This document shows positions 1 to 64,000 of a stretch of 64,000 nt of DNA, piece after piece (positions within the stretch are counted from its first letter, which is position 1; each line of letters opens with the position of its first letter). The notes under the pieces were generated by a model. The model was not told the DNA's origin. It worked only from the letters and a program-made list of their open reading frames with translations, and searched no databases. The stretch comes from an uncultured Oscillospiraceae bacterium. GTDB taxonomy: Bacteria > Bacillota > Clostridia > Christensenellales > CAG-138. The position numbers and the translations under genes were made by a program. The stretch covers positions 341,528-405,527 of the forward strand of contig CAYTPV010000001.1 in NCBI GenBank assembly GCA_964440115.1, written 5' to 3'.

Positions 1-282
1 CATAACGCTGATATGAAAATACAAGAGAATTTTTTTGTGGCAGGGGATGCTTCCGGCGTTGAGGAAGCCAGCACCGCCATGGAAGAAGGCCGCCTCGCAG
101 GCTTGGCGGCAGCTGTTGAGCTTGGCCGTATTGACCCAACATGCGGCGAACAACAACGCAGCGATGTCCGCCGCCGGCTGCAAACTCTGCGCAGCGGCGA
201 TTTTGGGACAAAGCGCGCTGCCGCTAAGGCAGAGATATTTGCCCGGTGCACAATATGCACCGATGAGATAGAAAGGAAGTAA
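1..282 (+). CDS. FAD/NAD(P)-dependent oxidoreductase, C-terminal fragment (5' end outside window)
   Basis: Frame 1 is open from base 1 to the stop at 280-282. The tail FFVAGDASGVEEASTAMEEGRLAGLAAA looks like the C-terminal FAD-binding GD motif of pyridine-nucleotide-disulfide / HcnB-OoxA-like oxidoreductases. Confidence 0.6.
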   Translation, partial: HNADMKIQENFFVAGDASGVEEASTAMEEGRLAGLAAAVELGRIDPTCGEQQRSDVRRRLQTLRSGDFGTKRAAAKAEIFARCTICTDEIERK

Positions 283-288
283 AGCCTG

Positions 289-717
289 ATGCAAAACTCC
301 CTGAAAGCAGTCATTCACTGCCCGCAAAGAATCCCCTGTAATCCCTGCGAGACATCCTGTCCATTTGGGGCTATTGTTGTGGGAGAAGATATATCAGCCA
401 TACCGATTTTTTACGCCGAAAAATGCCGCGGCTGCGGCCTATGTGTAGCCGCCTGTCCGGGCATTGCCATCCGTCTGCTGGGAAATGCGGATCAAGCCGG
501 CAACGCTACTGTGGTGATACCTTACGAATACCTTCCGGTTCCAACAGATGGCGATACCCTCGTTCTTACGGACGAAATGGGGGCTGATATCGGGGAAGGC
601 GTGCTGCAAAAGACAGCCAAACCGAACAAACATGATGCAACCATACTTCTATACATCACCGCTCCCGCACAAATCGCACAAAAGACGTATGGCATCAAAA
701 GATTGGTTAGGGCTTAA
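289..717 (+). CDS. 4Fe-4S dicluster domain protein
   Basis: 142 aa with two Cys clusters (CNPCETSCP and CRGCGLCVAACP) typical of 2x[4Fe-4S] ferredoxin domains. It starts 6 nt after the preceding stop, so it is in the same operon. Confidence 0.7.
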   Translation: MQNSLKAVIHCPQRIPCNPCETSCPFGAIVVGEDISAIPIFYAEKCRGCGLCVAACPGIAIRLLGNADQAGNATVVIPYEYLPVPTDGDTLVLTDEMGADIGEGVLQKTAKPNKHDATILLYITAPAQIAQKTYGIKRLVRA

Positions 718-750
718 CAGGTAGCTGCAGAAATCAAGAAAGGACAACTT

Positions 751-1029
751 ATGGATAACGATACGATCATTTGCCGCTGCGAAGAGGTCTCGAAAAAAGA
801 GATACTGGCTGCCATAGAGAAGGGAGCTTCTTCGTTGGATGATATCAAGCGCCGCACGCGATGCGGTATGGGCTTGTGTCAGGGCAAAACCTGTGGCCGC
901 CTTACCGCACAAATACTGGCGGCAGAAAAAGGCATTCCTGTTTCGCAAATTCCACCTTCCAAAAAGCGGCCTCCGGTGGGATGTATCAGCATTGATGTTC
1001 TTTCCAAGGAAATACAGGACGAAGTATAA
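751..1029 (+). CDS. (2Fe-2S)-binding protein, BFD-like
   Basis: 92 aa. IICRCEEV...RTRCGMGLCQGKTCG is the four-Cys BFD-like [2Fe-2S] pattern seen in HcnA/OoxA-type small subunits. Confidence 0.75.
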   Translation: MDNDTIICRCEEVSKKEILAAIEKGASSLDDIKRRTRCGMGLCQGKTCGRLTAQILAAEKGIPVSQIPPSKKRPPVGCISIDVLSKEIQDEV

Positions 1030-1078
1030 TTCTACGAATGTGACAGGATAGGAATTGAGAGAACGTGGTGGTGTATTC

Positions 1079-1753
1079 ATGACGGAACATAGAAAAATTG
1101 AAACGAACTCAAAAAATGATCAGGTATTTGAGTTTATTCGAGAAGAGATACTAACCGGCAGGATGGTTCCAGGTGTTATTTACAGTGCCGCCAGCTTGGC
1201 GGAATCCTTGGACGTGAGCCGTACGCCCGTGAACTATGCCATTCGGTTACTGCTTGATCAAGGTCTCATAAAGGCGCATCCGAATGTTGGATTTGAAGTA
1301 ATTCCTCTGGAATGGGATCGCATCGAAGAATTGATGCAGATCAAATCTGCAATGGAACGACTTTGCATCCTCCGTATGAAAGACCGCGTTCAGCCATCTG
1401 ATATAGATACGCTGCTGGAATACTCTCAAAAAATACGTCAGTCCATTATTGACAAAGATGATCAGGCATATTTTCAATTCGTAAAAGATTTGCATTGGGG
1501 CATCTGCTCTGCCGGCAAGTCGAAACTTTGCCTCGATTTTTCGCAGCGCTACTGGGACTACGAAGGATGGTACACTGTAAAAATGGATGAACATAAAGAG
1601 CAATTGCTCTCCATGTGCGACGACCATGACATGATGTTAAACAGTATTAGCCAGGGGGATTACGAAAGAGCAGTCTCTATCTGTGAGTCACATCATCTGA
1701 AATGTTTGGATTTGCTCAAAAGTAATCTCAACCCCGCCATGATTTCATCTTAA
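1079..1753 (+). CDS. GntR-family transcriptional regulator (FadR/FCD-type C-domain)
   Basis: It has an N-terminal winged-helix GntR signature (SAASLAESLDVSRTPVNYAIRLLLDQGLI) and a helical C-terminal domain. I prefer ATG 1079 to the TTG 1055 start in the ORF track, but the start is uncertain. Confidence 0.8.
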   Translation: MTEHRKIETNSKNDQVFEFIREEILTGRMVPGVIYSAASLAESLDVSRTPVNYAIRLLLDQGLIKAHPNVGFEVIPLEWDRIEELMQIKSAMERLCILRMKDRVQPSDIDTLLEYSQKIRQSIIDKDDQAYFQFVKDLHWGICSAGKSKLCLDFSQRYWDYEGWYTVKMDEHKEQLLSMCDDHDMMLNSISQGDYERAVSICESHHLKCLDLLKSNLNPAMISS

Positions 1754-1775
1754 GCCTAGACTCTCTTCAAGGTCT

Positions 1776-2075
1776 TTATCCCGTACTGTGGGTGGACGCC
1801 AGTTTCGGCTTGAACTGCCTTTGCCCACAGTTCGGCATGGTCACGCTGCGTCGCCGAATACGGCTTCCTTGCGTTCCCTGCCTCACTGGACTTCCGGCTC
1901 GCTTCATCCCGCACTGCGGGCGCTTTCCCAGGTTCCCACCCAGGGCATCCGCAAGCGGATGGCCGTTTCGGCCTGCAAACGCTTCACTGGAGCGTTTGCT
2001 GCCTTCGGCACCGGCCTCAACCCCATTACCACATTGGCACTGAATGAAGGTAGGCAGGCCGAGTTTATTTTTCAG
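1776..2075. repeat. Copy A of a dispersed, structure-conserving intergenic element (candidate ncRNA; class unknown)
   Basis: There is no credible ORF; both-strand ORFs are Arg/Pro/Ala-rich and lack an RBS. Nested hairpins include 1785-1792/1824-1831, 1853-1864, 1908-1920, 1946-1961, 1961-1973 and 1975-1999. Core 1837-1920 aligns to the reverse complement of 59659-59741 with compensatory pair changes. Confidence 0.45.
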
Positions 2076-2120
2076 CTCCAAAAGAACGAGCACCCTTACG
2101 GGTGCTCGTTCTTTTGGAGC
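2075..2120 (-). terminator. 21-bp perfect hairpin after tRNA-Thr (bidirectional terminator-like)
   Basis: GCTCCAAAAGAACGAGCACCC / loop / GGGTGCTCGTTCTTTTGGAGC. The loop reads GTAA (GNRA) on the minus strand. The inner 12-bp GC-rich stem is followed by TTTTGG on either strand. The outer arm overlaps the tRNA 3' end. Confidence 0.6.
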
Positions 2121-2190
2121 TGATGAACAGATTCGAACTGTCTACCTCCTCATTACCAATGAGGTGCTCTACCGACTGAGCTACATCAGC
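2115..2190 (-). tRNA. tRNA-Thr (anticodon GGU), CCA encoded
   Basis: I folded the reverse complement GCTGATGTAGCTCAGTCGGTAGAGCACCTCATTGGTAATGAGGAGGTAGACAGTTCGAATCTGTTCATCAGCTCCA by hand into a cloverleaf. It has a 7-bp acceptor stem, a D-arm GCTC/GAGC, an anticodon stem CCTCA/TGAGG with loop TTGGTAA, and a T-arm with loop TTCGAAT. Confidence 0.92.
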
Positions 2191-2223
2191 ATATATCGTT
2201 GGCTGCTTTTGGGCAACGTCCAT

Positions 2224-2252
2224 ATTATAACGAAAGCGTCCGCGGTTTGCAA
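2224..2252 (-). promoter_or_regulatory. Sigma-A-type promoter for tRNA-Thr
   Basis: The minus strand reads TTGCAA, then 17 nt, then TATAAT (plus-strand 2247-2252 and 2224-2229). It lies about 30 nt upstream of the tRNA 5' end. Confidence 0.55.
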
Positions 2253-2459
2253 GTCCTTTTTTCTGGAGCTGTCACAAGGGGATTTATGGTTAAATCCCGC
2301 TAATTCTCTGGAAAAACCGCATTTTTTTGCCCAATTCCGTGCCATATTTGCACGCATTTCTTTTCTGCGTTATAATAGATTAGATTTATATGCTCCCTGT
2401 CTTGCGGTACGCGGATGGGGCATTATCATTATGATGCCGTCAGGCGGAGGTGCTCTTAG

Positions 2460-4922
2460 TTGGCAAGACGTACGAAAAAGAGGAATGAGGCGCAGCAGAC
2501 CCGCCGCGAGGTGTGGGGAGTCGCGTTAATCGCCCTTGCCGTATTTTTAGGCGTCTGCCTGTATTTTGAGACCGCCGGTTTAATTGGAGCGGCCATTACC
2601 GATCTTCTGTTTGGGCTGACCGGCCTGTTCGCCTATGCCCTGCCTGTCGCGCTGTTGGTCGGCGGCGGATTTATAATTGGCCTTGCCGCAGCGCGTCCGC
2701 AAAAAGGCAGAACTGCATTGGTACTGCTTGGCGTAATGCTCGCACTTACGCTGCTGCATGTAATCGCGCGGCCTGTTCTGGGAACATCCACATTTTTAGC
2801 ATATGTGCGTGACGCGTACATTTACGGATCTGCAAGCTTTGCGGGCGGCGGCGCGTTCGGCGCGCTGCTTTGTTACCCCCTGCTGCTGCTCACGGGTGAA
2901 GCAGGCACGTACATTTTCCTCATTGCCGGATTGCTGATCATTGTATTGTCGGTCACAAGCCTGTCCCTTCGCCATACCGGACAGCAGGTGGGCGTAAAGG
3001 TGAAGGAAGGTCTGCAGCTTGCATCTGAGGCGCGTGCGGCGCGCAGAGAACTTTATACCGCATCGCTGGCCGAAGAGATGCCGACTGCAGCGCCAACATT
3101 CGCGCCGCGGGCGGCAAAGCGGCGCCCTATACGCGACGACGCGGGCGATATCTCGTTCATGCCCATGGAAGGGCCGCTGCAAAAGAAAGCACCAGAGCCG
3201 GAGCCCCCGCTTACATCGACTGTGAAACGCGCCCCGAGTACGGTAAACGAAAGTACCGCCGCAAAAGCAGACGAACCTACCATTACATTCTACAGCGACG
3301 AAGAAGATGCAGAGCCCGACGATTTTGCAGCTACGCCTCTGCGCACGGCGCAGCGTGCCCAAACCTGCCGGGAAACCAAACCCATCATCGCGGTGCAGCC
3401 GCAGCCGGAACCCGAGCCTGCGCCCGCCGCGGCACATCCGGAACCGCCGCAAAGGCACGCGGAATTGCTGCCGTATCTGCCCCCCTCCTTCAGTCTGTTG
3501 AACCCTTCCCACCCCAACTACGGACGCAGCACGGAATCCCCCTCGGACAAAGGAAAGCTGTTGGTGGAAACGCTGGAAAGCTTCAACGTATCCGCAAAGA
3601 TCGTGAATATCAGCGTAGGGCCGGTCATTACGCGTTATGAGCTTGCGCCCGCACCGGGCGTGCGCGTCAACCGCATCACAGCGCTTTCGGATGATATCGC
3701 GCTCGCGTTGGCCGCGCCGCGCGTACGAATAGAAGCGCCCATTCCCGGCAAGGCTGCCGTCGGCATTGAAGTGCCCAACAAGGATACCGCGACAGTCGTG
3801 CTGCGCGATATTGTAGAAAGCCGAGAATTCGCCACGGCCAAATCCCCCATCACGCTCGCTCTGGGCAAGGATATCGCCGGCAAGGTAATCGTGGCGGACT
3901 TGGGCAAAATGCCCCACTTGCTCATCGCCGGCGCAACAGGCTCGGGCAAGAGCGTTTGCATCAACGACATCATAATTTCTCTCGTATATAAATGCTCGCC
4001 GCAGGAACTGCAGCTGATACTGGTTGACCCGAAGGTGGTCGAGCTCTCTTCGTTCACGGTACTGCCCCACCTGAAAGTGCCCGTCGTTACCGATCCCAAG
4101 AAGGCGGCCGGTGCGCTTGCAGGAGGCGTACGTGAAATGACGGAGCGTTACCAGAAGTTCGCTAAGCTGGGCGCGCGCGATTTGGAGCGATACAACGAAC
4201 TCCAGCAGGACCCTCTGGACAAGCTGCCCAAACTGGTTATCATTATAGATGAGCTGGCGGACCTCATGATGGTCGCGCCGGATACCGTGGAAGACAGCAT
4301 CTGCCGCATCGCGCAGTTGGGCCGCGCGGCGGGCATCCACTTGATCGTTGCCACACAGCGCCCCTCGGCGGATGTTATCACCGGCCTGATCAAGGCCAAC
4401 GTACCGTCCCGTATCGCGTTTGCGGTGGCGTCGGCAATCGATTCGCGCATCATACTCGACTCGGGCGGCGCCGAAAAGCTGCTGGGCCGCGGCGATATGC
4501 TCTTCCATCCCAACGGCGCAGGCAAGCCCATCCGTGTGCAGGGCGCTTATGTATCCGACGAGGAAGTCGAGCGTATCGTAAAGCACTTCCAGTCGCAGGC
4601 GCTTGCGCCGGAGTTCGACGAACAAATGATGGGCGAAATGGACGAAGAGCACACCACCGGCGCGCAGGGCAACGGCAAACAGGAGGATGACCTGCTGGGT
4701 GAGGCCGTTCGCATCGTGCTGGACAGCGGACAAGCCTCCATTTCCATGATACAGCGCAGACTCCGGGTTGGTTATGCCCGTGCGGCTCGGCTGGTGGATA
4801 TTATGGAACAGCATGGATACGTCAGCGGCTTTGACGGAAGCAAACCAAGGAAACTCTTAATTACGCGCGCTCAGTACGAACAGGTATTTGGCAGCCACGC
4901 GGGGGATGGACTGGATGAGTAA
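2460..4922 (+). CDS. ftsK: DNA translocase FtsK/SpoIIIE
   Basis: TTG start at 2460 with GGAGG about 8 nt upstream. It has N-terminal TM helices, a Pro/Ala/Glu-rich linker, a motor domain with Walker A GATGSGKSV and IIIDELADLM, and a C-terminal gamma wHTH (ASISMIQRRLRVGYARAARLVD). Confidence 0.92.
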   Translation: MARRTKKRNEAQQTRREVWGVALIALAVFLGVCLYFETAGLIGAAITDLLFGLTGLFAYALPVALLVGGGFIIGLAAARPQKGRTALVLLGVMLALTLLHVIARPVLGTSTFLAYVRDAYIYGSASFAGGGAFGALLCYPLLLLTGEAGTYIFLIAGLLIIVLSVTSLSLRHTGQQVGVKVKEGLQLASEARAARRELYTASLAEEMPTAAPTFAPRAAKRRPIRDDAGDISFMPMEGPLQKKAPEPEPPLTSTVKRAPSTVNESTAAKADEPTITFYSDEEDAEPDDFAATPLRTAQRAQTCRETKPIIAVQPQPEPEPAPAAAHPEPPQRHAELLPYLPPSFSLLNPSHPNYGRSTESPSDKGKLLVETLESFNVSAKIVNISVGPVITRYELAPAPGVRVNRITALSDDIALALAAPRVRIEAPIPGKAAVGIEVPNKDTATVVLRDIVESREFATAKSPITLALGKDIAGKVIVADLGKMPHLLIAGATGSGKSVCINDIIISLVYKCSPQELQLILVDPKVVELSSFTVLPHLKVPVVTDPKKAAGALAGGVREMTERYQKFAKLGARDLERYNELQQDPLDKLPKLVIIIDELADLMMVAPDTVEDSICRIAQLGRAAGIHLIVATQRPSADVITGLIKANVPSRIAFAVASAIDSRIILDSGGAEKLLGRGDMLFHPNGAGKPIRVQGAYVSDEEVERIVKHFQSQALAPEFDEQMMGEMDEEHTTGAQGNGKQEDDLLGEAVRIVLDSGQASISMIQRRLRVGYARAARLVDIMEQHGYVSGFDGSKPRKLLITRAQYEQVFGSHAGDGLDE

Positions 4923-6198
4923 TATTGGCGTTATTTCGCTGGGCTGCTCCAAAAACAGAGTGGATACGGAACGCATGCTGGGGCTTTTGAGTGCATCCGG
5001 ACACACGATTGTGCAGGACCCTGCCATCGCAGATGTACTGATCATCAATACCTGCGGCTTTATTGAGTCAGCAAAGCAGGAAAGCATCGACACCATACTC
5101 GAGATGGCAGCCTATAAACAGACAGGCAATTGCCGCACGCTCGTGGTCACAGGCTGTTTATCGCAGCGCTACCGGGAAGAACTCACAAACGAACTGCCCG
5201 AAGTGGATATTTTTCTAGGTGTACGGGAATACGAGCGTCTGCCCGGCCTGTTATCGGGCGGCAAGCCCTGCGCGGCAGTCGCCGCGCGCAGGCTGACTAC
5301 GCCATCCTATTCCGCTTATCTGCGCATAGGCGACGGCTGCAACAACCGCTGCTCCTACTGCGCGATACCTCTCATTCGCGGGCCGCTGCACAGCGTGCCC
5401 ATGCCTAATTTAATCGAAGAAGCGCGCGTCCTTGTGGACGGCGGCGTAACGGAGCTTACGCTCATCGCGCAGGATACATCCGGCTATGGTGTGGACCTCT
5501 ACGACAAGCCCATGCTGCTTCCGCTTATGAATGAACTGACGAAGATATCCGGACTCGTGTGGCTGCGTGTACTGTACACCTACCCCGATACCGTGACGGA
5601 GGAACTCATTCGCGGCATCGCGGATAACGAAAAGATATGCCGATACCTCGACATCCCCCTGCAGCATGTGGACGATGAGATACTCAAACGCATGCACCGC
5701 CGCGGCAACCGCGCGCATATTGAGAGCGTACTGGGACTCATCCGTTCGAAGTATCCTGACTTCATGCTGCGCACCACCATGATGACGGGCTTCCCCGGCG
5801 AGACGCAGGCACAGCACGAGGACATGCTGCGTTTTCTGCGGGAATATCCCTTCGATCGCGTAGGCGCGTTTGCATTCTCGCCTGAAGAGGATACGCCTGC
5901 ATCACTGATGCAGGAACAGCTGCCCGAGGACGTGAAACAGGAGCGGTTAAACGCGCTCATGGCACAGCAGCAGGGCATATCTCGTGCGCGAAACGCCGCA
6001 AGAGTTGGCAGCATCGTTACGGTGCTGGTGGAAAATACAAACGCAGACATGACGCGGGGACGTTCCTATGCGGAAGCGCCCGAAGTGGACGGCAGCATAT
6101 TCCTTCCGGCCAAACCGCATCACAAGGCAGGTCAGTATCTGCGGGTAAAACTTACCCGCGCGCACAACTACGATATCTTTGGGGAGGAATTATCGTGA
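4915..6198 (+). CDS. rimO: Ribosomal protein S12 methylthiotransferase RimO (radical SAM)
   Basis: It carries MSNIGVISLGCSKNRVDTE, the radical-SAM motif CNNRCSYCAIP and a C-terminal TRAM-like domain. ATG 4915 overlaps the ftsK stop; the ORF-track start 4888 is also possible. Confidence 0.85.
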   Translation: MSNIGVISLGCSKNRVDTERMLGLLSASGHTIVQDPAIADVLIINTCGFIESAKQESIDTILEMAAYKQTGNCRTLVVTGCLSQRYREELTNELPEVDIFLGVREYERLPGLLSGGKPCAAVAARRLTTPSYSAYLRIGDGCNNRCSYCAIPLIRGPLHSVPMPNLIEEARVLVDGGVTELTLIAQDTSGYGVDLYDKPMLLPLMNELTKISGLVWLRVLYTYPDTVTEELIRGIADNEKICRYLDIPLQHVDDEILKRMHRRGNRAHIESVLGLIRSKYPDFMLRTTMMTGFPGETQAQHEDMLRFLREYPFDRVGAFAFSPEEDTPASLMQEQLPEDVKQERLNALMAQQQGISRARNAARVGSIVTVLVENTNADMTRGRSYAEAPEVDGSIFLPAKPHHKAGQYLRVKLTRAHNYDIFGEELS

Positions 6199-6731
6199 AT
6201 CTTCCAAACAAGCTGACGTTAACCCGCATCGCACTCATTCCTTTTTTTATCGCCTGTTTCTACTTACGCGTCTCCTACGCGAATCTGATTGCAGCGGTCG
6301 TGTTTACGCTTGCGTATCTGACGGACGTTTTTGACGGGCAGATTGCGCGCAAACACAATCTCATCACCAATTTCGGCAAACTCATGGACCCGATTGCGGA
6401 TAAGCTGTTAACCTGCAGCGCGTTTATCATGCTGGTCAGCTTCGGTATGCTTTCCCCCATCGCCGCCATCATCGTCATAGGCCGTGAATTCATCATCAGC
6501 GGCTTCCGCCTTGTAGCGGCGGGCAGCGGCAATGTCATCGCGGCAAGCTGGCTGGGCAAAATGAAAACGGTCTCGCAATTTGTGGCCATCAATCTGCTGC
6601 TCATCTGGCCCTATACGGGGCTTATCAGTTTTCCTCTGGACAGCATCGTGCTGTGGATTTCCGTATTTTTCACCGCATGGTCCGGCGTGGATTATATCGT
6701 CAAGAACCGTGCAAGCGTCAATTTCTCATAA
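6195..6731 (+). CDS. pgsA: CDP-diacylglycerol--glycerol-3-phosphate 3-phosphatidyltransferase
   Basis: GTG start overlaps the rimO stop. It has the CDP-alcohol phosphotransferase motif DVFDGQIARKHNLITNFGKLMDPIADKLL and multiple TM segments. Confidence 0.9.
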   Translation: MNLPNKLTLTRIALIPFFIACFYLRVSYANLIAAVVFTLAYLTDVFDGQIARKHNLITNFGKLMDPIADKLLTCSAFIMLVSFGMLSPIAAIIVIGREFIISGFRLVAAGSGNVIAASWLGKMKTVSQFVAINLLLIWPYTGLISFPLDSIVLWISVFFTAWSGVDYIVKNRASVNFS

Positions 6732-6746
6732 ACTAAGGGGGATATT

Positions 6747-7994
6747 ATGATCGCCGAACTGATCAGCGTTGGAACAGAGCTGTTGATGGGGCAGGTCCTC
6801 AATACGGACGCCCAATTCATGGCGCAGAACCTTGCGCCCATGGGGGTAAACGTATATCATCAGGTGACCGTCGGCGATAATCCCGGCCGCCTGAAGGACG
6901 CAATCCACACGGCGCTTTCACGCGCGGATATCGTGATTTTGTCCGGCGGCCTGGGGCCGACGGGAGACGACCTGACCAAAGAGACCGTGGCCGATGCGTT
7001 TTCTCTGCCCATTGTGCGCGTGCCGGAAGCGGAAGAAACGCTGCGCGGCCGCTTTGCGGCAATGGGCCGGGAAATGACGCCCAACAACCTCAAGCAGGCG
7101 GATTTTCCACAAGGAAGCATCCTGTTAAAGAACCCCAACGGAACTGCACAGGGCTGCATTGTGGAGCATGAGGGCAAGGCCGCGATACTCCTGCCCGGGC
7201 CGCCGCGCGAGCTGTTTCCCATGTTTGAGAACGAAGTCATGCCCTATCTCATACAACGGAGCGGCAGCAAGCTGTACTCCCGTGAACTTCGAATTTTCGG
7301 CATGGGCGAATCCAGCGTGGAATACAGGCTCAAAGACCTGATGGACGCGCAGGATAACCCCACCATAGCGCCTTATGCGAAAACCGGCGAAGTCACGCTG
7401 CGCGTTACCGCGCGCTGCCAGAACGACGAAGAAGGTCTTGCGCTTGTTATGCCCGTCATTCGGGAGATTTTAGAGCGTCTCGGAGATATCGTGTATTCTA
7501 CGCAGGGCGTACCTCTCGCGGGAGTTTGTTCTGCACTGCTCGAAGAAAAGAACGTGATGCTCGCCGTAGCGGAAAGCTGCACGGGCGGCCTTCTTTCTTC
7601 CACACTGGTGGATGTGCCGGGCAGTTCGGCGTACTTTATGGAAGGCGTCGTGACGTACTCTGACGCGTCCAAGATGCGAAGGCTGCAGGTATCCACCGCC
7701 ACCATCCGCAAGCACGGAGCGGTCAGCGAAGAATGTGCGCGCGAAATGGCTGCGGGTATGCGCAGAACATCCAGCGCTGACTATGCGCTGGCCACAACAG
7801 GTATCGCAGGCCCCGGCGGTGCGACCAAGGACAAGCCCGTCGGTTTGGTGTATATCGCGATAGCAGGACCGGACGGGGTAGTTTGCCGCCGCCTGCACCT
7901 GACCGGCGACCGAGCCCGCATACGCGAAGTGACGGTGCTCAACGCGCTGGATCTGCTGCGCCGTACGCTGCTGGGATTGCCGATACCGGAATAA
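6747..7994 (+). CDS. cinA: Competence/damage-inducible protein CinA (MoCF-binding + NMN amidohydrolase domains)
   Basis: It begins MIAELISVGTELLMGQVLNTDAQF and has a C-terminal PncC-like domain (AVAESCTGGLLS). It sits in the classic position upstream of recA. Confidence 0.88.
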   Translation: MIAELISVGTELLMGQVLNTDAQFMAQNLAPMGVNVYHQVTVGDNPGRLKDAIHTALSRADIVILSGGLGPTGDDLTKETVADAFSLPIVRVPEAEETLRGRFAAMGREMTPNNLKQADFPQGSILLKNPNGTAQGCIVEHEGKAAILLPGPPRELFPMFENEVMPYLIQRSGSKLYSRELRIFGMGESSVEYRLKDLMDAQDNPTIAPYAKTGEVTLRVTARCQNDEEGLALVMPVIREILERLGDIVYSTQGVPLAGVCSALLEEKNVMLAVAESCTGGLLSSTLVDVPGSSAYFMEGVVTYSDASKMRRLQVSTATIRKHGAVSEECAREMAAGMRRTSSADYALATTGIAGPGGATKDKPVGLVYIAIAGPDGVVCRRLHLTGDRARIREVTVLNALDLLRRTLLGLPIPE

Positions 7995-8114
7995 TATTTC
8001 CATATCGGAAACATATTTCAGTCTGGAATTTCACATAATACGCTAATTTGGCATGAACTTGCTCAATGATGTTTCCATATTCGATACTTTTTGCTTTTCT
8101 TATGCTATGTGTTG

Positions 8115-8123
8115 TGATATACT
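8115..8123 (+). promoter_or_regulatory. Extended -10 element (TGaTATACT), candidate recA promoter
   Basis: TGATATACT lies at 8115-8123, about 34 nt upstream of the recA ATG. I see no strong -35. Confidence 0.35.
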
Positions 8124-8156
8124 CATCACAACCGTAAGAATACGAGGAGGATCTCA

Positions 8157-9224
8157 ATGGCTAACGTGGAAAAATCCAAAGCGCTGGAAATGGCGCTGGG
8201 CCAGATTGAAAAGCAATTCGGCAAAGGCGCGATCATGAAATTGGGAGACGCCGCAAGCAAAATCTCCGTTTCCACCATTTCTACCGGCTGTTTGGAGCTG
8301 GATTTTGCGCTGGGCGTAGGCGGCGTGCCGCGCGGCCGGATTATTGAAATATTCGGGCCTGAATCCTCCGGTAAAACGACTGTTGCGCTGCATATCATCG
8401 CTTCCGCGCAGCGCGAAGGCGGCACTGCCGCGTTTATAGATGCCGAACACGCGCTGGACCCTCTTTACGCGCAAAATCTCGGCGTCAATGTGGATGAACT
8501 CTATGTTTCGCAGCCGGATACGGGCGAGCAGGCGCTGGAAATCGCCGAAACGCTGGTGCGTTCGGGCGCGATGGATGTTATCGTCGTCGACTCCGTTGCA
8601 GCACTGGTACCCAAAGCCGAAATTGAAGGCGATATGGGCGACGCACATGTGGGTCTGCAGGCGCGCCTGATGTCCCAGGCATTAAGAAAGCTTGCGGGCA
8701 CCATATCCAAAACAAACACGATCGTGGTATTCATCAACCAGCTGCGCGAAAAAGTCGGCGTAATGTTCGGCAACCCCGAGACAACGCCCGGCGGTAAAGC
8801 GCTTAAATTCTATGCTTCCGTTCGTTTGGACGTACGCAAAATAGAAACGCTCAAAAGCGGCACGGAATTTGTGGGCAGCCGCACGCGCGTAAAGGTTGTG
8901 AAAAACAAGGTTGCGCCGCCGTTCAAGCAGGCGGAATTCGATATCATTTACGGCGAAGGCATTTCTCGCGAAGGCTCCATACTCGATCTTGCCACGCAGT
9001 ACAAGGTCATACAGAAAACCGGCGCATGGTACTCCTACGGCGATATGCGCATGGCGCAGGGCCGTGACAACGCGCGGCTGTTCCTCAAGGATAACCGGGA
9101 ACTGTGCGACCAGATCGAATCGCAGCTTCGCGGCATGCTGGAACAAGAGCGCGCCAAGGCTGCAGCGGAAAGCGAAGCGCGCCGCAGCTCCATGCAAGCC
9201 GTGTCCGCTGATATGGATGATTGA
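8157..9224 (+). CDS. recA: Recombinase RecA
   Basis: Unmistakable RecA sequence ([50 protein letters not shown]) with AGGAGG upstream. Confidence 0.98.
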
Positions 9225-9301
9225 AGTCCCGATATTTTACCATAACAAATGGCGGATATCGCCATACTAATACAAGAACAATATCGCGGAGGAATCGTCA
9301 T

Positions 9302-9592
9302 ATGGAACAGCAGTCGCCTACCAACAACAAAGCAATCGCCTCTTTGGTGCTGGGCATACTTGCCGTCGCTTGCATATTCTTTGGCCGCGTATCCCTGCTG
9401 GGCGTTGCGCTGGGCGTTGTAGGCTTGGTGCTGGGTATCAGCGCCAAGAAAGAGTCTCCTTCGGGTATGGCCACGGCGGGCATCGTGCTGAGCATTATCG
9501 CAATCGCGTTATGCGTCATCGCGTTTATCGCGTGCGTCGCCTGCATCAGCAATCTGGCCACTGCGGGCATACTGGCGGGCAGGAATTACTAA
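9302..9592 (+). CDS. Small membrane protein (DUF4190-like, two TM segments)
   Basis: MEQQSPTNNKAIASLVLGILAVACIFFG... is preceded by GGAGGA. The part of the tracked ORF upstream of this Met has no coding character. Confidence 0.6.
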   Translation: MEQQSPTNNKAIASLVLGILAVACIFFGRVSLLGVALGVVGLVLGISAKKESPSGMATAGIVLSIIAIALCVIAFIACVACISNLATAGILAGRNY

Positions 9593-9606
9593 TTCAATAG
9601 GCTGTT

Positions 9607-9635
9607 GGGCGGACAGCGTTTGTCCGCCCTTTTTT
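9607..9635 (+). terminator. Rho-independent terminator
   Basis: Stem GGGCGGACA / TGTCCGCCC is followed by TTTTTT. Confidence 0.75.
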
Positions 9636-9653
9636 CATTGAGAAGAGGATAAT

Positions 9654-10463
9654 ATGCTTCCGTATCTGACTATATTTTCATTGCATATACCCATGTACGG
9701 GCTTTTGATTATGATCGGCAGCGCTCTGGGGGTATCCTTTGCGGCATACAGGAGGCGCGATACCGCAATACCCCGGCAGGATGTCTTTTATGCAGCCTGC
9801 TACGCTGGAATAGGCGCGTTTTTGGGGGCAAAGCTTTTGTATCTGGCGCTGACGCTGCCCAATCTCATCGCATCGGGTATACCCTTGACCTCAAAAGTGC
9901 TATACGAACTGTTTGCGTACGGGTTCGTATTTTACGGAGGCGTCATCGGCGGCCTCGGGGCAGTATTTGCATATTCCAAAAAATACGGCTTTTCTTATCT
10001 CCCCCTGATTGAAACGCTCATCCCTTCAGTGCCGCTCATACATGCGTTCGGACGCCTTGGGTGCTTTTGCGCGGGCTGCTGCTACGGCATTCCCATAGCG
10101 CCGCCGTGGGGCGTGTATTTCAGTGCGGGATCGGTTGCGCCGCAGGGCGTTGCACTGCTGCCTATACAGTTGTACGAGGCAGGGTTTAACATTCTGCTGT
10201 TCCTTTGCCTTATAGTCTATTCTTCAAAGAAACGCCCCGCAGGTCGTGTGATTGGCTTATATCTGACAGGATATGCGCCTGCGCGGTTTGCGCTGGAATT
10301 CTTCCGTTCCGACGCGGCCCGCGGGTTTTTATGGGGAGTGTCTACCTCGCAATGGATCAGCATACTGATGCTTTTGGCCGGGCTTTTCCTGCTCATAAGA
10401 AAAGCGCCGGAACACTGCCTGAAAACGCAAGCAGAATCCGGCGCACAAGCGCGAAAGGCGTAA
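9654..10463 (+). CDS. lgt: Prolipoprotein diacylglyceryl transferase
   Basis: Polytopic membrane protein with HAFGRLGCFCAGCCYG and LPIQLYEAGFN, which are typical Lgt blocks. Confidence 0.85.
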   Translation: MLPYLTIFSLHIPMYGLLIMIGSALGVSFAAYRRRDTAIPRQDVFYAACYAGIGAFLGAKLLYLALTLPNLIASGIPLTSKVLYELFAYGFVFYGGVIGGLGAVFAYSKKYGFSYLPLIETLIPSVPLIHAFGRLGCFCAGCCYGIPIAPPWGVYFSAGSVAPQGVALLPIQLYEAGFNILLFLCLIVYSSKKRPAGRVIGLYLTGYAPARFALEFFRSDAARGFLWGVSTSQWISILMLLAGLFLLIRKAPEHCLKTQAESGAQARKA

Positions 10464-10467
10464 CCTT

Positions 10468-11187
10468 TTACCACTGATTTCCCGTAGAACCGACGACTGA
10501 CCTGCCCGTCAGTTCCAAATAGAAGCAGGCCTGCGCAGTCTGCATATACGGCATGATCCATAAGCCGACGATACCGAACGTCAATGCGCTGAGCAGCCAC
10601 CACCCGATGAAACTGAGCTGCAGACAAAACAGCCTGCCCTTATTGCCATCCATGAGCTGCTTTGAACGGTCAACTGCTTCGCGGATACCTATCTGCGGAT
10701 ACTCCGCCATCAAATAGGGCGCCATGGAATAGCGATATCCGGCGACGATGCCGGGTATGATCAGGAGCAGCGACCACAGCAGTACAAACAGCCCCATAAA
10801 CAACCGGAGCCCCAGCGCCTTTAGAAAAATACCGAACCGATCGAACAGCCATCCGAAGGAAGGCCCCTCGCCCAGACTCATTCTGGTATGGAATGTGCAT
10901 GCGCCCAGCTCAAAAGCGCCGCCTATGATGAATGTAACAATCCCCCAAATGCTGGTCACCTTGATAAAGTCTCTCATGCCGTCCATTACCTGCGCATAGT
11001 ACGCGAAGTAAGGGACATTTTGCATTTTTTCATACGTATTGTTTAGCGCATTGCTCAATGTGGCAAGGGGGTTCCCACTCAATCCCCCCAGCAGAGCTGC
11101 AACGATGCAGACGAGTATTGCGATGCCCCAATTTCCTTTTAACCTTATACGCGCAGCATTCCGAAAATCCCGTGCGGATGACCTCAT
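10468..11187 (-). CDS. DUF975-family integral membrane protein
   Basis: It has the N-terminus FRNAARIRLKGNWGIAILVCIVAALLGG and a multi-TM body resembling the DUF975 family (from memory). Confidence 0.65.
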   Translation of the reverse strand: MRSSARDFRNAARIRLKGNWGIAILVCIVAALLGGLSGNPLATLSNALNNTYEKMQNVPYFAYYAQVMDGMRDFIKVTSIWGIVTFIIGGAFELGACTFHTRMSLGEGPSFGWLFDRFGIFLKALGLRLFMGLFVLLWSLLLIIPGIVAGYRYSMAPYLMAEYPQIGIREAVDRSKQLMDGNKGRLFCLQLSFIGWWLLSALTFGIVGLWIMPYMQTAQACFYLELTGRSVVGSTGNQW

Positions 11188-11273
11188 TTTATGTACCCCT
11201 TCCCATCTTTTGTCGATTGTTGCCGCTAAGAAAATAATACCATGTCAATTGGTGTGTGTGCAATCGTGCGCAC

Positions 11274-11303
11274 TTGACAAAGATAAGCGCAATACACTAC
11301 TAT
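11274..11303 (+). promoter_or_regulatory. Candidate promoter of the cysS leader
   Basis: TTGACA (11274-11279), 18-nt spacer, TACTAT (11298-11303). Confidence 0.4.
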
Positions 11304-11309
11304 AAAAAA

Positions 11310-11562
11310 TGAAGAAAAGCGAAGACGGGAAAAGAGTACCCGCGCGCAGCGTTTTCAGAGAGGGCGGGCCACATGGCTGCAAGCCTGCCCGGCAATGCGG
11401 CGGTGAAGTGCGTTCCCACAGCCGCCCGCGACAAAGGCAAGTTGCCAAGTACTGCGGGACGTTTGCCGCGTTAAGGTGAGAAGCGGGGGTGAAGGATTAT
11501 TGCCCCAAGCAAAGTGGAACCGCGGAACATCCCGTCTTTGTATGAGACGGCGGTGTTTTTTG
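11310..11562 (+). promoter_or_regulatory. T-box leader (tRNA-Cys specifier UGC) with terminator
   Basis: Stem I elements are AGAGAG and GGCTGCAAG. The specifier-loop-like GTGAAGTGCG contains TGC. The T-box sequence is AAAGTGGAACCGCGG. The terminator CCCGTCT/AGACGG is followed by GGTGTTTTTT (11531-11561). It sits upstream of cysS. Confidence 0.75.
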
Positions 11563-11650
11563 TTTGTAAAGCCCTGGTTTTACATTGCGCCTTGTTGGTT
11601 TATCAAAATATCAGTATGTTAGACGAAGCGCGTTCAAGGGAGGATATCTG

Positions 11651-13039
11651 ATGCAATTATACAACACAATGACCCGTAAAAAAGAAGAGCTCGTGCCTGT
11701 TCAACCCGGTAAAATCAGCATGTACGCCTGCGGCCCTACTGTTTACAACTATTTTCACATAGGCAACGCACGCCCGTTCATCGTATTCGATACGCTGCGC
11801 AGGTATCTCGAATACCAGGGGTATGCGGTGACATTCGCACAGAACTTTACGGATATCGACGACAAAATGATCCGCCGCGCCAACGAAGAGGGCATCACCG
11901 TAAAGGAACTGAGCGAACGCTTTATAAAGGAATACTACGACGATGCGGATGCATTGGGCATCGAGCGTGCCACATTCAATCCGCGCGCTACGGACCATAT
12001 CAAGGACATCATCGATTTGGTGCAGACTCTCATTGAGAAAGGCCACGCTTACGCAACCCCGGAAGGAGACGTCTATTTCTCCGTACGCAGTTTTTCCGGC
12101 TATGGCAAACTTTCCGGGCAGAGTGTGGACGATCTGGAAAGCGGTGCGCGCATAGACCCCGGCGAGCAGAAGCGCGACCCGCTGGATTTCGCGCTTTGGA
12201 AGGCGCAGAAGCCCGGCGAACCCGCCTGGGAAAGTCCGTGGGGCATGGGCCGCCCCGGCTGGCACATCGAGTGCTCCGCCATGAGCATGCGCTTATTAGG
12301 CGAAACATTCGATATTCATGCCGGCGGGCAGGATCTGGTATTCCCGCACCATGAAAACGAAATCGCGCAGAGCGAAGCGGCCACCGGCAAACCCTTTGCG
12401 AACTATTGGCTGCACAACGGCTATATCAACGTCAATAACCAGAAGATGTCCAAGAGCCTGAACAACTTCTTCACGGTTCGCGATATCTCCAAGGAATTTG
12501 ATCTGGAGGCCGTGCGGCTGTTCATGCTCAGCGCACAGTACCGCAACCCTGTCAATTTTTCACGTGAGCTCATCGAGCAGGCTGCGGCGGCGCTCACAAG
12601 GCTTCGCACCGCCAAGGAACGGCTGGAGCAGGCGCAGACCGGCCCGGCTACCGCAGAGGATGACGCGTTCATCAAAGAACTGGAAGGCTTCAAAGTCTGT
12701 TTCTGCGCCGCTATGGACGACGATTTGAACACCGCCGACGCGCTGGGTGTGCTGTTCGATATGGCGCGTGCCTGCAATACGTTCGTTAGTGAACCGCACG
12801 GGGAAAAGGCCGTCAACGCGGCACGCGCGCTCTTTACGGAGTTGACCGGCGTATTGGGACTGCTTGTTCAGAAAAAGGAAGAAGAAGCCCCCGCGGAAGC
12901 GCTTGCTCTGCTTGATCAGCGGCAGCAGGCCCGCGCCGCAAAGGATTGGGCGAAAGCCGACGCCATGCGTGACGCGCTCAAGGCGATGGGCTATGCCGTG
13001 GAGGATACCAAGCAGGGTCCCAAGCTTAAGAAGCTGTAA
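11651..13039 (+). CDS. cysS: Cysteine--tRNA ligase
   Basis: [16 protein letters not shown]..., a HIGN (HIGH) motif and KMSKS are present. GGGAGG lies upstream of ATG 11651. Confidence 0.96.
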
Positions 13040-13074
13040 TTCCTTAGATACTATCCTGTTAAAGCCAGAAAGGA

Positions 13075-13109
13075 CCGTCTGAGTATGAAACTCTCAGACG
13101 GCCCTTTTT
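13075..13109 (+). terminator. Rho-independent terminator (usable from both converging genes)
   Basis: Stem CCGTCTGAG / CTCAGACGG is followed by CCCTTTTT. The minus-strand reading is also followed by a T-rich tract. Confidence 0.75.
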
Positions 13110-13137
13110 AAATGGCGCGTACTCTGCCTTTTTGTGT

Positions 13138-13896
13138 TTATTTCCCGGGATATTTGTCAGATCCGGCAGCAGGCACAAATAGAGACGTAAATTCTTTCCC
13201 GCGAACATCTACCAAGTAATACCCGTGCTCCTGTTTTGAATCGATCATGCGCATGCCGCAGGGAGAACCCGGATTAAACGCCTTGCCGTGTTCTTCACGG
13301 GCGTGCCTGTGCCCCAGCGCAAAATACTCCACCAACCCGTCGAACGGCTGCAAATCCAGCCTTGTAATCCCACCAGCCGGCAGTGAACCCGCATATACGC
13401 CGGTATGCAGCATCACCACCGTAAACCCGTCATAAGGCGCAAGTTGGCTTGAAACTGAGGCCAGCCTTTCCCGTGTTTGATCGCCGAGGTATCCTAAGCC
13501 TACAATTCGCACACCGTCCGTAATCGCCGCGCAGCCGGTGTGGCCGTTATAGGCGGCAATGCTAATTCTGCCCGTATTATTCAACTCCGGCTGCAGCAGA
13601 TGCAACAAAGATCGTTTCTGAAGTTCCAAAAGACAGTCAGCGCCCTGCCCGTAAAAATCATGATTTCCGCTTACGCAGTAAACGGGAATCCGCGCGTTGT
13701 GTAAGCGCGCAAGTGAGTTTTCTACGGCATTCTCTGCTTCCTCACTTCGAACGGATCGGTCAAACAAATCACCGGCAATCAGCACCGCATTCGCCTGTGA
13801 GTCGATTGCCGCCTGCGCAAGAGCACACAAACAGGCGACGCCCATTTCAGTTCCGCCGCTTCCAATGTGCAGATCCGCGCAGTGCAAAAACCGCAT
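13138..13896 (-). CDS. Metallophosphoesterase (calcineurin-like, SbcD/Mre11-type motifs)
   Basis: MRFLHCADLHIG, GDLFD and SGNHD motifs are present. GGGGGA RBS precedes ATG 13896. Confidence 0.78.
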   Translation of the reverse strand: MRFLHCADLHIGSGGTEMGVACLCALAQAAIDSQANAVLIAGDLFDRSVRSEEAENAVENSLARLHNARIPVYCVSGNHDFYGQGADCLLELQKRSLLHLLQPELNNTGRISIAAYNGHTGCAAITDGVRIVGLGYLGDQTRERLASVSSQLAPYDGFTVVMLHTGVYAGSLPAGGITRLDLQPFDGLVEYFALGHRHAREEHGKAFNPGSPCGMRMIDSKQEHGYYLVDVRGKEFTSLFVPAAGSDKYPGK

Positions 13897-13985
13897 GAAT
13901 CCCCCGTCGTTCTCAAATTGCCGCAACACGGCTTTTGTTTTATTGTATCACGGCTTTGGTTTGTATCAAGCAAGTCTATACATTT

Positions 13986-15062
13986 CTATGGCGCCCAGCG
14001 CAGTTCGGGCGTGGGGGTGGCTGTATTCTTAGATGGCGACGCAGCGGCAGTCGGCGCGGGACTTTGGCTGCCCACAGGCTTCACCTTACCCATCTGCACG
14101 GTCTCTACGATTGCCTGCGCGAGATATGGGACAGCGTTGAGACACTCTTCTAGCGTATTGGCATTATCCCCTACCTCGGCCAGCAGACACTGGCTGGAGA
14201 TATGCTGGTTATATCGGCCTGTTTTTACGCGTACATTGCGCGCAAGATCGGGGTTGAATTGTGCAAGGCGGTTGGTAATGGCAAGGGCCAGCGCATAATT
14301 GCTTTTAAAATCCGGCTTTATCTTATAGCCGGTGCCCGTCGCGCCTTCGCCGGTACCCACCACAAACATCAGCCGCGCAACCTTCTTGCCGTCTATGGTA
14401 ACAGACGTATCCGTTTTACCGGCATCGCGATGCAAGTCGATGAACATGGTCAATGACGGATATTGCTCTTTATACTTTTTCATGGTGACTTCGGAGCGAG
14501 AATAAGAAGTAGCCAGCTTGGGCGGTTCATGATTGGTTTTGTCGTGTATGACGTTACAGCCATATTTATCGCGAAGTATCTGCGCAAGCAGCTCGCCTAC
14601 GGCAACGACGCTCGCATCTTCGTCCAGCGTACGCCAGCTGCCGGTTTCCACATATTGATGTTCAGGTGTCTGCGTGTAGGCTTCCGTATAATGCGTATGA
14701 TAGATGAGTATGCGCGGTTCATCTCCGCCCAACTGCACGGACGGAGGCGCTTTTGGGGATAGTACCTGTATGCGCATGGCCTCACCCACGCCCGCGTCCA
14801 CGTCTACGCGCGCGATCGTCATGGGCGGCGCGGTCGGCGCCATCGTAGGCCGCGGCGCGGCGTAAACAGCCGGCATGGCCATGAGCAGAAGCCGCTCGCT
14901 CGCGGGGCCGGTCGTAATCAGCGCGAGGGATAGTATGGTAAGCAGCAGTACGCCCGCCGCAATAAGACGCACATGCAGCGCGCTCAGGGAGCGTTTCCCC
15001 GGAGCGCGCCGCCGTTTTGATATTTTCTTGCCCGCAATGCGCTTTGTCCATATCCTGTCCAT
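13986..15062 (-). CDS. spoIIP: Stage II sporulation protein P
   Basis: It has an N-terminal TM anchor, then ILIYHTHYTEAY and FIDLHRDA blocks characteristic of SpoIIP. It is adjacent to gpr, as in many sporeformers. Confidence 0.82.
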   Translation of the reverse strand: MDRIWTKRIAGKKISKRRRAPGKRSLSALHVRLIAAGVLLLTILSLALITTGPASERLLLMAMPAVYAAPRPTMAPTAPPMTIARVDVDAGVGEAMRIQVLSPKAPPSVQLGGDEPRILIYHTHYTEAYTQTPEHQYVETGSWRTLDEDASVVAVGELLAQILRDKYGCNVIHDKTNHEPPKLATSYSRSEVTMKKYKEQYPSLTMFIDLHRDAGKTDTSVTIDGKKVARLMFVVGTGEGATGTGYKIKPDFKSNYALALAITNRLAQFNPDLARNVRVKTGRYNQHISSQCLLAEVGDNANTLEECLNAVPYLAQAIVETVQMGKVKPVGSQSPAPTAAASPSKNTATPTPELRWAP

Positions 15063-15131
15063 GTAGTAAAGGTATGCGCAAAAAGCATCCGCTATGACTT
15101 GGACAAGACATCTAACTAAGTTAATCTGCGT

Positions 15132-16127
15132 TTACGCGAGCAGTTCTTTTACCTGATCGAAGTACGGTTTATGCAGCGCGAGATTGACGGCTTCGGATAG
15201 TATACCCGCCATATCCGATACGATGGTATCGATTTCCTTGGGGGTGACGATCATGGGACCGAAATGCTCGCTGATCACCTTCTCTGCGAGACGCCGCAGT
15301 TCTTCCTCATCGGTGTGCAGGCCTGTCTTATCGGCTATCATGCTGATGGTATCCTGCGATATGGTCGCGGCGAGAACCACTGTGGGCACGCCTATGGCGA
15401 TAACCGGAACGCCGAGACTTTCCTGCGACAGCCCCATTCTGCCGTCGTTGCCCACGCCGGAACCCGGCTGTATGCCGGTATCCGTGAGCTGTATCGTGGT
15501 ACTGATTCGTCCTGCGCGCCGCGAAGCAAGCGCGTCTATGGCGATTACCGCAGCCGGTTTTACGCGCTCCACCAACCCGCGCAGCATTTCAAGTGTCTCC
15601 ACGCCTGTCGTGCCCAGCACCCCCGGCGCGATAGCCGCCACGGGCCGCATAGGCTCACCAATAATATCCGGCAGATGCTGCGTAATGTGCCGGGTCACGA
15701 ATGTCTTTTCTACAACTCGCGGCCCAAGCGCGTCCGGCGTGATAAAGCGGTTGCCCAACCCCACAACCAATATACCCATATCCACGCCGCCTTCGGGCAG
15801 CAGGCGCGTAAGCTCCTCCGCAAGCGTTTCGGACACCTTCTGGAACACCGCAGTATCCCTCTGCGCCAGTGCAGGCGCTTCGATGGTCACATACTTGCCG
15901 ATGGGTTTTCCCAGCTTCTGCGCAGCTTCCTGCGTCTGTACCTCTATGCGGGATATCGCCGCATCTCCTATTTCTTCCTCCTGCTCAGCCACACCGGGCA
16001 GGTCGGGATTGATTTCGCGCGCTTCGCGCGCTAGGTCTGTGTAGATATTGCCGGCTTTCGACCATCCCGGATGCTCCTTGAGCGCATCCATTGCCTTACG
16101 CAGTTTATCCCTGCCTGTGACGCTCAT
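15132..16127 (-). CDS. gpr: Germination protease (GPR endopeptidase)
   Basis: YTDLAREA, VVGLGNRFITPDALGPRVV and AIDALASR blocks are present. AGGAGA RBS precedes ATG 16127; the tracked ORF begins further upstream. Confidence 0.85.
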   Translation of the reverse strand: MSVTGRDKLRKAMDALKEHPGWSKAGNIYTDLAREAREINPDLPGVAEQEEEIGDAAISRIEVQTQEAAQKLGKPIGKYVTIEAPALAQRDTAVFQKVSETLAEELTRLLPEGGVDMGILVVGLGNRFITPDALGPRVVEKTFVTRHITQHLPDIIGEPMRPVAAIAPGVLGTTGVETLEMLRGLVERVKPAAVIAIDALASRRAGRISTTIQLTDTGIQPGSGVGNDGRMGLSQESLGVPVIAIGVPTVVLAATISQDTISMIADKTGLHTDEEELRRLAEKVISEHFGPMIVTPKEIDTIVSDMAGILSEAVNLALHKPYFDQVKELLA

Positions 16128-16234
16128 CGTACTGTCTCCTTCGCATACAAATACCCCGGCAGACTGCCGGGGTATTAGTGTGAGCCATATTCGCACCAAC
16201 TATGCTTTAACGCATTTGAGGTGTTTTACGTTCT

Positions 16235-16966
16235 TTATGCTTTGCCCTTTTTGCCGCTTTTGCCCAAATACGCCGCCTTGACGCTTTCATCGTTCAAAAG
16301 CTCCATGCCGGTGCCTGTCATAGTTACATGGCCAGTCTGCAGCACATAACCGCGGTTTGCAATGCGCAGCGCGGCGTTGGCGTTCTGCTCAATCAAAAGT
16401 ACCGTAACGCCTGCTTTGTTGATGCGCACGATGATTTCAAATATGCTTTTTACCACAAGCGGCGCAAGGCCCAACGAAGGTTCATCCATCATAATTAGCT
16501 TCGGCTTTGCCATGAGAGCGCGCCCGACCGCGAGCATCTGCTGCTCACCGCCCGAAAGCGTGCCTGCCATCTGCCAATGCCGCTCCTTCAGGCGAGGAAA
16601 CAGGGAGTACACATACTCTATGTCCTTCTGTATGCCGTCTTCATCCTTGCGCAGATACGCGCCTATGCGCAGATTTTCAAGCACCGTCAGGTTGGGGAAA
16701 ACGCGGCGGCCTTCGGGAACCATAACAACGCCGCGCTCAACTGTCTTCTGCGTATCCACGCCCAATACGGGCTGGTCCATATAGATAATGCTGCCTGCGC
16801 TGGCGGGCACAAGACCCGCGATGGTGCGCAGAGTCGTGGATTTGCCTGCGCCGTTTGCGCCTATAAGCGTGACGATCTCACCCTCATCCACATGGAAGGA
16901 TATGCCCTTGAGCGCTTCGATGCCGCCATAGGACACCTTGAGGTCTTTGACTTCCAGCAAGCTCAT
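16235..16966 (-). CDS. livF: Branched-chain amino acid ABC transporter, ATP-binding protein (LivF-like)
   Basis: Walker A GANGAGKST, signature LSGGEQQ, and operon context. Confidence 0.88.
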   Translation of the reverse strand: MSLLEVKDLKVSYGGIEALKGISFHVDEGEIVTLIGANGAGKSTTLRTIAGLVPASAGSIIYMDQPVLGVDTQKTVERGVVMVPEGRRVFPNLTVLENLRIGAYLRKDEDGIQKDIEYVYSLFPRLKERHWQMAGTLSGGEQQMLAVGRALMAKPKLIMMDEPSLGLAPLVVKSIFEIIVRINKAGVTVLLIEQNANAALRIANRGYVLQTGHVTMTGTGMELLNDESVKAAYLGKSGKKGKA

Positions 16967-17802
16967 TCTTCCTCCACCCCCAAATACGCGGCAATGACGT
17001 CGGGATTATCCTGTACCTCGGCCGGCGTACCCTTAGCAATCTGCTTGCCGAAGTCTATGACATAGATGCGGTCAGATATCTCCATGACGAGGTTCATATG
17101 ATGCTCGATCATAAACACCGTCAGGTGGAAATCGTCCTTAATTTTACGAATAAACGCCGTCAGCTCATCCGTTTCCTGCGGGTTCATACCGGCAGCCGGT
17201 TCGTCCAGCAGCAGCAGAGTAGGTTCTGTCGCAAGGGCACGGGCAATTTCCAGATGCCGCTGCTTGCCGTAAGGCAGGGAGCCCGCGATTTCATCCTTAA
17301 ACTCCTGCAGACCGACGATTTCAAGAAGCCGCAGCGCTTCAGAGCGCATCTGCTGTTCTTCTTTGCGGTTGAGCCGGAACACGGCGGAAAATAAGCCTGC
17401 TTTGATGTTCATGTGCTTTGCGATGAGCACATTCTCAAGCACTGTCAGGTTTCTGAACAACCGGATATTCTGGAATGTGCGCGCAATGCCGAGCTTGGTA
17501 ATTTTATCCGGCGTTTTGCTCACAGCCACGGTATATTTGCCCTGATTGGTGCTCGCGTACAGCTTTTTCATTTTCCCGCGCGGAAAATTGCTGACGATGA
17601 CATTATCATGGAACCGGACCTCGCCGTTGGTAGGCGCGTAAACGCCGGTAACCACGTTGAACGCTGTCGTCTTTCCTGCGCCGTTGGGGCCGATGAGCGC
17701 GACAATTTCGCCTTCGTTTACGACGAGGGACAGACTGTCCACCGCCACAACGCCGCCAAACTGCATGGTAACATCGCGCATTTCCAGTACGTGTTCACTC
17801 AT
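16963..17802 (-). CDS. livG: Branched-chain amino acid ABC transporter, ATP-binding protein (LivG-like)
   Basis: Walker A GPNGAGKTT, signature LPYGKQRHLEIARAL, and a 4-nt overlap with neighbours. Confidence 0.88.
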   Translation of the reverse strand: MSEHVLEMRDVTMQFGGVVAVDSLSLVVNEGEIVALIGPNGAGKTTAFNVVTGVYAPTNGEVRFHDNVIVSNFPRGKMKKLYASTNQGKYTVAVSKTPDKITKLGIARTFQNIRLFRNLTVLENVLIAKHMNIKAGLFSAVFRLNRKEEQQMRSEALRLLEIVGLQEFKDEIAGSLPYGKQRHLEIARALATEPTLLLLDEPAAGMNPQETDELTAFIRKIKDDFHLTVFMIEHHMNLVMEISDRIYVIDFGKQIAKGTPAEVQDNPDVIAAYLGVEEE

Positions 17803-18959
17803 TTCGCGTCACCTCCCGCCGGAGATTTTCCGAATTTCTTCTTTATTAAGGCTGGGATATTTCTTATACCCTCCCATGAAAATTCGTTGGTGCCCATGAT
17901 ACCGCGGCGGTAGAACAGAACAACCACCATGAGCAGTACGGAGAATACAACCATACGGAAACCGGTGCGGAACAGCGGCACTTCCCATCCGCCAATCACG
18001 AGCGGCTGATCGAAGAACCTCAGCCACCATTCCTTGCTGGCGGTTACGAGGAACGCGCCAAGCACGCTGCCGGTGACGCTGCCAATGCCGCCGATGACGA
18101 TAATGAGCAGCATATCGTAGGTCAGGGCAATGGAGAATGTCTTGGCTTCGATGGAACGCATGAACATGGCCAGCAATCCACCGGCGACAGCCGTAAAGAA
18201 GGAGCTGATGACGAAAGACATTTCCTTATGCTTGAAAAGGTCGACGCCCATTGCCTCTGCAGCGATTTCGTCCTCACGGATGGCCTTGAACGCCCGGCCG
18301 TAAGAGCTCGTAATCAGCAGCACCATCAGCGTGATACACAATGCCGCAATCAAAAACGGGGTGACAAGCGAGGGGATGAGTCCCCCGAACAGCTCCGGAA
18401 AATTCGGGATTTTGTTAAGACCATACGATCCGTTGGTCACCTGATCCATCTGGGGGCTCGACATGACCGCGCGAATAATTTCAGAAAAGCCCAGCGTCGC
18501 GATGGCGAGATAATCGCTTTTGAGCCGCAGCACGGGGATGCCTATGAGCGCAGCGAACAGCGCTGCCGCAAGCCCGCCGATGATCAGGGCAAGGAACGGA
18601 TACAGCGATTGCAGCCATGCGGGAGAGGCTTCAAGCGCCATTTTCAATGCGCGGATGCCCGGCGCAACGCCGTTTACGTAGTAAACGCCATCCAAGTTTT
18701 TAACGGGTATCATCAGTATCGCCGTAATGTATGCGCCTATGGACATGAACCCCGCCTGCCCGAGTGAAAACAGGCCGGTAAAGCCGTTTAAGAGGTTCAT
18801 GGAAACGGCGACTATGGAAAGTATCGCGCTCTTTTGCAATATGGCAATCAGCATGCCGTTTTCGTTCTTATGCGCCTGCAGCACATAAAGCAGAACGAGC
18901 GCGACGGCCATCACTGCGAGGGAACAGATGCGTTTTGTTGATTTTTTCATATGCATCAC
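17799..18959 (-). CDS. livM: Branched-chain amino acid ABC transporter permease (LivM-like)
   Basis: Polytopic permease that overlaps livH and livG ends. The start may be the Met 3 codons downstream (18950). Confidence 0.85.
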   Translation of the reverse strand: MMHMKKSTKRICSLAVMAVALVLLYVLQAHKNENGMLIAILQKSAILSIVAVSMNLLNGFTGLFSLGQAGFMSIGAYITAILMIPVKNLDGVYYVNGVAPGIRALKMALEASPAWLQSLYPFLALIIGGLAAALFAALIGIPVLRLKSDYLAIATLGFSEIIRAVMSSPQMDQVTNGSYGLNKIPNFPELFGGLIPSLVTPFLIAALCITLMVLLITSSYGRAFKAIREDEIAAEAMGVDLFKHKEMSFVISSFFTAVAGGLLAMFMRSIEAKTFSIALTYDMLLIIVIGGIGSVTGSVLGAFLVTASKEWWLRFFDQPLVIGGWEVPLFRTGFRMVVFSVLLMVVVLFYRRGIMGTNEFSWEGIRNIPALIKKKFGKSPAGGDAK

Positions 18960-19837
18960 ACCTTATCCGTACTTTTCTCGCCGAAGAGGCCGGTCGGCCT
19001 GCAGAGAAGCATAATGATGAGCAGCAGGAACGTAAATGCGTCGCTGAACGTGGAATACCCCAACGCTACAAGCATTGTCTCAGATATACCGATCAACAGA
19101 CCGCCCACCACTGCGCCGGGAATACTGCCTATTCCGCCGAACACCGCCGCCACAAAGCATTTGAGGCCCGGCAGCGTACCGGAAAACGGCGTAACGGACA
19201 TACGGTCCGTAAAATAGAGTATAGAACCGATCGCCGCAAGCGCGGAGCCGATGACGAACGTAACGCTGATAACGGTATTGATTTTTATGCCCATCAGCTG
19301 AGATGTTTCAAAATCCTTACTGACAGCACGCATCGCCATGCCTACTTTGGTATGGTTGATGAGCATCATCAGCGCGATGACCAGCAATACCGTAAGCACA
19401 GGCGTCAGAAATGTGACGAGGCTTGCAGAAAGGTCGCCGAGCTGGAATATTCGTTTTAAGAACGGTATTTCCGGATAGGGCCGCGGAATGGCTGTGAACA
19501 GATAAGTCGCCAAATTCTGCAGCAAATAGGAAACACCTATGGCGGAAATCATGATGGACATGCGCGGGGCCCGGCGCAATGGCTTATATGCCGCGCGCTC
19601 TATAGCGACGCCCAGCACGATCGTCGCGATGATGACGACGGGGATCGCAATCTGCCAGGGCATGCTCGACATGCAGAATATCATAAAATATCCGGCAATC
19701 ATAAAAATTTCGCCGTGTGCGAAGTTAATCAGCCGCAATATGCCATATACCATCGTATAGCCGATGGCAATAAGGGCATAGGCGCCGCCAAGCGATATAC
19801 CCGTCAGGCAATGCTGCAACAAAGTTGTCAGGCTCAT
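18956..19837 (-). CDS. livH: Branched-chain amino acid ABC transporter permease (LivH-like)
   Basis: Polytopic permease with INFAHGEIFMIAGY, typical of LivH. Confidence 0.85.
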   Translation of the reverse strand: MSLTTLLQHCLTGISLGGAYALIAIGYTMVYGILRLINFAHGEIFMIAGYFMIFCMSSMPWQIAIPVVIIATIVLGVAIERAAYKPLRRAPRMSIMISAIGVSYLLQNLATYLFTAIPRPYPEIPFLKRIFQLGDLSASLVTFLTPVLTVLLVIALMMLINHTKVGMAMRAVSKDFETSQLMGIKINTVISVTFVIGSALAAIGSILYFTDRMSVTPFSGTLPGLKCFVAAVFGGIGSIPGAVVGGLLIGISETMLVALGYSTFSDAFTFLLLIIMLLCRPTGLFGEKSTDKV

Positions 19838-20029
19838 GAAAGGAACGCCCTCCCCAATAGTACTTGAAACAGAAGTTTTTGTGAGCGCACGGCCTGATGT
19901 GTGATCGCCGTCTGCTCTAAGCGATTCATACTAACAAATGTATTTCGTATATGCAGAAGTTATATAGTAAGAATACTCGTAATGTACCGGCTTGTAAAGA
20001 GCATGGACTAATCATATATTCACAGATTT

Positions 20030-20067
20030 TGGAAATAAAGAAGGCGGGAGACGAGGCGCCTCCCGCC
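20030..20067 (-). terminator. Intra-operon terminator/attenuator after the binding-protein gene
   Basis: The minus strand reads GGCGGGAG-loop-CTCCCGCC followed by TTCTTTATTT. Confidence 0.6.
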
Positions 20068-20085
20068 CTCCTTAGCGGCAGGTAA

Positions 20086-21321
20086 TTAACCTCCGACCTT
20101 GACTGTCTTGAGGAACTTGAACTGGCCGTCCTGCACGGTCTTGATGAAAGCCATGTCCTTCTTGGCATCGCCGTTTTCATCGAAGGAGATAGCGCCGGTC
20201 ACGCCTTCAATATTTACGCCCACGAGCGCGTCGCGGATGGCGACGGAGTCGGTGGAGTTGGCCTTCTTGATGGCTTCAAGCGCGGTGATGTAAGCATCAT
20301 ATCCAAGCGCGGAAACGGCGGGAATGATTTCGGACTGACCGTTATCCTTCAGATACTTCTTGAAGCCTTCGATGAATTTGGCAGCTTCCGCGGTAGCGGG
20401 GTCTGCATCATCAAAGAAGGTGGACAGCACGATGCCTTCAGCATCCTTGCCGGCATTTTCAATAATGGAGGCGTTTTCCCATGTGTCGCCAGCCATGATC
20501 TTGGCGGTGATGCCAAGCTCACGTGCCTGCTTGATGATCAAGGGAGCGGTGGCGATGGAAGAGGGCGCGAATATAACGTCCGGATTGGCGGCCTTGATGT
20601 TGGTGAGGATGGCCTTGAAATCCGTCTGATTGGTCTGGAACTGTTCTTCAGAAGCGACGGTGCCGCCCAGCTTCACGAAGGCATCCTTAAAGAAGCTGCC
20701 CAAGCCGGAGGAGTAGTCGTCACCCAGCTGCGTGATGATGGCAGCAGTCTTGGCGCCTTCCTGCACAGCATAGTTTGCCATGACGGTGCCCTGGAAGGGA
20801 TCGAGGAAGCAAACGCGGAAGTAGAAGTCGTTGCCCAGCGTAACCTGCGGGTTGGTGCAGGAAGCGCCAATGGCGGCAACCTTCGCTTCGGCGAAGATTT
20901 CGCCAGCCGCGATGGACACGCCGGAGCCGTAGGAACCGAGTATGACCTTGCAGTCCGCGCTGATCAGGCTCTGCGCGGCGGATACAGCCTCAGTCTTATC
21001 GGACTTGTTATCCGCTTCGACCAGCTCGATCTTGTACGTTTCGCCGTTGATGTCGACGGTCGGATACACGGTGTTTGCATAGCGCATACCCATGACTTCC
21101 TGGAGACCGCCGCCGCCGTTTTCACCGGTCTGTGGTTCAAACACGCCGATCTTGATGACCTTGTCGCCTGCCGCGGGCTGTTCGGCAGGAGCAGCGGTCG
21201 CTTCCGCAGCGGGTGCAGCGGGTGCAGCAGTAGCTTCCGGCGTGGCCGCAGGTGCGCACGCAGTCAGGAACGCCGCCATTGCCATTGCGATGGCAAGTAC
21301 CAGCATCAGTGTCTTCTTCAT
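20086..21321 (-). CDS. livJ: Branched-chain amino acid ABC transporter substrate-binding lipoprotein
   Basis: MKKTLMLVLAIAMAMAAFLTAC lipobox, an Ala/Pro/Glu-rich linker, then a type-I periplasmic binding fold. AAGGAGG RBS precedes ATG 21321. Confidence 0.85.
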   Translation of the reverse strand: MKKTLMLVLAIAMAMAAFLTACAPAATPEATAAPAAPAAEATAAPAEQPAAGDKVIKIGVFEPQTGENGGGGLQEVMGMRYANTVYPTVDINGETYKIELVEADNKSDKTEAVSAAQSLISADCKVILGSYGSGVSIAAGEIFAEAKVAAIGASCTNPQVTLGNDFYFRVCFLDPFQGTVMANYAVQEGAKTAAIITQLGDDYSSGLGSFFKDAFVKLGGTVASEEQFQTNQTDFKAILTNIKAANPDVIFAPSSIATAPLIIKQARELGITAKIMAGDTWENASIIENAGKDAEGIVLSTFFDDADPATAEAAKFIEGFKKYLKDNGQSEIIPAVSALGYDAYITALEAIKKANSTDSVAIRDALVGVNIEGVTGAISFDENGDAKKDMAFIKTVQDGQFKFLKTVKVGG

Positions 21322-21400
21322 GTAGAGTTTCCTCCTTTTCATGATGTGCAAATATTAGATTTGCATGACCCTATCGGGGCTCGTGCATGAGCCCTGTTCC

Positions 21401-21429
21401 ATTATACACATGGCAGTCAATTAAATCAA
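21401..21429 (-). promoter_or_regulatory. Sigma-A-type promoter of the liv operon
   Basis: The minus strand reads TTGATT, 17 nt, TATAAT (plus 21424-21429 and 21401-21406). Confidence 0.55.
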
Positions 21430-21585
21430 CGAAAGTATATAATTTCAGCAACGGCAAAGCGCCTGTTTCCGCCGGGAAACGGGCGCTTATGACAATAATA
21501 TATTCTATATTATCGATACAGTGATGAATAAGTCGCCTGCGGCTTCGCGCAGGATATTTTCACAGAGCATGCATGATGCGCTGCA

Positions 21586-23064
21586 TCAAAGCAATATGCA
21601 AATCAATCCATTGCAGCCGTCGTTGACGATACGCTGCAGCGTCCTCTGCAGTTTTTCCTGCACATTATCCGGCATTCTGCCCGCCTTGCCCGCCATACTT
21701 TCGCGAACGAGGTCATAGAGCGGTTTGCCGAAAATATTGGTCTGCCAGATGGCTGCGGGATCTTTCTCGAACGTATCCATCAAATAATCCACCAGCGCTT
21801 CGGATTGCTGCGCGCTGCCCACGATGGGATTGACCTCCGTCTGCATATCCACACGGAATATCTGCAGACCCGAAGCATTCGCGCGCAGGCGGACACCAAA
21901 CTTGCTGCCCTGCTGCACGATTTCCGGCTCCATGAGTTCCATTTCATCTATACAGGGCGGTACCATGCCATAGCCAAGCGCCTGTGCGGATTCCAACGCG
22001 CCTGCAACGCGGTCATATGCACGCTTCGCGTCCGAGAAGCTGCGCAGTGTGGACATCAGCTCGTAATCGTCGGCAATATCGCAGCCCGACGCCTCGCTCA
22101 GAATGACGAAAAACATATCCGGATCAGGTTCCAGATTGAACACGGCGCGCCCCGACCCAAGATCCACCTGCTCCACTGTGGCTGGAGCAAATGATTCGAG
22201 ATTGGATAAAGAATCAGTCAGCGCCTTGTGGTCACGCATGCGTGCCATCTGCGGCGCACACTCTTTTACAGGCTGCAATACACGCTGCATGAGCCAGTGA
22301 TCGGGCGGGAGCTCCATCATATATCCCGGCAGCCTAATTTGCAGCATCGTCATGGGGAATTCCATGAGCACTTGGGACAGTAGATCGCTGGCCTCGCCGC
22401 CGCTCATATGCAGCGCGTCAAGCGTCACGACGCTTACGCCATGCTTTTTCTCCAGATCGTCTTTGAGCTGCTGCGCACGCGCACCCATCGGGTCGGTGCT
22501 GTTGATGACGATTACAAAGGGCTTTCCGGTGGCCTTCAATTCGTTGACCACACGATCCTCCGCTTCCACATAGCTGTCGCGCGGAATATCCGTAATGCTG
22601 CCGTCGGTCGTCATCACAACGCCAATGGTGGAATGGTCCGTGATGACTTTTCGCGTGCCGATTTCGGCCGCTTCCTCGAAGGGAATCTCGTCGTCGAACC
22701 ATGGAGTCCGAACCATGCGGGGCACATCCTGTTCCATATGGCCGATCGCGCCCGGTACCCAATACCCCACGCAATCCACCATGCGCACATTGCAATGCGC
22801 ATTGTCGCCAAGATCCAGACGCACGGCCTCGTTCGGGACAAATTTGGGCTGCGTGGTCATGATGGTTTTGCCCGTACCGCTCTGCGGAAGCTCATCCACC
22901 ACGCGCGCGCGTACGTACTCGTTCTCGATGCCGGGTACTACCAGATGATCCATAAATCTTTTGATAAACGTGGATTTTCCCGTGCGCACCGGGCCGACAA
23001 CGCCAATATAAATATCGCCCTGGGTGCGCTTTGCAATATCCTGATACAGCTCCATTCTATCCAT
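21586..23064 (-). CDS. spoIVA: Stage IV sporulation protein A (coat morphogenetic ATPase)
   Basis: DIAKRTQGDIYIGVVGPVRTGKSTFIKRFMD Walker A N-terminus, 492 aa, AGGAGG RBS. Confidence 0.92.
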   Translation of the reverse strand: MDRMELYQDIAKRTQGDIYIGVVGPVRTGKSTFIKRFMDHLVVPGIENEYVRARVVDELPQSGTGKTIMTTQPKFVPNEAVRLDLGDNAHCNVRMVDCVGYWVPGAIGHMEQDVPRMVRTPWFDDEIPFEEAAEIGTRKVITDHSTIGVVMTTDGSITDIPRDSYVEAEDRVVNELKATGKPFVIVINSTDPMGARAQQLKDDLEKKHGVSVVTLDALHMSGGEASDLLSQVLMEFPMTMLQIRLPGYMMELPPDHWLMQRVLQPVKECAPQMARMRDHKALTDSLSNLESFAPATVEQVDLGSGRAVFNLEPDPDMFFVILSEASGCDIADDYELMSTLRSFSDAKRAYDRVAGALESAQALGYGMVPPCIDEMELMEPEIVQQGSKFGVRLRANASGLQIFRVDMQTEVNPIVGSAQQSEALVDYLMDTFEKDPAAIWQTNIFGKPLYDLVRESMAGKAGRMPDNVQEKLQRTLQRIVNDGCNGLICILL

Positions 23065-23187
23065 ACCGGGGCCTCCTTCTCAATGCATCTGCTAAAACAA
23101 TAGATATATATGTAGAAGCATGGAAAAACAGAATGGGAAATTATCCCCGGATAGCAGAACAGCAGGCAAATGACTTTGCCTTTTCAG

Positions 23188-23323
23188 CCACTGTTAAAGT
23201 CCTCTGGACTTTATCAGTGGGTTTTCTGCAGGTTAGAATGCCGCTCATGGCGGCATTCTAACCCAACTTCGGCGAATAAATCGCCGAAGTTGAATAAAGT
23301 GTGGGGGATTAGATCCCCCACAC
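23188..23323. repeat. Array of four back-to-back perfect or near-perfect hairpins (stems 15, 14, 12, 10 bp)
   Basis: Hairpin spans are 23188-23220, 23231-23263, 23264-23292 and 23299-23323. The last one is followed on the minus strand by TTTATT and probably terminates the upstream DUF218 gene. Confidence 0.6.
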
Positions 23324-23392
23324 CCCCATATAGAGTTCATACGCAAGCTAAACCATGGCTATGCCGGCTGTGTAATAATGTAATCGTAAGCG

Positions 23393-24151
23393 CTATATCT
23401 TTCCTTTGAATGCATACTCCCAGACAGCCACGCACTCGCGAAGGTGGTTGTTGAGGGAAATATACCACACATCCGGCGCTGCGATGCCGTTGACATGCAT
23501 CCCCAGCTTTTGTGCGACACGCTGCGCTCTGTATACATGAAAATCCGTCGTAACAAACGCTACGGTCGCGTCAGCGCCAAAGCGGTCGCGTATGATGGCT
23601 AGGGAATACAGAAAGTTCTCCTGTGTGCTCTCAGACTTATCTTCCTTAATAAACCGAGAGGATGCTATCCCTTTTTGTGCAAAATATCGCGCCATGGCTT
23701 CCGCCTCGCTGATACGTTCCCCTTCCCCTTTTCCGCCGGATAGTATCGCGACAGATCCGGGGTTCTCGTTCAGGTAAGCGATCGCCGTATCCATACGGCG
23801 TTTGAGTACAAGCGTTGGCCGTTCTCCTCTTAAGCCCGCTCCAAGCACAATCACCGCGTCAGCGCCCTGCGGCGCTTCTCTGTTCGCTGCCGCATGTATC
23901 AGCACGCAGGTGGCGGTAAACAGAACAAACGCCAGAGCATAACCCGAGATGAGCAGCCATTTGAGGAAATTCCCAGCCGCAGACGTAAAGAACAATGCCA
24001 ATTTGGGCAAGAACAAGCCGATGAGCAACAATGGCAAACCCATTATGCCGGGCAGCCAAACGCCCAGATTCATATTGCTGATACAGGCGATACAGAGCGT
24101 ATCCAGCACGCCGAACGCACCCAGCGTGAGCAGCGCGACGCGAAGCAGCAT
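23393..24151 (-). CDS. YdcF/DUF218-family protein with N-terminal TM segments
   Basis: VIVLGAGLRGERPTLVLKRRMDTAIAYL ... ILSGGKGEGERISEAEAM is the DUF218 core. The start is set at the MLLRVALL Met and is uncertain. Confidence 0.75.
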   Translation of the reverse strand: MLLRVALLTLGAFGVLDTLCIACISNMNLGVWLPGIMGLPLLLIGLFLPKLALFFTSAAGNFLKWLLISGYALAFVLFTATCVLIHAAANREAPQGADAVIVLGAGLRGERPTLVLKRRMDTAIAYLNENPGSVAILSGGKGEGERISEAEAMARYFAQKGIASSRFIKEDKSESTQENFLYSLAIIRDRFGADATVAFVTTDFHVYRAQRVAQKLGMHVNGIAAPDVWYISLNNHLRECVAVWEYAFKGKI

Positions 24152-24252
24152 AGTTCCGCCTTTCCCGGCGCCGCACCAACGGCGCACGCCTGATGGTTTA
24201 GACGGCAGATTGAAGCCGCCTTAGACCAGTATATCAGACGAGGCCTTTATAT

Positions 24253-24630
24253 TCACCCCCATACCGCATAAATGGCCTGCACCACCAGCGCGACAGGCAA
24301 GCTCAAAATAAGCCAGAGCATGCTGTACTTGAGGCATACCTGGCCATAAAGCTGAAACCGACGCGAAGAATAATCCCACACGCCCATCTGAAACCCCACA
24401 TTGACGATGGCGCCGGTTACAAATTCCATGGAAGTGATGAGCAACGCGCCGATAATGCATTTGAGAAGCAGCAGTCCGCCGCCCATTCGCGTGAATACAA
24501 GATACAAGAGCGTGAATGTGATGCCGCCGGTTATTCCCATGCTCCAATGTGTGTGACCTCTCCATACGCATTCCAGAAGCAGGTACCCTATGCCGCCGAA
24601 CAGGAATAATAAGATATAAAATTTCGCCAT
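24253..24630 (-). CDS. Small polytopic membrane protein (putative ABC-transporter type IV / CmpB-like family)
   Basis: MAKFYILLFLFGGIGYLLLECVWRGHTHWSM... with GAGGAGGG RBS. Family assignment is from memory. Confidence 0.6.
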   Translation of the reverse strand: MAKFYILLFLFGGIGYLLLECVWRGHTHWSMGITGGITFTLLYLVFTRMGGGLLLLKCIIGALLITSMEFVTGAIVNVGFQMGVWDYSSRRFQLYGQVCLKYSMLWLILSLPVALVVQAIYAVWG

Positions 24631-24784
24631 ATGATCCCTCCTCACTCTAACATGTGTGAGAAGAAAAGAATTCATGCAAAACGGCAGGTTTAGGTACAAA
24701 ACAGCGGCTTTACAGCCGCTGTTCATTTAATAATTCGATTTACCGTAATTCAACATACTATTTGTTTTTTCGTCAAATACCGCG

Positions 24785-25810
24785 CTATTCCTGTACGCCG
24801 TATTGCTTTTTGGCAAACCGCCAGGTGTCCTCGCACATTTCCGCAATGCCCCGCTGCGCAATATACCCATAGAGTTCTTTTGCCTTGTGTGTATCTGCGT
24901 AACACTCTGCGATATCGCCGGGTCTGCGGCCCGCTATGCGATACGGAATACTTCTTCCGCTGGCCTGTTCAAACGCGCGCACAATTTCCAGCACGCTCGT
25001 ACCGCTGCCCGTACCCAAGTTTACCGCCTCAACGCCTGTATGCTCCATACAATAACGAAGCGCCGCTATATGCCCCTCGGCAAGATCCACCACATGAATG
25101 TAATCGCGCACGCCTGTTCCATCCGGCGTGGGGTAATCATCGCCGAACACCGTAAGCTCTTTGAGCTTGCCGGATGCCACCTGCGCCACATACGGCAGCA
25201 GATTGTTGGGAATACCGCTGGGGTTTTCGCCGATCAGCCCGCTTTTGTGCGCGCCGATGGGGTTGAAGTAGCGCAGCAGCGCAACGCTCCATTCCGGATC
25301 AGCCGCGCAGATATCCTGCAATATGCGCTCAATCATGACCTTCGTACTGCCGTATGGATTGGTAGCCGAGGTAGGGAATTCTTCTTTGTATGGCACCGGA
25401 TTGTTAATGCCGTACACCGTTGCGGAAGACGAAAACACCATCCTTTTGCATCCCGCTTCCTGCATTGCGCGGCACAGCACCATAGAGCCGCCAATATTCG
25501 TTTCATAATAGGCAAGCGGTTTTGCTACGGATTCTCCTACCGCCTTCAACCCCGCGAAATGCATAACGGCGTCTATCGCATGCTCCGCGAATATTTGTCT
25601 GAGTTTGGCTTCATCCCGGATATCCGCCTCGTAAAACGAAAATTCACGCCCCGTCAGCGCTTCTATACGTGCAAGCACCTCCGGGTCAGAATTATAGAAG
25701 TTGTCCAAAACAACAATGTCATACCCCGCTTCGAGCAGTTCCACACAGGCATGGCTGCCAATATACCCTGCCCCGCCGGTGACCAGTATCTTTGTGCCGC
25801 TCTGTTTCAT
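24785..25810 (-). CDS. galE: UDP-glucose 4-epimerase
   Basis: KILVTGGAGYIGSH Rossmann motif, YGSTK catalytic motif, about 340 aa. GGGAGGGA RBS precedes ATG 25810. Confidence 0.9.
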   Translation of the reverse strand: MKQSGTKILVTGGAGYIGSHACVELLEAGYDIVVLDNFYNSDPEVLARIEALTGREFSFYEADIRDEAKLRQIFAEHAIDAVMHFAGLKAVGESVAKPLAYYETNIGGSMVLCRAMQEAGCKRMVFSSSATVYGINNPVPYKEEFPTSATNPYGSTKVMIERILQDICAADPEWSVALLRYFNPIGAHKSGLIGENPSGIPNNLLPYVAQVASGKLKELTVFGDDYPTPDGTGVRDYIHVVDLAEGHIAALRYCMEHTGVEAVNLGTGSGTSVLEIVRAFEQASGRSIPYRIAGRRPGDIAECYADTHKAKELYGYIAQRGIAEMCEDTWRFAKKQYGVQE

Positions 25811-26043
25811 TGGATTCCCTCCCGCATGCAGCGCTGTCATAAATTCAATCTGTGCAAGCTAATATAAAGTCTACCTTCCACACTGCACATGCGCAAGCAA
25901 AAATAAGCAAAATGTGCAAAATGCATTGCGTATAAAAGCCCCCGCGGCGTATACTCACTATTGGACGGAAAAAATTCTCATATGGATTTTCGTGCTGCAT
26001 ACCGCCGCACAAAAAATAGTTGTTAATAAGGAGACGATGCATT

Positions 26044-26892
26044 ATGAGCGAATCCTGCTCGCACGATTGCGGAAGCTGCGCCCAAAGCTGCGCGGATCGT
26101 AAAACTCCCGCCGATTTTCGGCAAAAGCCGCATGAAATGACTCATATACGCTATATCGTAGGCATTGTAAGCGGCAAAGGCGGCGTGGGCAAATCCCTCG
26201 TCACCAGCATGCTTGCGGTACTCGCACAGCGCGCCGGCCTTCGCGTAGGCATACTGGACGCGGACATCACCGGCCCCTCCATCCCCCGCTCTTTCGGCTT
26301 ACGAGACAAAGCGGAAGCATCCGAATTGGGGCTGCTGCCCTCCCGCACCAAAACAGGCATCGACGTAATGTCCGTCAATCTGCTGCTGCAAAATGATACC
26401 GACCCCGTCGTGTGGCGCGGCCCCATCATTGCGGGTACGGTAAAGCAGTTCTGGACGGATGTAGTTTGGGGTGATCTGGACATCATGTTCATCGACATGC
26501 CGCCGGGAACGGGCGACGTGCCGCTGACGGTGTTCCAATCCATACCCGTTGACGGCGTGGTTATCGTGACATCCCCGCAGGAACTCGTAGGCATGATCGT
26601 GGAAAAGGCTGTCAATATGGCGCATATGATGAATATCCCGGTGCTTGCCCTCGCTGAGAACATGAGCTATGTGCAATGCCCCGACTGCGGAAAGCGCATA
26701 CAGGCGTTTGGTGAAAGCCATGTGGAAGAAATAGCGAAAAAACACGGCATTGAAACCATTGCGAAATTGCCCATCGACCCCAAGCTCGCGGCGGCATGCG
26801 ATACAGGCATGATCGAACTATTCGACGGCGACTGGCTCAAGGGCCTGATGGACATTATTGAAAAGAAAATCGCCGAAAAACGGCAGGCATAG
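26044..26892 (+). CDS. Mrp/NBP35-family Fe-S cluster carrier ATPase
   Basis: Cys-rich N-terminus (CSHDCGSCAQSC), deviant Walker A SGKGGVGKS and a CPDCG motif. AAGGAGA RBS. Confidence 0.85.
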   Translation: MSESCSHDCGSCAQSCADRKTPADFRQKPHEMTHIRYIVGIVSGKGGVGKSLVTSMLAVLAQRAGLRVGILDADITGPSIPRSFGLRDKAEASELGLLPSRTKTGIDVMSVNLLLQNDTDPVVWRGPIIAGTVKQFWTDVVWGDLDIMFIDMPPGTGDVPLTVFQSIPVDGVVIVTSPQELVGMIVEKAVNMAHMMNIPVLALAENMSYVQCPDCGKRIQAFGESHVEEIAKKHGIETIAKLPIDPKLAAACDTGMIELFDGDWLKGLMDIIEKKIAEKRQA

Positions 26893-26924
26893 TTCAGGTT
26901 TCAGGTTTTCTATAGATGAACGCG

Positions 26925-26955
26925 AATATACAACAAAGCGTCTGCAATAGCAGAC
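26925..26955 (+). terminator. Bidirectional rho-independent terminator
   Basis: Stem GCGTCTGC / GCAGACGC is flanked by AAA and TTTGTTT. It lies between two converging genes. Confidence 0.7.
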
Positions 26956-27011
26956 GCTTTGTTTATGCTAATAATGCCTTCTGTTATCAGCCAATTCGGA
27001 TTGTATACGCA

Positions 27012-28043
27012 CTACGACGGCACGCTTACCCTTTTCTGCTCGCGCAGTGCACACAGCTCGCTGCTTCTTTGTTTGATATAGGAGGCCAGCTCCAGTTTAT
27101 CCGACCACTCGCGCGGAATGTGGCAATGATCTGCTGCGCCCAGAATATGTCCGCAAATGGTGCCCGTCGTATCGCTATCGCCATCATGATTGACCGCTGC
27201 ACAAACCGCCTGTTTAAAATTCAACCCCTTGAGTGCGCAATACAGACCGATGGCAAGCGCTTCCTCCGCCACCCAGCCCCCGCCCAGCTTGCGAATGGCA
27301 TGTTCTGTCTGCAGTGTACCGGCGCACAATTCTCTTGCCTTATCTACAGCCTGCTGCACCTCGCGGTATCCTTCATATCGTCTGAGCATTGCTGTCGCCT
27401 CATCGCATGCGACAGACAGTTTAATATCGCAGATAAGCAGTGCGATGATTGCTGCAAATACACCGGCAGATAGATATCCCGAGGGGTGCCCGTGCGTTAT
27501 CGCCGCTGCCTGCGCGCCTGTCCTGAACGCATACGCAGGGTCGGCATGCAAAAACAAACCTATGGACGCTGCCCGCATCAATCCGCCGGACCCTTTGCTG
27601 TCGTTGATAGGATCTTCCATGGTACCCATTTTGCCGCTTCGTAAAGCGCTTAGGCACGTAGTGCCCGGCGCACGACGAAAGAACAATTCCTTTTGCGAAA
27701 GTATGGAACCGGAACTCTCGTGCTGCTGCGTTTTTAAAAGATCAGGATCGGGTATTTCACCAGTCTGCGTATACAGCCAGCGCAGATACGAAGGGTATAG
27801 GCCGCCGGATGCATATGGCAATCCGCAGGTATATGCCCAAACCATACCGTCCAGCGTAAAAAGAGCCATCTGCGTATCATCCGAAATCAGAGCACGGCCT
27901 GTCTTGCTGTCTGTCTGCGGCTCCCGAATGCCCCCCGGTCCAAACCAGCTTTCTATCTGCGGCCAATGCATGAACTCTACTGTATACCCTAATGCATCCC
28001 CAATCGCGCCGCCCAGCATGCAGGCGACGAAGCGTTCTTTCAT
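27012..28043 (-). CDS. ADP-ribosylglycohydrolase family protein
   Basis: MKERFVACMLGGAIGDALGYTVEF, plus DSDTTGTICGHILGA near the C-terminus (the metal-binding Asp/Thr motifs of the family). Confidence 0.8.
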   Translation of the reverse strand: MKERFVACMLGGAIGDALGYTVEFMHWPQIESWFGPGGIREPQTDSKTGRALISDDTQMALFTLDGMVWAYTCGLPYASGGLYPSYLRWLYTQTGEIPDPDLLKTQQHESSGSILSQKELFFRRAPGTTCLSALRSGKMGTMEDPINDSKGSGGLMRAASIGLFLHADPAYAFRTGAQAAAITHGHPSGYLSAGVFAAIIALLICDIKLSVACDEATAMLRRYEGYREVQQAVDKARELCAGTLQTEHAIRKLGGGWVAEEALAIGLYCALKGLNFKQAVCAAVNHDGDSDTTGTICGHILGAADHCHIPREWSDKLELASYIKQRSSELCALREQKRVSVPS

Positions 28044-28257
28044 AATTGCAACCCCCATTAGCGTTGTATATGCGACTGCGGCTGTCCGTTTCATACACGG
28101 ACTGCCGCGTTCCCCATAAGTCGCGTAAAATGCGCAAAGCGTACATGCCTGCCTGCATATGCGGCAGGATGCCGCTGGATAATTTACTATATACTAGCTG
28201 CATTTTTCATCATACCATATTCATCCAATTTTGCAAGCCCGCAATTATGTGCATAAC

Positions 28258-28289
28258 AATAGAACCGGCAATGTCTTGCCGGTTCTATT
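28258..28289 (-). terminator. Hairpin terminator after the coat-protein pair
   Basis: 13-bp perfect stem AATAGAACCGGCA / TGCCGGTTCTATT. The T-tract is weak (ATTGTTAT). Confidence 0.5.
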
Positions 28290-28322
28290 ATGACTGTGCT
28301 ATTCTGCTAAACGCTGCAAGAC

Positions 28323-28676
28323 TTACATGCGCGGCTGCTTGGGCTGTGATCCTGAGAGCGGATTATTCTGGGTATGCCACGCGCCGGTATTGGTATTGGA
28401 CGCCTGCTGTGCATACGTATTCTTGATCTGCGTGATTTTGTCCTGCTGCGCGGCAGAAACCGGATAATACCCGCGCCTTTGCATATCGTTGAACACATCG
28501 AACTGAATGCTGTGCTCGTCATTGAGAATATCCAGCATAACCTTGCGAATCTCCGGGTTTGCGCATTCATTGGAATATGAATTCAGCATCCCGGTGACCT
28601 GTTTCTGTGATTCCAACGCGTCATGCAATACTTCCTTTTCGGAAAAACCATTATTCATGCTGTTGTTGCTGTTCAT
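28323..28676 (-). CDS. Spore coat protein, CotF/YraF-like (Coat_F domain)
   Basis: EKEVLHDALESQKQVTGMLNSYSNECANPEIRKVMLDILNDEHSIQFDVFNDMQRRGYY matches the Coat F pattern. Confidence 0.8.
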   Translation of the reverse strand: MNSNNSMNNGFSEKEVLHDALESQKQVTGMLNSYSNECANPEIRKVMLDILNDEHSIQFDVFNDMQRRGYYPVSAAQQDKITQIKNTYAQQASNTNTGAWHTQNNPLSGSQPKQPRM

Positions 28677-28690
28677 TTGAATTTCCTCCC

Positions 28691-28873
28691 TTAGAGCTGG
28701 CTATACAGCTTGTTGAAGTGTTCCTGATGACGCTGCGCAATGGTTTGCATTTTGGTCTTGACTTCCTGATCCTGTGCGCTTTGCGCAAGCGCATTGAACT
28801 TTTTGACCAGCAGTTCCTCGTAGCTGAGCAGGTCGCCAAGTGCCGACAGTTCTTTTTCCGAAAGATTGCTCAT
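28691..28873 (-). CDS. Small spore-coat-associated protein (YraG/YraD-like partner of CotF-type protein)
   Basis: 60 aa starting MSNLSEKELSALGDLLSYEELLVKKF..., with AGGAGG RBS. It ends 14 nt upstream of the CotF-like gene. The rest of the tracked 163-aa ORF is non-coding-like. Confidence 0.6.
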   Translation of the reverse strand: MSNLSEKELSALGDLLSYEELLVKKFNALAQSAQDQEVKTKMQTIAQRHQEHFNKLYSQL

Positions 28874-29048
28874 AGTGAAAAAAGCCTCCTGTTTGAAGAT
28901 GGCCTTAGTATGAAACCGAAACACGAATGCTATGCGTTGTACACGCTTAAACGCGAAACAACAAATGCCTTCAGAATAATTGATGCAGCCTGCAGCGTAC
29001 TCTAAAATAAACTTCAACAATGAAGCAAAACGATTGGAGGATGGTATA

Positions 29049-29435
29049 TTGAGAAAAGCATTGTTTATGGCCTGCGGATTTCTTTCCCTCGCGATCGGCA
29101 CGCTTGGTTTGTTTTTACCCATATTGCCCACCACGCCTTTTGTGCTGCTCGCAGCAGGCTGTTTTGCAGCAAGCAGCAGCAAGGTTTATGGGTGGCTGGA
29201 GAAATCCAAGCATTTCGGCCCTTTTATAAAGAATTATCGTAACAAAAGCGGCATTCCGCGCTCTGTTAAGCGCGATACGCTGCTGTTTCTTTGGGTTACG
29301 CTCGCCTGCTCCGCTGTGCTTAGTAAGCAGCCTCTCGTGTGGGGTATATTGGTCGTAGTCGGTATAGGTGTGACCACGCACATTGTACTGCTCAAATCAA
29401 CCGATCCCGAAAACGATACCCAAAACAAAGAATAG
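29049..29435 (+). CDS. YbaN/DUF454-family inner membrane protein
   Basis: GFLSLAIGTLGLFLPILPTTPFVLLAAGCFAASS is the DUF454 signature. I propose the TTG 29049 start after GGAGGA, but it is uncertain. Confidence 0.7.
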   Translation: MRKALFMACGFLSLAIGTLGLFLPILPTTPFVLLAAGCFAASSSKVYGWLEKSKHFGPFIKNYRNKSGIPRSVKRDTLLFLWVTLACSAVLSKQPLVWGILVVVGIGVTTHIVLLKSTDPENDTQNKE

Positions 29436-29500
29436 ATGTAGGGTCGTTTTGCCCTGCATCTATTCCCATTCGCTTCAAATAGCCGCTTATATCCGTCCTG

Positions 29501-31375
29501 TCAGCCCGCTAAGGAAAGCACTGCAGCATATTCCTGCGTGCTTCCGTTATCAAAGAAGCACTCAATGATCCGTTTTCCTTCCTCGCATAATTCCGGCTTC
29601 AAAAATGGCTTAAGCTCATCCCGAAAGAACTCCATCAGCATGGCAGCACCGGCATCATACGCCTCTGGGCCGACTTCCAACTGCAGATTGGTCTGCAGCA
29701 GCCCTTTGGGAATAAAGCTTCCGTCTATTTTCAATGTCTCAGGCACATATCCTAGCAGCGGGCACCTTGCCGCGACAAGCTGTTCGGGCTTGAACTTAAC
29801 GCTGCCCCTGCGCGCCAGATATTCCCTTACAATCCATTGCGGCATGAACCCGACATGGTACGCGCCGATATGCTGGTTGGGAATAAGCTTATAGCGCGTG
29901 GACGGCGTGTTCACGATCTGTTCTAGCAGCAGATTGGCCTGATCAATCTTCTTTCCGGTTGCGAACGGCCAGTAAGACCCTACGCCTTCGCTTGCAAGCC
30001 CGCCCGCATTGGTAATGCTCGGGTTATCATGCCCGCGCGGGGCAACCAGTCTCCAAAGCCAGGCAAGCGACGGCGGAAGAATATGCAGCATGCCCAGTAT
30101 ACCGTAAGTCGGCGCCATCTTTGTGCAGGGAGGCGTGCGCACGCCAAAGCTTCTGACATCTACTTCCGCGGGTTCGTCGATTACGCCCGGCACAATTCTG
30201 CGCGGCAGTATTACCCTGGGGTTGGGGCAAGCCTTGCCCGGTTCGTCCTCCGTATGCTCCCAAATGAGGCAGGTAGAGCCGGGTACGCCCCTGATATTCA
30301 AAAACAGCAGCGGTTCCTCGGGATGCACGCACAGCCGTTCATGCTGTGGGTCCGTTCCATACTGCGTGATATGGTTGACCCGCAGGAACCAGCCCTGCTC
30401 GGCATCCTTGACGACAAGCTTTCTGTTTCCGCTCTGAAATGTTTCGTGGCACAGCGCCATATCATCCGTAATGGGGTGCAGCTCGCAGGTATCGCTGATA
30501 TCCAAATAATGCTTTTCACCGGAAAGCGTGTTTTGCGCCAGCAGGATACGTCCATCCGGTTGTTTGTGCATGTGTTCGATCATCTCGCTTTTCCCGCTGC
30601 CGCTCGCACCCTCGTGCAATATGATAAAGCTGTTGTCATACGGTGTAACCACTTTTACCGTGGAACCGTGCAGCGTCACCCAGCCCTCTTTTTCCCCGAT
30701 GTTGAGCAGCACACCGTAAATGCCCTTTTTCGCACTGGGTCCCGGATAAAGGTTGAAAGAAAACACTTCATGCATTTCCGGAAGGCGGTTATGCACGACA
30801 ACCTGCTTTTTATCAAAGTGCGTATGCCGGAACGGCGGCGCAACATAAACGACGGCCTTGGGTGCAAACCCCTCCGGAATTTCAGACGCAGGAATAAACC
30901 CCTGCAAGTCCGCCAATGCTCCTGCGAAAAACGCTGCGTTCTTCGGCCCGATCAACATCGCCGCATATTGCAAGCCTTCGCCGCCGGCGAGGAAGGGAAG
31001 CATCATCAGTTCCTGATCCGCGAGCCATTCAAACACCTGCTTGCGCAGCGGAGCAAAATCAGAGCCAAACCTGTCTTTATACAGAGGCTTGTCGGTAGCC
31101 CCATCGTCCGCGATGACCATGCAGTCCGGATCGCGCCTGCGCATATAGATATCGCTGTAGTTGACAGCAAGGCCGTTGCTGCATTTGGTGACTTCGGCTT
31201 CCACAATCAGACCTTCACCGGGAACATCATATGTCACTTCAAACGTTCCCTGTGCATTGCCTCCCATTGCCATATCCAGCAGTTCCTGCCTGGTTTCAGG
31301 AATAAATACTTCCCTGCCGTAAAACAGTTCTGCAAGTTCCATTGGGAGCTGAATTTTCTCATGGCTAAGCTTCAC
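29501..31375 (-). CDS. Large uncharacterised P-loop protein (DUF4914-like)
   Basis: About 625 aa from GTG 31375 (AGGAGG is 6 nt upstream). It has a central Walker A, ILHEGASGSGKSEMIEHMH, reminiscent of HprK/PEPCK-type P-loops. The DUF4914 assignment is from memory. Confidence 0.6.
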   Translation of the reverse strand: MKLSHEKIQLPMELAELFYGREVFIPETRQELLDMAMGGNAQGTFEVTYDVPGEGLIVEAEVTKCSNGLAVNYSDIYMRRRDPDCMVIADDGATDKPLYKDRFGSDFAPLRKQVFEWLADQELMMLPFLAGGEGLQYAAMLIGPKNAAFFAGALADLQGFIPASEIPEGFAPKAVVYVAPPFRHTHFDKKQVVVHNRLPEMHEVFSFNLYPGPSAKKGIYGVLLNIGEKEGWVTLHGSTVKVVTPYDNSFIILHEGASGSGKSEMIEHMHKQPDGRILLAQNTLSGEKHYLDISDTCELHPITDDMALCHETFQSGNRKLVVKDAEQGWFLRVNHITQYGTDPQHERLCVHPEEPLLFLNIRGVPGSTCLIWEHTEDEPGKACPNPRVILPRRIVPGVIDEPAEVDVRSFGVRTPPCTKMAPTYGILGMLHILPPSLAWLWRLVAPRGHDNPSITNAGGLASEGVGSYWPFATGKKIDQANLLLEQIVNTPSTRYKLIPNQHIGAYHVGFMPQWIVREYLARRGSVKFKPEQLVAARCPLLGYVPETLKIDGSFIPKGLLQTNLQLEVGPEAYDAGAAMLMEFFRDELKPFLKPELCEEGKRIIECFFDNGSTQEYAAVLSLAG

Positions 31376-31399
31376 AATCGTACCTCCTGCTAAAAAATT

Positions 31400-31454
31400 T
31401 GAAATATAAAAGCCAACACCTGAAAGCTCAAAACTGAGCTTATCAGGTATTGGC
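31400..31454 (-). terminator. Long hairpin terminator/attenuator between DUF2294 and DUF4914-like genes
   Basis: On the minus strand GCCAATACCTGA(T)AAGCTCA / TGAGCTTTCAGGTGTTGGC forms 19 bp with one bulge. One pair is U-G in the minus sense and C-A in the plus sense. It is followed by TTTTATATTT. Confidence 0.6.
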
Positions 31455-31496
31455 TTATTGCCCGACTGGTTAAAGTAACCCTTCTGCGATCTGCCT

Positions 31497-31862
31497 CTAC
31501 CTAGTACATAAGCGTTCTTCCAGATTATCGCCCAACGTGATGAGAACGATTTTCTCACCGCTCTTTGTGCTTACGTCGGAATGAATGCTCATAATTTCCG
31601 TATTCAGTATGGGAGTAATCATGGCTTCAATTTCCTTAATGGCTCCCTCAAACAGCGACGCCCTGAGCTTTTTAATAAGCTCCACGCCCTGCGCGGTTTG
31701 TGCAAGTTTCCGTTCCGAGGGGCTTAAGAAACCAAGCATTCGGACAATCACCATATCCTGCAGGATATACGTTTTGATTTGCTTGGGCCCCCTGCCCATG
31801 TACTCGATTTCAAACTTGCTGAAGGCCTCGCTGATTTTCGCTTCCACCTGGCCTTTGCTCAT
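31497..31862 (-). CDS. DUF2294-family protein
   Basis: MSKGQVEAKISEAFSKFEIEYMGRGPKQIKTYILQDMVIVRMLGFLSPSE... follows the DUF2294 pattern (GQxEAxISxxxxxxExxYxGRGP...D...V) that I recall from Bacillus homologues. Confidence 0.7.
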   Translation of the reverse strand: MSKGQVEAKISEAFSKFEIEYMGRGPKQIKTYILQDMVIVRMLGFLSPSERKLAQTAQGVELIKKLRASLFEGAIKEIEAMITPILNTEIMSIHSDVSTKSGEKIVLITLGDNLEERLCTR

Positions 31863-31903
31863 TACGGATTTCCTTTCTTGAGCCTAAATATCCCCCGATA
31901 CCG

Positions 31904-31932
31904 ATCATAGCAAATCATCATATATATGTCAA
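31904..31932 (-). promoter_or_regulatory. Promoter for the DUF2294 gene
   Basis: The minus strand reads TTGACA, 17 nt, TATGAT (plus 31927-31932 and 31904-31909). Confidence 0.55.
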
Positions 31933-31964
31933 TGTATTCATGATAAATATTTTTGATCTATATA

Positions 31965-31993
31965 TTGACATCAGAATTACACTGCTATATGTT
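31965..31993 (+). promoter_or_regulatory. Promoter for the GGDEF gene
   Basis: TTGACA (31965-31970), then TATATG or TATGTT at 15-17 nt. This -35 is the inverted-repeat partner of the divergent promoter's -35. Confidence 0.5.
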
Positions 31994-32028
31994 TGATATG
32001 AAAGGCTACATACGGAAGGCGTGTTAAT

Positions 32029-32643
32029 ATGAATAAGCTGGTTCTAAGAGATTTTTTAACCGATAAAATCGATGATTTGATTGAACAGGATGAAATGCCC
32101 TTCAGCGTTGCTGTTGCGGATATCGACAACATGAGCGATATCAATGCTGCTCACGGCGAAGAGATCGGCGGGCAGGTAATCGCCAAAGTCGTATCCATAC
32201 TGCGGCAGAATTTATCCGATGAGGATTTTATTACGCTTTCCGGCGACGAATTCACCATACTGCTCAGAAACAAAGGAGCTGAGCGCAGCTTCATGTATAT
32301 GGAGGAAATCCGAAAATACCTGTCGTCCAACAATTTTCAGTTCGGCGAAGAGAATGCAAGGAACATCCATATTACAGTCAGCTGCGGGATCGCAAGCTAT
32401 CCGCGGGACGCAAAGAACACCGTGGAACTTCTGCGTATGGCGGACAGCTCGATGTACCGCGCGAAAAAGCTGGGAAAAAACGCAGTATGTCTTTCAGAGC
32501 CGGACAGCCTCGTATTAAAATCCTGTCATTTTACCAAAACGCAGGTGGAGCGTTTGGCGGTACTCTCAAAAGAACTGGAACGAACGGAAGCGTTCCTGAT
32601 GCGCGAGGCCATAGACGATCTTCTTAAAAAGTACAAGCAATAA
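32029..32643 (+). CDS. Stand-alone GGDEF-domain protein (SGDEF variant) with C-terminal RHH-like tail
   Basis: VAVADIDNMSDINAAHGEEIGG ... LSGDEFTILL ... SCGIASYP ... LLRMADSSMYRAKKLGKN form the GGDEF fold. The last ~40 aa (TKTQVERLAVLSKELERTEAFLMREAIDDLLKKY) resemble a ribbon-helix-helix. Confidence 0.8.
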   Translation: MNKLVLRDFLTDKIDDLIEQDEMPFSVAVADIDNMSDINAAHGEEIGGQVIAKVVSILRQNLSDEDFITLSGDEFTILLRNKGAERSFMYMEEIRKYLSSNNFQFGEENARNIHITVSCGIASYPRDAKNTVELLRMADSSMYRAKKLGKNAVCLSEPDSLVLKSCHFTKTQVERLAVLSKELERTEAFLMREAIDDLLKKYKQ

Positions 32644-32651
32644 GCAGTTGC

Positions 32652-34022
32652 CTATTCTGTTGCTGTTCCCCCTGCAATACTCGAACCCTGTTGCGCGGGA
32701 AATACTTGGGTGAACCGCAGCAGCGCGGCCTCCCATCCTTCCTTATCAATCTCCGTCAAATCGTCGCCGCGTCTTTCACGCAGCACCTGTACAAGCAAGG
32801 AAAGCTCCGCTTCACTGAGCAGTGCGAACGCCTGTTCAAATTCACTTTCTTTAAAGCACTCCGGAATGATTTCTATATAGTCGCGCAGGCTGTGCACATG
32901 ACGCCTGAGCATTGCTAGCTTGTCGGTTGTATACCTGCAGGAGCGCATTTCGCTGATCAAAGCGCGCAGATCCTCGTCCGCCATGGGCGGATTATCCTGA
33001 TATCGCGCATCCGTTTCAAAGCGTTCTTCCCTGAATGAAGGAAAGAGCCCTTTCAAGTCGTTCTGCCTGATCTGCAGCTCTATGCGGCCGCAGAGCTCGC
33101 GTTGCGCGAAAAGCAAATAGTCGCGCATTTCGCTGTCCAATTCTATATTCACGTTCTTACACATACGCATGGTTGCTTCTTCCATAAGCGTCTCAAGCTC
33201 ACGCGCTGAACGGTCCTGCAATAGATGCAGCAGGGCATCCCTTTCGCCATCGCGGATATTGAGCTTCCTGCAATCCTGCTCAAGCAGCGCCAATCCCACG
33301 GCGTTAACAAACACAGGCTCAAACAGATTGATGAGCTGCTCTACGGGGTCCACACAGTACCCTTCGAGCAGGCGGTATACCGTATTCGGTTCAAATGCCG
33401 AAACAAGCCTGTTTTCCAACAACAGGCGGCGCAGGTATTCGTTGATGTATTCTACGCCCTCAAGCTCTTCCACCGAGCAAAATAATTGATAATCGATATC
33501 GCAGGTGATGTCATGCGCAAAAAAGTCCGCGTCGTACCTTTTGAAGAACATTGGCAGGGCTTTATGAACGGTATCCAAAAACGCGCGGTTGTTCGTGGGC
33601 GCGGCGCAACGCAGCAACTCATCGAGCATCGCCCGCCCTTCGAGCACTTTCTTTTTAACCTCGCCTTTTCCCAATTCAAACAGAGCCGCAATACCTTCCG
33701 TACGCAGTCGAATCGCCGCCTGCCGCAAACCTGGGCATTTGCGCAGTTCCAACCCAATGCTAAAGCATACGGAATGCAAAAGCCCCTGCGCGGTTTCAAC
33801 GGGAACAGAGCTGCTGTCTCCCATGGTGAACCTTGAAGTCCGCTTTCCCAACAGCGCCCACAGTTCGCACTGCAAATCCAATAGGGACTGTTCCGTCAGA
33901 ATGCCCTGCGCCGCCCCTTCCTGCATGGCGGCATATACAAGTTGGGCAGTGGCAATCGATTTCCCCTGCTCCGTTTCGGGAAGCATCAGAGCGTCGGTCG
34001 CATCCCCTGTCCACAGGTTCAT
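32652..34022 (-). CDS. Uncharacterised acidic helical protein (~456 aa; possibly DUF6179-like)
   Basis: Long clean ORF with no TM segment and no motif I recognise. Its ATG overlaps the upstream stop (GAATGAAC), implying translational coupling. Confidence 0.6.
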   Translation of the reverse strand: MNLWTGDATDALMLPETEQGKSIATAQLVYAAMQEGAAQGILTEQSLLDLQCELWALLGKRTSRFTMGDSSSVPVETAQGLLHSVCFSIGLELRKCPGLRQAAIRLRTEGIAALFELGKGEVKKKVLEGRAMLDELLRCAAPTNNRAFLDTVHKALPMFFKRYDADFFAHDITCDIDYQLFCSVEELEGVEYINEYLRRLLLENRLVSAFEPNTVYRLLEGYCVDPVEQLINLFEPVFVNAVGLALLEQDCRKLNIRDGERDALLHLLQDRSARELETLMEEATMRMCKNVNIELDSEMRDYLLFAQRELCGRIELQIRQNDLKGLFPSFREERFETDARYQDNPPMADEDLRALISEMRSCRYTTDKLAMLRRHVHSLRDYIEIIPECFKESEFEQAFALLSEAELSLLVQVLRERRGDDLTEIDKEGWEAALLRFTQVFPAQQGSSIAGGTATE

Positions 34023-34471
34023 TCGTCGTCGTCCTCCTCCCATGAAAGGCCGTATCTTGCGCTACGGCATAGGTCTTCCAAAGAAGAGCCGCATAAATAT
34101 TCGAGGGAGCCTTCGCAGTCGCCGTCAAAATGCCGCTTCATATAACCGATCAGTTCGTCGTCGGGTATTTGGTCCAGTGATTCGTTTTTGAAGTAATAGA
34201 ATGCGTCCTGCAGCGCAAGCAACGTTTGCGTATAGCTATCCTGCATGACATACGGGGAATCGCAGAACTCAAATATGAGTTTCTTGAGTATACCTTCGCC
34301 GAATTCTATTCTCCCCGTCTCGCGAAGCGCTTCCATTCGCTTCTCAAGCAGGGTTTTTGCCTGTTCGTCCGAAAGATACAGGCCAAATCTCACGGTGAAC
34401 TCGTTGCAAGCGGTGAGCTCCGCAGCGGCGCGCAGGCTTTGCTGTTCGAGCAGCGCAAGAAATCCGTCCAT
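34019..34471 (-). CDS. Uncharacterised small acidic protein (~150 aa; possibly DUF6323-like)
   Basis: Clean ORF ending ...SWEEDDDE. AAAGGGG precedes the second Met (34471); the tracked start 34480 is also possible. Confidence 0.55.
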   Translation of the reverse strand: MDGFLALLEQQSLRAAAELTACNEFTVRFGLYLSDEQAKTLLEKRMEALRETGRIEFGEGILKKLIFEFCDSPYVMQDSYTQTLLALQDAFYYFKNESLDQIPDDELIGYMKRHFDGDCEGSLEYLCGSSLEDLCRSARYGLSWEEDDDE

Positions 34472-34607
34472 GCAAAACATCCCCTTTTTCGTCTCATGAT
34501 CGTCTTATACATGCTGCGCATCTATTCGTTCTACCATCATACGCACGTGGCGAACAAAGAACCAGTCTTGATTTTTCTCCCATTTTGTGGTATAGTACAA
34601 GTACAAA

Positions 34608-34639
34608 ATAAAGAAAAAAGCGCCGGATTCATCCGGCGC
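34608..34639 (-). terminator. Rho-independent terminator after the MBL/beta-CASP gene
   Basis: Stem GCGCCGGA / TCCGGCGC. The minus strand is followed by TTTTTTCTTTATTTT. Confidence 0.8.
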
Positions 34640-34659
34640 TTTTAGTATGACTATCAAAT

Positions 34660-36273
34660 TTAAATCAAAGCGTCCCATTTTTCCGCGAGGGAACGGACAT
34701 CCGCCTCCAACAGCGAAAGCTTGAGTTCCATATCCGGCGACCGGCGCGCACCGCTGCGGGCGAATATGGCCTGCAGCCGCTCGAGCTGCTGCTGGATCTG
34801 ATACCCTCTCGCTTTGGTCTGGATATCCACGACCTTCTGCGTAGGCATTGCGGGCTGCGCCTGCCCCTCGGCGATATCGTACACATCGCCCATCGAAGGC
34901 ACCATCGTGGAGTACCCAAGATCCGTCAAACTCTGCGCAAGCGCGTAAAGCGACTCTTCTTCGCCGTGCACCAGGAACACGCGTTTGGGCTTGGGCGTCA
35001 TGCCTTTTGCCCAATCGATGAGTTCGTCCTTGCCAGCATGGCCGGAAAAGCCCTCGATTTTAGTAATTGCCGCGTTGACGCGTACATCCTCGCCAAATAG
35101 CTTCACATGCTTCGCGCCTTCGAGCAGCGCACGCCCCAGCGTACCCTCCGCCTGATACCCGACAAACAGTATGGTGCTGTCCGCCCGATACAGATTGTGT
35201 TTGAGATGGTGGCGGATGCGCCCCGCATCACACATACCGGAGGCGGAGATGATAATCTTACTGCCCGGCAGATCGTTGATCATACGGGATTCTTCTGCAG
35301 TCTGGGCTACGCGCAGTGTGGGGAAATCGAAAGGAGAGCCGTCCTTCGCCATTTCCAGCGCTTCCGCATCGAAATAATCCTTTGCGCAGTGCTCGTATAC
35401 CTTCGTAGCCTCAATGCCAAGCGGGCTGTCGATGTAAACCGGAACGCTCTCAAGTCCGTGCACGATGCCCCTTTTGAGCAGACGTTTGAAGTAATAGAGC
35501 AATTCCTGTGTCCGGCCCACGGCAAATGAAGGTATGACAAGATTGCCGCCGCGTGCAAGCGCCGTGCGGATGGCATCGGCGAGTTCGCGCTCTTTATCGG
35601 TGTCCTCGCTGATCTCATGATTGCGATCACCGTATGTGCCTTCCATTATGAGATAATCCGCCGAATCAATATCCTCCGGGTCGTTGAGTATGGGCCTGTC
35701 GTCTCGCCCTACATCGCCCGAGAACACAAATTTGGTGGTCTTCCCGTTCTCTTCCGCCCATATCTCCGCCGCGGCAGAACCTAAGAGATGCCCGATATCG
35801 CGAAGCCTTACGCGCACGTTCGGGAACAGCTGTATCATTTCTTCGTAATCAACGCCGTGATACAGCTTGAGCGTATTCTGTACATCCTCCAGATTGTACA
35901 GCGGCTCGACGGGCTGTTTGCCCGCACGAAGATTTTTGCGCGTCTGCCATTCGGCTTCCTGCATCTGTATGTGCGCGCTGTCCGGCAGCATGATGGTGGA
36001 AAGCTCTGCTGTCGCTTCCGTACACAGTATTGTGCCTGTGAAGCCCCGCTTGACCAGCAGCGGCAGCAACCCGCTATGGTCGATATGCGCATGCGTAAGC
36101 ACCACCGCGCCTATTTCAGAAGGCTGAAATGGGAACGACGCTTCGCCGTATACGCCTTTTGCATCCGCGCCCTGGCGCATGCCGCAATCCACGAGCAGCT
36201 TGCCGCCCGCAAACGACAGCATGTGGCAGGACCCCGTCACCGAACGGGCTGCGCCAAAAAACTCCAGCTTCAT
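34660..36273 (-). CDS. MBL-fold metallo-hydrolase with beta-CASP / RNA-specificity domain (RNase J / CPSF-like)
   Basis: HAHIDHSG (HxHxDH), a later SGHAG motif, 537 aa. The architecture is that of beta-CASP ribonucleases. Confidence 0.8.
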   Translation of the reverse strand: MKLEFFGAARSVTGSCHMLSFAGGKLLVDCGMRQGADAKGVYGEASFPFQPSEIGAVVLTHAHIDHSGLLPLLVKRGFTGTILCTEATAELSTIMLPDSAHIQMQEAEWQTRKNLRAGKQPVEPLYNLEDVQNTLKLYHGVDYEEMIQLFPNVRVRLRDIGHLLGSAAAEIWAEENGKTTKFVFSGDVGRDDRPILNDPEDIDSADYLIMEGTYGDRNHEISEDTDKERELADAIRTALARGGNLVIPSFAVGRTQELLYYFKRLLKRGIVHGLESVPVYIDSPLGIEATKVYEHCAKDYFDAEALEMAKDGSPFDFPTLRVAQTAEESRMINDLPGSKIIISASGMCDAGRIRHHLKHNLYRADSTILFVGYQAEGTLGRALLEGAKHVKLFGEDVRVNAAITKIEGFSGHAGKDELIDWAKGMTPKPKRVFLVHGEEESLYALAQSLTDLGYSTMVPSMGDVYDIAEGQAQPAMPTQKVVDIQTKARGYQIQQQLERLQAIFARSGARRSPDMELKLSLLEADVRSLAEKWDALI

Positions 36274-36344
36274 GCAATTACTCCTTTGTTGTTGATGCCT
36301 ATAATAGGCAATGATTATGATACCTTGATCTCAAACCGTACTGT

Positions 36345-37235
36345 TTATACTTTAATTTCGGACCGCGCACTGCAGAAATACGCCAGCGACAGCGTGCCCG
36401 GGCCGGAATGGCTTCCAATCGTCGGCCCTACGGGGTGAATGCGCACCTCTTTGGGATGAACGGTTTCCTCGAGCAATGCCTTAAGCACAAGCGCATCTTC
36501 CATGCAATCGGCCTGGCTGATGATGAGGCTCTGTTCCTCCGGCTTGTCGATGGTCTGCGCGCATTTTTCAGCAAGGAATTTGATGGCGCGTTTGCGGCCC
36601 TTTATTTTTTCAAACGGCACCAGTTTCCCCTCGGGGCTGATATACAGAACTGGCTTAATTTCCAGCACAGATCCGAAGAATGCCGCAGCGCCGGAAACCC
36701 GACCGCCGCGCCGCAAATATTCAAGGCTGTCCACCGTAAAGAGCGCTATGGAGCGCTGCTTGTTCTCTTCCACCCACGCCTGGATTTCATCCAGCGTACG
36801 TCCCTCTTCCTGCATACGGGTGGCTTCTTCCACCAACAGTGCAAGGGGTGCTGAAATGGCAAGCGTATCGACAAGCTCAATCCTTCGACCGGGATATTTT
36901 TCCATCAATTCCTGCGCGGCAATACGCTCGCAGTCAAATGTTCCCGAAAGTGCAGAAGAAAAGCCAATGTGCAATATATCCTTGCCCTCTTTCAGATAAG
37001 GCTCAAAATATTCGGCTGCCTCGTTGGGGTTGCGCTGCGCGGTAACGACAGTCGCCCCTGCGCGCATGGTGTTATAAAACCCTATGATATCCGTTTCGCG
37101 ACCAAGATCGTAATAATATTCCACGTCATTGACGGTATATGGCATGCGCAGTACGCCTATGCCGGTTCTATCCTCCCACGCATAGGGTATCTCAGAATTG
37201 GATTCTGTCGTGATCACAAAGCTCGTATCCTTCAT
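36345..37235 (-). CDS. DegV-family fatty-acid-binding protein
   Basis: FVITTESNSEIP..., DTLAISAPLALLV and IGSHSGPGTLSLAYF are typical DegV blocks. Confidence 0.85.
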   Translation of the reverse strand: MKDTSFVITTESNSEIPYAWEDRTGIGVLRMPYTVNDVEYYYDLGRETDIIGFYNTMRAGATVVTAQRNPNEAAEYFEPYLKEGKDILHIGFSSALSGTFDCERIAAQELMEKYPGRRIELVDTLAISAPLALLVEEATRMQEEGRTLDEIQAWVEENKQRSIALFTVDSLEYLRRGGRVSGAAAFFGSVLEIKPVLYISPEGKLVPFEKIKGRKRAIKFLAEKCAQTIDKPEEQSLIISQADCMEDALVLKALLEETVHPKEVRIHPVGPTIGSHSGPGTLSLAYFCSARSEIKV

Positions 37236-37295
37236 TTCGGTTTGCTCCTTCTCCTGATTTATACTGGCATACCCCCTGCCGGCCGGGAGTTCCTA

Positions 37296-38171
37296 TTATT
37301 CCCGAGGACTGCCAAAAAACGCGACGCCGACAGCGCCCGGCCCCGCATAGCAGCCCGTGATAGGTCCCATCGGCAGTATGGAAGCGTCGGCACAGCCGAC
37401 CTCCGTACAAAGTATTTCCTTAAGCTGAGCGGCCAAATCCGGCGCGTCGGCATGCGTAATCGCGACGATCTGGTTGTTAAGCGCATATCCCATGCGGCGT
37501 ACGCTTTCCGCCATACTGTTCAGAGCTTCCGGATCATCCTTCGCCCTGCCTTCTACGGCAGGCCTGCCAGCCGCATCCATACGCAGCACGGTTTTGCGGC
37601 CGAGAAGCTCGCCCATTGCGCCGCCCTGATACATCCCCGACTCGCGCAGCCATTTCAGATCCGCGGGCAGCAGCAGCGCATTGACATATGTGCGGTTGTT
37701 CACCACCCAGGACGCAACTTCATTGAGGCTCTTGCCTTCCCTGCGCATAAAGGCTGCTTCAAACACCAGCATCCCCTGCGCGACTGCACAGCATGTACTA
37801 TCCGCTACGACTATCCTGCGCAAAGGGTAGCGCGCTACAAGTTCTTCTCGCGCATGCTGCGCAGCAAGGAATGTTTTGCTCAAATGCCTGGATATGCAGA
37901 TGGCGAGCACATCCCGCCCCTGTATGAGATGCGGTTCCCACAGCGCGCGAAACGCTTCGGGCAGCACGGGTATTGTGCCCACCTGTGCGCCGTTGCGCAT
38001 AGCGAAATAGAAAGCGGATAAATCCGTTTCCCGACCCAGATCATATGCGTAAGCAGCCCCATTCATTTTATAATGCAGATGCGCGATTTCGACCTGCTGC
38101 TGCTTTGCGGTTCCCCACGGCATGTCCGCGCCGGTATCCGTGCAGATAACAAATGTATTTTCGGGATTCAT
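37296..38171 (-). CDS. DegV-family fatty-acid-binding protein (paralogue)
   Basis: FVICTDTGADMP..., DSTCCAVAQGMLV and ITGCYAGPGAVGVAFF. The start is set at the MNPENTF Met; the tracked ORF is longer. Confidence 0.82.
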   Translation of the reverse strand: MNPENTFVICTDTGADMPWGTAKQQQVEIAHLHYKMNGAAYAYDLGRETDLSAFYFAMRNGAQVGTIPVLPEAFRALWEPHLIQGRDVLAICISRHLSKTFLAAQHAREELVARYPLRRIVVADSTCCAVAQGMLVFEAAFMRREGKSLNEVASWVVNNRTYVNALLLPADLKWLRESGMYQGGAMGELLGRKTVLRMDAAGRPAVEGRAKDDPEALNSMAESVRRMGYALNNQIVAITHADAPDLAAQLKEILCTEVGCADASILPMGPITGCYAGPGAVGVAFFGSPRE

Positions 38172-38318
38172 AAACGTACCCCTTGGTGGTGCTGATGCAA
38201 CCATTATAGCGTATATATGGCAACACACGCAAATGGAATAGGGATTTGTGCAAACGCAAGCAAAAAGCAGAATGCGCCGCACTCTGCTTTTATAGATATC
38301 TCATGCGAATATCTGGTT

Positions 38319-39044
38319 TCAATAAAGTACTTTTGAAAGAAAGTCCTGCAGCCTCGGGTGCTGGGGATTGCCAAAGAACGTCTGCGGCGCGTTTTCTTCG
38401 AGCACCAGACCGCCATCCATAAACAGGCAGCGCGTCGCTACTTCCTTCGCAAAGCCCATCTCATGCGTAACCACCACCATGGTCATGCCTTCATGGGCAA
38501 GCTCTTTCATGACTTCGAGAACCTCGCCCACCATTTCCGGGTCGAGCGCTGAAGTCGGCTCATCAAAAAGCATGACGTCGGGATTCATGGCAAGCGCGCG
38601 CACGATGGCCACGCGCTGCTGCTGCCCGCCGGAAAGCTGGTTCGGGTAAGAATCCGCTTTCTCGGTAAGACCAATGCGCTGCAGCAGACGGGTAGCGTTA
38701 TCGTTGGCTTCCTCCTGCTCCATCAGTTTGAGTTTCACCGGCGCAAGCGTGATGTTTTCGCGTATCGTCTTATGCGGGAACAGATTGAACTGCTGGAATA
38801 CCATCCCCATTTTCTGGCGCAGCCTATCAACGTCGCACTTGCCGTCGTTTATCCTCTGCCCCTCAAACCATACCTCGCCCTTTGTAGGCATTTCCAGCAG
38901 GTTCAGGCAGCGCAGGAACGTGCTCTTGCCGCAGCCGGACGGCCCGACAATGACCACCTTTTCGCCTTTTTCAATATGCTGGTTTACGCCGTTGAGCGCC
39001 TTGACCGGCCCAAAGTGTTTATGCAGATCTTTAACGGTGATCAC
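38319..39044 (-). CDS. Polar amino acid ABC transporter ATP-binding protein (GlnQ-like)
   Basis: [24 protein letters not shown] and [13 protein letters not shown]. Confidence 0.9.
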
Positions 39045-39726
39045 TCTTCGCCAGCCTCCTTTCGAGTTTGCGCAGGCCCCATGTCATGAGCATGACGACC
39101 GCGAGGTAAACCAGAGCCGTAAGCAGCAGCGGCACCGCCTCAAATGTACGGGAGCGGATCATGGCCGCCATATACGTGATATCACCTATGGCGATATAGC
39201 CGACCACCGCCGTTTCCTTAAGCAGCACGATGGCTTCGTTGGCAAGCGCCGGCAGGATATTTTTGATGGCCTGCGGCAGCACGATGTAGCGCATCGTCAT
39301 ATTGTTGGTAAGGCCAAGGCTGCGTCCTGCTTCTGATTGCCCCGGCCCAACAGCCAGAATGCCCGCGCGAACGATTTCCGCTACATACGCACCGGAGTTA
39401 ATGCCAAAAGCGAGTATGGCGACGACGATATTCATGCTCATCGGCGCAGACGCGAATATGACAAACGCGAATATCAACAACTGTACCATCACCGGCGTTC
39501 CGCGTATGACTGTCAGGTACAGATCGCAGAGCAGGTCCAAAGGCCGCAGACGGTGGTTGTGACGTGCATATACCTTGCATATGGCGACAAGCGCGCCCAG
39601 AACAATGCCGATTACGGCAGCGCCCAGTGTTATGACAAGCGTATTGCGAAAGCCCTCCACGTAGAGCATCCACCGGTCGTTTTGTATGATATTCCTGTAC
39701 AGCTGTTGGCTGAAATTCACCAACAT
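39031..39726 (-). CDS. Polar amino acid ABC transporter permease
   Basis: His/Glu/Gln/Arg-type permease with the EAA-like loop ([12 protein letters not shown]). It overlaps the ATPase gene. Confidence 0.85.
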
Positions 39727-39885
39727 TTGCAGCCCTCCCTTATAGATGGGCCTTAGGGCCCCGTATTAGTATACTATATTATTCAGTCTTCGCAAGGATT
39801 TTTGGCATCTCCCAGCCGTTTACACATGAATATATATTAGTTTTTGCAAAAATACACCTGTTTTTTGTTCTTAATTGCTTATCCA

Positions 39886-39917
39886 ATGAAAACGCCGCCG
39901 CGCCAAAGCACGACGGC
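39886..39917 (-). terminator. Candidate attenuator after the binding-protein gene
   Basis: On the minus strand GCCGTCG-loop-CGGCGGC (one mismatch) is followed by GTTTTCATT. Confidence 0.45.
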
Positions 39918-39947
39918 ATAAATGCATATCTATTCGAAGACTTTGTG

Positions 39948-40727
39948 TCAGGAACCGGAAGCCGCCTTGTGATCAGCAATCAGCTTGGCAATGGTGCCGT
40001 CGTCCAGCATGCGCTGTACAACCTTATCAACAACTTGCTTGAGGTCTTCAGCACCTTGGGGAAGGGCGAGCGCATACTGTTCCTCCGTCAGAGGTTCTGC
40101 AAGCACGACGAGGCCGGTGTTGGCCGCAGCGATCTGCTGGGCAGGCATTTCATCGATGACGACCGCATCGATTTTGCCGTTTGCAAGTTCTGCGCCGGCA
40201 TCCGGACCGGTCTTATAGCGGAACACTTCTTTGGCGCCGACATTATCCGTTACGTAAATATCGCCCGTGGTGCCCATCTGTACGCCGACATTTTTGCCGG
40301 CAAGGTCCGCGGCAGTCTTAATAGCGCTGCCCTCGGGAACGATGATAACCTGCGCGGCATCCACATAGTTAATTGAGAAATCAACGCTCTGCCTGCGCTC
40401 ATCATTGGCGGTGATGCCAGCCGCTCCCAGATCGCCCTTGCCATTTTTAATGGCCATGACGATGCCGTCAAAATCCATATCCACAACTTCGAGCTTTACG
40501 CCGATTTCATCGGCAATGGCCTTGGCGATATCCATATCCACGCCTACGACCTCATTGTTTGCGCCAAGATATTCAAACGGCGCAAAACCGGCGCTGGTCA
40601 GCACGACGAGCTTGCCGGCCTTCTTCACCTTTTCCAGACCTACTTTAGGCGCGCAGGCCACGAATGCGGATGCGATCAGTGTAATGGCAAGTACGATTGC
40701 CAGGCTTTTCAATACACTCTTCTTCAT
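39948..40727 (-). CDS. Polar amino acid ABC transporter substrate-binding lipoprotein
   Basis: Signal plus lipobox (LIASAFVAC) and an SBP_bac_3-like body (GFAPFEY, DMDIAKAIA). Confidence 0.85.
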   Translation of the reverse strand: MKKSVLKSLAIVLAITLIASAFVACAPKVGLEKVKKAGKLVVLTSAGFAPFEYLGANNEVVGVDMDIAKAIADEIGVKLEVVDMDFDGIVMAIKNGKGDLGAAGITANDERRQSVDFSINYVDAAQVIIVPEGSAIKTAADLAGKNVGVQMGTTGDIYVTDNVGAKEVFRYKTGPDAGAELANGKIDAVVIDEMPAQQIAAANTGLVVLAEPLTEEQYALALPQGAEDLKQVVDKVVQRMLDDGTIAKLIADHKAASGS

Positions 40728-40758
40728 AATCCTTCTCCTCCCAAATCTCTTGTGTATA

Positions 40759-40786
40759 ATTATACTTATAATAGCAAGAAAATCAA
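40759..40786 (-). promoter_or_regulatory. Promoter of the amino-acid ABC operon
   Basis: The minus strand reads TTGATT, 16 nt, TATAAT. Confidence 0.5.
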
Positions 40787-40862
40787 TACCCTAATGACGA
40801 TATTTTTGCATTTTTATAAGATTATTACCTGCTTTATTCAAGTAATATGCGAAGTTAGTGCA

Positions 40863-40898
40863 TAAAAAAACATCCCGGACACTTTCATATCCGGGATG
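40863..40898 (-). terminator. Rho-independent terminator after serA
   Basis: The minus strand reads CATCCCGGA-loop-TCCGGGATG followed by TTTTTTT. Confidence 0.8.
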
Positions 40899-40929
40899 CA
40901 TCGCAGATTGCGTATTTATTAAAAACAGA

Positions 40930-41844
40930 TTATATGCTGAACTTGCGGCGAATGTGCGCCACGATTTCTTCGCCGACGCGTTCCTGCGCCTCAAATGTGG
41001 AAGCGCCGAGATGCGGGGTCATGCTGACCTTGGGATGACCGAGCAGGCGGGTATCCTTGCAGGGTTCCTCGATGTATACGTCCGCGCCGTAGCCGCGCAG
41101 ATGGCCGTTGTCGAGAGCGTCCAGCACTGCACAGGTATCCACCGTGCTGCCGCGGCCGGTGTTGACGAGTACTGCGCCGGGCTTCATCATGGCAATCTGT
41201 TCCGCGCCGATGATGGGCGGGCAGTTCTTGCCAGCAGGTGTGTGCAGCGAAACGAAATCGGACTGCTTCAAGAGATCGTTCAGCTCGCAGTATACATAAG
41301 GCTCGTTCTCCGGCTTATGACCGGTACGGTTGGTGTAGATAACGCGCATACCGAGCGCTGCGGCGCGCTTTGCGGTTTCCTTGGCGATGTTGCCCATGCC
41401 AATGAGGCCAAGCGTTTTGCCTGCGAGCTCTATGCCGTTGTAGCCCTTCTTCTCCCACTTGCATTCACGCATGGTGACGTTGGCGGAATAGATATAGCGA
41501 GCCAACGCAAACATGTGGCCGATGGCCAGTTCAGCAACGGAAGCGGAGGATGCATTGGGGGTATTGCAGACTTCGATGCCATGATCGCGCGCATAAGCGA
41601 CATCGATATTGTCAACGCCCACGCCGCCGCGGATGATGAGCTTGAGCTTGCCCGTGGTCAGAGCGGCGTCGATGATGGGCTCGCGTACCTTTGTAGCGGA
41701 ACGGACTACCAGCACGTCGTACTCTTTTACCTGTTCCTTGAGGTCGTCGGGTTCATAAAACTGCTGCACAACTTCGCAGCCAAGATCCTGTAAAGCTTTA
41801 ACGGCGCTTTTTTCCAAGCCGTCCGATGCCAAAACACGCAGCAT
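40930..41844 (-). CDS. serA: D-3-phosphoglycerate dehydrogenase, short form (no ACT domain)
   Basis: D-isomer 2-hydroxyacid dehydrogenase fold (GLIGMGNIAKETA; R/E/H catalytic-region blocks). It is adjacent to serC. At 304 aa it has no room for a regulatory domain. Confidence 0.8.
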   Translation of the reverse strand: MLRVLASDGLEKSAVKALQDLGCEVVQQFYEPDDLKEQVKEYDVLVVRSATKVREPIIDAALTTGKLKLIIRGGVGVDNIDVAYARDHGIEVCNTPNASSASVAELAIGHMFALARYIYSANVTMRECKWEKKGYNGIELAGKTLGLIGMGNIAKETAKRAAALGMRVIYTNRTGHKPENEPYVYCELNDLLKQSDFVSLHTPAGKNCPPIIGAEQIAMMKPGAVLVNTGRGSTVDTCAVLDALDNGHLRGYGADVYIEEPCKDTRLLGHPKVSMTPHLGASTFEAQERVGEEIVAHIRRKFSI

Positions 41845-42008
41845 AATAGTAGTCTCCTTTATTCAATTGCATGAGTAAAAATAATACATCCGCAAAAACG
41901 CCTTTGTTCAGCGAAAGCAGTGCCCGCCTTGATAATGGTCCTAAGTACGGCGCGTCCGCCGGCCATCATTGGCCGGCGGAGCATAGCCGGTAATAATTAA
42001 AACTCTGG

Positions 42009-43088
42009 TTATTTCTCGAACGACTTCATGAAGGAGACAAGCTTCTCCACGCCTTCGATGGGCATAGCGTTGTAGATGGAAGCGCGCATGCCGCCAACCA
42101 AGCGGTGACCCTTAAGGTTAACCATGCCGTTTGCAGAGGCTTCCTTGACGAATTTATCGTTGGTGGCATCGTCCTCAGCACGGAACGTTACGTTCATCAA
42201 AGAGCGGCTTTCCTTGGAAACGGGGTTCTTAAACATCTTGCTCTGATCCAGATAATCGTAAAGTATCGCGGCCTTCTTCTCGTTGTGCGCCTTCATGGCA
42301 GTGAGGCCGCCCATGCTCTTGATCCACTCAAGCACCAGCTTGCAGACATAGATGGGATAGCACGGCGGGGTATTGTACATGGAGACGTTATCCGCCATGG
42401 TCTTGTAATTGCACATGGTGGGAACGAACGCAGGCAGATCCTCACGCAGAAGGTCTTCGCGCACGATGACGATGGTAAGGCCTGCGGGCGCGATGTTCTT
42501 CTGCGCACCGGCATAGATGAGGCCGAACTTACTTACGTCCACGGGTTCAGAAAGAATGCAGCTGGACATATCCGCAACGAGGGGAACATTGCCCGTGTTG
42601 GGGATGTAATCCCACTTGGAGCCGAATATGGTGTTGTTGTAGCAGATGTGGACATAATCCGCTTCGGGGTCAAGCTTGAGTTCTTCCTGGCGGGGAATAC
42701 GGGTGAAATTTTCCGATTTCGTGGTAGCGGCGAGATTGATATTGCCGTACTTCTGCGCCTCTTTGTAGGCACTGCCGGAGAACTGGCCCGTAACGACATA
42801 GTCGGCTTTGCCGGTCTTGAGGAGGTTCATGGGAACCATGGCGAACTGCAGAGTTGCGCCTCCCTGCAGGAACAGCACCTTATAGTTAGACGGGATGCCC
42901 ATTACCTCGCGCAGCAGAGCTTCCGCTTCCTGTATGATAGTCTCATACACTTTGGAACGGTGGCTCATTTCCATTACGCTCATGCCAGACCCATGATAGT
43001 TGATCATTTCGTCTTTGCAGATCTCAAGCACCGGCAGCGGCAGCATGGAAGGGCCGGCCGAAAAGTTGTAGATGCGATCGTATGCCAT
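42009..43088 (-). CDS. serC: Phosphoserine aminotransferase
   Basis: YNFSAGPSMLP N-terminus, GAQKNIAPAGLT PLP-lysine region, 359 aa. Confidence 0.92.
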   Translation of the reverse strand: MAYDRIYNFSAGPSMLPLPVLEICKDEMINYHGSGMSVMEMSHRSKVYETIIQEAEALLREVMGIPSNYKVLFLQGGATLQFAMVPMNLLKTGKADYVVTGQFSGSAYKEAQKYGNINLAATTKSENFTRIPRQEELKLDPEADYVHICYNNTIFGSKWDYIPNTGNVPLVADMSSCILSEPVDVSKFGLIYAGAQKNIAPAGLTIVIVREDLLREDLPAFVPTMCNYKTMADNVSMYNTPPCYPIYVCKLVLEWIKSMGGLTAMKAHNEKKAAILYDYLDQSKMFKNPVSKESRSLMNVTFRAEDDATNDKFVKEASANGMVNLKGHRLVGGMRASIYNAMPIEGVEKLVSFMKSFEK

Positions 43089-43172
43089 GTTGTTTTGCTC
43101 GCTCCTCTTGTAGAATGTATTTATTCCGAAAACGCTCCGTCCGCCCTCTGCGCCCCATTGAGCAGAAGCTGG

Positions 43173-44159
43173 TTAACGTTCTTCGCGGAAATAATTGACG
43201 CCGCAGGACCGTGGCTGCGAGTTTTCCCTGATCTGGCGGATGCTCGTCATAATGAGCACAATCACCGTTGCTACAAAGGGAAGCATGTCGTATATCTGCA
43301 TGGGAATGCCCAGCGGCAGATACAAACGCAGTATGGACAGGCCGCCAAACAGCAGCGCCCCTAAAATGCCGCGTGCCGGACTCCAGGCGGCGAATATAAC
43401 CAATGCCACCGCGATCCAGCCCTGGCCGTTTACACTGTTGTGCACCCAGACGCCGCTGCAGGTCACCATCGTGACATACATGCCGCCCAAGCCGCAAATA
43501 CCGCCGCCAATGCATGTTGCAAGATACTTGTAACGTGCTACATTCAGGCCGGCAGCATCCGCTGTCGCCGGGCTCTCACCCACCGCGCGCAGATTGAGAC
43601 CTGTGCGGGTATGGTTGAAGAACCAAAATAGCACCAATGCGATGGCGACACCTAAGTATACCACAAAATTGTATCCAAACAATAGCCGTCCGATATAAGG
43701 AATATTTGCAAGTGTTGGGATTGCGGGATTGGTAAACGTAGCTTTGGTTATACTGGAGACCGCCGCATAACCGCCCGCCTTGAGCGCGAGATGTTCTCCG
43801 AAGAAATTCGCGAACCCTGTGCCGAATATGGCGAGCGTCAGGCCGGTAACGTTCTGGTTGGCGCGCAGCGTGACCGTAAGGAAGCTGTAAATGAGGGCGC
43901 CGAAAGCGCCGCACAAAAACGCACCGATCACGGCGTAAACCGCGGACATGAAGCCGGATATCACACCGCCCGAAGCTGTTACGGCAGCTTCATAGTAGAA
44001 GGACGCCGCAAGGCCGGCAATGCCGCCCATGAACATCATGCCTTCTACGCCAAGGTTCAGGTTGCCTGATTTCTCAGTGAGAATTTCACCCATGGTACCC
44101 AGCAGCAGGGGCGTGCCCGCCAGCACTGCCGCGTTGATCATGTTAATAATCCAATCCAT
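43173..44159 (-). CDS. ABC transporter permease (BMP/nucleoside-type, YufQ/NupQ-like)
   Basis: Polytopic protein with AGTPLLLGTMGEILTEKSGNLNLGVEGMM, typical of this permease family. Confidence 0.82.
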   Translation of the reverse strand: MDWIINMINAAVLAGTPLLLGTMGEILTEKSGNLNLGVEGMMFMGGIAGLAASFYYEAAVTASGGVISGFMSAVYAVIGAFLCGAFGALIYSFLTVTLRANQNVTGLTLAIFGTGFANFFGEHLALKAGGYAAVSSITKATFTNPAIPTLANIPYIGRLLFGYNFVVYLGVAIALVLFWFFNHTRTGLNLRAVGESPATADAAGLNVARYKYLATCIGGGICGLGGMYVTMVTCSGVWVHNSVNGQGWIAVALVIFAAWSPARGILGALLFGGLSILRLYLPLGIPMQIYDMLPFVATVIVLIMTSIRQIRENSQPRSCGVNYFREER

Positions 44160-45259
44160 CAGCGCCGCCCCTTTCCGCTCCTGAATATGAGCTTATAGTT
44201 GATGAAGAATTCGCATCCGAGCATGAAGAAGAGTATGATGCCCGTGAGCACTTCCGCAGCGGACGCGGGAATTTTGAATGTCGTCTGAATTTTGTTAGAG
44301 CCTTTCTCCAGCATGGCGATGGCAAAAGCAACCCCCAGCATGACATAAGGATTCAGTTTTGCGAGCCATGCCACCGTAATGGCGGTAAATCCCACGCCGC
44401 CAGCGGTCGTATCTGTAAGCGTATAGTCCGCGCCCGCGCACTGAATGAACCCAACCAAGCCGCAGATTGCGCCGGAAAGGAACATGGTGCGGACGATGAT
44501 CTTGCCTACGTTCATACCCGCGTATTTTGCCGTATTGGAGCTTTCTCCGACTACAGAGATTTCATAGCCCTGTTTGGATCTGCTCATATATACGGCCACA
44601 ATCACCATCACCACGATGGCAATCACCCAGCCGATATGGATGCCGAACAACTTGGGCAGCCAAGTCACCTCGTTAAACATGGCAATTTTGGGGAAGCCGC
44701 GTTTCGCTGGATCCTTCCAGGGGCCGTTCTGCAGATACCCCAAAAACGCTAGCGCGATATAGTTGAGCATCAGCGTAAACAGAGTTTCGTTGGTATTCCA
44801 CTTGGCCTTAAACAGTGCCGGTATCAACCCCCACAAGCCGCCCGCAACTACCGCTACGACAAACATGATGAGCAGCAAGGGGATACGGGGAATGTTGTTA
44901 TACTGGAACAGGGCAAAATAGCTTGCGGCCATAGCGCCGACCAGTATCTGTCCTTCCGCGCCGATGTTCCAGAAACGCATTTTGAACGCCAGAGAAATGG
45001 CCAGCGCCGTCATGAGCAGCGGAATGGTAATGCGGATTGTCTGCGTAATGGCAGTCACCGACCCCAGACTGCCCACCACCATATCCGCATATACCGCGAA
45101 CGGATTATGGCCGAGCAGCAACATGATCAACCCGCCGGTGATCAGTGCGCCCAGTACCGCCAGCGCGCGTATAAGCGCAGCTTTACTCTTGGGAATGGCA
45201 TCCCGTTTCACCATGCGCACGAAGGGCTCATGGGCGGTAGCCGTCTTCGTATTTATCAT
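44159..45259 (-). CDS. ABC transporter permease (BMP/nucleoside-type, YufP/NupP-like)
   Basis: Polytopic permease that abuts its neighbours by 1-4 nt overlaps. Confidence 0.82.
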   Translation of the reverse strand: MINTKTATAHEPFVRMVKRDAIPKSKAALIRALAVLGALITGGLIMLLLGHNPFAVYADMVVGSLGSVTAITQTIRITIPLLMTALAISLAFKMRFWNIGAEGQILVGAMAASYFALFQYNNIPRIPLLLIMFVVAVVAGGLWGLIPALFKAKWNTNETLFTLMLNYIALAFLGYLQNGPWKDPAKRGFPKIAMFNEVTWLPKLFGIHIGWVIAIVVMVIVAVYMSRSKQGYEISVVGESSNTAKYAGMNVGKIIVRTMFLSGAICGLVGFIQCAGADYTLTDTTAGGVGFTAITVAWLAKLNPYVMLGVAFAIAMLEKGSNKIQTTFKIPASAAEVLTGIILFFMLGCEFFINYKLIFRSGKGRR

Positions 45260-46812
45260 GCGGTTTCCTCCCCGAAGTCCTTGATGTTATTCTCGTCAAC
45301 ATGAACCATCATCAGACCGATCTCTTCTTTGGTGGCGGTCGTCGCATCCACTATACCGCTGACCTTGCCGCCGGAAAGAACCATGATGCGGTCGCACAAC
45401 TCGAGAAGAACGTCAAGATCCTCGCCGATAAACAGCACGGCTACGCCCTTTTTCTTCTGCTCGTTGAGAAGATCGTATATGAGATACGACGAGTTGATGT
45501 CAAGACCGCGAACGGGGTAAGCAACAACAAGCACGGACGGGCTGGAAGCGATTTCGCGCCCCAGCAGCACTTTCTGCACGTTGCCGCCGGAAAGCCTGCG
45601 CACGGGGGTTGCGGTACCCGGCGTAATGATGCCCAACCGCTCAATAAGCTCCTCCGCCAGCTTTTTAGGAGTATCTCTGTCCACGAACGGGCTGCTGCCA
45701 GTTTTATAGCTCTTGAGCATGACGTTGTCCACCATATCCATGGAGGCTACAAGACCCATGCCCAGGCGATCCTCCGGCACGAATGCCATCGCGACGCCAT
45801 GGCTGATAATTTCTACGGGGGATTTGCCGGCAAGATTTTCGCTTTTGGCGCCCTTTTCATCGAAATACAATATTTCTCCCGATTCAATAGGATACAACCC
45901 GGCAATTGCCTCGCAAAGCTCCTTTTGTCCGCTGCCAGCGATACCCGCCACGCCTAGTATCTCCCCGCTTTTGAGCGAAAAGCTTACTGTATCGAGTGCC
46001 TTGAGGTGATCCGCATTGCGGCAGGTCAGGTTTTTGACGCGCATACGGACCGGCGTTGCGGGCATTCTTTCGCGCGCTATCTCCAAGCTGACGCTGCGCC
46101 CCACCATGGCCTCCGTCAGCGACTGCACGGTAGCGTCCTTTGTCTCAACAGTATCCACACAGCAGCCCTTGCGCAATATGCACACACGGTCGGAGATCGA
46201 GAGCACTTCATGCAGCTTGTGCGTGATGATGATGATGGCTTTGCCGTCCGCTTTCATACTCCGCAGTATCTTAAACAGCTTTTCAGTTTCCTGCGGGGTA
46301 AGAACTGCGGTAGGCTCGTCCAATATCAGAGTATCCGCGCCGCGATACAGAACTTTGATGATTTCTACCGTCTGCTTTTCGCTTACGGACATGTTGTAGA
46401 TTTTCTTGTTGGGATCAAGCTCAAACCCATACCGCTGCGCGATTTCGCTGATCTCTTTGGATATGGCTTTGCGGTTAGCGCGGCCCGGCAGCCCAAGAAC
46501 GATGTTTTCCGCAGCTGTCAGCACGTCCACCAGCTTGAAATGCTGATGAATCATGCCAATGTGCAGATCGAACGCGTCCTTGGGAGAACGAATGACCACT
46601 TCGCTGCCATCCACGAGTATGTCGCCGCTGTCCGGAAAATAGATACCGGAGAGCATGTTCATCAAGGTAGTTTTGCCCGAACCGTTTTCACCCAGCAGCG
46701 CGAGTATTTCGCCGCGGGAAACATCGAGGCAAATCCTGTTGTTGGCGCATACGGAACCGAATGTTTTGGTGATGTTGCGAATGCAGATTGCATGTTCGGC
46801 CGTTTGAGTCAA
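45256..46812 (-). CDS. ABC transporter ATP-binding protein with duplicated ATPase domains
   Basis: Two ABC cassettes (GENGSGKTT ... LDEPTAVL, and a second degenerate P-loop GIAGSGQKE ... LSGGNVQK). Confidence 0.88.
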   Translation of the reverse strand: MTQTAEHAICIRNITKTFGSVCANNRICLDVSRGEILALLGENGSGKTTLMNMLSGIYFPDSGDILVDGSEVVIRSPKDAFDLHIGMIHQHFKLVDVLTAAENIVLGLPGRANRKAISKEISEIAQRYGFELDPNKKIYNMSVSEKQTVEIIKVLYRGADTLILDEPTAVLTPQETEKLFKILRSMKADGKAIIIITHKLHEVLSISDRVCILRKGCCVDTVETKDATVQSLTEAMVGRSVSLEIARERMPATPVRMRVKNLTCRNADHLKALDTVSFSLKSGEILGVAGIAGSGQKELCEAIAGLYPIESGEILYFDEKGAKSENLAGKSPVEIISHGVAMAFVPEDRLGMGLVASMDMVDNVMLKSYKTGSSPFVDRDTPKKLAEELIERLGIITPGTATPVRRLSGGNVQKVLLGREIASSPSVLVVAYPVRGLDINSSYLIYDLLNEQKKKGVAVLFIGEDLDVLLELCDRIMVLSGGKVSGIVDATTATKEEIGLMMVHVDENNIKDFGEETA

Positions 46813-46974
46813 GTTGACTGTCCCTCCCCTCGGTGATATGAATAGGATGGATGGAATATCTGCAATTCAAACAGAAATGATAAAGTATCTATGATATCGG
46901 CTTTGGATGAAACGGCAAAGCAAGCGACACGCCGCTTCCTTTGCAGGCTGCATCCAGAAATGTAGCAGCAATTT

Positions 46975-47011
46975 TGAAAAAGGGCGGGGCCGCCGTTTGG
47001 CGGCCCTGCCC
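46975..47011 (-). terminator. Rho-independent terminator/attenuator after the BMP lipoprotein gene
   Basis: 13-bp GC stem (GGGCAGGGCCGCC / GGCGGCCCCGCCC, one mismatch) followed on the minus strand by TTTTTCAAAATT. Confidence 0.7.
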
Positions 47012-47027
47012 AACAGCACTGCGCTGC

Positions 47028-48239
47028 TTATTGCACAACGGTGATGCCGTCTACGATGAAGTTCCAGCTCGGAGCGCTCTGCTTCTCAACGTATTCTTCG
47101 CCGGCCTTGAGATCAACTGTGACCTTGTTGCCGCCAAAGTCAACGCCTTCGCCCTTGAGCGGTCCAACGAACACTTTGAGTTCGCCGGAGATCAGCTTGG
47201 CGCGAGCGGCTTCTATGGCTTCCTTGGTGCCCGGCGCTATGACCGCGTCGTTGAGCGCGGAAATATTCACAACGCCTTCCTTAAGGCCGCCGGAGAAATC
47301 GGTGGGGATTTCCTTGCCTTCAGCAACGCTCTGCACGGCCATGGTGAGGTAAACGCTCCAATCCCAAACAGCTGAGGTCAGAGTGGCCTTGGGGGCAGCG
47401 GCGATCATGTCGGAGTTGTAACCAACACCCCATACGCCGTTGGCTTCCGCGGTGGTCTGGGTAGCAGTGGAATCAGCATGCTGGCCCAGCACGTCGCAGC
47501 CATCGTCGATGAGAGCCTGTGCAACCTGCTGTTCTTTGGTGGGATCATTCCACGAATTGGTGTACTTGACTTCCATGGTTACCTTGGGGTTCACGCTCTT
47601 TGCGCCAAGATAGAAGGCGGTGAAGCCGCTGATGCATTCTGCAAAGGGCATGGCGCTTACATAACCGAGTTTGTTGGTCTTCGTCTTGAGGCCCGCAGCG
47701 ATACCGGAAAGGTAACGGGCTTCATAGATGGAGCCGAAGTAGTTGTGGAAATTCTTAAGTCCACTGCCCGCAGCCTGGAAGCCGGTGGCATGGCAGAATT
47801 GGATTTCCGGGTTTTCCTTAGCGGCGGCGAGCATATAATCCTCATGGCCGAAGGAAGTAGCAAAGATGATGCTGCAGCCAGCTTCGATCAGCTCTTTGAT
47901 GGCGGTAGCACAGGTATCATCCTCGGGGATGTTGTACTTGCTGATGACCTGCTCGGGCTTGAGGCCGAGGTTGGCGATCATCTTCTGGGTACCCTTGTCG
48001 TGGTTATAGGTATAACCGCCATCACTGGGATCCGAAATGTGGATGAAGCCGACCTTAATGGTTTCCAAGCTGAGGCCTTCAGCCGCGGGGGCTTCGGATG
48101 CAGCGGGGGCTTCCGTCGCAGCGGGGGCTTCGGATGCGGCCGGAGCGGGTGTCGCGGCAGGCGCGGGCGCAGGCGCTGCGCAAGCCGTTGCGGCAACTAC
48201 CATTGCTACCGCCATCAATAGTGCGATGAGTTTCTTCAT
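47028..48239 (-). CDS. BMP-family (PnrA/Med-like) ABC substrate-binding lipoprotein
   Basis: Lipobox AATAC, an Ala/Pro/Glu repeat linker, then IKVGFIHISDPSDGGYTYNHDKG, typical of BMP family proteins. Confidence 0.88.
   Translation of the reverse strand: MKKLIALLMAVAMVVAATACAAPAPAPAATPAPAASEAPAATEAPAASEAPAAEGLSLETIKVGFIHISDPSDGGYTYNHDKGTQKMIANLGLKPEQVISKYNIPEDDTCATAIKELIEAGCSIIFATSFGHEDYMLAAAKENPEIQFCHATGFQAAGSGLKNFHNYFGSIYEARYLSGIAAGLKTKTNKLGYVSAMPFAECISGFTAFYLGAKSVNPKVTMEVKYTNSWNDPTKEQQVAQALIDDGCDVLGQHADSTATQTTAEANGVWGVGYNSDMIAAAPKATLTSAVWDWSVYLTMAVQSVAEGKEIPTDFSGGLKEGVVNISALNDAVIAPGTKEAIEAARAKLISGELKVFVGPLKGEGVDFGGNKVTVDLKAGEEYVEKQSAPSWNFIVDGITVVQ
48085..48138 (-). repeat. 3 x 18-nt in-frame tandem repeat inside the BMP lipoprotein linker
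   Basis: GCGGGGGCTTCGGATGCA / GCGGGGGCTTCCGTCGCA / GCGGGGGCTTCGGATGCG on the plus strand. It encodes the (S/T)EAPAA hexapeptide repeats. Confidence 0.8.
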
Positions 48240-48330
48240 GCGTGTTATTCCTCCTCTTTCTTCTCGTTGCTAATGTATTATGCACCCGGCCGACCCGGAT
48301 GCAGCAACCAATGACTGCAACACAATCCGT

Positions 48331-48359
48331 ATTATATAACGAACGGGAGGTTTTGTGAA
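48331..48359 (-). promoter_or_regulatory. Promoter of the BMP/nucleoside ABC operon
   Basis: The minus strand reads TTCACA, 17 nt, TATAAT. It is followed by a ~95-nt leader with an 8-bp hairpin (GCATCCGG/CCGGGTGC). Confidence 0.55.
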
Positions 48360-48376
48360 CTAAAAAACGTTCGGCC

Positions 48377-49609
48377 CTATTTGATACGTCCGCTGCGGGA
48401 AAGCTCCGCAATATCCGGAGGACACGAGAACGGCTCACCCGCGGCCTGCATGGCGTTGACGACATCCTTGAGCCCGCTGCCGGTGGAGATAACGGTAACC
48501 GTTTCGTCCGGTTTGATAATGCCCCGTTCTGCCGCAAGCTTTGCGCCGGCTGTGGCAGTCACGCCCGCGGGTTCGCCGAACACGCCTTCCGTACGGCCTA
48601 AGAGACGCATGGCGCTCAATATTTCTTCATCGGATACGGCGATCCACGCGCCGCCGCTCTCACGCACTGCGCGCAGCGCTTTTTCCGGGTTGCGCGGTAC
48701 GCCCACCGCAATGCTGTCCGCAATTGTGTTTTCTTCTGTGGGCTTCAAAGCGCAGCCGCATTGTGCCGCATCCACAAAGGGGGAGCAGCCCGCGGATTGC
48801 ACGCCAAGAATTTTGGGAATGCGTTCGATAAGACCAAGCTTATATAAATCAGCAAAGCCGTTGTATACGCCGCCTATGGTGCAGCCGTCGCCTACGGATA
48901 CAACTACCCAGTCGGTGGGCAGGAAGCACAGCTGTTCCGCGATTTCCAGAGCAACCGTCTTTTTGCCTTCCGTCATGATGGGGTTGATACCGGCGTTTCG
49001 ATTATAGAAGCCCCATTTATCGATTGCCGCACGGGAAAGTTCGAATGTCTGACGATAATCGCCCTGCACGCTGACCACGTTCGCACCGAATATCAACAGC
49101 TGTGCAACTTTTCCTTTGGGTGCGCGTGAAGGAACAAATATAACCGTTTTCAGGCCCATGCGTGCCGCGTTGCCCGCGCAGGAAGACGCCGCGTTGCCCG
49201 TAGAGGAGCACGCGATGGTTTCATAGCCAAGTTCTCTGGCGCGCGCAACCGCAACGGCGGACGCTCTGTCCTTGAGCGAGGCAGTCGGATTGAGTCCGTC
49301 GTCCTTAATATACAGCGCCTTGACATTGAGTTCGCGCTCGAGCCGATTGGAACGGTACAACGGAGTCCAGCCGACGCGCAAATAGCGTTCCCAATCCCGC
49401 CCTTCAACAGGCAGAAGCGCGCGGTAGCGCCACATGCTGTTGGTGCGGTCCGCCGCGAGAGTTTCACGGGTAAATTCCTTTTTAATCGCCGTATAGTCGA
49501 AAATAATATCGAGTATGCCGGTTTCACCGCAATGCGGGCAGGTCAGCATATCTTTTTCATATGAGTATTCACGATGACAAATCGTACACTGGTATCCGGA
49601 TATATACAT
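48377..49609 (-). CDS. thrC: Threonine synthase (PLP-dependent, N-terminal zinc-ribbon type)
   Basis: CTICHREYSYEKDMLTCPHCG zinc ribbon, PLP-lysine block NPTASLKDRAS, and a tryptophan-synthase-beta-like fold. The start is set at the MYISGYQ Met. Confidence 0.8.
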   Translation of the reverse strand: MYISGYQCTICHREYSYEKDMLTCPHCGETGILDIIFDYTAIKKEFTRETLAADRTNSMWRYRALLPVEGRDWERYLRVGWTPLYRSNRLERELNVKALYIKDDGLNPTASLKDRASAVAVARARELGYETIACSSTGNAASSCAGNAARMGLKTVIFVPSRAPKGKVAQLLIFGANVVSVQGDYRQTFELSRAAIDKWGFYNRNAGINPIMTEGKKTVALEIAEQLCFLPTDWVVVSVGDGCTIGGVYNGFADLYKLGLIERIPKILGVQSAGCSPFVDAAQCGCALKPTEENTIADSIAVGVPRNPEKALRAVRESGGAWIAVSDEEILSAMRLLGRTEGVFGEPAGVTATAGAKLAAERGIIKPDETVTVISTGSGLKDVVNAMQAAGEPFSCPPDIAELSRSGRIK

Positions 49610-49852
49610 TCTTTGGTTCGCCCTTTCGCAAAGATCTGCCCCTGAATGGGGAAAACACCGATATTGCACCATTATCTTACTACAGAATCCCCGAATTGTA
49701 TAGCCGTGCTTGGATTCTATATTATTTTTTTTATGTAAAAAAATATTTTTTTAGCTAGTCTAGGTCGTGTCTTCATTGACTCACCTTTAGCCGCGAAAAC
49801 CGCACGGGCATAGCCCGCGCGGTCCATATATTTCTGCTGAAACCGGAGTTTC

Positions 49853-51238
49853 TTACGCGCCTACATCGCGGATGAGATCCGGATACCGGGTTACGATGGT
49901 GGTATCCTTGAGCCATTCGTCGACCATAGCCGTCCATTCGTCGTCCTGCTTGGTGGTCAGCGTTTCGTCATGCATGCTCTGCTTGACTTCTTCAAAGGAA
50001 CGCTCGCCCGTGGGTTCAGATGCCACAAACTGCAGAATGTGGAAGCCCGCGTCGTCCTTGATTACGCCGGTATAGCTGCCCGGTGTGGTCAGCGCAAGCA
50101 CGGCGTTCTTGATGGCATCGGACCAATCGGAAGAACTGGCGTTCTTGCTCAGGAGCTTGCCCTTTTCCTTAAACACGGCAACGCCGTCCGCACCGAAATC
50201 GGGGTCCGCATTGGTCTGCATAACTGTATCAAAGCTTTCGCCGTTCTGCAGGCGCTGATATGCGGCTTCGGCGTCGGCCTTGCTCTTGGAATAATGATCC
50301 AAGTAAATCTGATCGTTGGCAGCTGTGAGCTGGTCGATCTCCGCTTGCAGGGCGGTTATTTTATCCGCATTTGCCGTGGCATCCTGCAGCTTCAGGTCGC
50401 GGATATCTTCCTGCTTGTCATTGATGGTGGTCTTGTTTTCCTCGTACTTCGGATCGATTTCATCCGCGGGTACGAAGAGTATCTGCTTTACGCGCACATA
50501 TCCTTCGGGTGCGAAAAGCGGAGGTGTGCCGCCGCTGCGCTCGAAGCTCTCCTGCTTGTCCTTATAAAGACCCGCGTCTTTGCCGATTTCTTCCTTATCG
50601 GAAGCAAGTCTCTTGTCGTAAGCGGTCTTGACTTCGTCATCGGTTACGGTGACTTTTTCATCGAAAGCCGTGCGCATGTTGTTGATGCACATCTGCAGCA
50701 CGACCCAATTCTTCATCTGATCGCGCGTGAGGCGTACGTAGCCGTACTGCGCAAAATACTGCGTGGTCAGATCCGGGTAGATTTCCAGAGCGCGCGCGTC
50801 GACATTCGCGCCGGCTTCCTGACCAAGCTCCTGCTGCGCCTGCGCTACTGCGGCTTCATAAATCACCTGATCGTATTGGGCGGCCTGCTCCTCAGCAGTT
50901 TTCTGCTGTTCTTCGCTCAGCTGGGTATACCCCTGCTTTTTGGCCTGATAGGACATCATCTCGACCTCGATGATACCATCAAGTATGCTGTCCTGAAACT
51001 GATTGAGTCCGTCCTCGGTCGTCGTAGGATCATACCCGAAACTTTTGAGCATGTTCAGGTTGAAATCGAACTGATTCACGAACTCGCCCTTTGTAATTTC
51101 CTTCTCGCCCACCTTAGCCACGATCTGCGCCTTGTTCTTTTGATCATTCACGCTGACCAAGCTGCACCCGAGCACAGACACCGTCATCAGCAGCGCCATG
51201 GCGGCAGCGAGAAATAGTTTCAGTTTGCTCTTCATCAA
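49853..51238 (-). CDS. PrsA/SurA-like lipoprotein (SurA N-domain + parvulin-like PPIase domain)
   Basis: Lipobox VSVLGC, a long helical Gln/Glu/Ala-rich N-domain, and a C-terminal parvulin-like block (VKQILF ... GVIKDDAGFHILQFV). Confidence 0.65.
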   Translation of the reverse strand: MMKSKLKLFLAAAMALLMTVSVLGCSLVSVNDQKNKAQIVAKVGEKEITKGEFVNQFDFNLNMLKSFGYDPTTTEDGLNQFQDSILDGIIEVEMMSYQAKKQGYTQLSEEQQKTAEEQAAQYDQVIYEAAVAQAQQELGQEAGANVDARALEIYPDLTTQYFAQYGYVRLTRDQMKNWVVLQMCINNMRTAFDEKVTVTDDEVKTAYDKRLASDKEEIGKDAGLYKDKQESFERSGGTPPLFAPEGYVRVKQILFVPADEIDPKYEENKTTINDKQEDIRDLKLQDATANADKITALQAEIDQLTAANDQIYLDHYSKSKADAEAAYQRLQNGESFDTVMQTNADPDFGADGVAVFKEKGKLLSKNASSSDWSDAIKNAVLALTTPGSYTGVIKDDAGFHILQFVASEPTGERSFEEVKQSMHDETLTTKQDDEWTAMVDEWLKDTTIVTRYPDLIRDVGA

Positions 51239-51344
51239 TGCGTTCTCCTTTTATCGGCTGTATTTCCTTGCATAATGCTATTGATCGTTCGGGCTATTTC
51301 ACGCGAAGCGAAGTAGCCGGCTGAATACGGAGCATACAGATCGC

Positions 51345-52685
51345 TTAAAGCTTATCCGTATACAGCTTTACAATACCTTCTTCGTCTGCCTTCTTCGCGT
51401 ATTCATCCTGTTGGAAGTAAAGCTTCTTTTTCAGGGAAGCCCTGAGCAGATTCTCTATATCCGTTTTGACTTCTTCATAAGGCAGCGTGCCCGGCAGGTT
51501 GACGAGGCAAATAATGCATACGCCGTCCTGCATGCGCACAGCGGGAGAAATATCGCCGACATTCTTCAATGCAAGCGCCGCGCTGCGATAGGCTTCTTCT
51601 ATGGGCGACTTGCTCGTATTAGCGTTTGAGGAAGAATCAGCGGCAGCCGTGCCGTTGGAATCGGTGCTCGCGCTGCCAGTGTTGGCAGGAGCGGCCGCGC
51701 TGACATAATAGCTGATTTTATGCGAATCCTCTGTGCGAAGCTCGCGCACTTTAAAGAATCCATCCTTCAAAGCTTCCTCGCGGATAGGATCAATGGACTT
51801 TTCCAGCTGCTTATACGCATCCTCAAGTATTTTGTTGTACGCTTTGGTTACGCGTTCTAGGCCGGCCTTTCTGGTGGTAGCCGCAATGGAATCCTTGCCG
51901 TCGCTCTTGACTGCAAGCATGTATTCGGAGGCCGCCTGTTTGACGGTCTGCTGGGCTTTGGTAAGATCAGCCTTCTGCCTGTCCGTAAACTTGAGCATGA
52001 TACGGGCTGTCTCCATCGTTCCCTGCGGAATGACGATGGCGACGTCCGGCTGGTTCTCTGCAAACGCGTTCGGGTTATTCGTGAGCGCCTTTGTCTGGGC
52101 AGCGACCTGCTCGTCGTAATACGCGCGGATCTCTTCCTCGGTTACATCGTGCTTGATGCCCAAGCTGTCGTACAGGAGGCCAAGCACGTATTCATCCCGC
52201 AGCACGCTGCGCATACGGTCGGCGGTCATACCGGCGTCCTTGAGCGTATCGTTATAGGATTGTTCGGCCTTGCGACGGCCGCTTTCATCTGTGCCATACT
52301 GCACCATAAGCGCATCGATGGCCTTGTTGTAAACATCCAGATATTTCTGGTCGATTTCTGCTTCCTGCTCAGCGGTAAGGTTATATAACCCCTGCTTGCG
52401 GGCCATTTCTTTCATTGCTGCCTCGCCAACCTGAGCGCTCAGAATATTCTGTTTATATTCCTTATACTGCTTTTTGTAAGCGGGCTGCGTCAGATCCACA
52501 CCGGCATACGTTTCATAGCCTTTGAGCTGCTGTCTGAGCCTGTACTCAAAATACCACCGGTAAATCGGCGTTTCCCCTACCGTGCCGACGACATCATCCG
52601 GGTTTCTCGCGCAGCCGGCAAAAACTAACAGCGCAAAGAGCAGAGCCAGCATCAACGCAAGCATCCTTTTCCCCATCATGCGCAT
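51345..52685 (-). CDS. SurA N-terminal-domain lipoprotein (PrsA-like paralogue, degenerate PPIase region)
   Basis: Lipobox LLVFAGC and a similar helical architecture. The C-terminal VRMQDGVCIICLVN is in the position of a parvulin beta-strand. The start may be 52676. Confidence 0.55.
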   Translation of the reverse strand: MRMMGKRMLALMLALLFALLVFAGCARNPDDVVGTVGETPIYRWYFEYRLRQQLKGYETYAGVDLTQPAYKKQYKEYKQNILSAQVGEAAMKEMARKQGLYNLTAEQEAEIDQKYLDVYNKAIDALMVQYGTDESGRRKAEQSYNDTLKDAGMTADRMRSVLRDEYVLGLLYDSLGIKHDVTEEEIRAYYDEQVAAQTKALTNNPNAFAENQPDVAIVIPQGTMETARIMLKFTDRQKADLTKAQQTVKQAASEYMLAVKSDGKDSIAATTRKAGLERVTKAYNKILEDAYKQLEKSIDPIREEALKDGFFKVRELRTEDSHKISYYVSAAAPANTGSASTDSNGTAAADSSSNANTSKSPIEEAYRSAALALKNVGDISPAVRMQDGVCIICLVNLPGTLPYEEVKTDIENLLRASLKKKLYFQQDEYAKKADEEGIVKLYTDKL

Positions 52686-52787
52686 TTCTCCTTCGTGCTT
52701 CCTATGAATATACAGCTGTGAAAGCCTATACCCACGGCTATCCCATTATACCCATTTCATGTGCGCGATGCAACGCATAATACTGTA

Positions 52788-52842
52788 AACAAAGTGTGGC
52801 ACTTTATTCAGCCACTGACACACATGTCGCTGCATAATGGCG
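52788..52842. repeat. Miniature copy of intergenic module set (ACAAAGTG hairpin + CACATGTCGCTGCAWAATGRCG box)
   Basis: AAAGTG-TGG-CACTTT hairpin at 52791-52805. Positions 52821-52842 match 59493-59514 at 20 of 22 positions by hand count. Confidence 0.45.
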
Positions 52843-52941
52843 TATGAAAAGCGTAGTCACATCTATCTGGGGGGTATCCCGCGTAACAAGATAAGCATGA
52901 CAATCGTTTGGTATTTATATAAGCCATACACCTAACCGCGA

Positions 52942-52970
52942 TTGTTTCAGCACGGCATGCAATGTATAAT
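52942..52970 (+). promoter_or_regulatory. Candidate promoter of the P-type ATPase gene
   Basis: TTGTTT, 17 nt, TATAAT (52965-52970). Confidence 0.5.
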
Positions 52971-52998
52971 GAAAAAAGGTTATTACAGGAGGAACTGC

Positions 52999-55350
52999 AT
53001 GCAACAGCCGCAGCGCTATACGCCTGACGCCAACATCGGCCTCACGGCGCAGCAGGTGCGCGCGCGCCAGGAGGAGGGCTTGGTCAACGCACAGCCCCCT
53101 CGGGTTACTAAAAGCGTCGCGCAAATACTGCGGGATAATATCTGTACGTTTTTCAACGCCATCAACGCGGGGATATTCGTATCGCTGCTATTTGTGGAAT
53201 CCTATACGAACATGCTGTTCATGGGCGTAGTGCTTTCCAATCTGCTCATCGGCATTATTCAGGAGCTGCGCGCAAAGCGCGCTGTGGAACGGCTGAGCGT
53301 GCTGAGCGCCCCTACCGCCATAGTCGTTCGCGATGGAAGGCAGGAGGAAATTCCCACCGACCGCATCGTACTCGACGACGTCGTGTGCCTTTCCATCGGC
53401 AAGCAGGTGCCTGCCGACGCCGTTGTATTGACGGGTGTCGCGGAAGCCGACGAATCGCTGCTGACGGGAGAATCCGACCCGCAAATAAAACGCCCGGGCG
53501 ACCGGCTACTTTCGGGCAGCTTTATTGTATCCGGTTCCGTATGCTCCCGCGCGGACAGCGTGGGAGAGCAAAGCTATGCTGCGCAGCTTGCGCAGGAAGC
53601 GCGCCGTTACAGGCGGTTTGACTCGCAGTTAATGCAGGCGCTCAGGCGCATCATCCGGTTTTCCGGCTCCTTCGTGCTGCCGCTGGGCGCTTTGCTGTTT
53701 CTGCGCGCGTATTTTGAGCTGAGGCACCCGCTGCAAAGCGCAGTCGAACAGGTGGCCGCCGCCATGCTGGGCATGATCCCCTCGGGGCTCATGCTGCTCA
53801 CCAGCGTATCTCTTGCGGTGGGCGTCGTTGCGCTGACGCGCCGCAGAACATTGGCGCAGGAGCTTTACTGCATTGAAACGCTTTCGCGCGTGGATATGCT
53901 TTGCCTTGATAAAACCGGGACTCTCACTACGGGCAATATGCAGCTTGCGCAGGTTTGGGTTCCCGAAGGGAACCAAGCCGCAACGCAAGCTCTGTTGGGA
54001 GTATTCGTGCATTCCCTTCCCGCGGATAACGCAACAGCCCGCGCGCTGCACAAGCGGTTTGATTCGGCCCCAGCGCATACGACCCCCTTGCCTGCAGGCG
54101 TAACGCCGTTTTCTTCAGCGCGCAAGTACAGCGCCGTTTCGTTTGCGGATTACACTTTGTACATGGGTGCGATACAGGCAGTCTGCCCCGACCTGCCGCA
54201 GGTGTTTTTAAAGGAAGCCGACCGCGCCGCGGCGGAGGGCTATCGCGTGCTGCTGTTTGCAAAAAGCGATGTCGGAGGAGAGCCTCTGCCGCCGGATCAG
54301 GCCAGCCCCGAGCCGCTTGGGCTGCTGCTGCTGCTCGACGAATTAAGGCCGGACGCTGCCGACACGCTGCGTTTCTTTGCGGAGGAAGGCGTAACGGTAA
54401 AGCTTATTTCGGGGGATGATCCGCGCACGGTTTCGGCCATCGCGCACAGGCTCGGGCTATCAGGATACGACGCGTATGTGGATGCCTATTCGGCAACAGA
54501 AGAAGAACTCTTAAAAAAAGCGGAAACCCACACCATATTCGGGCGCGTATCCCCGCAGCAAAAGCGCGCGCTGCTCATGGCTTTAAAAGCCAACGGGCAC
54601 ACGGTAGCCATGACAGGCGACGGCGTGAACGACGTGCTTGCCCTAAAGGAAGCGGATTGCAGTGTAGCGCTCGGGGCAGGCAGCGACGCGGCCAAGCAGA
54701 TTTCGCAGCTTGTGCTGCTGGACAACGATTTTTCCGCGCTGCCCCATGTGGTGATGGAAGGCCGCCGCGTCATCAACAACATCACGCGGACTGCGTCGCT
54801 GTTTCTGGTGAAGACGATCTCTTCCTTTTTGATGACGCTATCGAGCGTGCTGTTCGCACTGGCGTATCCGTTCCAGCCCATACAGCTATCCTTAATCGGC
54901 ATGATGACGGTGGGCATTCCTTCGTTCTTTCTGGCGCTGGAGCCGAGCCGCACGCGTATAAAGGGCGACTTCCTGCGTCAGGTGCTCTCTCATGCTCTGC
55001 CCGGCGCACTGTGCGTGTTCCTGTATACGCTCGCTGCCGGTCTGATCGGACGGCGCATGGGTCTTCCCTATGCGCAGATCAACACGCTGTGCGTGTATCT
55101 CGCGGGGGCTGCGGGGCTGTGCGTGCTGCTGCGCGTGTGCCTGCCGTTTGCGCGTATGCGCGGCATACTCTTTTTCTGCATGGCTGCTCTGTTCCTTGCG
55201 GGTGTCACGGTGCTGCACGGTCCGCTGGAATTGGAAAAGCTGTCGAATACCCCGCTGACATGGATCGCCGCGGCGTTAGCGGCGCTGTGCTACCCGATGC
55301 TGTCGGTTTTGTCCCGCGCGGTTCGGCGTATACTCAAGGTGGAGGCATAA
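52999..55350 (+). CDS. Cation-translocating P-type ATPase (HAD-IC family)
   Basis: DKTGTLT phosphorylation site, TGES, MTGDGVNDVLALKEAD and about 10 TM segments. AGGAGGA RBS precedes ATG 52999. Ion specificity is not inferable. Confidence 0.88.
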   Translation: MQQPQRYTPDANIGLTAQQVRARQEEGLVNAQPPRVTKSVAQILRDNICTFFNAINAGIFVSLLFVESYTNMLFMGVVLSNLLIGIIQELRAKRAVERLSVLSAPTAIVVRDGRQEEIPTDRIVLDDVVCLSIGKQVPADAVVLTGVAEADESLLTGESDPQIKRPGDRLLSGSFIVSGSVCSRADSVGEQSYAAQLAQEARRYRRFDSQLMQALRRIIRFSGSFVLPLGALLFLRAYFELRHPLQSAVEQVAAAMLGMIPSGLMLLTSVSLAVGVVALTRRRTLAQELYCIETLSRVDMLCLDKTGTLTTGNMQLAQVWVPEGNQAATQALLGVFVHSLPADNATARALHKRFDSAPAHTTPLPAGVTPFSSARKYSAVSFADYTLYMGAIQAVCPDLPQVFLKEADRAAAEGYRVLLFAKSDVGGEPLPPDQASPEPLGLLLLLDELRPDAADTLRFFAEEGVTVKLISGDDPRTVSAIAHRLGLSGYDAYVDAYSATEEELLKKAETHTIFGRVSPQQKRALLMALKANGHTVAMTGDGVNDVLALKEADCSVALGAGSDAAKQISQLVLLDNDFSALPHVVMEGRRVINNITRTASLFLVKTISSFLMTLSSVLFALAYPFQPIQLSLIGMMTVGIPSFFLALEPSRTRIKGDFLRQVLSHALPGALCVFLYTLAAGLIGRRMGLPYAQINTLCVYLAGAAGLCVLLRVCLPFARMRGILFFCMAALFLAGVTVLHGPLELEKLSNTPLTWIAAALAALCYPMLSVLSRAVRRILKVEA

Positions 55351-55351
55351 T

Positions 55352-55945
55352 ATGTTTTTAATCGTAGGCCTGGGCAACCCGGGCATCGCCTACCGGTCTT
55401 CCCGCCACAACGCGGGCTTTTTGGCGTTGGACGTGCTGGCCGAGCGGCTCAATATCGCGCTGGTTAAACGCGCGCACAAAGCCATTGTCGGCGAAGGATA
55501 CTGTAACGGACAAAAGGTAATACTTGCAAAGCCGCAGACGTATATGAACCTAAGCGGCGAATCCGTGCAGTCGCTGCTTTCCTATTACAAGCTGCCCTTA
55601 GACAGGTTGGTCGTGCTCTACGACGACATCGACCTTTCTGTAGGGGATATCCGAATTAGAGCCTCGGGCAGTGCGGGCACGCACAACGGCATGCGTTCCA
55701 TACTTGTCTGCTTGGGTAATGAGGAAGGTTTTCCGCGCGTGCGCATAGGCGTAGGCAAGCAGAAGCCCGGGCGAGATCTCGCATCGCATGTGCTGGGCAA
55801 GCCCGCGGCGGAGGAGCAGGAACTGCTCGAACAGGCGTATCAAAACGCGGCCGAAGCCGCCGCCCTCATCGTGGACGGACGGCTGCTGGACGCGCAGACA
55901 AAATATAACAAACGAAAAAAGAACGCGGAACCGGAGGAGGCATGA
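55352..55945 (+). CDS. pth: Peptidyl-tRNA hydrolase
   Basis: MFLIVGLGNPG...YRSSRHNAGF, typical of Pth. It is followed by mfd, as in most Firmicutes. Confidence 0.93.
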   Translation: MFLIVGLGNPGIAYRSSRHNAGFLALDVLAERLNIALVKRAHKAIVGEGYCNGQKVILAKPQTYMNLSGESVQSLLSYYKLPLDRLVVLYDDIDLSVGDIRIRASGSAGTHNGMRSILVCLGNEEGFPRVRIGVGKQKPGRDLASHVLGKPAAEEQELLEQAYQNAAEAAALIVDGRLLDAQTKYNKRKKNAEPEEA

Positions 55946-58900
55946 CGGAGCAAACGCACCCGCTGCTGCAGGTGCTCAAAGAATCGCCGGAATACAACCG
56001 GCTTGAGGAGATCCTTACCGGCGCGGAAGGCCCCGCGGCGGCTTTTGGTCTGCCCGAAGCGCACAGGGCGCATGTATTCGCTGCACTTGCACGCGAGCGA
56101 GGGGGGCTTTTCATCGCATCCGGCGAGCAGGCGGCGGAAAAGCTGTACCAGCTTTCCTCGGCGCTCAACCCGGATATCGTACTGCTGCCCGCCCGTGAAC
56201 TTCCGCTCGTCAACGCGTATGCCGCATCGGGTGAAGGCGCGAAAACGCGTATCGCATCGCTCATACGGCTCGCGCTGCAAAAGCGCATAGGCGTTATCGT
56301 TTCGGCCGAAGCCGCATTGCAGCGGCTTGCGCCGCCGGAGGTACTGCGCCACGCAGCGCATACGCTTAAACTGGGCGGCATTCATCCGCCCCGTGAACTG
56401 CTTCGGCAACTGAGCGACGCGGGCTACGAGCCGGTGGAGCTTGTGGAAGGGCCGGGACAGGCGGCTTTGCGCGGCGATATACTCGATATATACCCGCCGC
56501 ACGCGCAGCAGCCCTGCCGCGTGGAATTCTTCGACGACGAGATCGACCGCATGAGCCTGTTTGATCCCGTCAGCCAGCGCTCGCTCGAGCGCGTAACAGA
56601 AATACTGCTGCCGCCCGCCACCGAAGCGCCGCAGGACGCGGCGGTGATCGCCCGGGCGCTTTTAGCCATACACGGCGCGAAAGGATTCGACGCACAGCGC
56701 ACGGCGTTTGAACAGGGACACGCCTGCCCCGGCGCGGAAACGCTGCTGCCCGTATTGTACGAAGGCACATACAGCATATTCGACTACCTGCCCGCCGACG
56801 CGCCCATACTGCTTGAAGAACCACATCGCGTGGAAGAGGCTGCGGAAGCCGCTTCCCGCCTGTTCATGCAATCCGTTACAGCCATGCTGGATCGCGGCGA
56901 AGGCATTGCCGAGCAGGCAGACCTGCAAATGACGGCCGACGCGCTGTTCCGGCTGCTGCATACGCCGCGTACCGGTCTTTTATTTACGCTCACGCGTAGT
57001 TTTACGCGCATACGAATCAGGGAAAGCGTACAGTTTGACGCGCGCCCCGCGCCGCAATATCCCGGCGAGCGGGCGGAACTGGCGCGGGATATCGCGCTCG
57101 CGCGCAGAACGGGAGCGGCCATACTGTTGTTTGCGGGTGCTCATGCGCAGCGCGTGCAGCAGCAGTTACTCGATGAAGACTGCGAAACGGCGCGCGCGGA
57201 GACATTGACGCGTTTGCCGGTACGCGGCGAAGCTCTTATATTGGATGAAAGTCTGCCGCAGGGTTTTGTATACCCATCGCTGCGGCTTACCGTACTTACT
57301 GAAGCAGAGTTGTTTGGCTTTACGCGGACGGCCGCACGCAAGCGGCAGTCAAACAAGCCTAGGCTGATGTTCTCAGAACTGCGGCCGGGCGATCTCGTGG
57401 TGCATGAAACGCACGGTATTGGACGTTTTGTAGGCGTGGAAGCGCTTACGGTGCAGGACAACACGCGGGATTATCTGCTCATGGAATACATGGGCGGCGA
57501 CCGCCTGTATATCCCAACCGATCAGCTCGACCGCGTGCAGAAATACGTTGGCTCCGACGACGAGCCCAAATTATCCAAACTGGGCGGCAGCGAGTGGCAG
57601 CGACAGGTCAGCCGCGCGAAAAGCGCAGTCAAGGAACTGGCGTTCGATCTTGCCAAGCTGTACGCGACACGGCAGGACACGCAGGGCTTTGCGTTCTCAC
57701 ACGATACGCCTTGGCAGCGGCAGCTTGAAGAGCGTTTTCCCTATACGGAAACGCCGGACCAACTTCAAAGCATTGAAGAGATCAAACGCGATATGGAAAG
57801 CGGCCGCGTCATGGACCGGCTGCTGTGCGGCGATGTGGGCTACGGCAAAACGGAAGTGGCGCTGCGCGCCGCTTTCAAAGCCGTGCAGGACAGCAAACAG
57901 GTTGCCTTCCTTGTGCCGACCACCATACTCGCGCAGCAGCACTACAACACGCTCTCCACCCGCTTTTCAGGGTTTCCTGTGCGGGTAGCGCTGCTCTCCC
58001 GCTTTAAATCGGCGCAGGAGATCAAACAAACCAAACAGGCGCTCATGAACGGGCAGGTCGATGTCGTGGTGGGGACGCACGCGCTGCTTTCCAAGGATGT
58101 GAAATTCAAGGATCTGGGGCTTTTGGTTATCGACGAGGAACAGCGCTTCGGCGTAGGGCACAAGGAACAGATCAAGACTCTCAAAACCAATGTGGACGTT
58201 CTTACGCTGAGCGCTACGCCCATACCGCGCACGCTGCATATGTCCATGATCGGCATACGCGATATGAGCATCATCGATACGCCGCCGGAAGATCGCTACC
58301 CTGTGCAGACCTATGTGCTGGAGTATTCGGATATCCTGCTGTGCGACGCCGTCAGAAAAGAGCTTTCGCGCGGCGGGCAATGCTACATCGTTTATAATCA
58401 GGTACACCGGCTGGAACGGTTCGCCGAGCACCTCCGCGCGATGCTGCCCGAGGTATCAGTCGCCTGCGCGCACGGCCAGATGAACGAGCGCGCGCTCGAG
58501 CGCGTGATGCTGGATTTCATGGAAGAACGCTACAATGTTCTGCTGTGCAGCACGATCATTGAAAACGGACTGGATATCGCAAACGTCAATACGCTGTTCG
58601 TGCTTGAAGCCGACCGCATGGGCCTTTCGCAGCTCTATCAGCTGCGCGGGCGGGTTGGCCGGTCCTCGCGGCTTGGATACGCGTATTTCACATTCATGCG
58701 CGACAGGGCTTTGACCGAAGTAGCGCAAAAGCGGCTGATGGCGCTTACGGAATTTGCGCAGTTCGGCGCGGGCCGCGAAATCGCGCTGCGGGATTTGGAA
58801 ATCCGGGGCGCGGGCAGCTTATTAGGCGCGCAGCAGCACGGGCATATCGCGGATATCGGCTACGAGTATTATACAAAGCTCATGGCAGCCGCCGTGCGCG

Positions 58901-59376
58901 AAGCGCGAGGGGAACCGGAAGCTCCGCCGGATGTGGATACGACGGTGGATATCCCCATCGACGCGCACATCCCCAAGAGCTACATCAAGAGCGAGGTGCA
59001 GAGGCTTTCCATGTATAAACGCATCGCGCTCATTACGGGGCGTTCCATGCTGTTCGACGTGCAGGAAGAAATGGAGGACCGCTACGGCGATATCCCCGCC
59101 GCCACACAGAACCTCATGGATATCGCGCTTGTTAAGGCGCTGTGCGGACGCGCGCAGATATTGACTCTGACCGTTCGCGAAGGTATTGCACGCATGGCAT
59201 TCCACTCGCAGGCACAGCTTGATGGCGCGCGCATGCTGCAGGCCGCTGCCGCTTACGGCGCGCAGATACTGCCCGGCGACACCGTTTCTCTGCTGTACAA
59301 GAAATCCGAAGCCGATGTAGAGGAAATGCTGCACGCGCTTCTGCCGCTTCTCGAAACACTGTGCGGATGCATATAA
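55942..59376 (+). CDS. mfd: Transcription-repair coupling factor
   Basis: 1144 aa with a CarD-like domain (GDLVVHETHGIGRF), DEAD-box helicase motifs (GDVGYGKTEVALRAA, VIDEEQRFG) and a TRG region. It overlaps the pth stop. Confidence 0.95.
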   Translation: MTEQTHPLLQVLKESPEYNRLEEILTGAEGPAAAFGLPEAHRAHVFAALARERGGLFIASGEQAAEKLYQLSSALNPDIVLLPARELPLVNAYAASGEGAKTRIASLIRLALQKRIGVIVSAEAALQRLAPPEVLRHAAHTLKLGGIHPPRELLRQLSDAGYEPVELVEGPGQAALRGDILDIYPPHAQQPCRVEFFDDEIDRMSLFDPVSQRSLERVTEILLPPATEAPQDAAVIARALLAIHGAKGFDAQRTAFEQGHACPGAETLLPVLYEGTYSIFDYLPADAPILLEEPHRVEEAAEAASRLFMQSVTAMLDRGEGIAEQADLQMTADALFRLLHTPRTGLLFTLTRSFTRIRIRESVQFDARPAPQYPGERAELARDIALARRTGAAILLFAGAHAQRVQQQLLDEDCETARAETLTRLPVRGEALILDESLPQGFVYPSLRLTVLTEAELFGFTRTAARKRQSNKPRLMFSELRPGDLVVHETHGIGRFVGVEALTVQDNTRDYLLMEYMGGDRLYIPTDQLDRVQKYVGSDDEPKLSKLGGSEWQRQVSRAKSAVKELAFDLAKLYATRQDTQGFAFSHDTPWQRQLEERFPYTETPDQLQSIEEIKRDMESGRVMDRLLCGDVGYGKTEVALRAAFKAVQDSKQVAFLVPTTILAQQHYNTLSTRFSGFPVRVALLSRFKSAQEIKQTKQALMNGQVDVVVGTHALLSKDVKFKDLGLLVIDEEQRFGVGHKEQIKTLKTNVDVLTLSATPIPRTLHMSMIGIRDMSIIDTPPEDRYPVQTYVLEYSDILLCDAVRKELSRGGQCYIVYNQVHRLERFAEHLRAMLPEVSVACAHGQMNERALERVMLDFMEERYNVLLCSTIIENGLDIANVNTLFVLEADRMGLSQLYQLRGRVGRSSRLGYAYFTFMRDRALTEVAQKRLMALTEFAQFGAGREIALRDLEIRGAGSLLGAQQHGHIADIGYEYYTKLMAAAVREARGEPEAPPDVDTTVDIPIDAHIPKSYIKSEVQRLSMYKRIALITGRSMLFDVQEEMEDRYGDIPAATQNLMDIALVKALCGRAQILTLTVREGIARMAFHSQAQLDGARMLQAAAAYGAQILPGDTVSLLYKKSEADVEEMLHALLPLLETLCGCI

Positions 59377-59406
59377 CCGACAAAGTGGAAACATCCACTT
59401 TGTCGG
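59377..59406. terminator. 13-bp perfect hairpin abutting the mfd stop codon
   Basis: CCGACAAAGTGGA-AACA-TCCACTTTGTCGG. No T-tract follows on the plus strand; TTATAT follows on the minus strand. It is also the first module of the repeat-rich gap. Confidence 0.45.
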
Positions 59407-59900
59407 GGTCACCGCGTTGTTCGGTGCTCGGTTTCCTGCTACGCAGGAAAGCTGTCGCCCCAAACAACGCTTCAAGGTGTCATTTTGCACCGCACATGTC
59501 GCTGCAAAATGACGGATTAAAAGTCTCTGATGCATGAAGACCGTCTGCATATGGGCGCGGGAAGCGGAGCCGCATGTTGGTCAGAGCATGCCTCGTGATT
59601 TTCGCAAGGGATTCAAACTAACTCGTATAACGAGGGCGCGGGGAGTCGAAGTCGCGCGCCGCCTGTGGCGGATGAAGCGCTGCGGAAGACCAGTGAGTTA
59701 GGGAGCGCAAGAAACAGCTTGCTGTGACACAGCGCGACCATAACGAACTGCGAAGCCCTCCCGCTTTATAATAAAAAAATCTGCGGCCACGACGGTCCAC
59801 AGGCCTAGTGCCCGAGGCGTCCCCCGCCGAGGGCCAGGCGGCGATACTGATTTATTTCGTAGCGGTGCAACACATTGATACTTCATTTCACTCTAAACTG
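59407..59900. repeat. Copy B (composite) of the dispersed structured intergenic element; core 59659-59741
   Basis: The reverse complement of 59659-59741 aligns to 1837-1920 at about 62 of 84 positions by hand, with five compensatory pair swaps. The left part carries a GGTTTCCTGC-TAC-GCAGGAAA hairpin and the CACATGTCGCTGC box inside an 11-bp stem (59480-59514). Confidence 0.5.
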
Positions 59901-60029
59901 TAAAATGAAGGATTTTATATTCCCCTTCATTTTCCATAGTTTCCACCGATACTGTATATATGGGCCGAAAACCGCCTTGAACCGGCGGTTTGTTTCATGT
60001 TTATTCATTGGATATCCCCATGCCACGCA

Positions 60030-60038
60030 TGGTATGAT
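60030..60038 (+). promoter_or_regulatory. Extended -10 (TGgTATGAT), candidate promoter of the SH3b-CAP gene
   Basis: TGGTATGAT lies about 30 nt upstream of ATG 60070. Confidence 0.4.
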
Positions 60039-60069
60039 GTACGAAAGTAAAGCGAGGTGATCGAACACG

Positions 60070-61029
60070 ATGAAGCGCTTCTTGCAAATGACTGCGATTG
60101 TCTTAAGTCTGATAGTTGCGTTTGCTTTCGCCGCTCCGGCGCTCGCCGCTCCCGCCAGTTGCTCCGGTGACGCGTATACCGTCATCGTCAAGCAAACGGA
60201 CGATGTGCAGGTACTCGCAAGTACTGCATACGTGCAGGCTACGGCGGCTGTCAATGTGCGCAGCGGACCGGGTACGTCCTATACGATACTCGGTAAACTC
60301 AGCGCCGGCGATAAGGTCGAGAAGCTGGGCGTATCCGGCACCTGGACAAAAATCAACTACAACGGAAAAGCTGCTTATGTAAGCACAAAATATGTAAAAG
60401 ACATATCCGAGACAACCGCCACTTACATGCAGGCGACCGCCAACGTCAATGTACGCAGCGGACCCGGCACCAGCTACGCGAAACTCGGTCAGCTTTATAA
60501 AGGTACCATCGTGCCCAAGCTCGGCACCTCCGGCTCATGGACCAAGATTGTTTACAACAGCAAGACGGCTTATGTGAGCACAAAATATCTCAAAGCCAGC
60601 AGCTATACCGGCGGCACCGGCAATTCAGGCGGGTCAGGCGGTGCGTCATCCTCTTCTACATTCAACGACGCGGCCGCGGCAGAGATGATTTCCATTCTCA
60701 ACGGCTACCGTCAGGACGAAGGACTTGCCAAACTGACCACCACTGCTGCACTTAACAAGGCCGCGAAGATCCGCGTACAGGAGATCGTAAAGAGCTTCAG
60801 CCATACACGGCCGAACGGCACGCTCTGCTTTACGGTAGATTCCGATCATATTCAGGGTGAAAATATCGCCAAGGGCTCCGGTCTGCCCACCGCGCAATCC
60901 GCTGCGGACGGCTTTATGAACTCCCCGAAACACAGGGAGAATGCCATGCGGGCAAGCTTTACAAAGACCGGCGCAGCCTGCCTCAAGGTAGGCGCAACCA
61001 CCTACTGGGTACATCTGTTCGGTTATTAA
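60070..61029 (+). CDS. Secreted protein with two SH3b domains and a C-terminal CAP/SCP (YkwD-like) domain
   Basis: Signal peptide ending APALA. It has two ~70-aa repeats (VNVRSGPGTSY..LG.L..G..V.KLG.SG.WTKI.YN.K.AYVSTKY) and a C-terminal CAP block (NGYRQDEGL..., SPKHRENAM). Confidence 0.8.
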   Translation: MKRFLQMTAIVLSLIVAFAFAAPALAAPASCSGDAYTVIVKQTDDVQVLASTAYVQATAAVNVRSGPGTSYTILGKLSAGDKVEKLGVSGTWTKINYNGKAAYVSTKYVKDISETTATYMQATANVNVRSGPGTSYAKLGQLYKGTIVPKLGTSGSWTKIVYNSKTAYVSTKYLKASSYTGGTGNSGGSGGASSSSTFNDAAAAEMISILNGYRQDEGLAKLTTTAALNKAAKIRVQEIVKSFSHTRPNGTLCFTVDSDHIQGENIAKGSGLPTAQSAADGFMNSPKHRENAMRASFTKTGAACLKVGATTYWVHLFGY

Positions 61030-61054
61030 GCCGCGCAGGGAACCATTGCACACA

Positions 61055-61084
61055 TCAAAAAAGCGGCGAATGCCGCTTTTTTGA
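61055..61084 (+). terminator. Rho-independent terminator (symmetrical A/T flanks)
   Basis: TCAAAAAAGCGGC-GAAT-GCCGCTTTTTTGA. Confidence 0.8.
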
Positions 61085-61088
61085 TATT

Positions 61089-61290
61089 CCACCGGTAAGC
61101 TCTTCGAGCTTACCGGTGGGTTTCTCAGGAAACCGCCTGCACCTTCCGGTGCGGCCGGCGGTTCCTGCAAGGAAAGCCTTGCATCGCAAGGCTTAACGCT
61201 CGCGCCGCGCATGTCGCCGCTCGCGAATGAAGCTTACACGCCAGAGTTAGTACAGACTGTTCCCACGAAGTCCAATTGATCTAATAGAAA
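61089..61290. repeat. Hairpin array plus degenerate third copy of the intergenic element
   Basis: Hairpin spans are 61089-61119 (14 bp), 61120-61133, 61137-61154 and 61174-61194 (9 bp). They are followed by the CGCATGTCGCCGC box (61208-61220) and GAATGAAGC...CCAGAGTTAG, which resembles GGATGAAGC...CCAGTGAGTTAG of copy B. Confidence 0.4.
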
Positions 61291-61320
61291 ATAGCCGGTA
61301 TGATGCTTCATACCGGCTAT
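61283..61320 (-). terminator. Rho-independent terminator after the XDH-family operon
   Basis: On the minus strand ATAGCCGGTATG-loop-CATACCGGCTAT is followed by TTTTCTATT. Confidence 0.75.
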
Positions 61321-61335
61321 TTAACTTTAGCTTGT

Positions 61336-61821
61336 TTATTTCCCCGCCGCAATGCGCTTTTTCATGGTTTTTTCCACGGCGTTGATGATGTTCTCATAGC
61401 CTGTGCACCGGCAAAGGTGGCCTGCAAGCAGCTTTTTGAGTTCCTCACGCGTATAGTCGCGGCCGGTTTCGAGTATTTCAACCGCCGTCATCAGGAAGCC
61501 CGGCGTGCAGAAACCGCACTGCACGGCCCCCTCGTCGATGAACGCCTGCTGAATATCCGAAAGTTCGCCGTTGGGGCCTAAAAGACTTTCCAGCGTGCGG
61601 ATATTCTTGCCTTCCGCCCAGATGGCAAGGTATATGCAGGAATTGAAGCATTCGCCGTCTATAATGACATTGCACGCGCCGCACTCGCCTACCTCACAGC
61701 CCTTTTTCACGCTGGTCAGCCGGTAATCGTTGCGCAGCAAATCCGTAAGCGACGCGCGCATATCCACATACGTTTCCGTCTGTTTGCCGTTGATGGTGCA
61801 ATGTATCAACTGTTTCTGCAT
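61336..61821 (-). CDS. (2Fe-2S)-binding small subunit of a xanthine dehydrogenase/CO dehydrogenase-family molybdoenzyme
   Basis: CEVGECGACNV and QCGFCTPGF...CRCTGY, the two [2Fe-2S] motifs of this family. Confidence 0.88.
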   Translation of the reverse strand: MQKQLIHCTINGKQTETYVDMRASLTDLLRNDYRLTSVKKGCEVGECGACNVIIDGECFNSCIYLAIWAEGKNIRTLESLLGPNGELSDIQQAFIDEGAVQCGFCTPGFLMTAVEILETGRDYTREELKKLLAGHLCRCTGYENIINAVEKTMKKRIAAGK

Positions 61822-62702
61822 CAGAGCGCACCTCCCGCCAGTTGTACCGCTTGTTCAAATGCACGCCTTGTCAGTTCCTGCACGATCTGCAACCGCAGCT
61901 CGCGGCTTGCGCGCCAGCTCGTACGCGGGTTCACATCGCTGAGTGCGGCGTTTGCGGCCGCTTCTATCGTTTCTTTGGATACGGGCTTGCCATTTGCGGC
62001 AGCTTCCGCACCGGGCGCGCGCATGGGCACAGGGCCCGCTACGCCGTACGCGATACGTACACGCTCCACCGTTTTCTTATCCGGAGAAAGCCGCACATTG
62101 ACGGAGCAGCCGAGCGTGGCGATATCCATAGCGCCGCGCATGGCGTACTTGATGTAATGACCAAAGCAGTTTTCGTAGCTGTCTTTGGGGATGAGGATAG
62201 ACGTCAGTAGTTCTGCGGGTTTTAAGGCAACCTTGCCCGCCTTTACATAAAACTCGCCGATAGGAAGCAGTCTTACGCCTTCCGGCCCGGTCAGTTCCAT
62301 AACGGCATCCCACGCGACCAGCGTAGAGCCTGAGTCGGCGGAGGTTACGCCGTTGCAGACATTGCCGCCGATGGTGCCGATGTTGCGAACCTGCGGACCG
62401 CCCACCTGATCCACCGCTTCACCTAGCACGCGGATATACTGCTGTATAAGCGGATCGCGCGTAACGTGGGAAAAGCTGGTCAGCGGACGAATGCGCAGCG
62501 TGCCGTCTTCATCCATGGAAACACCGCGCAGCTCATCGAGCTTCTGTATGCTCACAAGCGTGCAGCCTGCCAGCTTGCCTTCGCGGATCTTGACAAGCAG
62601 GTCGCTGCCGCCCGCGATGATGAGCGCTTCGGGATATTCCTGCAGCAGGGATATGGCATTCGCTACAGAGGTTGCTTCATAAAGGGCTTCGATATCATAC
62701 AT
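61821..62702 (-). CDS. FAD-binding subunit of the XDH-family molybdoenzyme (CoxM/XdhB-like)
   Basis: IIAGGSDLLVKIR and IGTIGGNVCNG are FAD-binding PCMH blocks. The stop/start junction with the Fe-S subunit overlaps by 1 nt. Confidence 0.85.
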   Translation of the reverse strand: MYDIEALYEATSVANAISLLQEYPEALIIAGGSDLLVKIREGKLAGCTLVSIQKLDELRGVSMDEDGTLRIRPLTSFSHVTRDPLIQQYIRVLGEAVDQVGGPQVRNIGTIGGNVCNGVTSADSGSTLVAWDAVMELTGPEGVRLLPIGEFYVKAGKVALKPAELLTSILIPKDSYENCFGHYIKYAMRGAMDIATLGCSVNVRLSPDKKTVERVRIAYGVAGPVPMRAPGAEAAANGKPVSKETIEAAANAALSDVNPRTSWRASRELRLQIVQELTRRAFEQAVQLAGGAL

Positions 62703-62724
62703 GCCGTTCCACCGTCCTTCCCAG

Positions 62725-64000
62725 CTAGATCAGGCCTGCTTCCCTAAATGCGGGAAACAGTGCGTGCGGGTTCATGGGGATTTTATGCATCGCTACGCCG
62801 GTAGCATTGAGAACCGCGTTGCGTATGGCAGGCGCGCCGGGCACCGTGGGCGGCTCACCCAAAGCCTTTGTACCGTAAGCGCTGGTGGGTTCGTAGTTCT
62901 CCACAAACTGCGCCTCAAGATGCGGGTGATCCATCGTGGTGGAAAGCTTATAGTCGAGCAGATTGTCGTTTAGCGGCTTGCCAGTCTTTTCATCGAACAG
63001 CAGCTGCTCGGAAAGACCGTAGCCTATCGCCATGCTCATGCCGCCGTGTACCTGCGCTTCCGCCAGCTGCGGGTTGATGAGCTGGCCGCAATCGTGCACG
63101 TTGACAAGGTTAAGCAACTTGACCTTGCACAGAGGAATATCCACCTCAACCTCCGCAAACGCGCAGCCGAAGCTGTAGGCATTGGTTTTGCACTGATAAG
63201 TGGATTCCGCCGTAATATGCTCGGAATGCGTCATGCTGTAAAAAGCATCCGCTGCAAGATCCGCAAGTGAGCGCAGCACGCGCCCGGTCGTTTTATGCAC
63301 GATGTTTCCATCGATGATATCCATATCGGCGACCTGCATGCGTTCGAGCTCATGTGCGTGGTTGAGTATTTTCTCTTTGAGCATGAGCGCCGTCTGCCGT
63401 ACTGCCATGCCGCCCACATAAGTCTGGCGGGAGGCATACGCGCCGGTTCCAAACGGCGTGGTATCCGTATCCTGCGTGCTGATTACATGCACATTTTCGA
63501 AAGGAATGCCCAGCGTATAAGCCGCCATCTGCGCAAACGCCGTATCCGCGCCCTGACCTATTTCCGTTTCCCCAAGGTGTATCTGTATGGAACCGTCCTG
63601 ATTCAACACCATGCGGCAGGAGGAGACTTCCAACGAGATAGGCCACACGCCTGTGTTGTACCACAGCAGAGACATGCCTATGCCGCGACGGATGGGGCCG
63701 GTCTGGTTTTCATAAAGCTTGCGCTTTTCATCCCAGCCAATGTACGCCTTGCCCTTCTCCATACACGCATTGAAGCTGTCGAAGTAATTGACGTTTTTGG
63801 AGAACGGATCTGTCCAGCCTTGCGGCATCATGTTCATTTTGCGGAACTCGAGCGGGTCCATGTTCAGCTTGCATGCGATATCTTCCGCGTGGCTTTCGAG
63901 CGCGAAAATGGACTGCGGCGTGCCGTAACCACGCATTGCGCCCGCCGAGGGCATGTTGGTATATACGGTATATCCCTTGACTCTCTGTCCCTTCACGCAG
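62725..64000 (-). CDS. Molybdopterin-binding large subunit of the XDH-family molybdoenzyme, C-terminal part (5' end outside window)
   Basis: MRGYGTPQ, GQGADTAFAQMAA and GEPPTVPGAPAIRNAV blocks. The frame stays open to the window edge. Confidence 0.88.
   Translation of the reverse strand, partial: CVKGQRVKGYTVYTNMPSAGAMRGYGTPQSIFALESHAEDIACKLNMDPLEFRKMNMMPQGWTDPFSKNVNYFDSFNACMEKGKAYIGWDEKRKLYENQTGPIRRGIGMSLLWYNTGVWPISLEVSSCRMVLNQDGSIQIHLGETEIGQGADTAFAQMAAYTLGIPFENVHVISTQDTDTTPFGTGAYASRQTYVGGMAVRQTALMLKEKILNHAHELERMQVADMDIIDGNIVHKTTGRVLRSLADLAADAFYSMTHSEHITAESTYQCKTNAYSFGCAFAEVEVDIPLCKVKLLNLVNVHDCGQLINPQLAEAQVHGGMSMAIGYGLSEQLLFDEKTGKPLNDNLLDYKLSTTMDHPHLEAQFVENYEPTSAYGTKALGEPPTVPGAPAIRNAVLNATGVAMHKIPMNPHALFPAFREAGLI

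Follow-up and report, generated by a model that had tools for sequence, protein, structure and literature searches.

What occupies the gene-free DNA between a GntR-type gene (plus strand, stop at 1753) and tRNA-Thr(GGT), and why does its core return, inverted, behind mfd in the same 64,000-nt stretch of DNA (hereafter the window)? The preliminary description took the 300 bp from 1776 to 2075 to be one copy of a dispersed element selected for a fold, as RNA or ssDNA, and not for a protein, having counted by hand about 62 of 84 identical positions between 1837 to 1920 and the reverse complement of 59659 to 59741. Global alignment of these segments returned exactly 62 identical columns of 84. All five compensatory pair swaps reported in three helices were real (ACGC/GCGT versus GCGC/GCGC, GCCG/CGGC versus ACAG/CTGT, and CCCGC/GCGGG versus CCGCC/GGCGG), and three more, two in GGCA/TGCC versus GTTA/TAAC and one in an outer pair of the second hairpin (alignment and reading by eye), brought the total to eight. 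The blocks said to be unchanged were exact in both copies; the pattern that they form, CTCACTGG-N-CTTCCG-NNN-CGCTTCATCC, occurred in the window at these two places only and had no match in 100 shuffled windows with up to three mismatches tolerated. ORFs across the region measured 83 to 111 aa and overlapped on both strands of GC-rich DNA, and none between the GntR stop and tRNA-Thr is credible, much as the first reading had judged. Its failure to recognize a known RNA family was likewise borne out: when all 4227 Rfam families were run at the gathering threshold, only tRNA-Thr passed in this region, and at E ≤ 10 neither strand of the core was matched in either window copy, L008, or L025. Lenient Rfam scans gave chance microRNA-, snoRNA-, and small-RNA-like matches on terminator hairpins.

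The element itself proved smaller than the segment first assigned to it. At this locus (copy A) it extends from 1828 to 1938 on the plus strand (~111 nt), where similarity to the copy behind mfd (copy B) and to every other copy stops, and the remainder of 1776 to 2075 does not belong to it. A covariance model built from 21 non-redundant copies (R1) located copy A at 1825 to 1940 (cmsearch, 96 bits, E 6.5e-22) and copy B at 59639 to 59753 (101 bits); the ends of copy A, CAGT...CCCA, were set by the empty-site comparison described below. Copy A comprises two hairpins, D1 (~1828 to 1888; CAGT/ACTG, GGCA/TGCC, GG/CC, ACGC/GCGT, and the inner hairpin GCCG-AATA-CGGC) and D2 (~1889 to 1934; terminal CCCGC-ACT-GCGGG and weak outer pairs), followed by the 3′ tail CCCA. 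Copy B is inverted (minus strand, 59641 to 59750; D1 59750 to 59691, D2 59690 to 59645). It lies 265 nt past the mfd stop (59376) and before a plus-strand terminator at 59969 to 59991, and is thus within the mfd 3′ UTR, antisense to mfd. With filters off, R1 yielded no further real copies in the 64-kb window; a third candidate (48133 to 48215, 19.9 bits), which falls in the part of a lipoprotein gene that encodes an Ala/Pro-rich linker, was a false positive. Over the length of the window, GC skew tracked gene orientation and was uninformative on replication-strand bias.

The family is dispersed, with more than 30 copies recovered by pattern scans and R1 from uncultured Clostridia of gut metagenomes, all sharing the two-hairpin fold. 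An exact-pattern scan of one genome per species gave nine loci, all in uncultured Clostridia/Bacillota MAGs and two of them in the same Candidatus Pelethousia MAG, while a looser scan of metagenomes added 18 loci, mostly from gut samples; a 24-base pattern scan of viral contigs gave no match. Full-length copies scored 96 to 116 bits and interrupted or truncated copies lower, and R1 recovered copies that the pattern had missed, among them the tandem pair of L016 and a group of three that spans no more than 8 kb of L001. Tandem copies were also present in L008, internally deleted ones in L003 (5726 to 5786) and L030 (the distal copy), and a truncated one in L008 (95 to 214), whereas in L007 a different small repeat had inserted into D1. 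Copy number per genome looks modest, with two good copies in 64 kb. The apparent inverted ends AGGCTGTCGAAAAA and TTTTTCGACAAGCT of L025-type copies turned out to be part of a larger composite of ~380 nt. Many metagenome loci lay within 100 bases of a contig end and several contigs terminated within or at the element. Logan assemblies of run DRR182650 carried a sequence identical to the window, in contigs that break off inside tRNA-Thr and at the margin of copy B, the latter break being the end of contig L036; exact-protein look-ups with GntR and the SH3/CAP protein found the same strain only (Logan DRR182650) and no empty site for either window copy. By its FtsK homologs, the window organism falls near Feifaniaceae-like Clostridia.

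Neighbors of the copies were unrelated, and copies occurred in both orientations relative to adjacent genes. The flanking ORFs (n = 127) matched 133 Pfam families, of which the 25 largest represented ordinary housekeeping functions; among these 25 most populated families, neither a transposase nor any other partner recurred. A full-text literature search for four conserved-core strings found no paper, and literature on MITE, REP, and RAYT in Clostridia returned background papers only. We therefore describe a new, ~105- to 115-nt two-hairpin repeat family, absent from Rfam and from full-text literature matches; the category to which it belongs, small structured non-autonomous repeats, is already known.

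The fold consists of two adjacent irregular hairpins. D1 reads CAGT/TC/GCAA/T/AG/TC/variable stem-loop/TC/CT/TTGC/TC/ACTG, and D2 reads GGC/TTCC/GCC/TC/GC/TTCAT/CCGCC-ACA-GGCGG/C/GC/TC/GGC/TCC/GCC, with a short C-rich tail 3′ of D2. The base of D1 is conserved and its tip variable (15, 16, 17, 24, 26, 27, or 31 to 34 nt, and 71 nt where another repeat had inserted), whereas D2 is almost invariant. Three times in the element, TCGC on the 5′ side stands opposite GCTC on the 3′ side, forming a TC/TC mismatch beside two G-C pairs that becomes tandem G-A/A-G on the complementary strand; apart from this shared motif, D1 and D2 are unlike each other, and D1 is terminal and not subterminal. In a MAFFT alignment not fitted to structure, 95.1% of cells formed standard pairs versus 82.4% in column shuffles, none of 500 of which reached the observed value; sliding the 3′ partners by one to three columns reduced pairing to 29 to 50%. 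The hairpins are thus maintained by compensatory change, 17 of 29 pairs having changed on both sides, at a level far above both the shuffled and the slid controls. RNAalifold independently predicted the same helices together with D2 outer pairs that had escaped the eye (pair 68-112: GC 14, AU 5, UA 1, CG 1). An outer helix (P1) between the G-rich 5′ flank and the C-rich 3′ end was discarded as part of the element, since the empty site places the G-rich 5′ part outside.

These data bear directly on whether the core is a decayed protein gene, encodes a conserved small peptide, or reflects chance similarity of GC-rich spacers, for which the long open frames that cross the core on both strands, and the one copy that is translated in frame within a helicase, might speak. 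Core lengths varied from 91 to 109 nt across copies by differences that are not multiples of three, and the lengths of the D1 tip, which depart from multiples of three as well, rule out a conserved reading frame. Conservation was base for base with no third-position pattern, substitutions were paired across helices, a search with the element-encoded peptide (44-aa query) had a single match of 71 aa, and the block pattern went unmatched in the 100 shuffles. Coding and chance explanations are effectively refuted by these observations.

How the element spreads was revealed by one exact and recent insertion. In L004, a copy lies within an SNF2-type helicase ORF, and the homologous gene in L029 (P0002), ~98% identical to it in DNA, lacks the element, as do all other helicase homologs examined (76 to 83% identity). 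The two genes, which form the one filled/empty pair in this comparison, differ here by a single gap, and its length is exactly 105 nt. Where the empty site has GGATTCGT^CGGCAATGAT, the filled site has GGATTCGT, then the insert TGGGACGG...GCGAACTG, then CGGAAATGAC; in the element's own orientation, the insert is CAGTTCGC...GGCTCCGTCCCA, that is, D1 plus D2 and nothing more. The bases flanking the gap differ from those at the insert ends and the boundaries therefore cannot be shifted. Comparison of the filled L004 site with the empty L029 site (GGATTCGT^CGG) disclosed no target-site duplication, and there are no terminal inverted repeats, the start CAGTTCGCAAT and the end GGCTCCGYCCCA not being complementary to each other. 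The CG is already present in the empty site and hence belongs to the target, outside the element. Across copies, position -2 was C in 25 of 26 and position -1 a purine in 23 of 26, with preceding bases rich in pyrimidines, such that insertion occurs directly 3′ of YYCR (YYCR^). About half of the copies end in CCCA or CCA and so resemble this target themselves, which may account for the head-to-tail tandem copies. The L004 insertion is in frame, adding 35 aa between the conserved LTGGFV and GNDE..SAKL motifs. A separate 162-nt insertion in the same gene has inverted ends, CCTAAAATGTTGA and TCAATATTTTAGG.

Because of this exact presence/absence polymorphism, the evidence favors mobile DNA, with hairpins that movement requires, over a dedicated RNA gene, which is less likely. 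Our preferred reading, held with somewhat better than even confidence, is a non-autonomous mobile element of the IS200/IS605 or REP kind that moved via a folded single strand. A single-strand, "peel and paste" mode is suggested by the exact insertion, the lack of duplication and of inverted ends, the target left outside, the hairpins at the ends, and the mismatches in the stems. We infer that the mobilizing enzyme is an HUH-type tyrosine transposase of the IS200/IS605 TnpA or RAYT kind, which would cut and rejoin the folded strand in trans and for which the threefold TCGC...GCTC mismatch and the invariant D2 would serve as recognition features. Insertion would take place directly 3′ of YYCR, the element's own 3′ end (..CCCA) resembling that target. 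Both window copies would then be old insertions in tolerated 3′ intergenic DNA, copy A having entered a tRNA-Thr pseudo-copy and copy B the region behind mfd, and, in the way of REP or ERIC elements, may secondarily act as RNA hairpins in the surrounding 3′ UTRs.

Members of the IS200/IS605 family such as IS608 and ISDra2 have no terminal inverted repeats, generate no target duplication, and insert 3′ of a short specific target that stays outside the element; hairpins stand at both ends, near-identical on the left and right and subterminal in IS608, and the folded single strand is the substrate. The element described here likewise lacks inverted ends and duplication, inserts 3′ of a short target left outside, and has a hairpin at each end, making a folded single strand a plausible substrate. 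It departs from this family in that D1 begins at the first base and the left and right hairpins, which share the TCGC...GCTC mismatch motif, are otherwise not near-identical. Moreover, no cognate TnpA or TnpB with the element's ends was seen in the ~330 kb of window plus loci. A tblastn search of the same ~330 kb with an approximate IS608 TnpA query returned nothing, a weak indication given that query and the small amount of DNA, nor was a Y1 HUH transposase found there bounded by element ends, a search whose junction-spanning pattern would miss an ORF lying between D1 and D2. The lack of a transposase in this DNA, the single filled/empty pair, the modest copy number, the terminal position of D1, and its unlikeness to D2 outside the shared motif all count against the mobile-element reading.

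The locus beside tRNA-Thr adds a further difficulty. tRNA-Thr(GGT) (2115 to 2190, minus strand; ARAGORN, Rfam 71.8 bits) is preceded by a promoter, TTGCAA-17-TATAAT, at 2252 to 2224 on the same strand (promoter scan). Between the tRNA and copy A stands a hairpin, CCAAAAGAACGAGCACCC-TTAC-GGGTGCTCGTTCTTTTGG (2078 to 2117), read from the sequence as a bidirectional intrinsic terminator that would end both the GntR transcript running through copy A and the tRNA-Thr transcript; a simple terminator scan did not list it, its tail rule being unmet, and the chance hairpin-type Rfam matches of this region fall on it. Copy A is flanked 5′ by what was once a second 3′ half of tRNA-Thr (1797 to 1827, plus strand; T-arm-like CAGTTTCGGCTTGAACTG plus CCTTTGCCCA). 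This duplicate, now decayed, ends in CCCA, the YYCR target of copy A, and is collinear with well-preserved tRNA 3′-half duplicates in L032 (AGCTGATGAACAGATTCGAACTGTCTTTGCCCG) and L030. Downstream, an 87-nt hairpin-rich segment restricted to the window lineage (1925 to 2011, plus strand; a single gap in the alignment with the orthologous copies of L030 and L032) interrupts what was the 3′ arm of D2. A substitute arm is formed by the first 14 nt of the segment, including CCAGG, which pairs with CCGG of the 5′ arm, and a remnant of the original arm with the element end persists at 2012 to 2024 on the plus strand (CGGCCTCAACCCC versus CGCCTCCGTCCCC in L032, by alignment); the segment has no other match in the ~330 kb of window and loci. 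A spacer starting with ATTACC, the complement of the tRNA-Thr anticodon loop GGTAAT, follows at 2025 to 2077 (plus strand) and is homologous to the distal-unit spacer of L032.

In relatives with FtsK 97% (L030) and 81% identical (L032, L033; GCA_036677445.1), the element occupies the equivalent position next to this tRNA, whereas L031 and L034 (FtsK 83 to 84%) have neither tRNA nor element. Joint presence or absence upstream of FtsK in five relatives could suggest that copy A represents a very small integrative element able to regenerate tRNA-Thr, either complete or reduced to a scar, the core being its attachment or recombination module. Consistent with this proposal, a second, near-perfect 3′ half of tRNA-Thr that carries a terminator of its own stands before the core in L030 and L032, ATTACC stands after it, and the unit of core, spacer, terminator, and tRNA half is repeated in tandem two to three times there, compared with one unit in the window. 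When the core was removed in silico from L030 and L032, however, the remainder was collinear with the real tRNA (T arm, 8 nt, ATTACC), which places the core in a tRNA-Thr pseudo-copy, as expected for insertion into a pre-existing duplicate, and unequal crossing-over between tRNA halves accounts most simply for the tandem units. No tRNA fragments adjoin copy B or more than 20 further copies, the L004 insertion is the bare 105-nt core, and no integrase is present at any of these loci. In tRNA-targeting integrative elements, direct repeats of the tRNA 3′ part enclose DNA that encodes an integrase; the tRNA 3′-half repeats of L030 and L032 bound ~230 nt with no ORF. For copy A, to which alone it would apply, we consider this origin very unlikely.

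The same relatives present an observation that counts against a purely mobile element. The copy beside tRNA-Thr has been retained in genomes whose FtsK is only 81% identical, and paired substitutions between the orthologous cores are numerous; in L030, for instance, AA/TT stands in place of the first TC/TC loop and CAGC/GCTG in place of CAGT/ACTG. Such paired differences could stem from selection acting at one fixed locus or from other copies having replaced the resident ones. Retention of this kind fits a function selected at a fixed locus better than a decaying dead insertion, and the family might be read as a multi-copy structured RNA, either a 3′-UTR stabilizer or terminator-like module or a protein-binding small RNA, for which spread by transposition would be secondary. 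We regard this main rival as unlikely, and it does not exclude mobility.

If the copies act as RNA, the functional strand is most likely the purine-rich complement, with its three tandem G-A/A-G pairs and the hairpins as the dominant fold. Folded as RNA, the complement was more stable than the motif strand in 20 of 21 copies (mean -40.6 versus -34.2 kcal/mol), and its minimum-energy fold reproduced the consensus nearly every time. Its z-scores against dinucleotide shuffles (-2.35, -1.57, and -3.95) were also better than those of the motif strand (-0.87, -0.79, and -1.74); with DNA parameters, both strands were modestly better than shuffles. Covariation alongside near-invariant unpaired sequence, the position of both window copies between a stop codon and a terminator, and persistence beside tRNA-Thr across species with compensatory changes are all in keeping with an RNA role. 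In the L004 helicase, at the 3′ end of the ParA-like gene of L010, and within the mfd 3′ UTR, the sense strand is the complement, which also corresponds to the tRNA-sense strand beside tRNA-Thr and faces the adjacent ORFs upstream in L009 and L017 (hcp and purC, as judged from the ORF sequence). Orientation is nevertheless mixed: behind GntR in the window, as behind the upstream genes of L002, L006, L013, and L014, it is the motif strand that comes next, and an upstream transcript would there receive the pyrimidine-rich strand. In addition, the promoter scan associated no promoter with the element, no Rfam family matched it, and it inserts into coding sequence, as in L004. Wobble pairs did not settle which strand folds: 14 G-T versus 12 A-C were counted after leaving out two doubtful P3 pairs, and those two pairs (20 G-T, 0 A-C) favor the pyrimidine-rich motif strand, opposite to the one preferred for an RNA role.

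MITEs are defined by terminal inverted repeats and target-site duplications. With classical bacterial examples (Correia, ERIC, RUP, and BOX), the element, whose cores measure 91 to 118 nt, shares small size, lack of coding capacity, multiple dispersed and structured copies, possible cotranscription with neighboring genes, and a tendency to break assemblies; it differs in having neither terminal inverted repeats nor target-site duplication. Rickettsia palindromic elements are ~100- to 150-bp palindromic repeats that insert in frame into protein genes and keep the frame (PMC10969869). The 105 nt (35 aa) placed in frame between conserved motifs of the SNF2 helicase recall them, but this is one in-frame case in an unrelated host clade, core lengths depart from multiples of three, and the peptide search, with its one 71-aa match, gave no recurrent conserved peptide.

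The element also resembles REP and REPIN sequences, which RAYT transposases mobilize, these being short GC-rich imperfect palindromes that are dispersed, mainly in 3′ intergenic DNA, in either orientation, with conserved unpaired residues in the stem, a short CCA-like tail, clusters or mosaics with other repeats, and occasional copies in genes (PMC3733652), all features that the present element shares. To cleave single-stranded REP DNA, RAYT needs unpaired residues in the stem (PMC3733652). However, a REP is a 20- to 40-nt palindrome with a terminal GTAG or CGTC tag and a REPIN an inverted doublet of one such 20- to 40-nt unit, while the core lacks GTAG, its two hairpins are dissimilar, and ~20 nt of its invariant sequence are not simply stem. 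CGTC precedes the inner hairpin only in some long-P3 copies, whose stems are 4 to 5 bp and not 8 to 9. No RAYT gene flanked by copies was found in windows of up to 10 kb around copies, and a survey of REP and RAYT does not mention Firmicutes (PMC3733652). Overall, the element lacks what defines classical MITEs and tagged REPs and has the testable features of an IS200/IS605 derivative; no known IS or MITE end was recognized in it.

An improbable further alternative is that the two-hairpin module is the substrate, and possibly an RNA or DNA cofactor, of an undescribed single-strand transposition or recombination system of gut Clostridia, with copies fixed in 3′ UTRs and beside tRNA-Thr recruited as functional RNA structures. 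Some protein would then read the invariant 20-nt D2 sequence and the three tandem-mismatch motifs, and recruitment of the purine-rich strand with its three tandem G-A motifs would explain why orthologous copies keep the fold through compensatory change. If the mobile-element reading is correct, a family well defined by its covariance model, precise ends, and target rule joins the few bacterial repeats that move with neither inverted ends nor duplications, in a little-studied and largely uncultured clade of gut Clostridia related to Feifaniaceae and Ca. Pelethousia. The near-invariant D2 and the repeated mismatch motif offer a handle for finding the mobilizing enzyme. In practical terms, metagenome assemblies break at the element, which also gives rise to spurious ORFs and to in-frame insertions in proteins and can be mistaken for an RNA gene.

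D2 has a distribution of its own. BLAST of a consensus-like copy against plasmids matched one record, the 861-kb replicon pMM35_01 of Vescimonas fastidiosa MM35, where ten places match D2 at ~94%. This relative in a cultured Vescimonas with a closed replicon makes both the transposition and the RNA questions testable. On this replicon, the hairpin that accompanies D2 (CCGGCTCGCTTCATCCGCCACTGGCGGCGCTTCGCCG) is not D1 but another, and the sites are intergenic regions of 0.7 to 1.1 kb in which several repeat families form mosaics. Some of these repeats are REP-like hairpins that end in CCCCTAC, the complement of a GTAG tag; D2 in Vescimonas thus lies among GTAG-tagged REP-like hairpins, a further likeness to REPs. 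D2 was also present on four gut "Bacteriophage sp." contigs, and its occurrence in V. fastidiosa and on these phage contigs indicates that D2 is the conserved module of a wider superfamily.

Several copies of the element sit within or directly against protein-coding genes. The SNF2-type helicase gene of locus L004 (L004:1860-3581), which carries a 105-nt core, has three small insertions in all and is otherwise ~98% identical to that of its empty-site relative, L029. The second insertion (L004:2499-2660), ~162 nt by comparison with L029, is unrelated to the core; it is bounded by inverted ends (CCTAAAATGTTGA ... TCAATATTTTAGG), and the ORF is broken in two by it. The third is an 18-nt in-frame insertion forming a small hairpin, CCGGGAGGCCCGGTGCCA. 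In the human gut loci L010, L012, L021, L023, and L026, element sequence supplies the final codons (..AEWAELSAASGG, then stop) of an adjoining ParA-like gene, the native 3' end of which has therefore been replaced by insertion. This ParA-like gene appears as a pair of ORFs, of 104 and 156 aa.

A second GC-rich small repeat family (..TCGGCGGGRGACGCCTYNGGCACTWGGCC..) was observed at window positions 59800-59840 on the reverse strand, immediately upstream of copy B, the window copy located behind mfd. Members of this family were also recorded at L007:7138-7173 and 6974-6987 and at L009:7398-7411, where they lie, respectively, within the D1 loop (D1 being the hairpin with the variable tip) of the element copy and downstream of it. 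Different small repeats thus insert within each other in these genomes. In one clade (L002, L006, L009, and L025; noted ~220 nt downstream of the core), the core was found within a larger conserved unit of ~380 nt, which also contains another long hairpin (CATGG..CCATG) as well as a terminator acting in both directions (TCGAAAAAG-stem-CTTTTTCGA). The ends of this unit, AGGCTGTCGAAAAA and TTTTTCGACAAGCT, are inverted repeats matching at 12 of 14 positions. Either the unit is a composite, or the core may have inserted into an element of another kind.

The element was also found in tandem units adjoining an intact tRNA-Thr(GGT) in two relatives with copies orthologous to copy A (L030:3230-3736 and L032:790-1258), each unit comprising the element core, an ATTACC spacer, a terminator, and the 3' half of tRNA-Thr. 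The distal core of the L030 array lacks the D1 interior (CAGT|CCCTGCCTCACTGG), a palindrome-type deletion. Both orthologous copies lack an 87-nt segment present at window positions 1925-2011, in which short GC-rich hairpins, four or five in number, follow one another, and no other match to this segment was detected in the window or the compared loci. L030 is the closest relative (FtsK 97% identical). Just upstream of its array, an IS with DDE_Tnp_1 and DUF772 domains (L030:1566-2984) occupies the place of the GntR gene in the window; hence, synteny breaks at the tRNA-linked array.

Elsewhere in the window, a weak covariance-model match (19.9 bits) at 48133-48215 corresponded to the Ala/Pro-rich linker 3' of the signal peptide in a lipoprotein gene, and was rejected as a further copy: the low-complexity, GC-rich coding sequence there produced a false positive.

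In Vescimonas fastidiosa pMM35_01 (L035), intergenic repeat mosaics of 0.7 to 1.1 kb (L035:14904-15973 and 19809-20526) contained at least four repeat families, including GTAG-tagged REP-like hairpins (GGGCCGATGTAGGCATCGGCCCCTAC). Another hairpin in these mosaics, GATTGCCACAGCCAGTGTGCGCACTGGCTTCGCAATGAC, has CACTGG and TTCGCAAT in common with D1. This 861-kb 'plasmid' is in fact a secondary chromosome, since groEL, dnaK, ftsH, and rnf genes are among its contents.

Follow-up and report, generated by a model that had tools for sequence, protein, structure and literature searches.

A folded non-coding repeat of Christensenellales-like Clostridia, probably mobile as a single strand and present downstream of mfd within a second repeat

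The closest described systems to the repeat reported here are PATEs (palindrome-associated transposable elements), non-autonomous derivatives of IS200/IS605 that depend on a Y1 HUH transposase for movement. PATEs are short and non-coding, lack terminal inverted repeats (TIRs) and target-site duplications (TSDs), carry structured subterminal ends, and insert in a strand-specific manner 3' of a short conserved target, the cleaved end pairing with a guide beside the foot of a hairpin; their orientation follows the lagging-strand template. Sequences of the REP/REPIN/BIME type, with RAYT as their enzyme, are GC-rich, hairpin-forming and highly repeated, lie mostly at gene 3' ends and form mosaic or nested arrangements; the REP/REPIN unit is a palindrome of 20-40 nt with a conserved GTAG-type head, and is extragenic only. 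Rickettsia palindromic elements (RPEs) are structured sequences of ~100-150 nt that insert in frame into open reading frames (ORFs) and can be read through. MITEs and mosaic repeats (Correia, ERIC/IRU, BOX, RUP, bcr1) are modular, with TIRs and flanking duplications, and land at terminator hairpins. Finally, IS1272, of the IS1182 family, is reported to target inverted-repeat structures and to leave no TSD (PMC5678879).

The longest inverted repeat in the window (the whole 64-kb stretch of DNA analyzed here) pairs positions 1865-1923 with 59656-59714 (59 nt, 78%), as found by a repeat search, and blastn extends the match to 96 nt at 75% identity (1828-1923 against 59750-59656, E~1e-13 against the window). 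A covariance model (CM) of the family finds exactly two matches in the window, at 59634-59753 on the plus strand (104 bits) and at 1825-1945 on the minus strand (95 bits); both copies were included in its training. The inverted match that had been noticed in a first-pass annotation of this DNA is thus borne out by all of these searches. We call the shared ~106-nt sequence the core, and its two occurrences copy A and copy B (Table 1). Copy A is solitary, outside any carrier repeat, and lies ~180 nt downstream of a co-oriented tRNA-Thr gene. Copy B lies 3' of mfd, in an intergenic region of 693 nt that is the longest in the window. Homologues of mfd place the window organism near Christensenellaceae-like bacteria, with 70% identity to OttesenSCG-928-M15.

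Table 1. Positions of the core copies, the carrier repeats and their neighbours in the window
Feature	Position	Strand	Remarks
Host-like arms bracketing copy A	1786-1796; 1934-1944		CTGTGGGTGGA; TCCCACCCAGG
Copy A, same core as B	1828-1934	-	CM match, minimum free energy (MFE)
Perfect 23-bp hairpin	2073-2122	n/a	abuts tRNA-Thr 3' end, adjoins copy A
tRNA-Thr	2115-2190	-	upstream neighbour of copy A
mfd	55942-59376		next gene starts at 60070
Carrier (composite) repeat with copy B	59377-~59785	+	module homology to ~300-nt TIR-bounded repeats
Carrier P-a, left-end hairpin	59377-59406	+	CCGACAAAGTGGAAACATCCACTTTGTCGG
Carrier P-b	59414-59470	+	inner hairpin 59430-59452
Carrier P-d hairpin	59479-59513	+	conserved loop CCGCACATGTCGC at 59490-59502
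Carrier spacer, unique, 128 nt	59513-59640	+	no second copy among sequences compared
Copy B, ~106-nt core	59645-59750	+	CM match, RNAalifold and pair counts, MFE
Copy B Domain 1	59645-59690	+	P1, P2, P2a, P3 hairpin CGCC-TGT-GGCG, AUGAA bulge
Copy B internal guide strand GACCAGT	59688-59694	+	
Copy B Domain 2	59691-59750	+	P4 CAGT/ACTG, P5 GTTA/TAAC, P6 with variable hairpin
Carrier degenerate AT-rich right end	59765-59781	+	TTTATCGACAG in other copies; syntenic CTTTTAAATAAAATAGC in L040
GC-rich 36-nt module	59800-59835	+	CAGGCCTAGTGCCCGAGGCGTCCCCCGCCGAGGGCC; separate small repeat
Terminator-like hairpin and T-run	59969-59991	+	first canonical terminator signal downstream of mfd
Promoter-like site of next gene	60009-60038		follows terminator 59969-59991
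Copy C, core-less carrier	61054-61259	+	starts 25 nt after SH3_3/CAP stop codon
Copy C P-a	61054-61085		
Copy C extra hairpin	61089-61119		
Copy C P-b	61126-61167		
Copy C P-c	61169-61194		
Copy C P-d	61197-61225		
Copy C right end	61247-61259		TTAGTACAGACTG

The core is not confined to the window. Scans with core patterns of 21-24 bases recovered ~40 further copies, several per genome, in Christensenellales-like metagenome-assembled genomes (MAGs) and in metagenomes, in agreement with the earlier proposal of a recurrent structured element with further copies in relatives. A 21-base pattern from the conserved blocks matched 19 loci in ~12 Clostridia MAGs, including Candidatus Pelethousia, with up to 4 matches in one MAG and 3 in another. 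With a marginally shorter pattern, 17 loci were recovered from metagenomes of human gut, digesters and sediment, 6 of them at contig ends; this pattern had zero matches in IMG/VR. Scores of the CM across the family are 80-120 bits. The Logan contigs of the window organism and of one relative break at the element, and many of the matches lie at contig ends.

None of loci L001-L036 has flanking genes in common with the window. The 122 ORFs around the copies are diverse housekeeping genes without a transposase, a reverse transcriptase (RT) gene or an enriched family; a search among them for a Y1/HUH, RAYT or other cognate transposase found none. Because the flanking genes are unrelated, we rejected a riboswitch or a cis-regulator of a regulon. 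An element linked to tRNAs was rejected as well, only ~5 of 40 loci being near tRNAs. Neither the window nor any of 16 related loci has an Rfam match at gathering score, and nothing relevant emerges at permissive thresholds (E≤10 around A or B, E≤1 around L042). No known ribozyme or intron model matches the core even at E≤10. The element is described neither in Rfam nor in the literature that was searchable by sequence string and by topic, where the one pertinent paper concerns IS1272 (PMC5678879). In the annotated phage and plasmid collections the single match is a sister element in Vescimonas fastidiosa MM35, described below. The best reading of this census is that the core represents a previously undescribed, non-coding and non-autonomous family of ~100-110 nt in Christensenellales-like Clostridia of gut and digester.

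To describe the fold, we aligned 28 distinct copies and derived the structure from RNAalifold and pair counts. In the B-plus sense, the first half of the consensus reads GG-N-C GGA GCC GA GCGC [NNCC-NGU-GGNN] GAUGAA GCG A GGC GGAA, and the second half reads G-N-CC AGU GAG CAA GGGAGC [variable hairpin] GCGACC A UUG CGA ACUG. Two domains are predicted: Domain 1 comprises P1, P2, P2a and a P3 hairpin with an AUGAA bulge, and Domain 2 comprises P4, P5 and P6. The two are never apart in the sequences compared, always occurring together at a spacing of ~75-80 nt with no split or autonomous form. Standard pairs make up 96.6% of the alignment cells, compensatory changes occur in 13 of 25 pairs (78 cells), and none of 500 shuffles matched the observed pairing values; in a control with the 3' partners slid by 1-3 columns, 28-39% of cells were paired. 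The middle pair of P1, for example, is G-C, C-G or A-U, and U-A in window copy B, while a viral variant (L048) with CUUUUC/GAAAAG as its P1 extends the covariation. The 3' strand of P1 (GNC) is contiguous with the 5' strand of P4 (CAGU), forming a 7-nt internal strand, GNCCAGU, and because of this contiguity the 3' end of the element (ACUG) and its 5' start (GNC) are adjacent in the fold. The unpaired stretches GAUGAAGCG, CGGAAG and AGUGAG are conserved across orders. Such single-stranded conservation exceeds the usual need of a transposase site, and an RNA function is conceivable.

We rejected a protein-coding role for the core: a 1-nt indel within it sets A apart from B, stops occur in the shared frame, and a search with the conceptual peptide returned only one 75-aa ORF. 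The fold also bears on the simplest explanation of the pair, namely that A and B are a neutral local duplication or a chance match. There are only two copies within the window, as this explanation would have it, but the significance of the blastn match, the ~40 homologues in unrelated contexts and the compensatory changes that maintain the fold effectively exclude it, and we give it virtually no credence.

The two strands of the core are not equivalent. The MFE of copy B is -40.4 kcal/mol on the plus strand (z = -2.4) and -32.8 kcal/mol on the opposite strand (z = -0.6); for copy A it is -43.9 kcal/mol on the minus strand (z = -3.0) and -35.7 kcal/mol on the opposite strand (z = -0.9). For 27 of the 28 aligned cores the RNA fold is the more stable one in the B-plus/A-minus sense, with a mean gain of 6.7 kcal/mol, and the same asymmetry is seen with DNA parameters in 26 of 28. 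The upstream gene is co-oriented with this sense at 15 of 22 loci as called, and at ~18 of 22 after correction of three cases in which the true neighbour is tRNA-Thr or parA. Copies inside ORFs or operons are all in the sense orientation (L021, L049/L051, L009/L029, L020 and, in the purC-purB spacer, L027). The window shows no clear GC skew, and its gene strands are mixed. These three lines of evidence (folding energy, gene co-orientation, and copies within ORFs and operons) agree that the folding, gene-co-oriented strand is B-plus/A-minus, and they contradict the A-plus/B-minus sense preferred in the first-pass annotation. That annotation had also noted a helix flanking B with a pair that is G.U on the minus strand. 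The helix exists, at 59414-59424/59460-59470, one nucleotide away from where it had been placed, and contains one C.A pair (59422/59462) in the plus sense. Within the core, however, a call from G.U pairs had to be dropped: the count of G.U versus A.C cells (~16 versus 10) is non-independent and not significant, and does not separate the strands.

Strong hairpins on the same side of both cores, also reported earlier, are present at 59377-59406 and 2073-2122, but the suggestion that a transcript ends at the former does not hold. Because the sense is B-plus/A-minus, this hairpin lies upstream of the core and is not the core's terminator; it forms the left end of a separate, TIR-bounded repeat. 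The hairpin beside copy A has no detectable homology to that left end (carrier P-a), and a terminator scan did not call a T-run terminator there. Consensus scans, which are weak evidence, found no promoter-like site beside A or B in either of the possible orientations, including the minus strand near B; the only sites detected belong to neighbouring genes. Because the first plus-strand terminator downstream of mfd follows copy B, B would lie in a long mfd 3' untranslated region (UTR), and is probably transcribed only passively within it. Nothing points to a dedicated unit running from promoter to terminator, as had been envisaged. A stand-alone small RNA gene is not supported, the core having neither promoter nor terminator of its own in these weak scans and being found also inside ORFs and operons.

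Could the core nevertheless be a functional structured RNA, acting in cis in 3' UTRs or between cistrons (as an mRNA stabilizer, a processing site or a protein-binding site) or in trans as small RNAs, and spreading only secondarily under host selection? The covariation is strong and the single-stranded motifs are invariant, the fold favours the gene-sense strand in nearly every copy, copies lie just 3' of co-oriented genes or between co-transcribed ones (such as purC and purB), and conservation of the Domain 1 apex extends to another order and to viral contigs. The orientation bias itself fits RNA-level selection or RNA-mediated mobility equally well. However, the core lacks its own promoter and terminator, the flanking genes have no common function, presence at one site varies between close relatives, and copies insert into one another and interrupt ORFs, in some cases with in-frame stops (L021, L009, L051). 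All of these features would be surprising in a host RNA gene under selection and weaken this explanation, which we consider unlikely.

Direct evidence for mobility comes from filled and empty sites. A PG_binding_1 gene (L050) provides an empty site (GTTTGGGGCCCCCGTACAC), reading GGCGTTTGGGGCCCCCGTACAC and encoding GVWGPRT. Two of its orthologues (L049 and L051) have a core exactly at that point, with scores of 94 and 99 bits, while the CM is silent in L050 and L052. In L051 the right flank is CCGCGTACGC: the host sequence resumes straight after ACUG, and comparison of this filled site with the empty one reveals no target duplication. The insertion in L049 is in frame and open, adding 35 codons that are part of a predicted 328-aa protein (P0123), whereas in the orthologue L051 it is out of frame. 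The right junctions of this same insertion differ between L049 and L051 (TGGA versus CCGC), with exact core boundaries that are uncertain by 1-4 nt. An independent insertion (L021) lies at the paralogous first repeat of the PG_binding_1 family, where homologues read TGGGG(T/C)CCCAARACG. Core insertions in L021 and L009 bring stop codons; recoding of TGA was ruled out, the stop in L021 being TAA. Elsewhere, cores are nested 2-3 deep within one another's P6 loop (L026, L031, L033), insertions in L009 and L029 interrupt decayed parA genes at the Walker A codons, and in a further parA gene (L020) a second, unrelated repeat replaces a segment. Present or absent at orthologous sites and multi-copy in unrelated contexts, the core is mobile.

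These insertions invite comparison with RPEs, which the core resembles in size, structure and the readable in-frame insertion of L049. In contrast to RPEs, which are unrelated to it in taxon and sequence, several core insertions into ORFs bring stops or frame breaks (L021, L009, L051). The core likewise shares with REP-type sequences its GC-rich hairpins, its high copy number, its preference for gene 3' ends and its mosaic or nested copies. In contrast, it is 3-4 times longer than a REP, lacks both the GTAG head and a simple palindromic form, and occurs within ORFs as well.

No detectable TSD accompanies the core: a permutation comparing each copy's own flanks with those of other copies gave p = 0.14 for 23 copies. 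A 7-bp TSD suggested by CGRAGCC-like 3' flanks was rejected on this non-significant result, and the likeness of these flanks arises largely because many copies share one ancestral site in the carrier repeat. Terminal inverted repeats are absent as well, because each end of the core has its pairing partner in the internal strand GNCCAGU rather than in the opposite end. A run of at least three G is found 5' of 15 of 16 independent insertions. The run may belong in part to the element, but three of the runs are demonstrably host sequence; it is host-derived at the PG_binding_1 sites, and probably in parA. Often a hairpin of the GGGG...CCCC type has the run as its 5' arm, or a hairpin loop receives the insertion, as at L050, in the L004 group, at window copy A (between the bracketing arms in Table 1) and in the carrier repeat.

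The absence of TIRs and TSDs and the strong orientation bias stand against an ordinary MITE, moved by cut-and-paste by a DDE transposase. The core is small, non-coding, multi-copy and polymorphic in presence, as MITEs are, and the carrier around B does behave like one, with TIRs and target duplications, but for the core itself this explanation is very improbable and a classical DDE MITE is effectively excluded.

A further explanation treats the core as a mobile or self-processing element at the RNA level, for example a small ribozyme or the passenger of a retroelement, that would be cut from host transcripts. The guide GNCCAGU would align its ends for circularization, and it would re-enter DNA by reverse transcription or reverse splicing. 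In this explanation the contiguous pairing of ACUG and GNC on one internal strand is the geometry of a circle junction, and the transcribed sense of all copies within ORFs and operons, the lack of a TSD and one head-to-tail junction of a sister element (L046/L047) are accounted for. However, no ribozyme or intron model matches the core at the permissive threshold, the core is too small for a group I or II intron, no RT gene is nearby, no head-to-tail junction of the Christensenellales core is found in any sequence compared, and decayed host genes around several ORF insertions suggest that the insertions are not removed. Taken together, we find this route decidedly improbable. The parA insertions were set aside as evidence of splicing because those genes are decayed, breaking after PDDM in L009 and L029. 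Introns of groups I and II share a conserved core for catalysis (P3-P9, or domains I-VI including domain V), and their guide aligns exon 1 and then exon 2; the ~106-nt core matches no such model, and its guide aligns its own 3' end and then its own 5' start, not exons.

The mechanism most likely among known kinds is movement as single-stranded DNA, and this is where the core most resembles PATEs: it is short, non-coding and without TIRs or TSDs, has structured subterminal ends, inserts strand-specifically, apparently 3' of a short target (here probably the G-run), and pairs its presumed cleaved end with a guide at the foot of a hairpin (here ACUG with CAGU). In contrast to PATEs, it is a compact fold of two domains, both termini being paired to a single internal strand. 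Its geometry differs from that of the left end of IS608 because the guide of the core lies 3' of the hairpin. A cognate TnpA or TnpB was not found near the core, and it has no sequence or Rfam likeness to IS605 ends or omega RNAs. We therefore favour, with moderate confidence, the reading that A and B belong to an undescribed family of non-autonomous mobile elements that move as a folded single strand in the manner of PATEs, B lying within a separate carrier. The element would move as a folded single strand, most likely of DNA, as IS200/IS605-derived PATEs or REPINs do; a candidate enzyme acting in trans would supply mobility; and the internal strand GNC-CAGU may hold the 5' start (GNC) beside the 3' end (ACUG) for cleavage and joining. 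The mechanism is inferred by analogy with those elements.

The surroundings of copy B are those of the separate carrier repeat. A unit of ~300 nt composed of P-a, P-b, P-c and P-d, with an invariant P-d loop CCGCRCATGTCGC, recurs in eight other loci (L008, L010, L011, L015, L017, L019, L034, L040) and is bounded by the TIRs CAGCTTGTCGAAAAAG ... CAGGCTGTCGATAAAC. Long direct duplications that contain a hairpin flank three copies of the carrier or a relative. They measure 37 nt (L015), 27 nt (L012) and 21 nt, the last of them perfect and surrounding a nested element in L040. The carrier lands at gene 3' ends and terminator hairpins and behaves like a MITE, with TIRs and target duplications. It is the carrier, and not the A/B core, that resembles the MITEs and mosaic repeats introduced above. 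IS1272 (PMC5678879) is a loose analogue of the carrier, again not of the core; the duplications at the carrier, of unusual length (21, 27 and 37 nt), take in a whole hairpin, whereas IS1272 is reported to leave no TSD, and no insertion sequence matching the carrier was found.

A third copy of the carrier in the window (copy C) accounts for the region 61137-61154, which the first-pass annotation had linked to B. The region is real; its homology is to the flank of B and does not include the A/B core. Copy C has blastn matches in L011, L017, L015, L008, L010 and L040, and the CM finds no core in it; another core-less carrier lies at L011:6064-6176. Because core-less carriers exist, core and carrier are independent modules. 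The AT-rich run TTTATAATAAAAAAATC beside B, previously read as an insert splitting the element, is present (shifted by one nucleotide, to the position in Table 1), but it splits nothing and aligns with the degenerate right end of the carrier. Beyond it, the motif of the GC-rich 36-nt module has one further occurrence in L014 and two in L019, with both orientations relative to the core represented, and at its position L040 has an uninterrupted hairpin, CGCCGCC-GCA-GGCGGCG.

Comparison of the mfd 3' end among relatives, where the earlier annotation had foreseen an insertion polymorphism, does reveal one. A contig of the same organism (L037) ends inside the element 3' of mfd. At 90% mfd identity (L038) a P-a-like hairpin stands alone, followed by unrelated sequence; at 84% (L039) the contig ends in CTGTCGAAAAAGTGG...CCACTTTTT; at 79% (L040) the surrounding carrier modules are present without the core; and at 77% (L041) there is only an ordinary terminator, the next gene lying at a distance of 43 nt. 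L040 reads GGGGGGCGGAGCC/TCCCGCTTTTAAATAAAATAG, and the window at the same place reads GGGGAGT-[core]-CGAAGCCC/TCCCGCTTTATAATAAAAAAATC. Copy B may thus have reached the region 3' of mfd as a passenger in, or by later insertion into, a carrier of ~300-400 nt, one that lands at gene 3' ends, and its transcription is for this reason probably only passive. Together, these results indicate that the observation made in the first-pass annotation is real and its interpretation partly supported.

The sister family extends the comparison beyond Christensenellales. The match in Vescimonas fastidiosa MM35 (Oscillospiraceae) lies on an 860-kb record that carries dnaA. It has the Domain 1 apex in common with the core (GAGCGC-hairpin-GAUGAAGCGAGG), whereas its Domain 2 differs. 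The element occupies the loop of a REP-like hairpin with a GTAG head (GGGCCGATGT^AGGCATCGGCCC), which is also present nearby without interruption, a point of likeness to REP sequences. A Domain 1 pattern finds the Vescimonas-type element in six IMG/VR viral contigs. A bolder and, taken jointly, rather doubtful reading is that the core and its Vescimonas and phage sisters form a new class of mobile element in Clostridia, single-stranded and self-templating. The 7-nt guide would dock both termini into a continuous helix with the geometry of a circle junction, hairpin loops or 5' arms would be targeted without duplication of the target, the intermediate would be a circular single-stranded DNA or RNA, and the enzyme would be of a class new to such elements, or catalysis would be partly the element's own.

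If our favoured reading is correct, a poorly studied gut lineage (Christensenellales/Oscillospirales) harbours a compact, structured, orientation-specific mobile family that leaves no TSD. Core and carrier repeats break short-read assemblies, make long structured 3' UTRs (here that of mfd) and interrupt or extend proteins, and present annotation pipelines do not flag them. They probably also drive local rearrangement, because close relatives do not share one gene order downstream of mfd. The mobilizing enzyme, once found, could bring to light a novel combination of a substrate with a single-strand transposase or some other enzyme.

Cores are nested within one another in the manner of Russian dolls, with one core lying inside the P6 loop of another, two to three deep (see table). 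A separate 36-nt GC-rich module, CAGGCCTAGTGCC-GAGGCG-UCCCC-CGCC-GAGGGCC, carries tandem GA internal loops and recurs in both orientations, also within a core. The window copy sits in a hairpin loop, and L040, an mfd locus of a close relative, has that hairpin intact. The module looks like another tiny element that inserts into hairpin loops. Carrier-type TIR elements, for their part, are flanked on both sides by unusually long direct duplications, each containing a whole hairpin. These hairpin-containing duplications suggest that insertion of carrier-type elements is structure-directed, at terminator hairpins.

Coordinates of nested cores, associated repeats and neighbouring features
Feature	Locus	Position	Orientation	Remark
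Nested cores	L026	44-222		
Nested cores	L031	1-184		
Nested cores	L033		minus	
Carrier-type TIR element	L040	6139-6368		flanking direct duplication perfect, 21 nt
Carrier-type TIR element	L015	1119-1413		flanking direct duplication 37 nt
Carrier-type TIR element	L012		minus	flanking direct duplication 27 nt
36-nt GC-rich module	window	59800-59835	plus	
36-nt GC-rich module	L014	7128-7173		
36-nt GC-rich module	L019	7282-7315		
Carrier copy C, core-less	window	61054-61259	plus	directly 3' of SH3_3/CAP gene
SH3_3/CAP gene	window	60070-61029		
~95-nt repeat	L020	about 150-260 and 720-830	reverse complement	likewise in L022, L030, L032, L035

The Vescimonas-type sister element forms a head-to-tail junction in the viral contig locus L046 (10127-10490; the same in L047), where its 3'-end motif GGCACCGCAACAGG is followed directly by the 5' start GGAGCGATGG; tRNA-Pro there is preceded by an extra Domain 1 apex, as if a copy enclosed the tRNA gene. 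On the minus strand of L048 (about 6095-6700), the element and a terminator stand between a 23-nt tRNA-Leu 5' fragment, present with its upstream sequence, and a complete tRNA-Leu, an arrangement in which about 35 nt of the target are in effect duplicated. About 0.7 kb from this element lies the gene for a large serine recombinase, as also in L045. In Vescimonas fastidiosa itself (NZ_AP023416.1, 860 kb, labelled a plasmid and carrying dnaA, dnaN, gyrB and rnpA), the intergenic regions L042:19500-20200 and 37290-37960 hold dense arrays of GTAG-headed REP-like hairpins of several families.

An unrelated repeat of ~95 nt (GGGGCAAACTGGGGCAGTTTGCCCGTTCACTGCC...) occurs twice at one human-gut parA, upstream of the gene and within it. 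The copy within the gene preserves the frame, has a TGA at its start, and stands in place of the segment preceding the IDCPPS motif.

In short-read assemblies, contigs end at or within the element at two mfd loci (L037, L039) and six others (L023, L024, L028, L031, L033, L036), which fits the expected behaviour of a multi-copy repeat that disrupts assemblies, so that copy numbers in MAGs are underestimates.

The spacing of pth and mfd is a 4-nt overlap in the window, versus a gap of 120-210 nt in relatives (L040:2288-2501; L041:2379-2501). Because the core-less carrier copy directly follows the SH3_3/CAP gene, carrier copies B and C bracket that gene in direct orientation. The order of genes 3' of mfd is not the same in the close relatives L040 and L041, and these differences suggest that repeat-associated rearrangement has occurred downstream of mfd.
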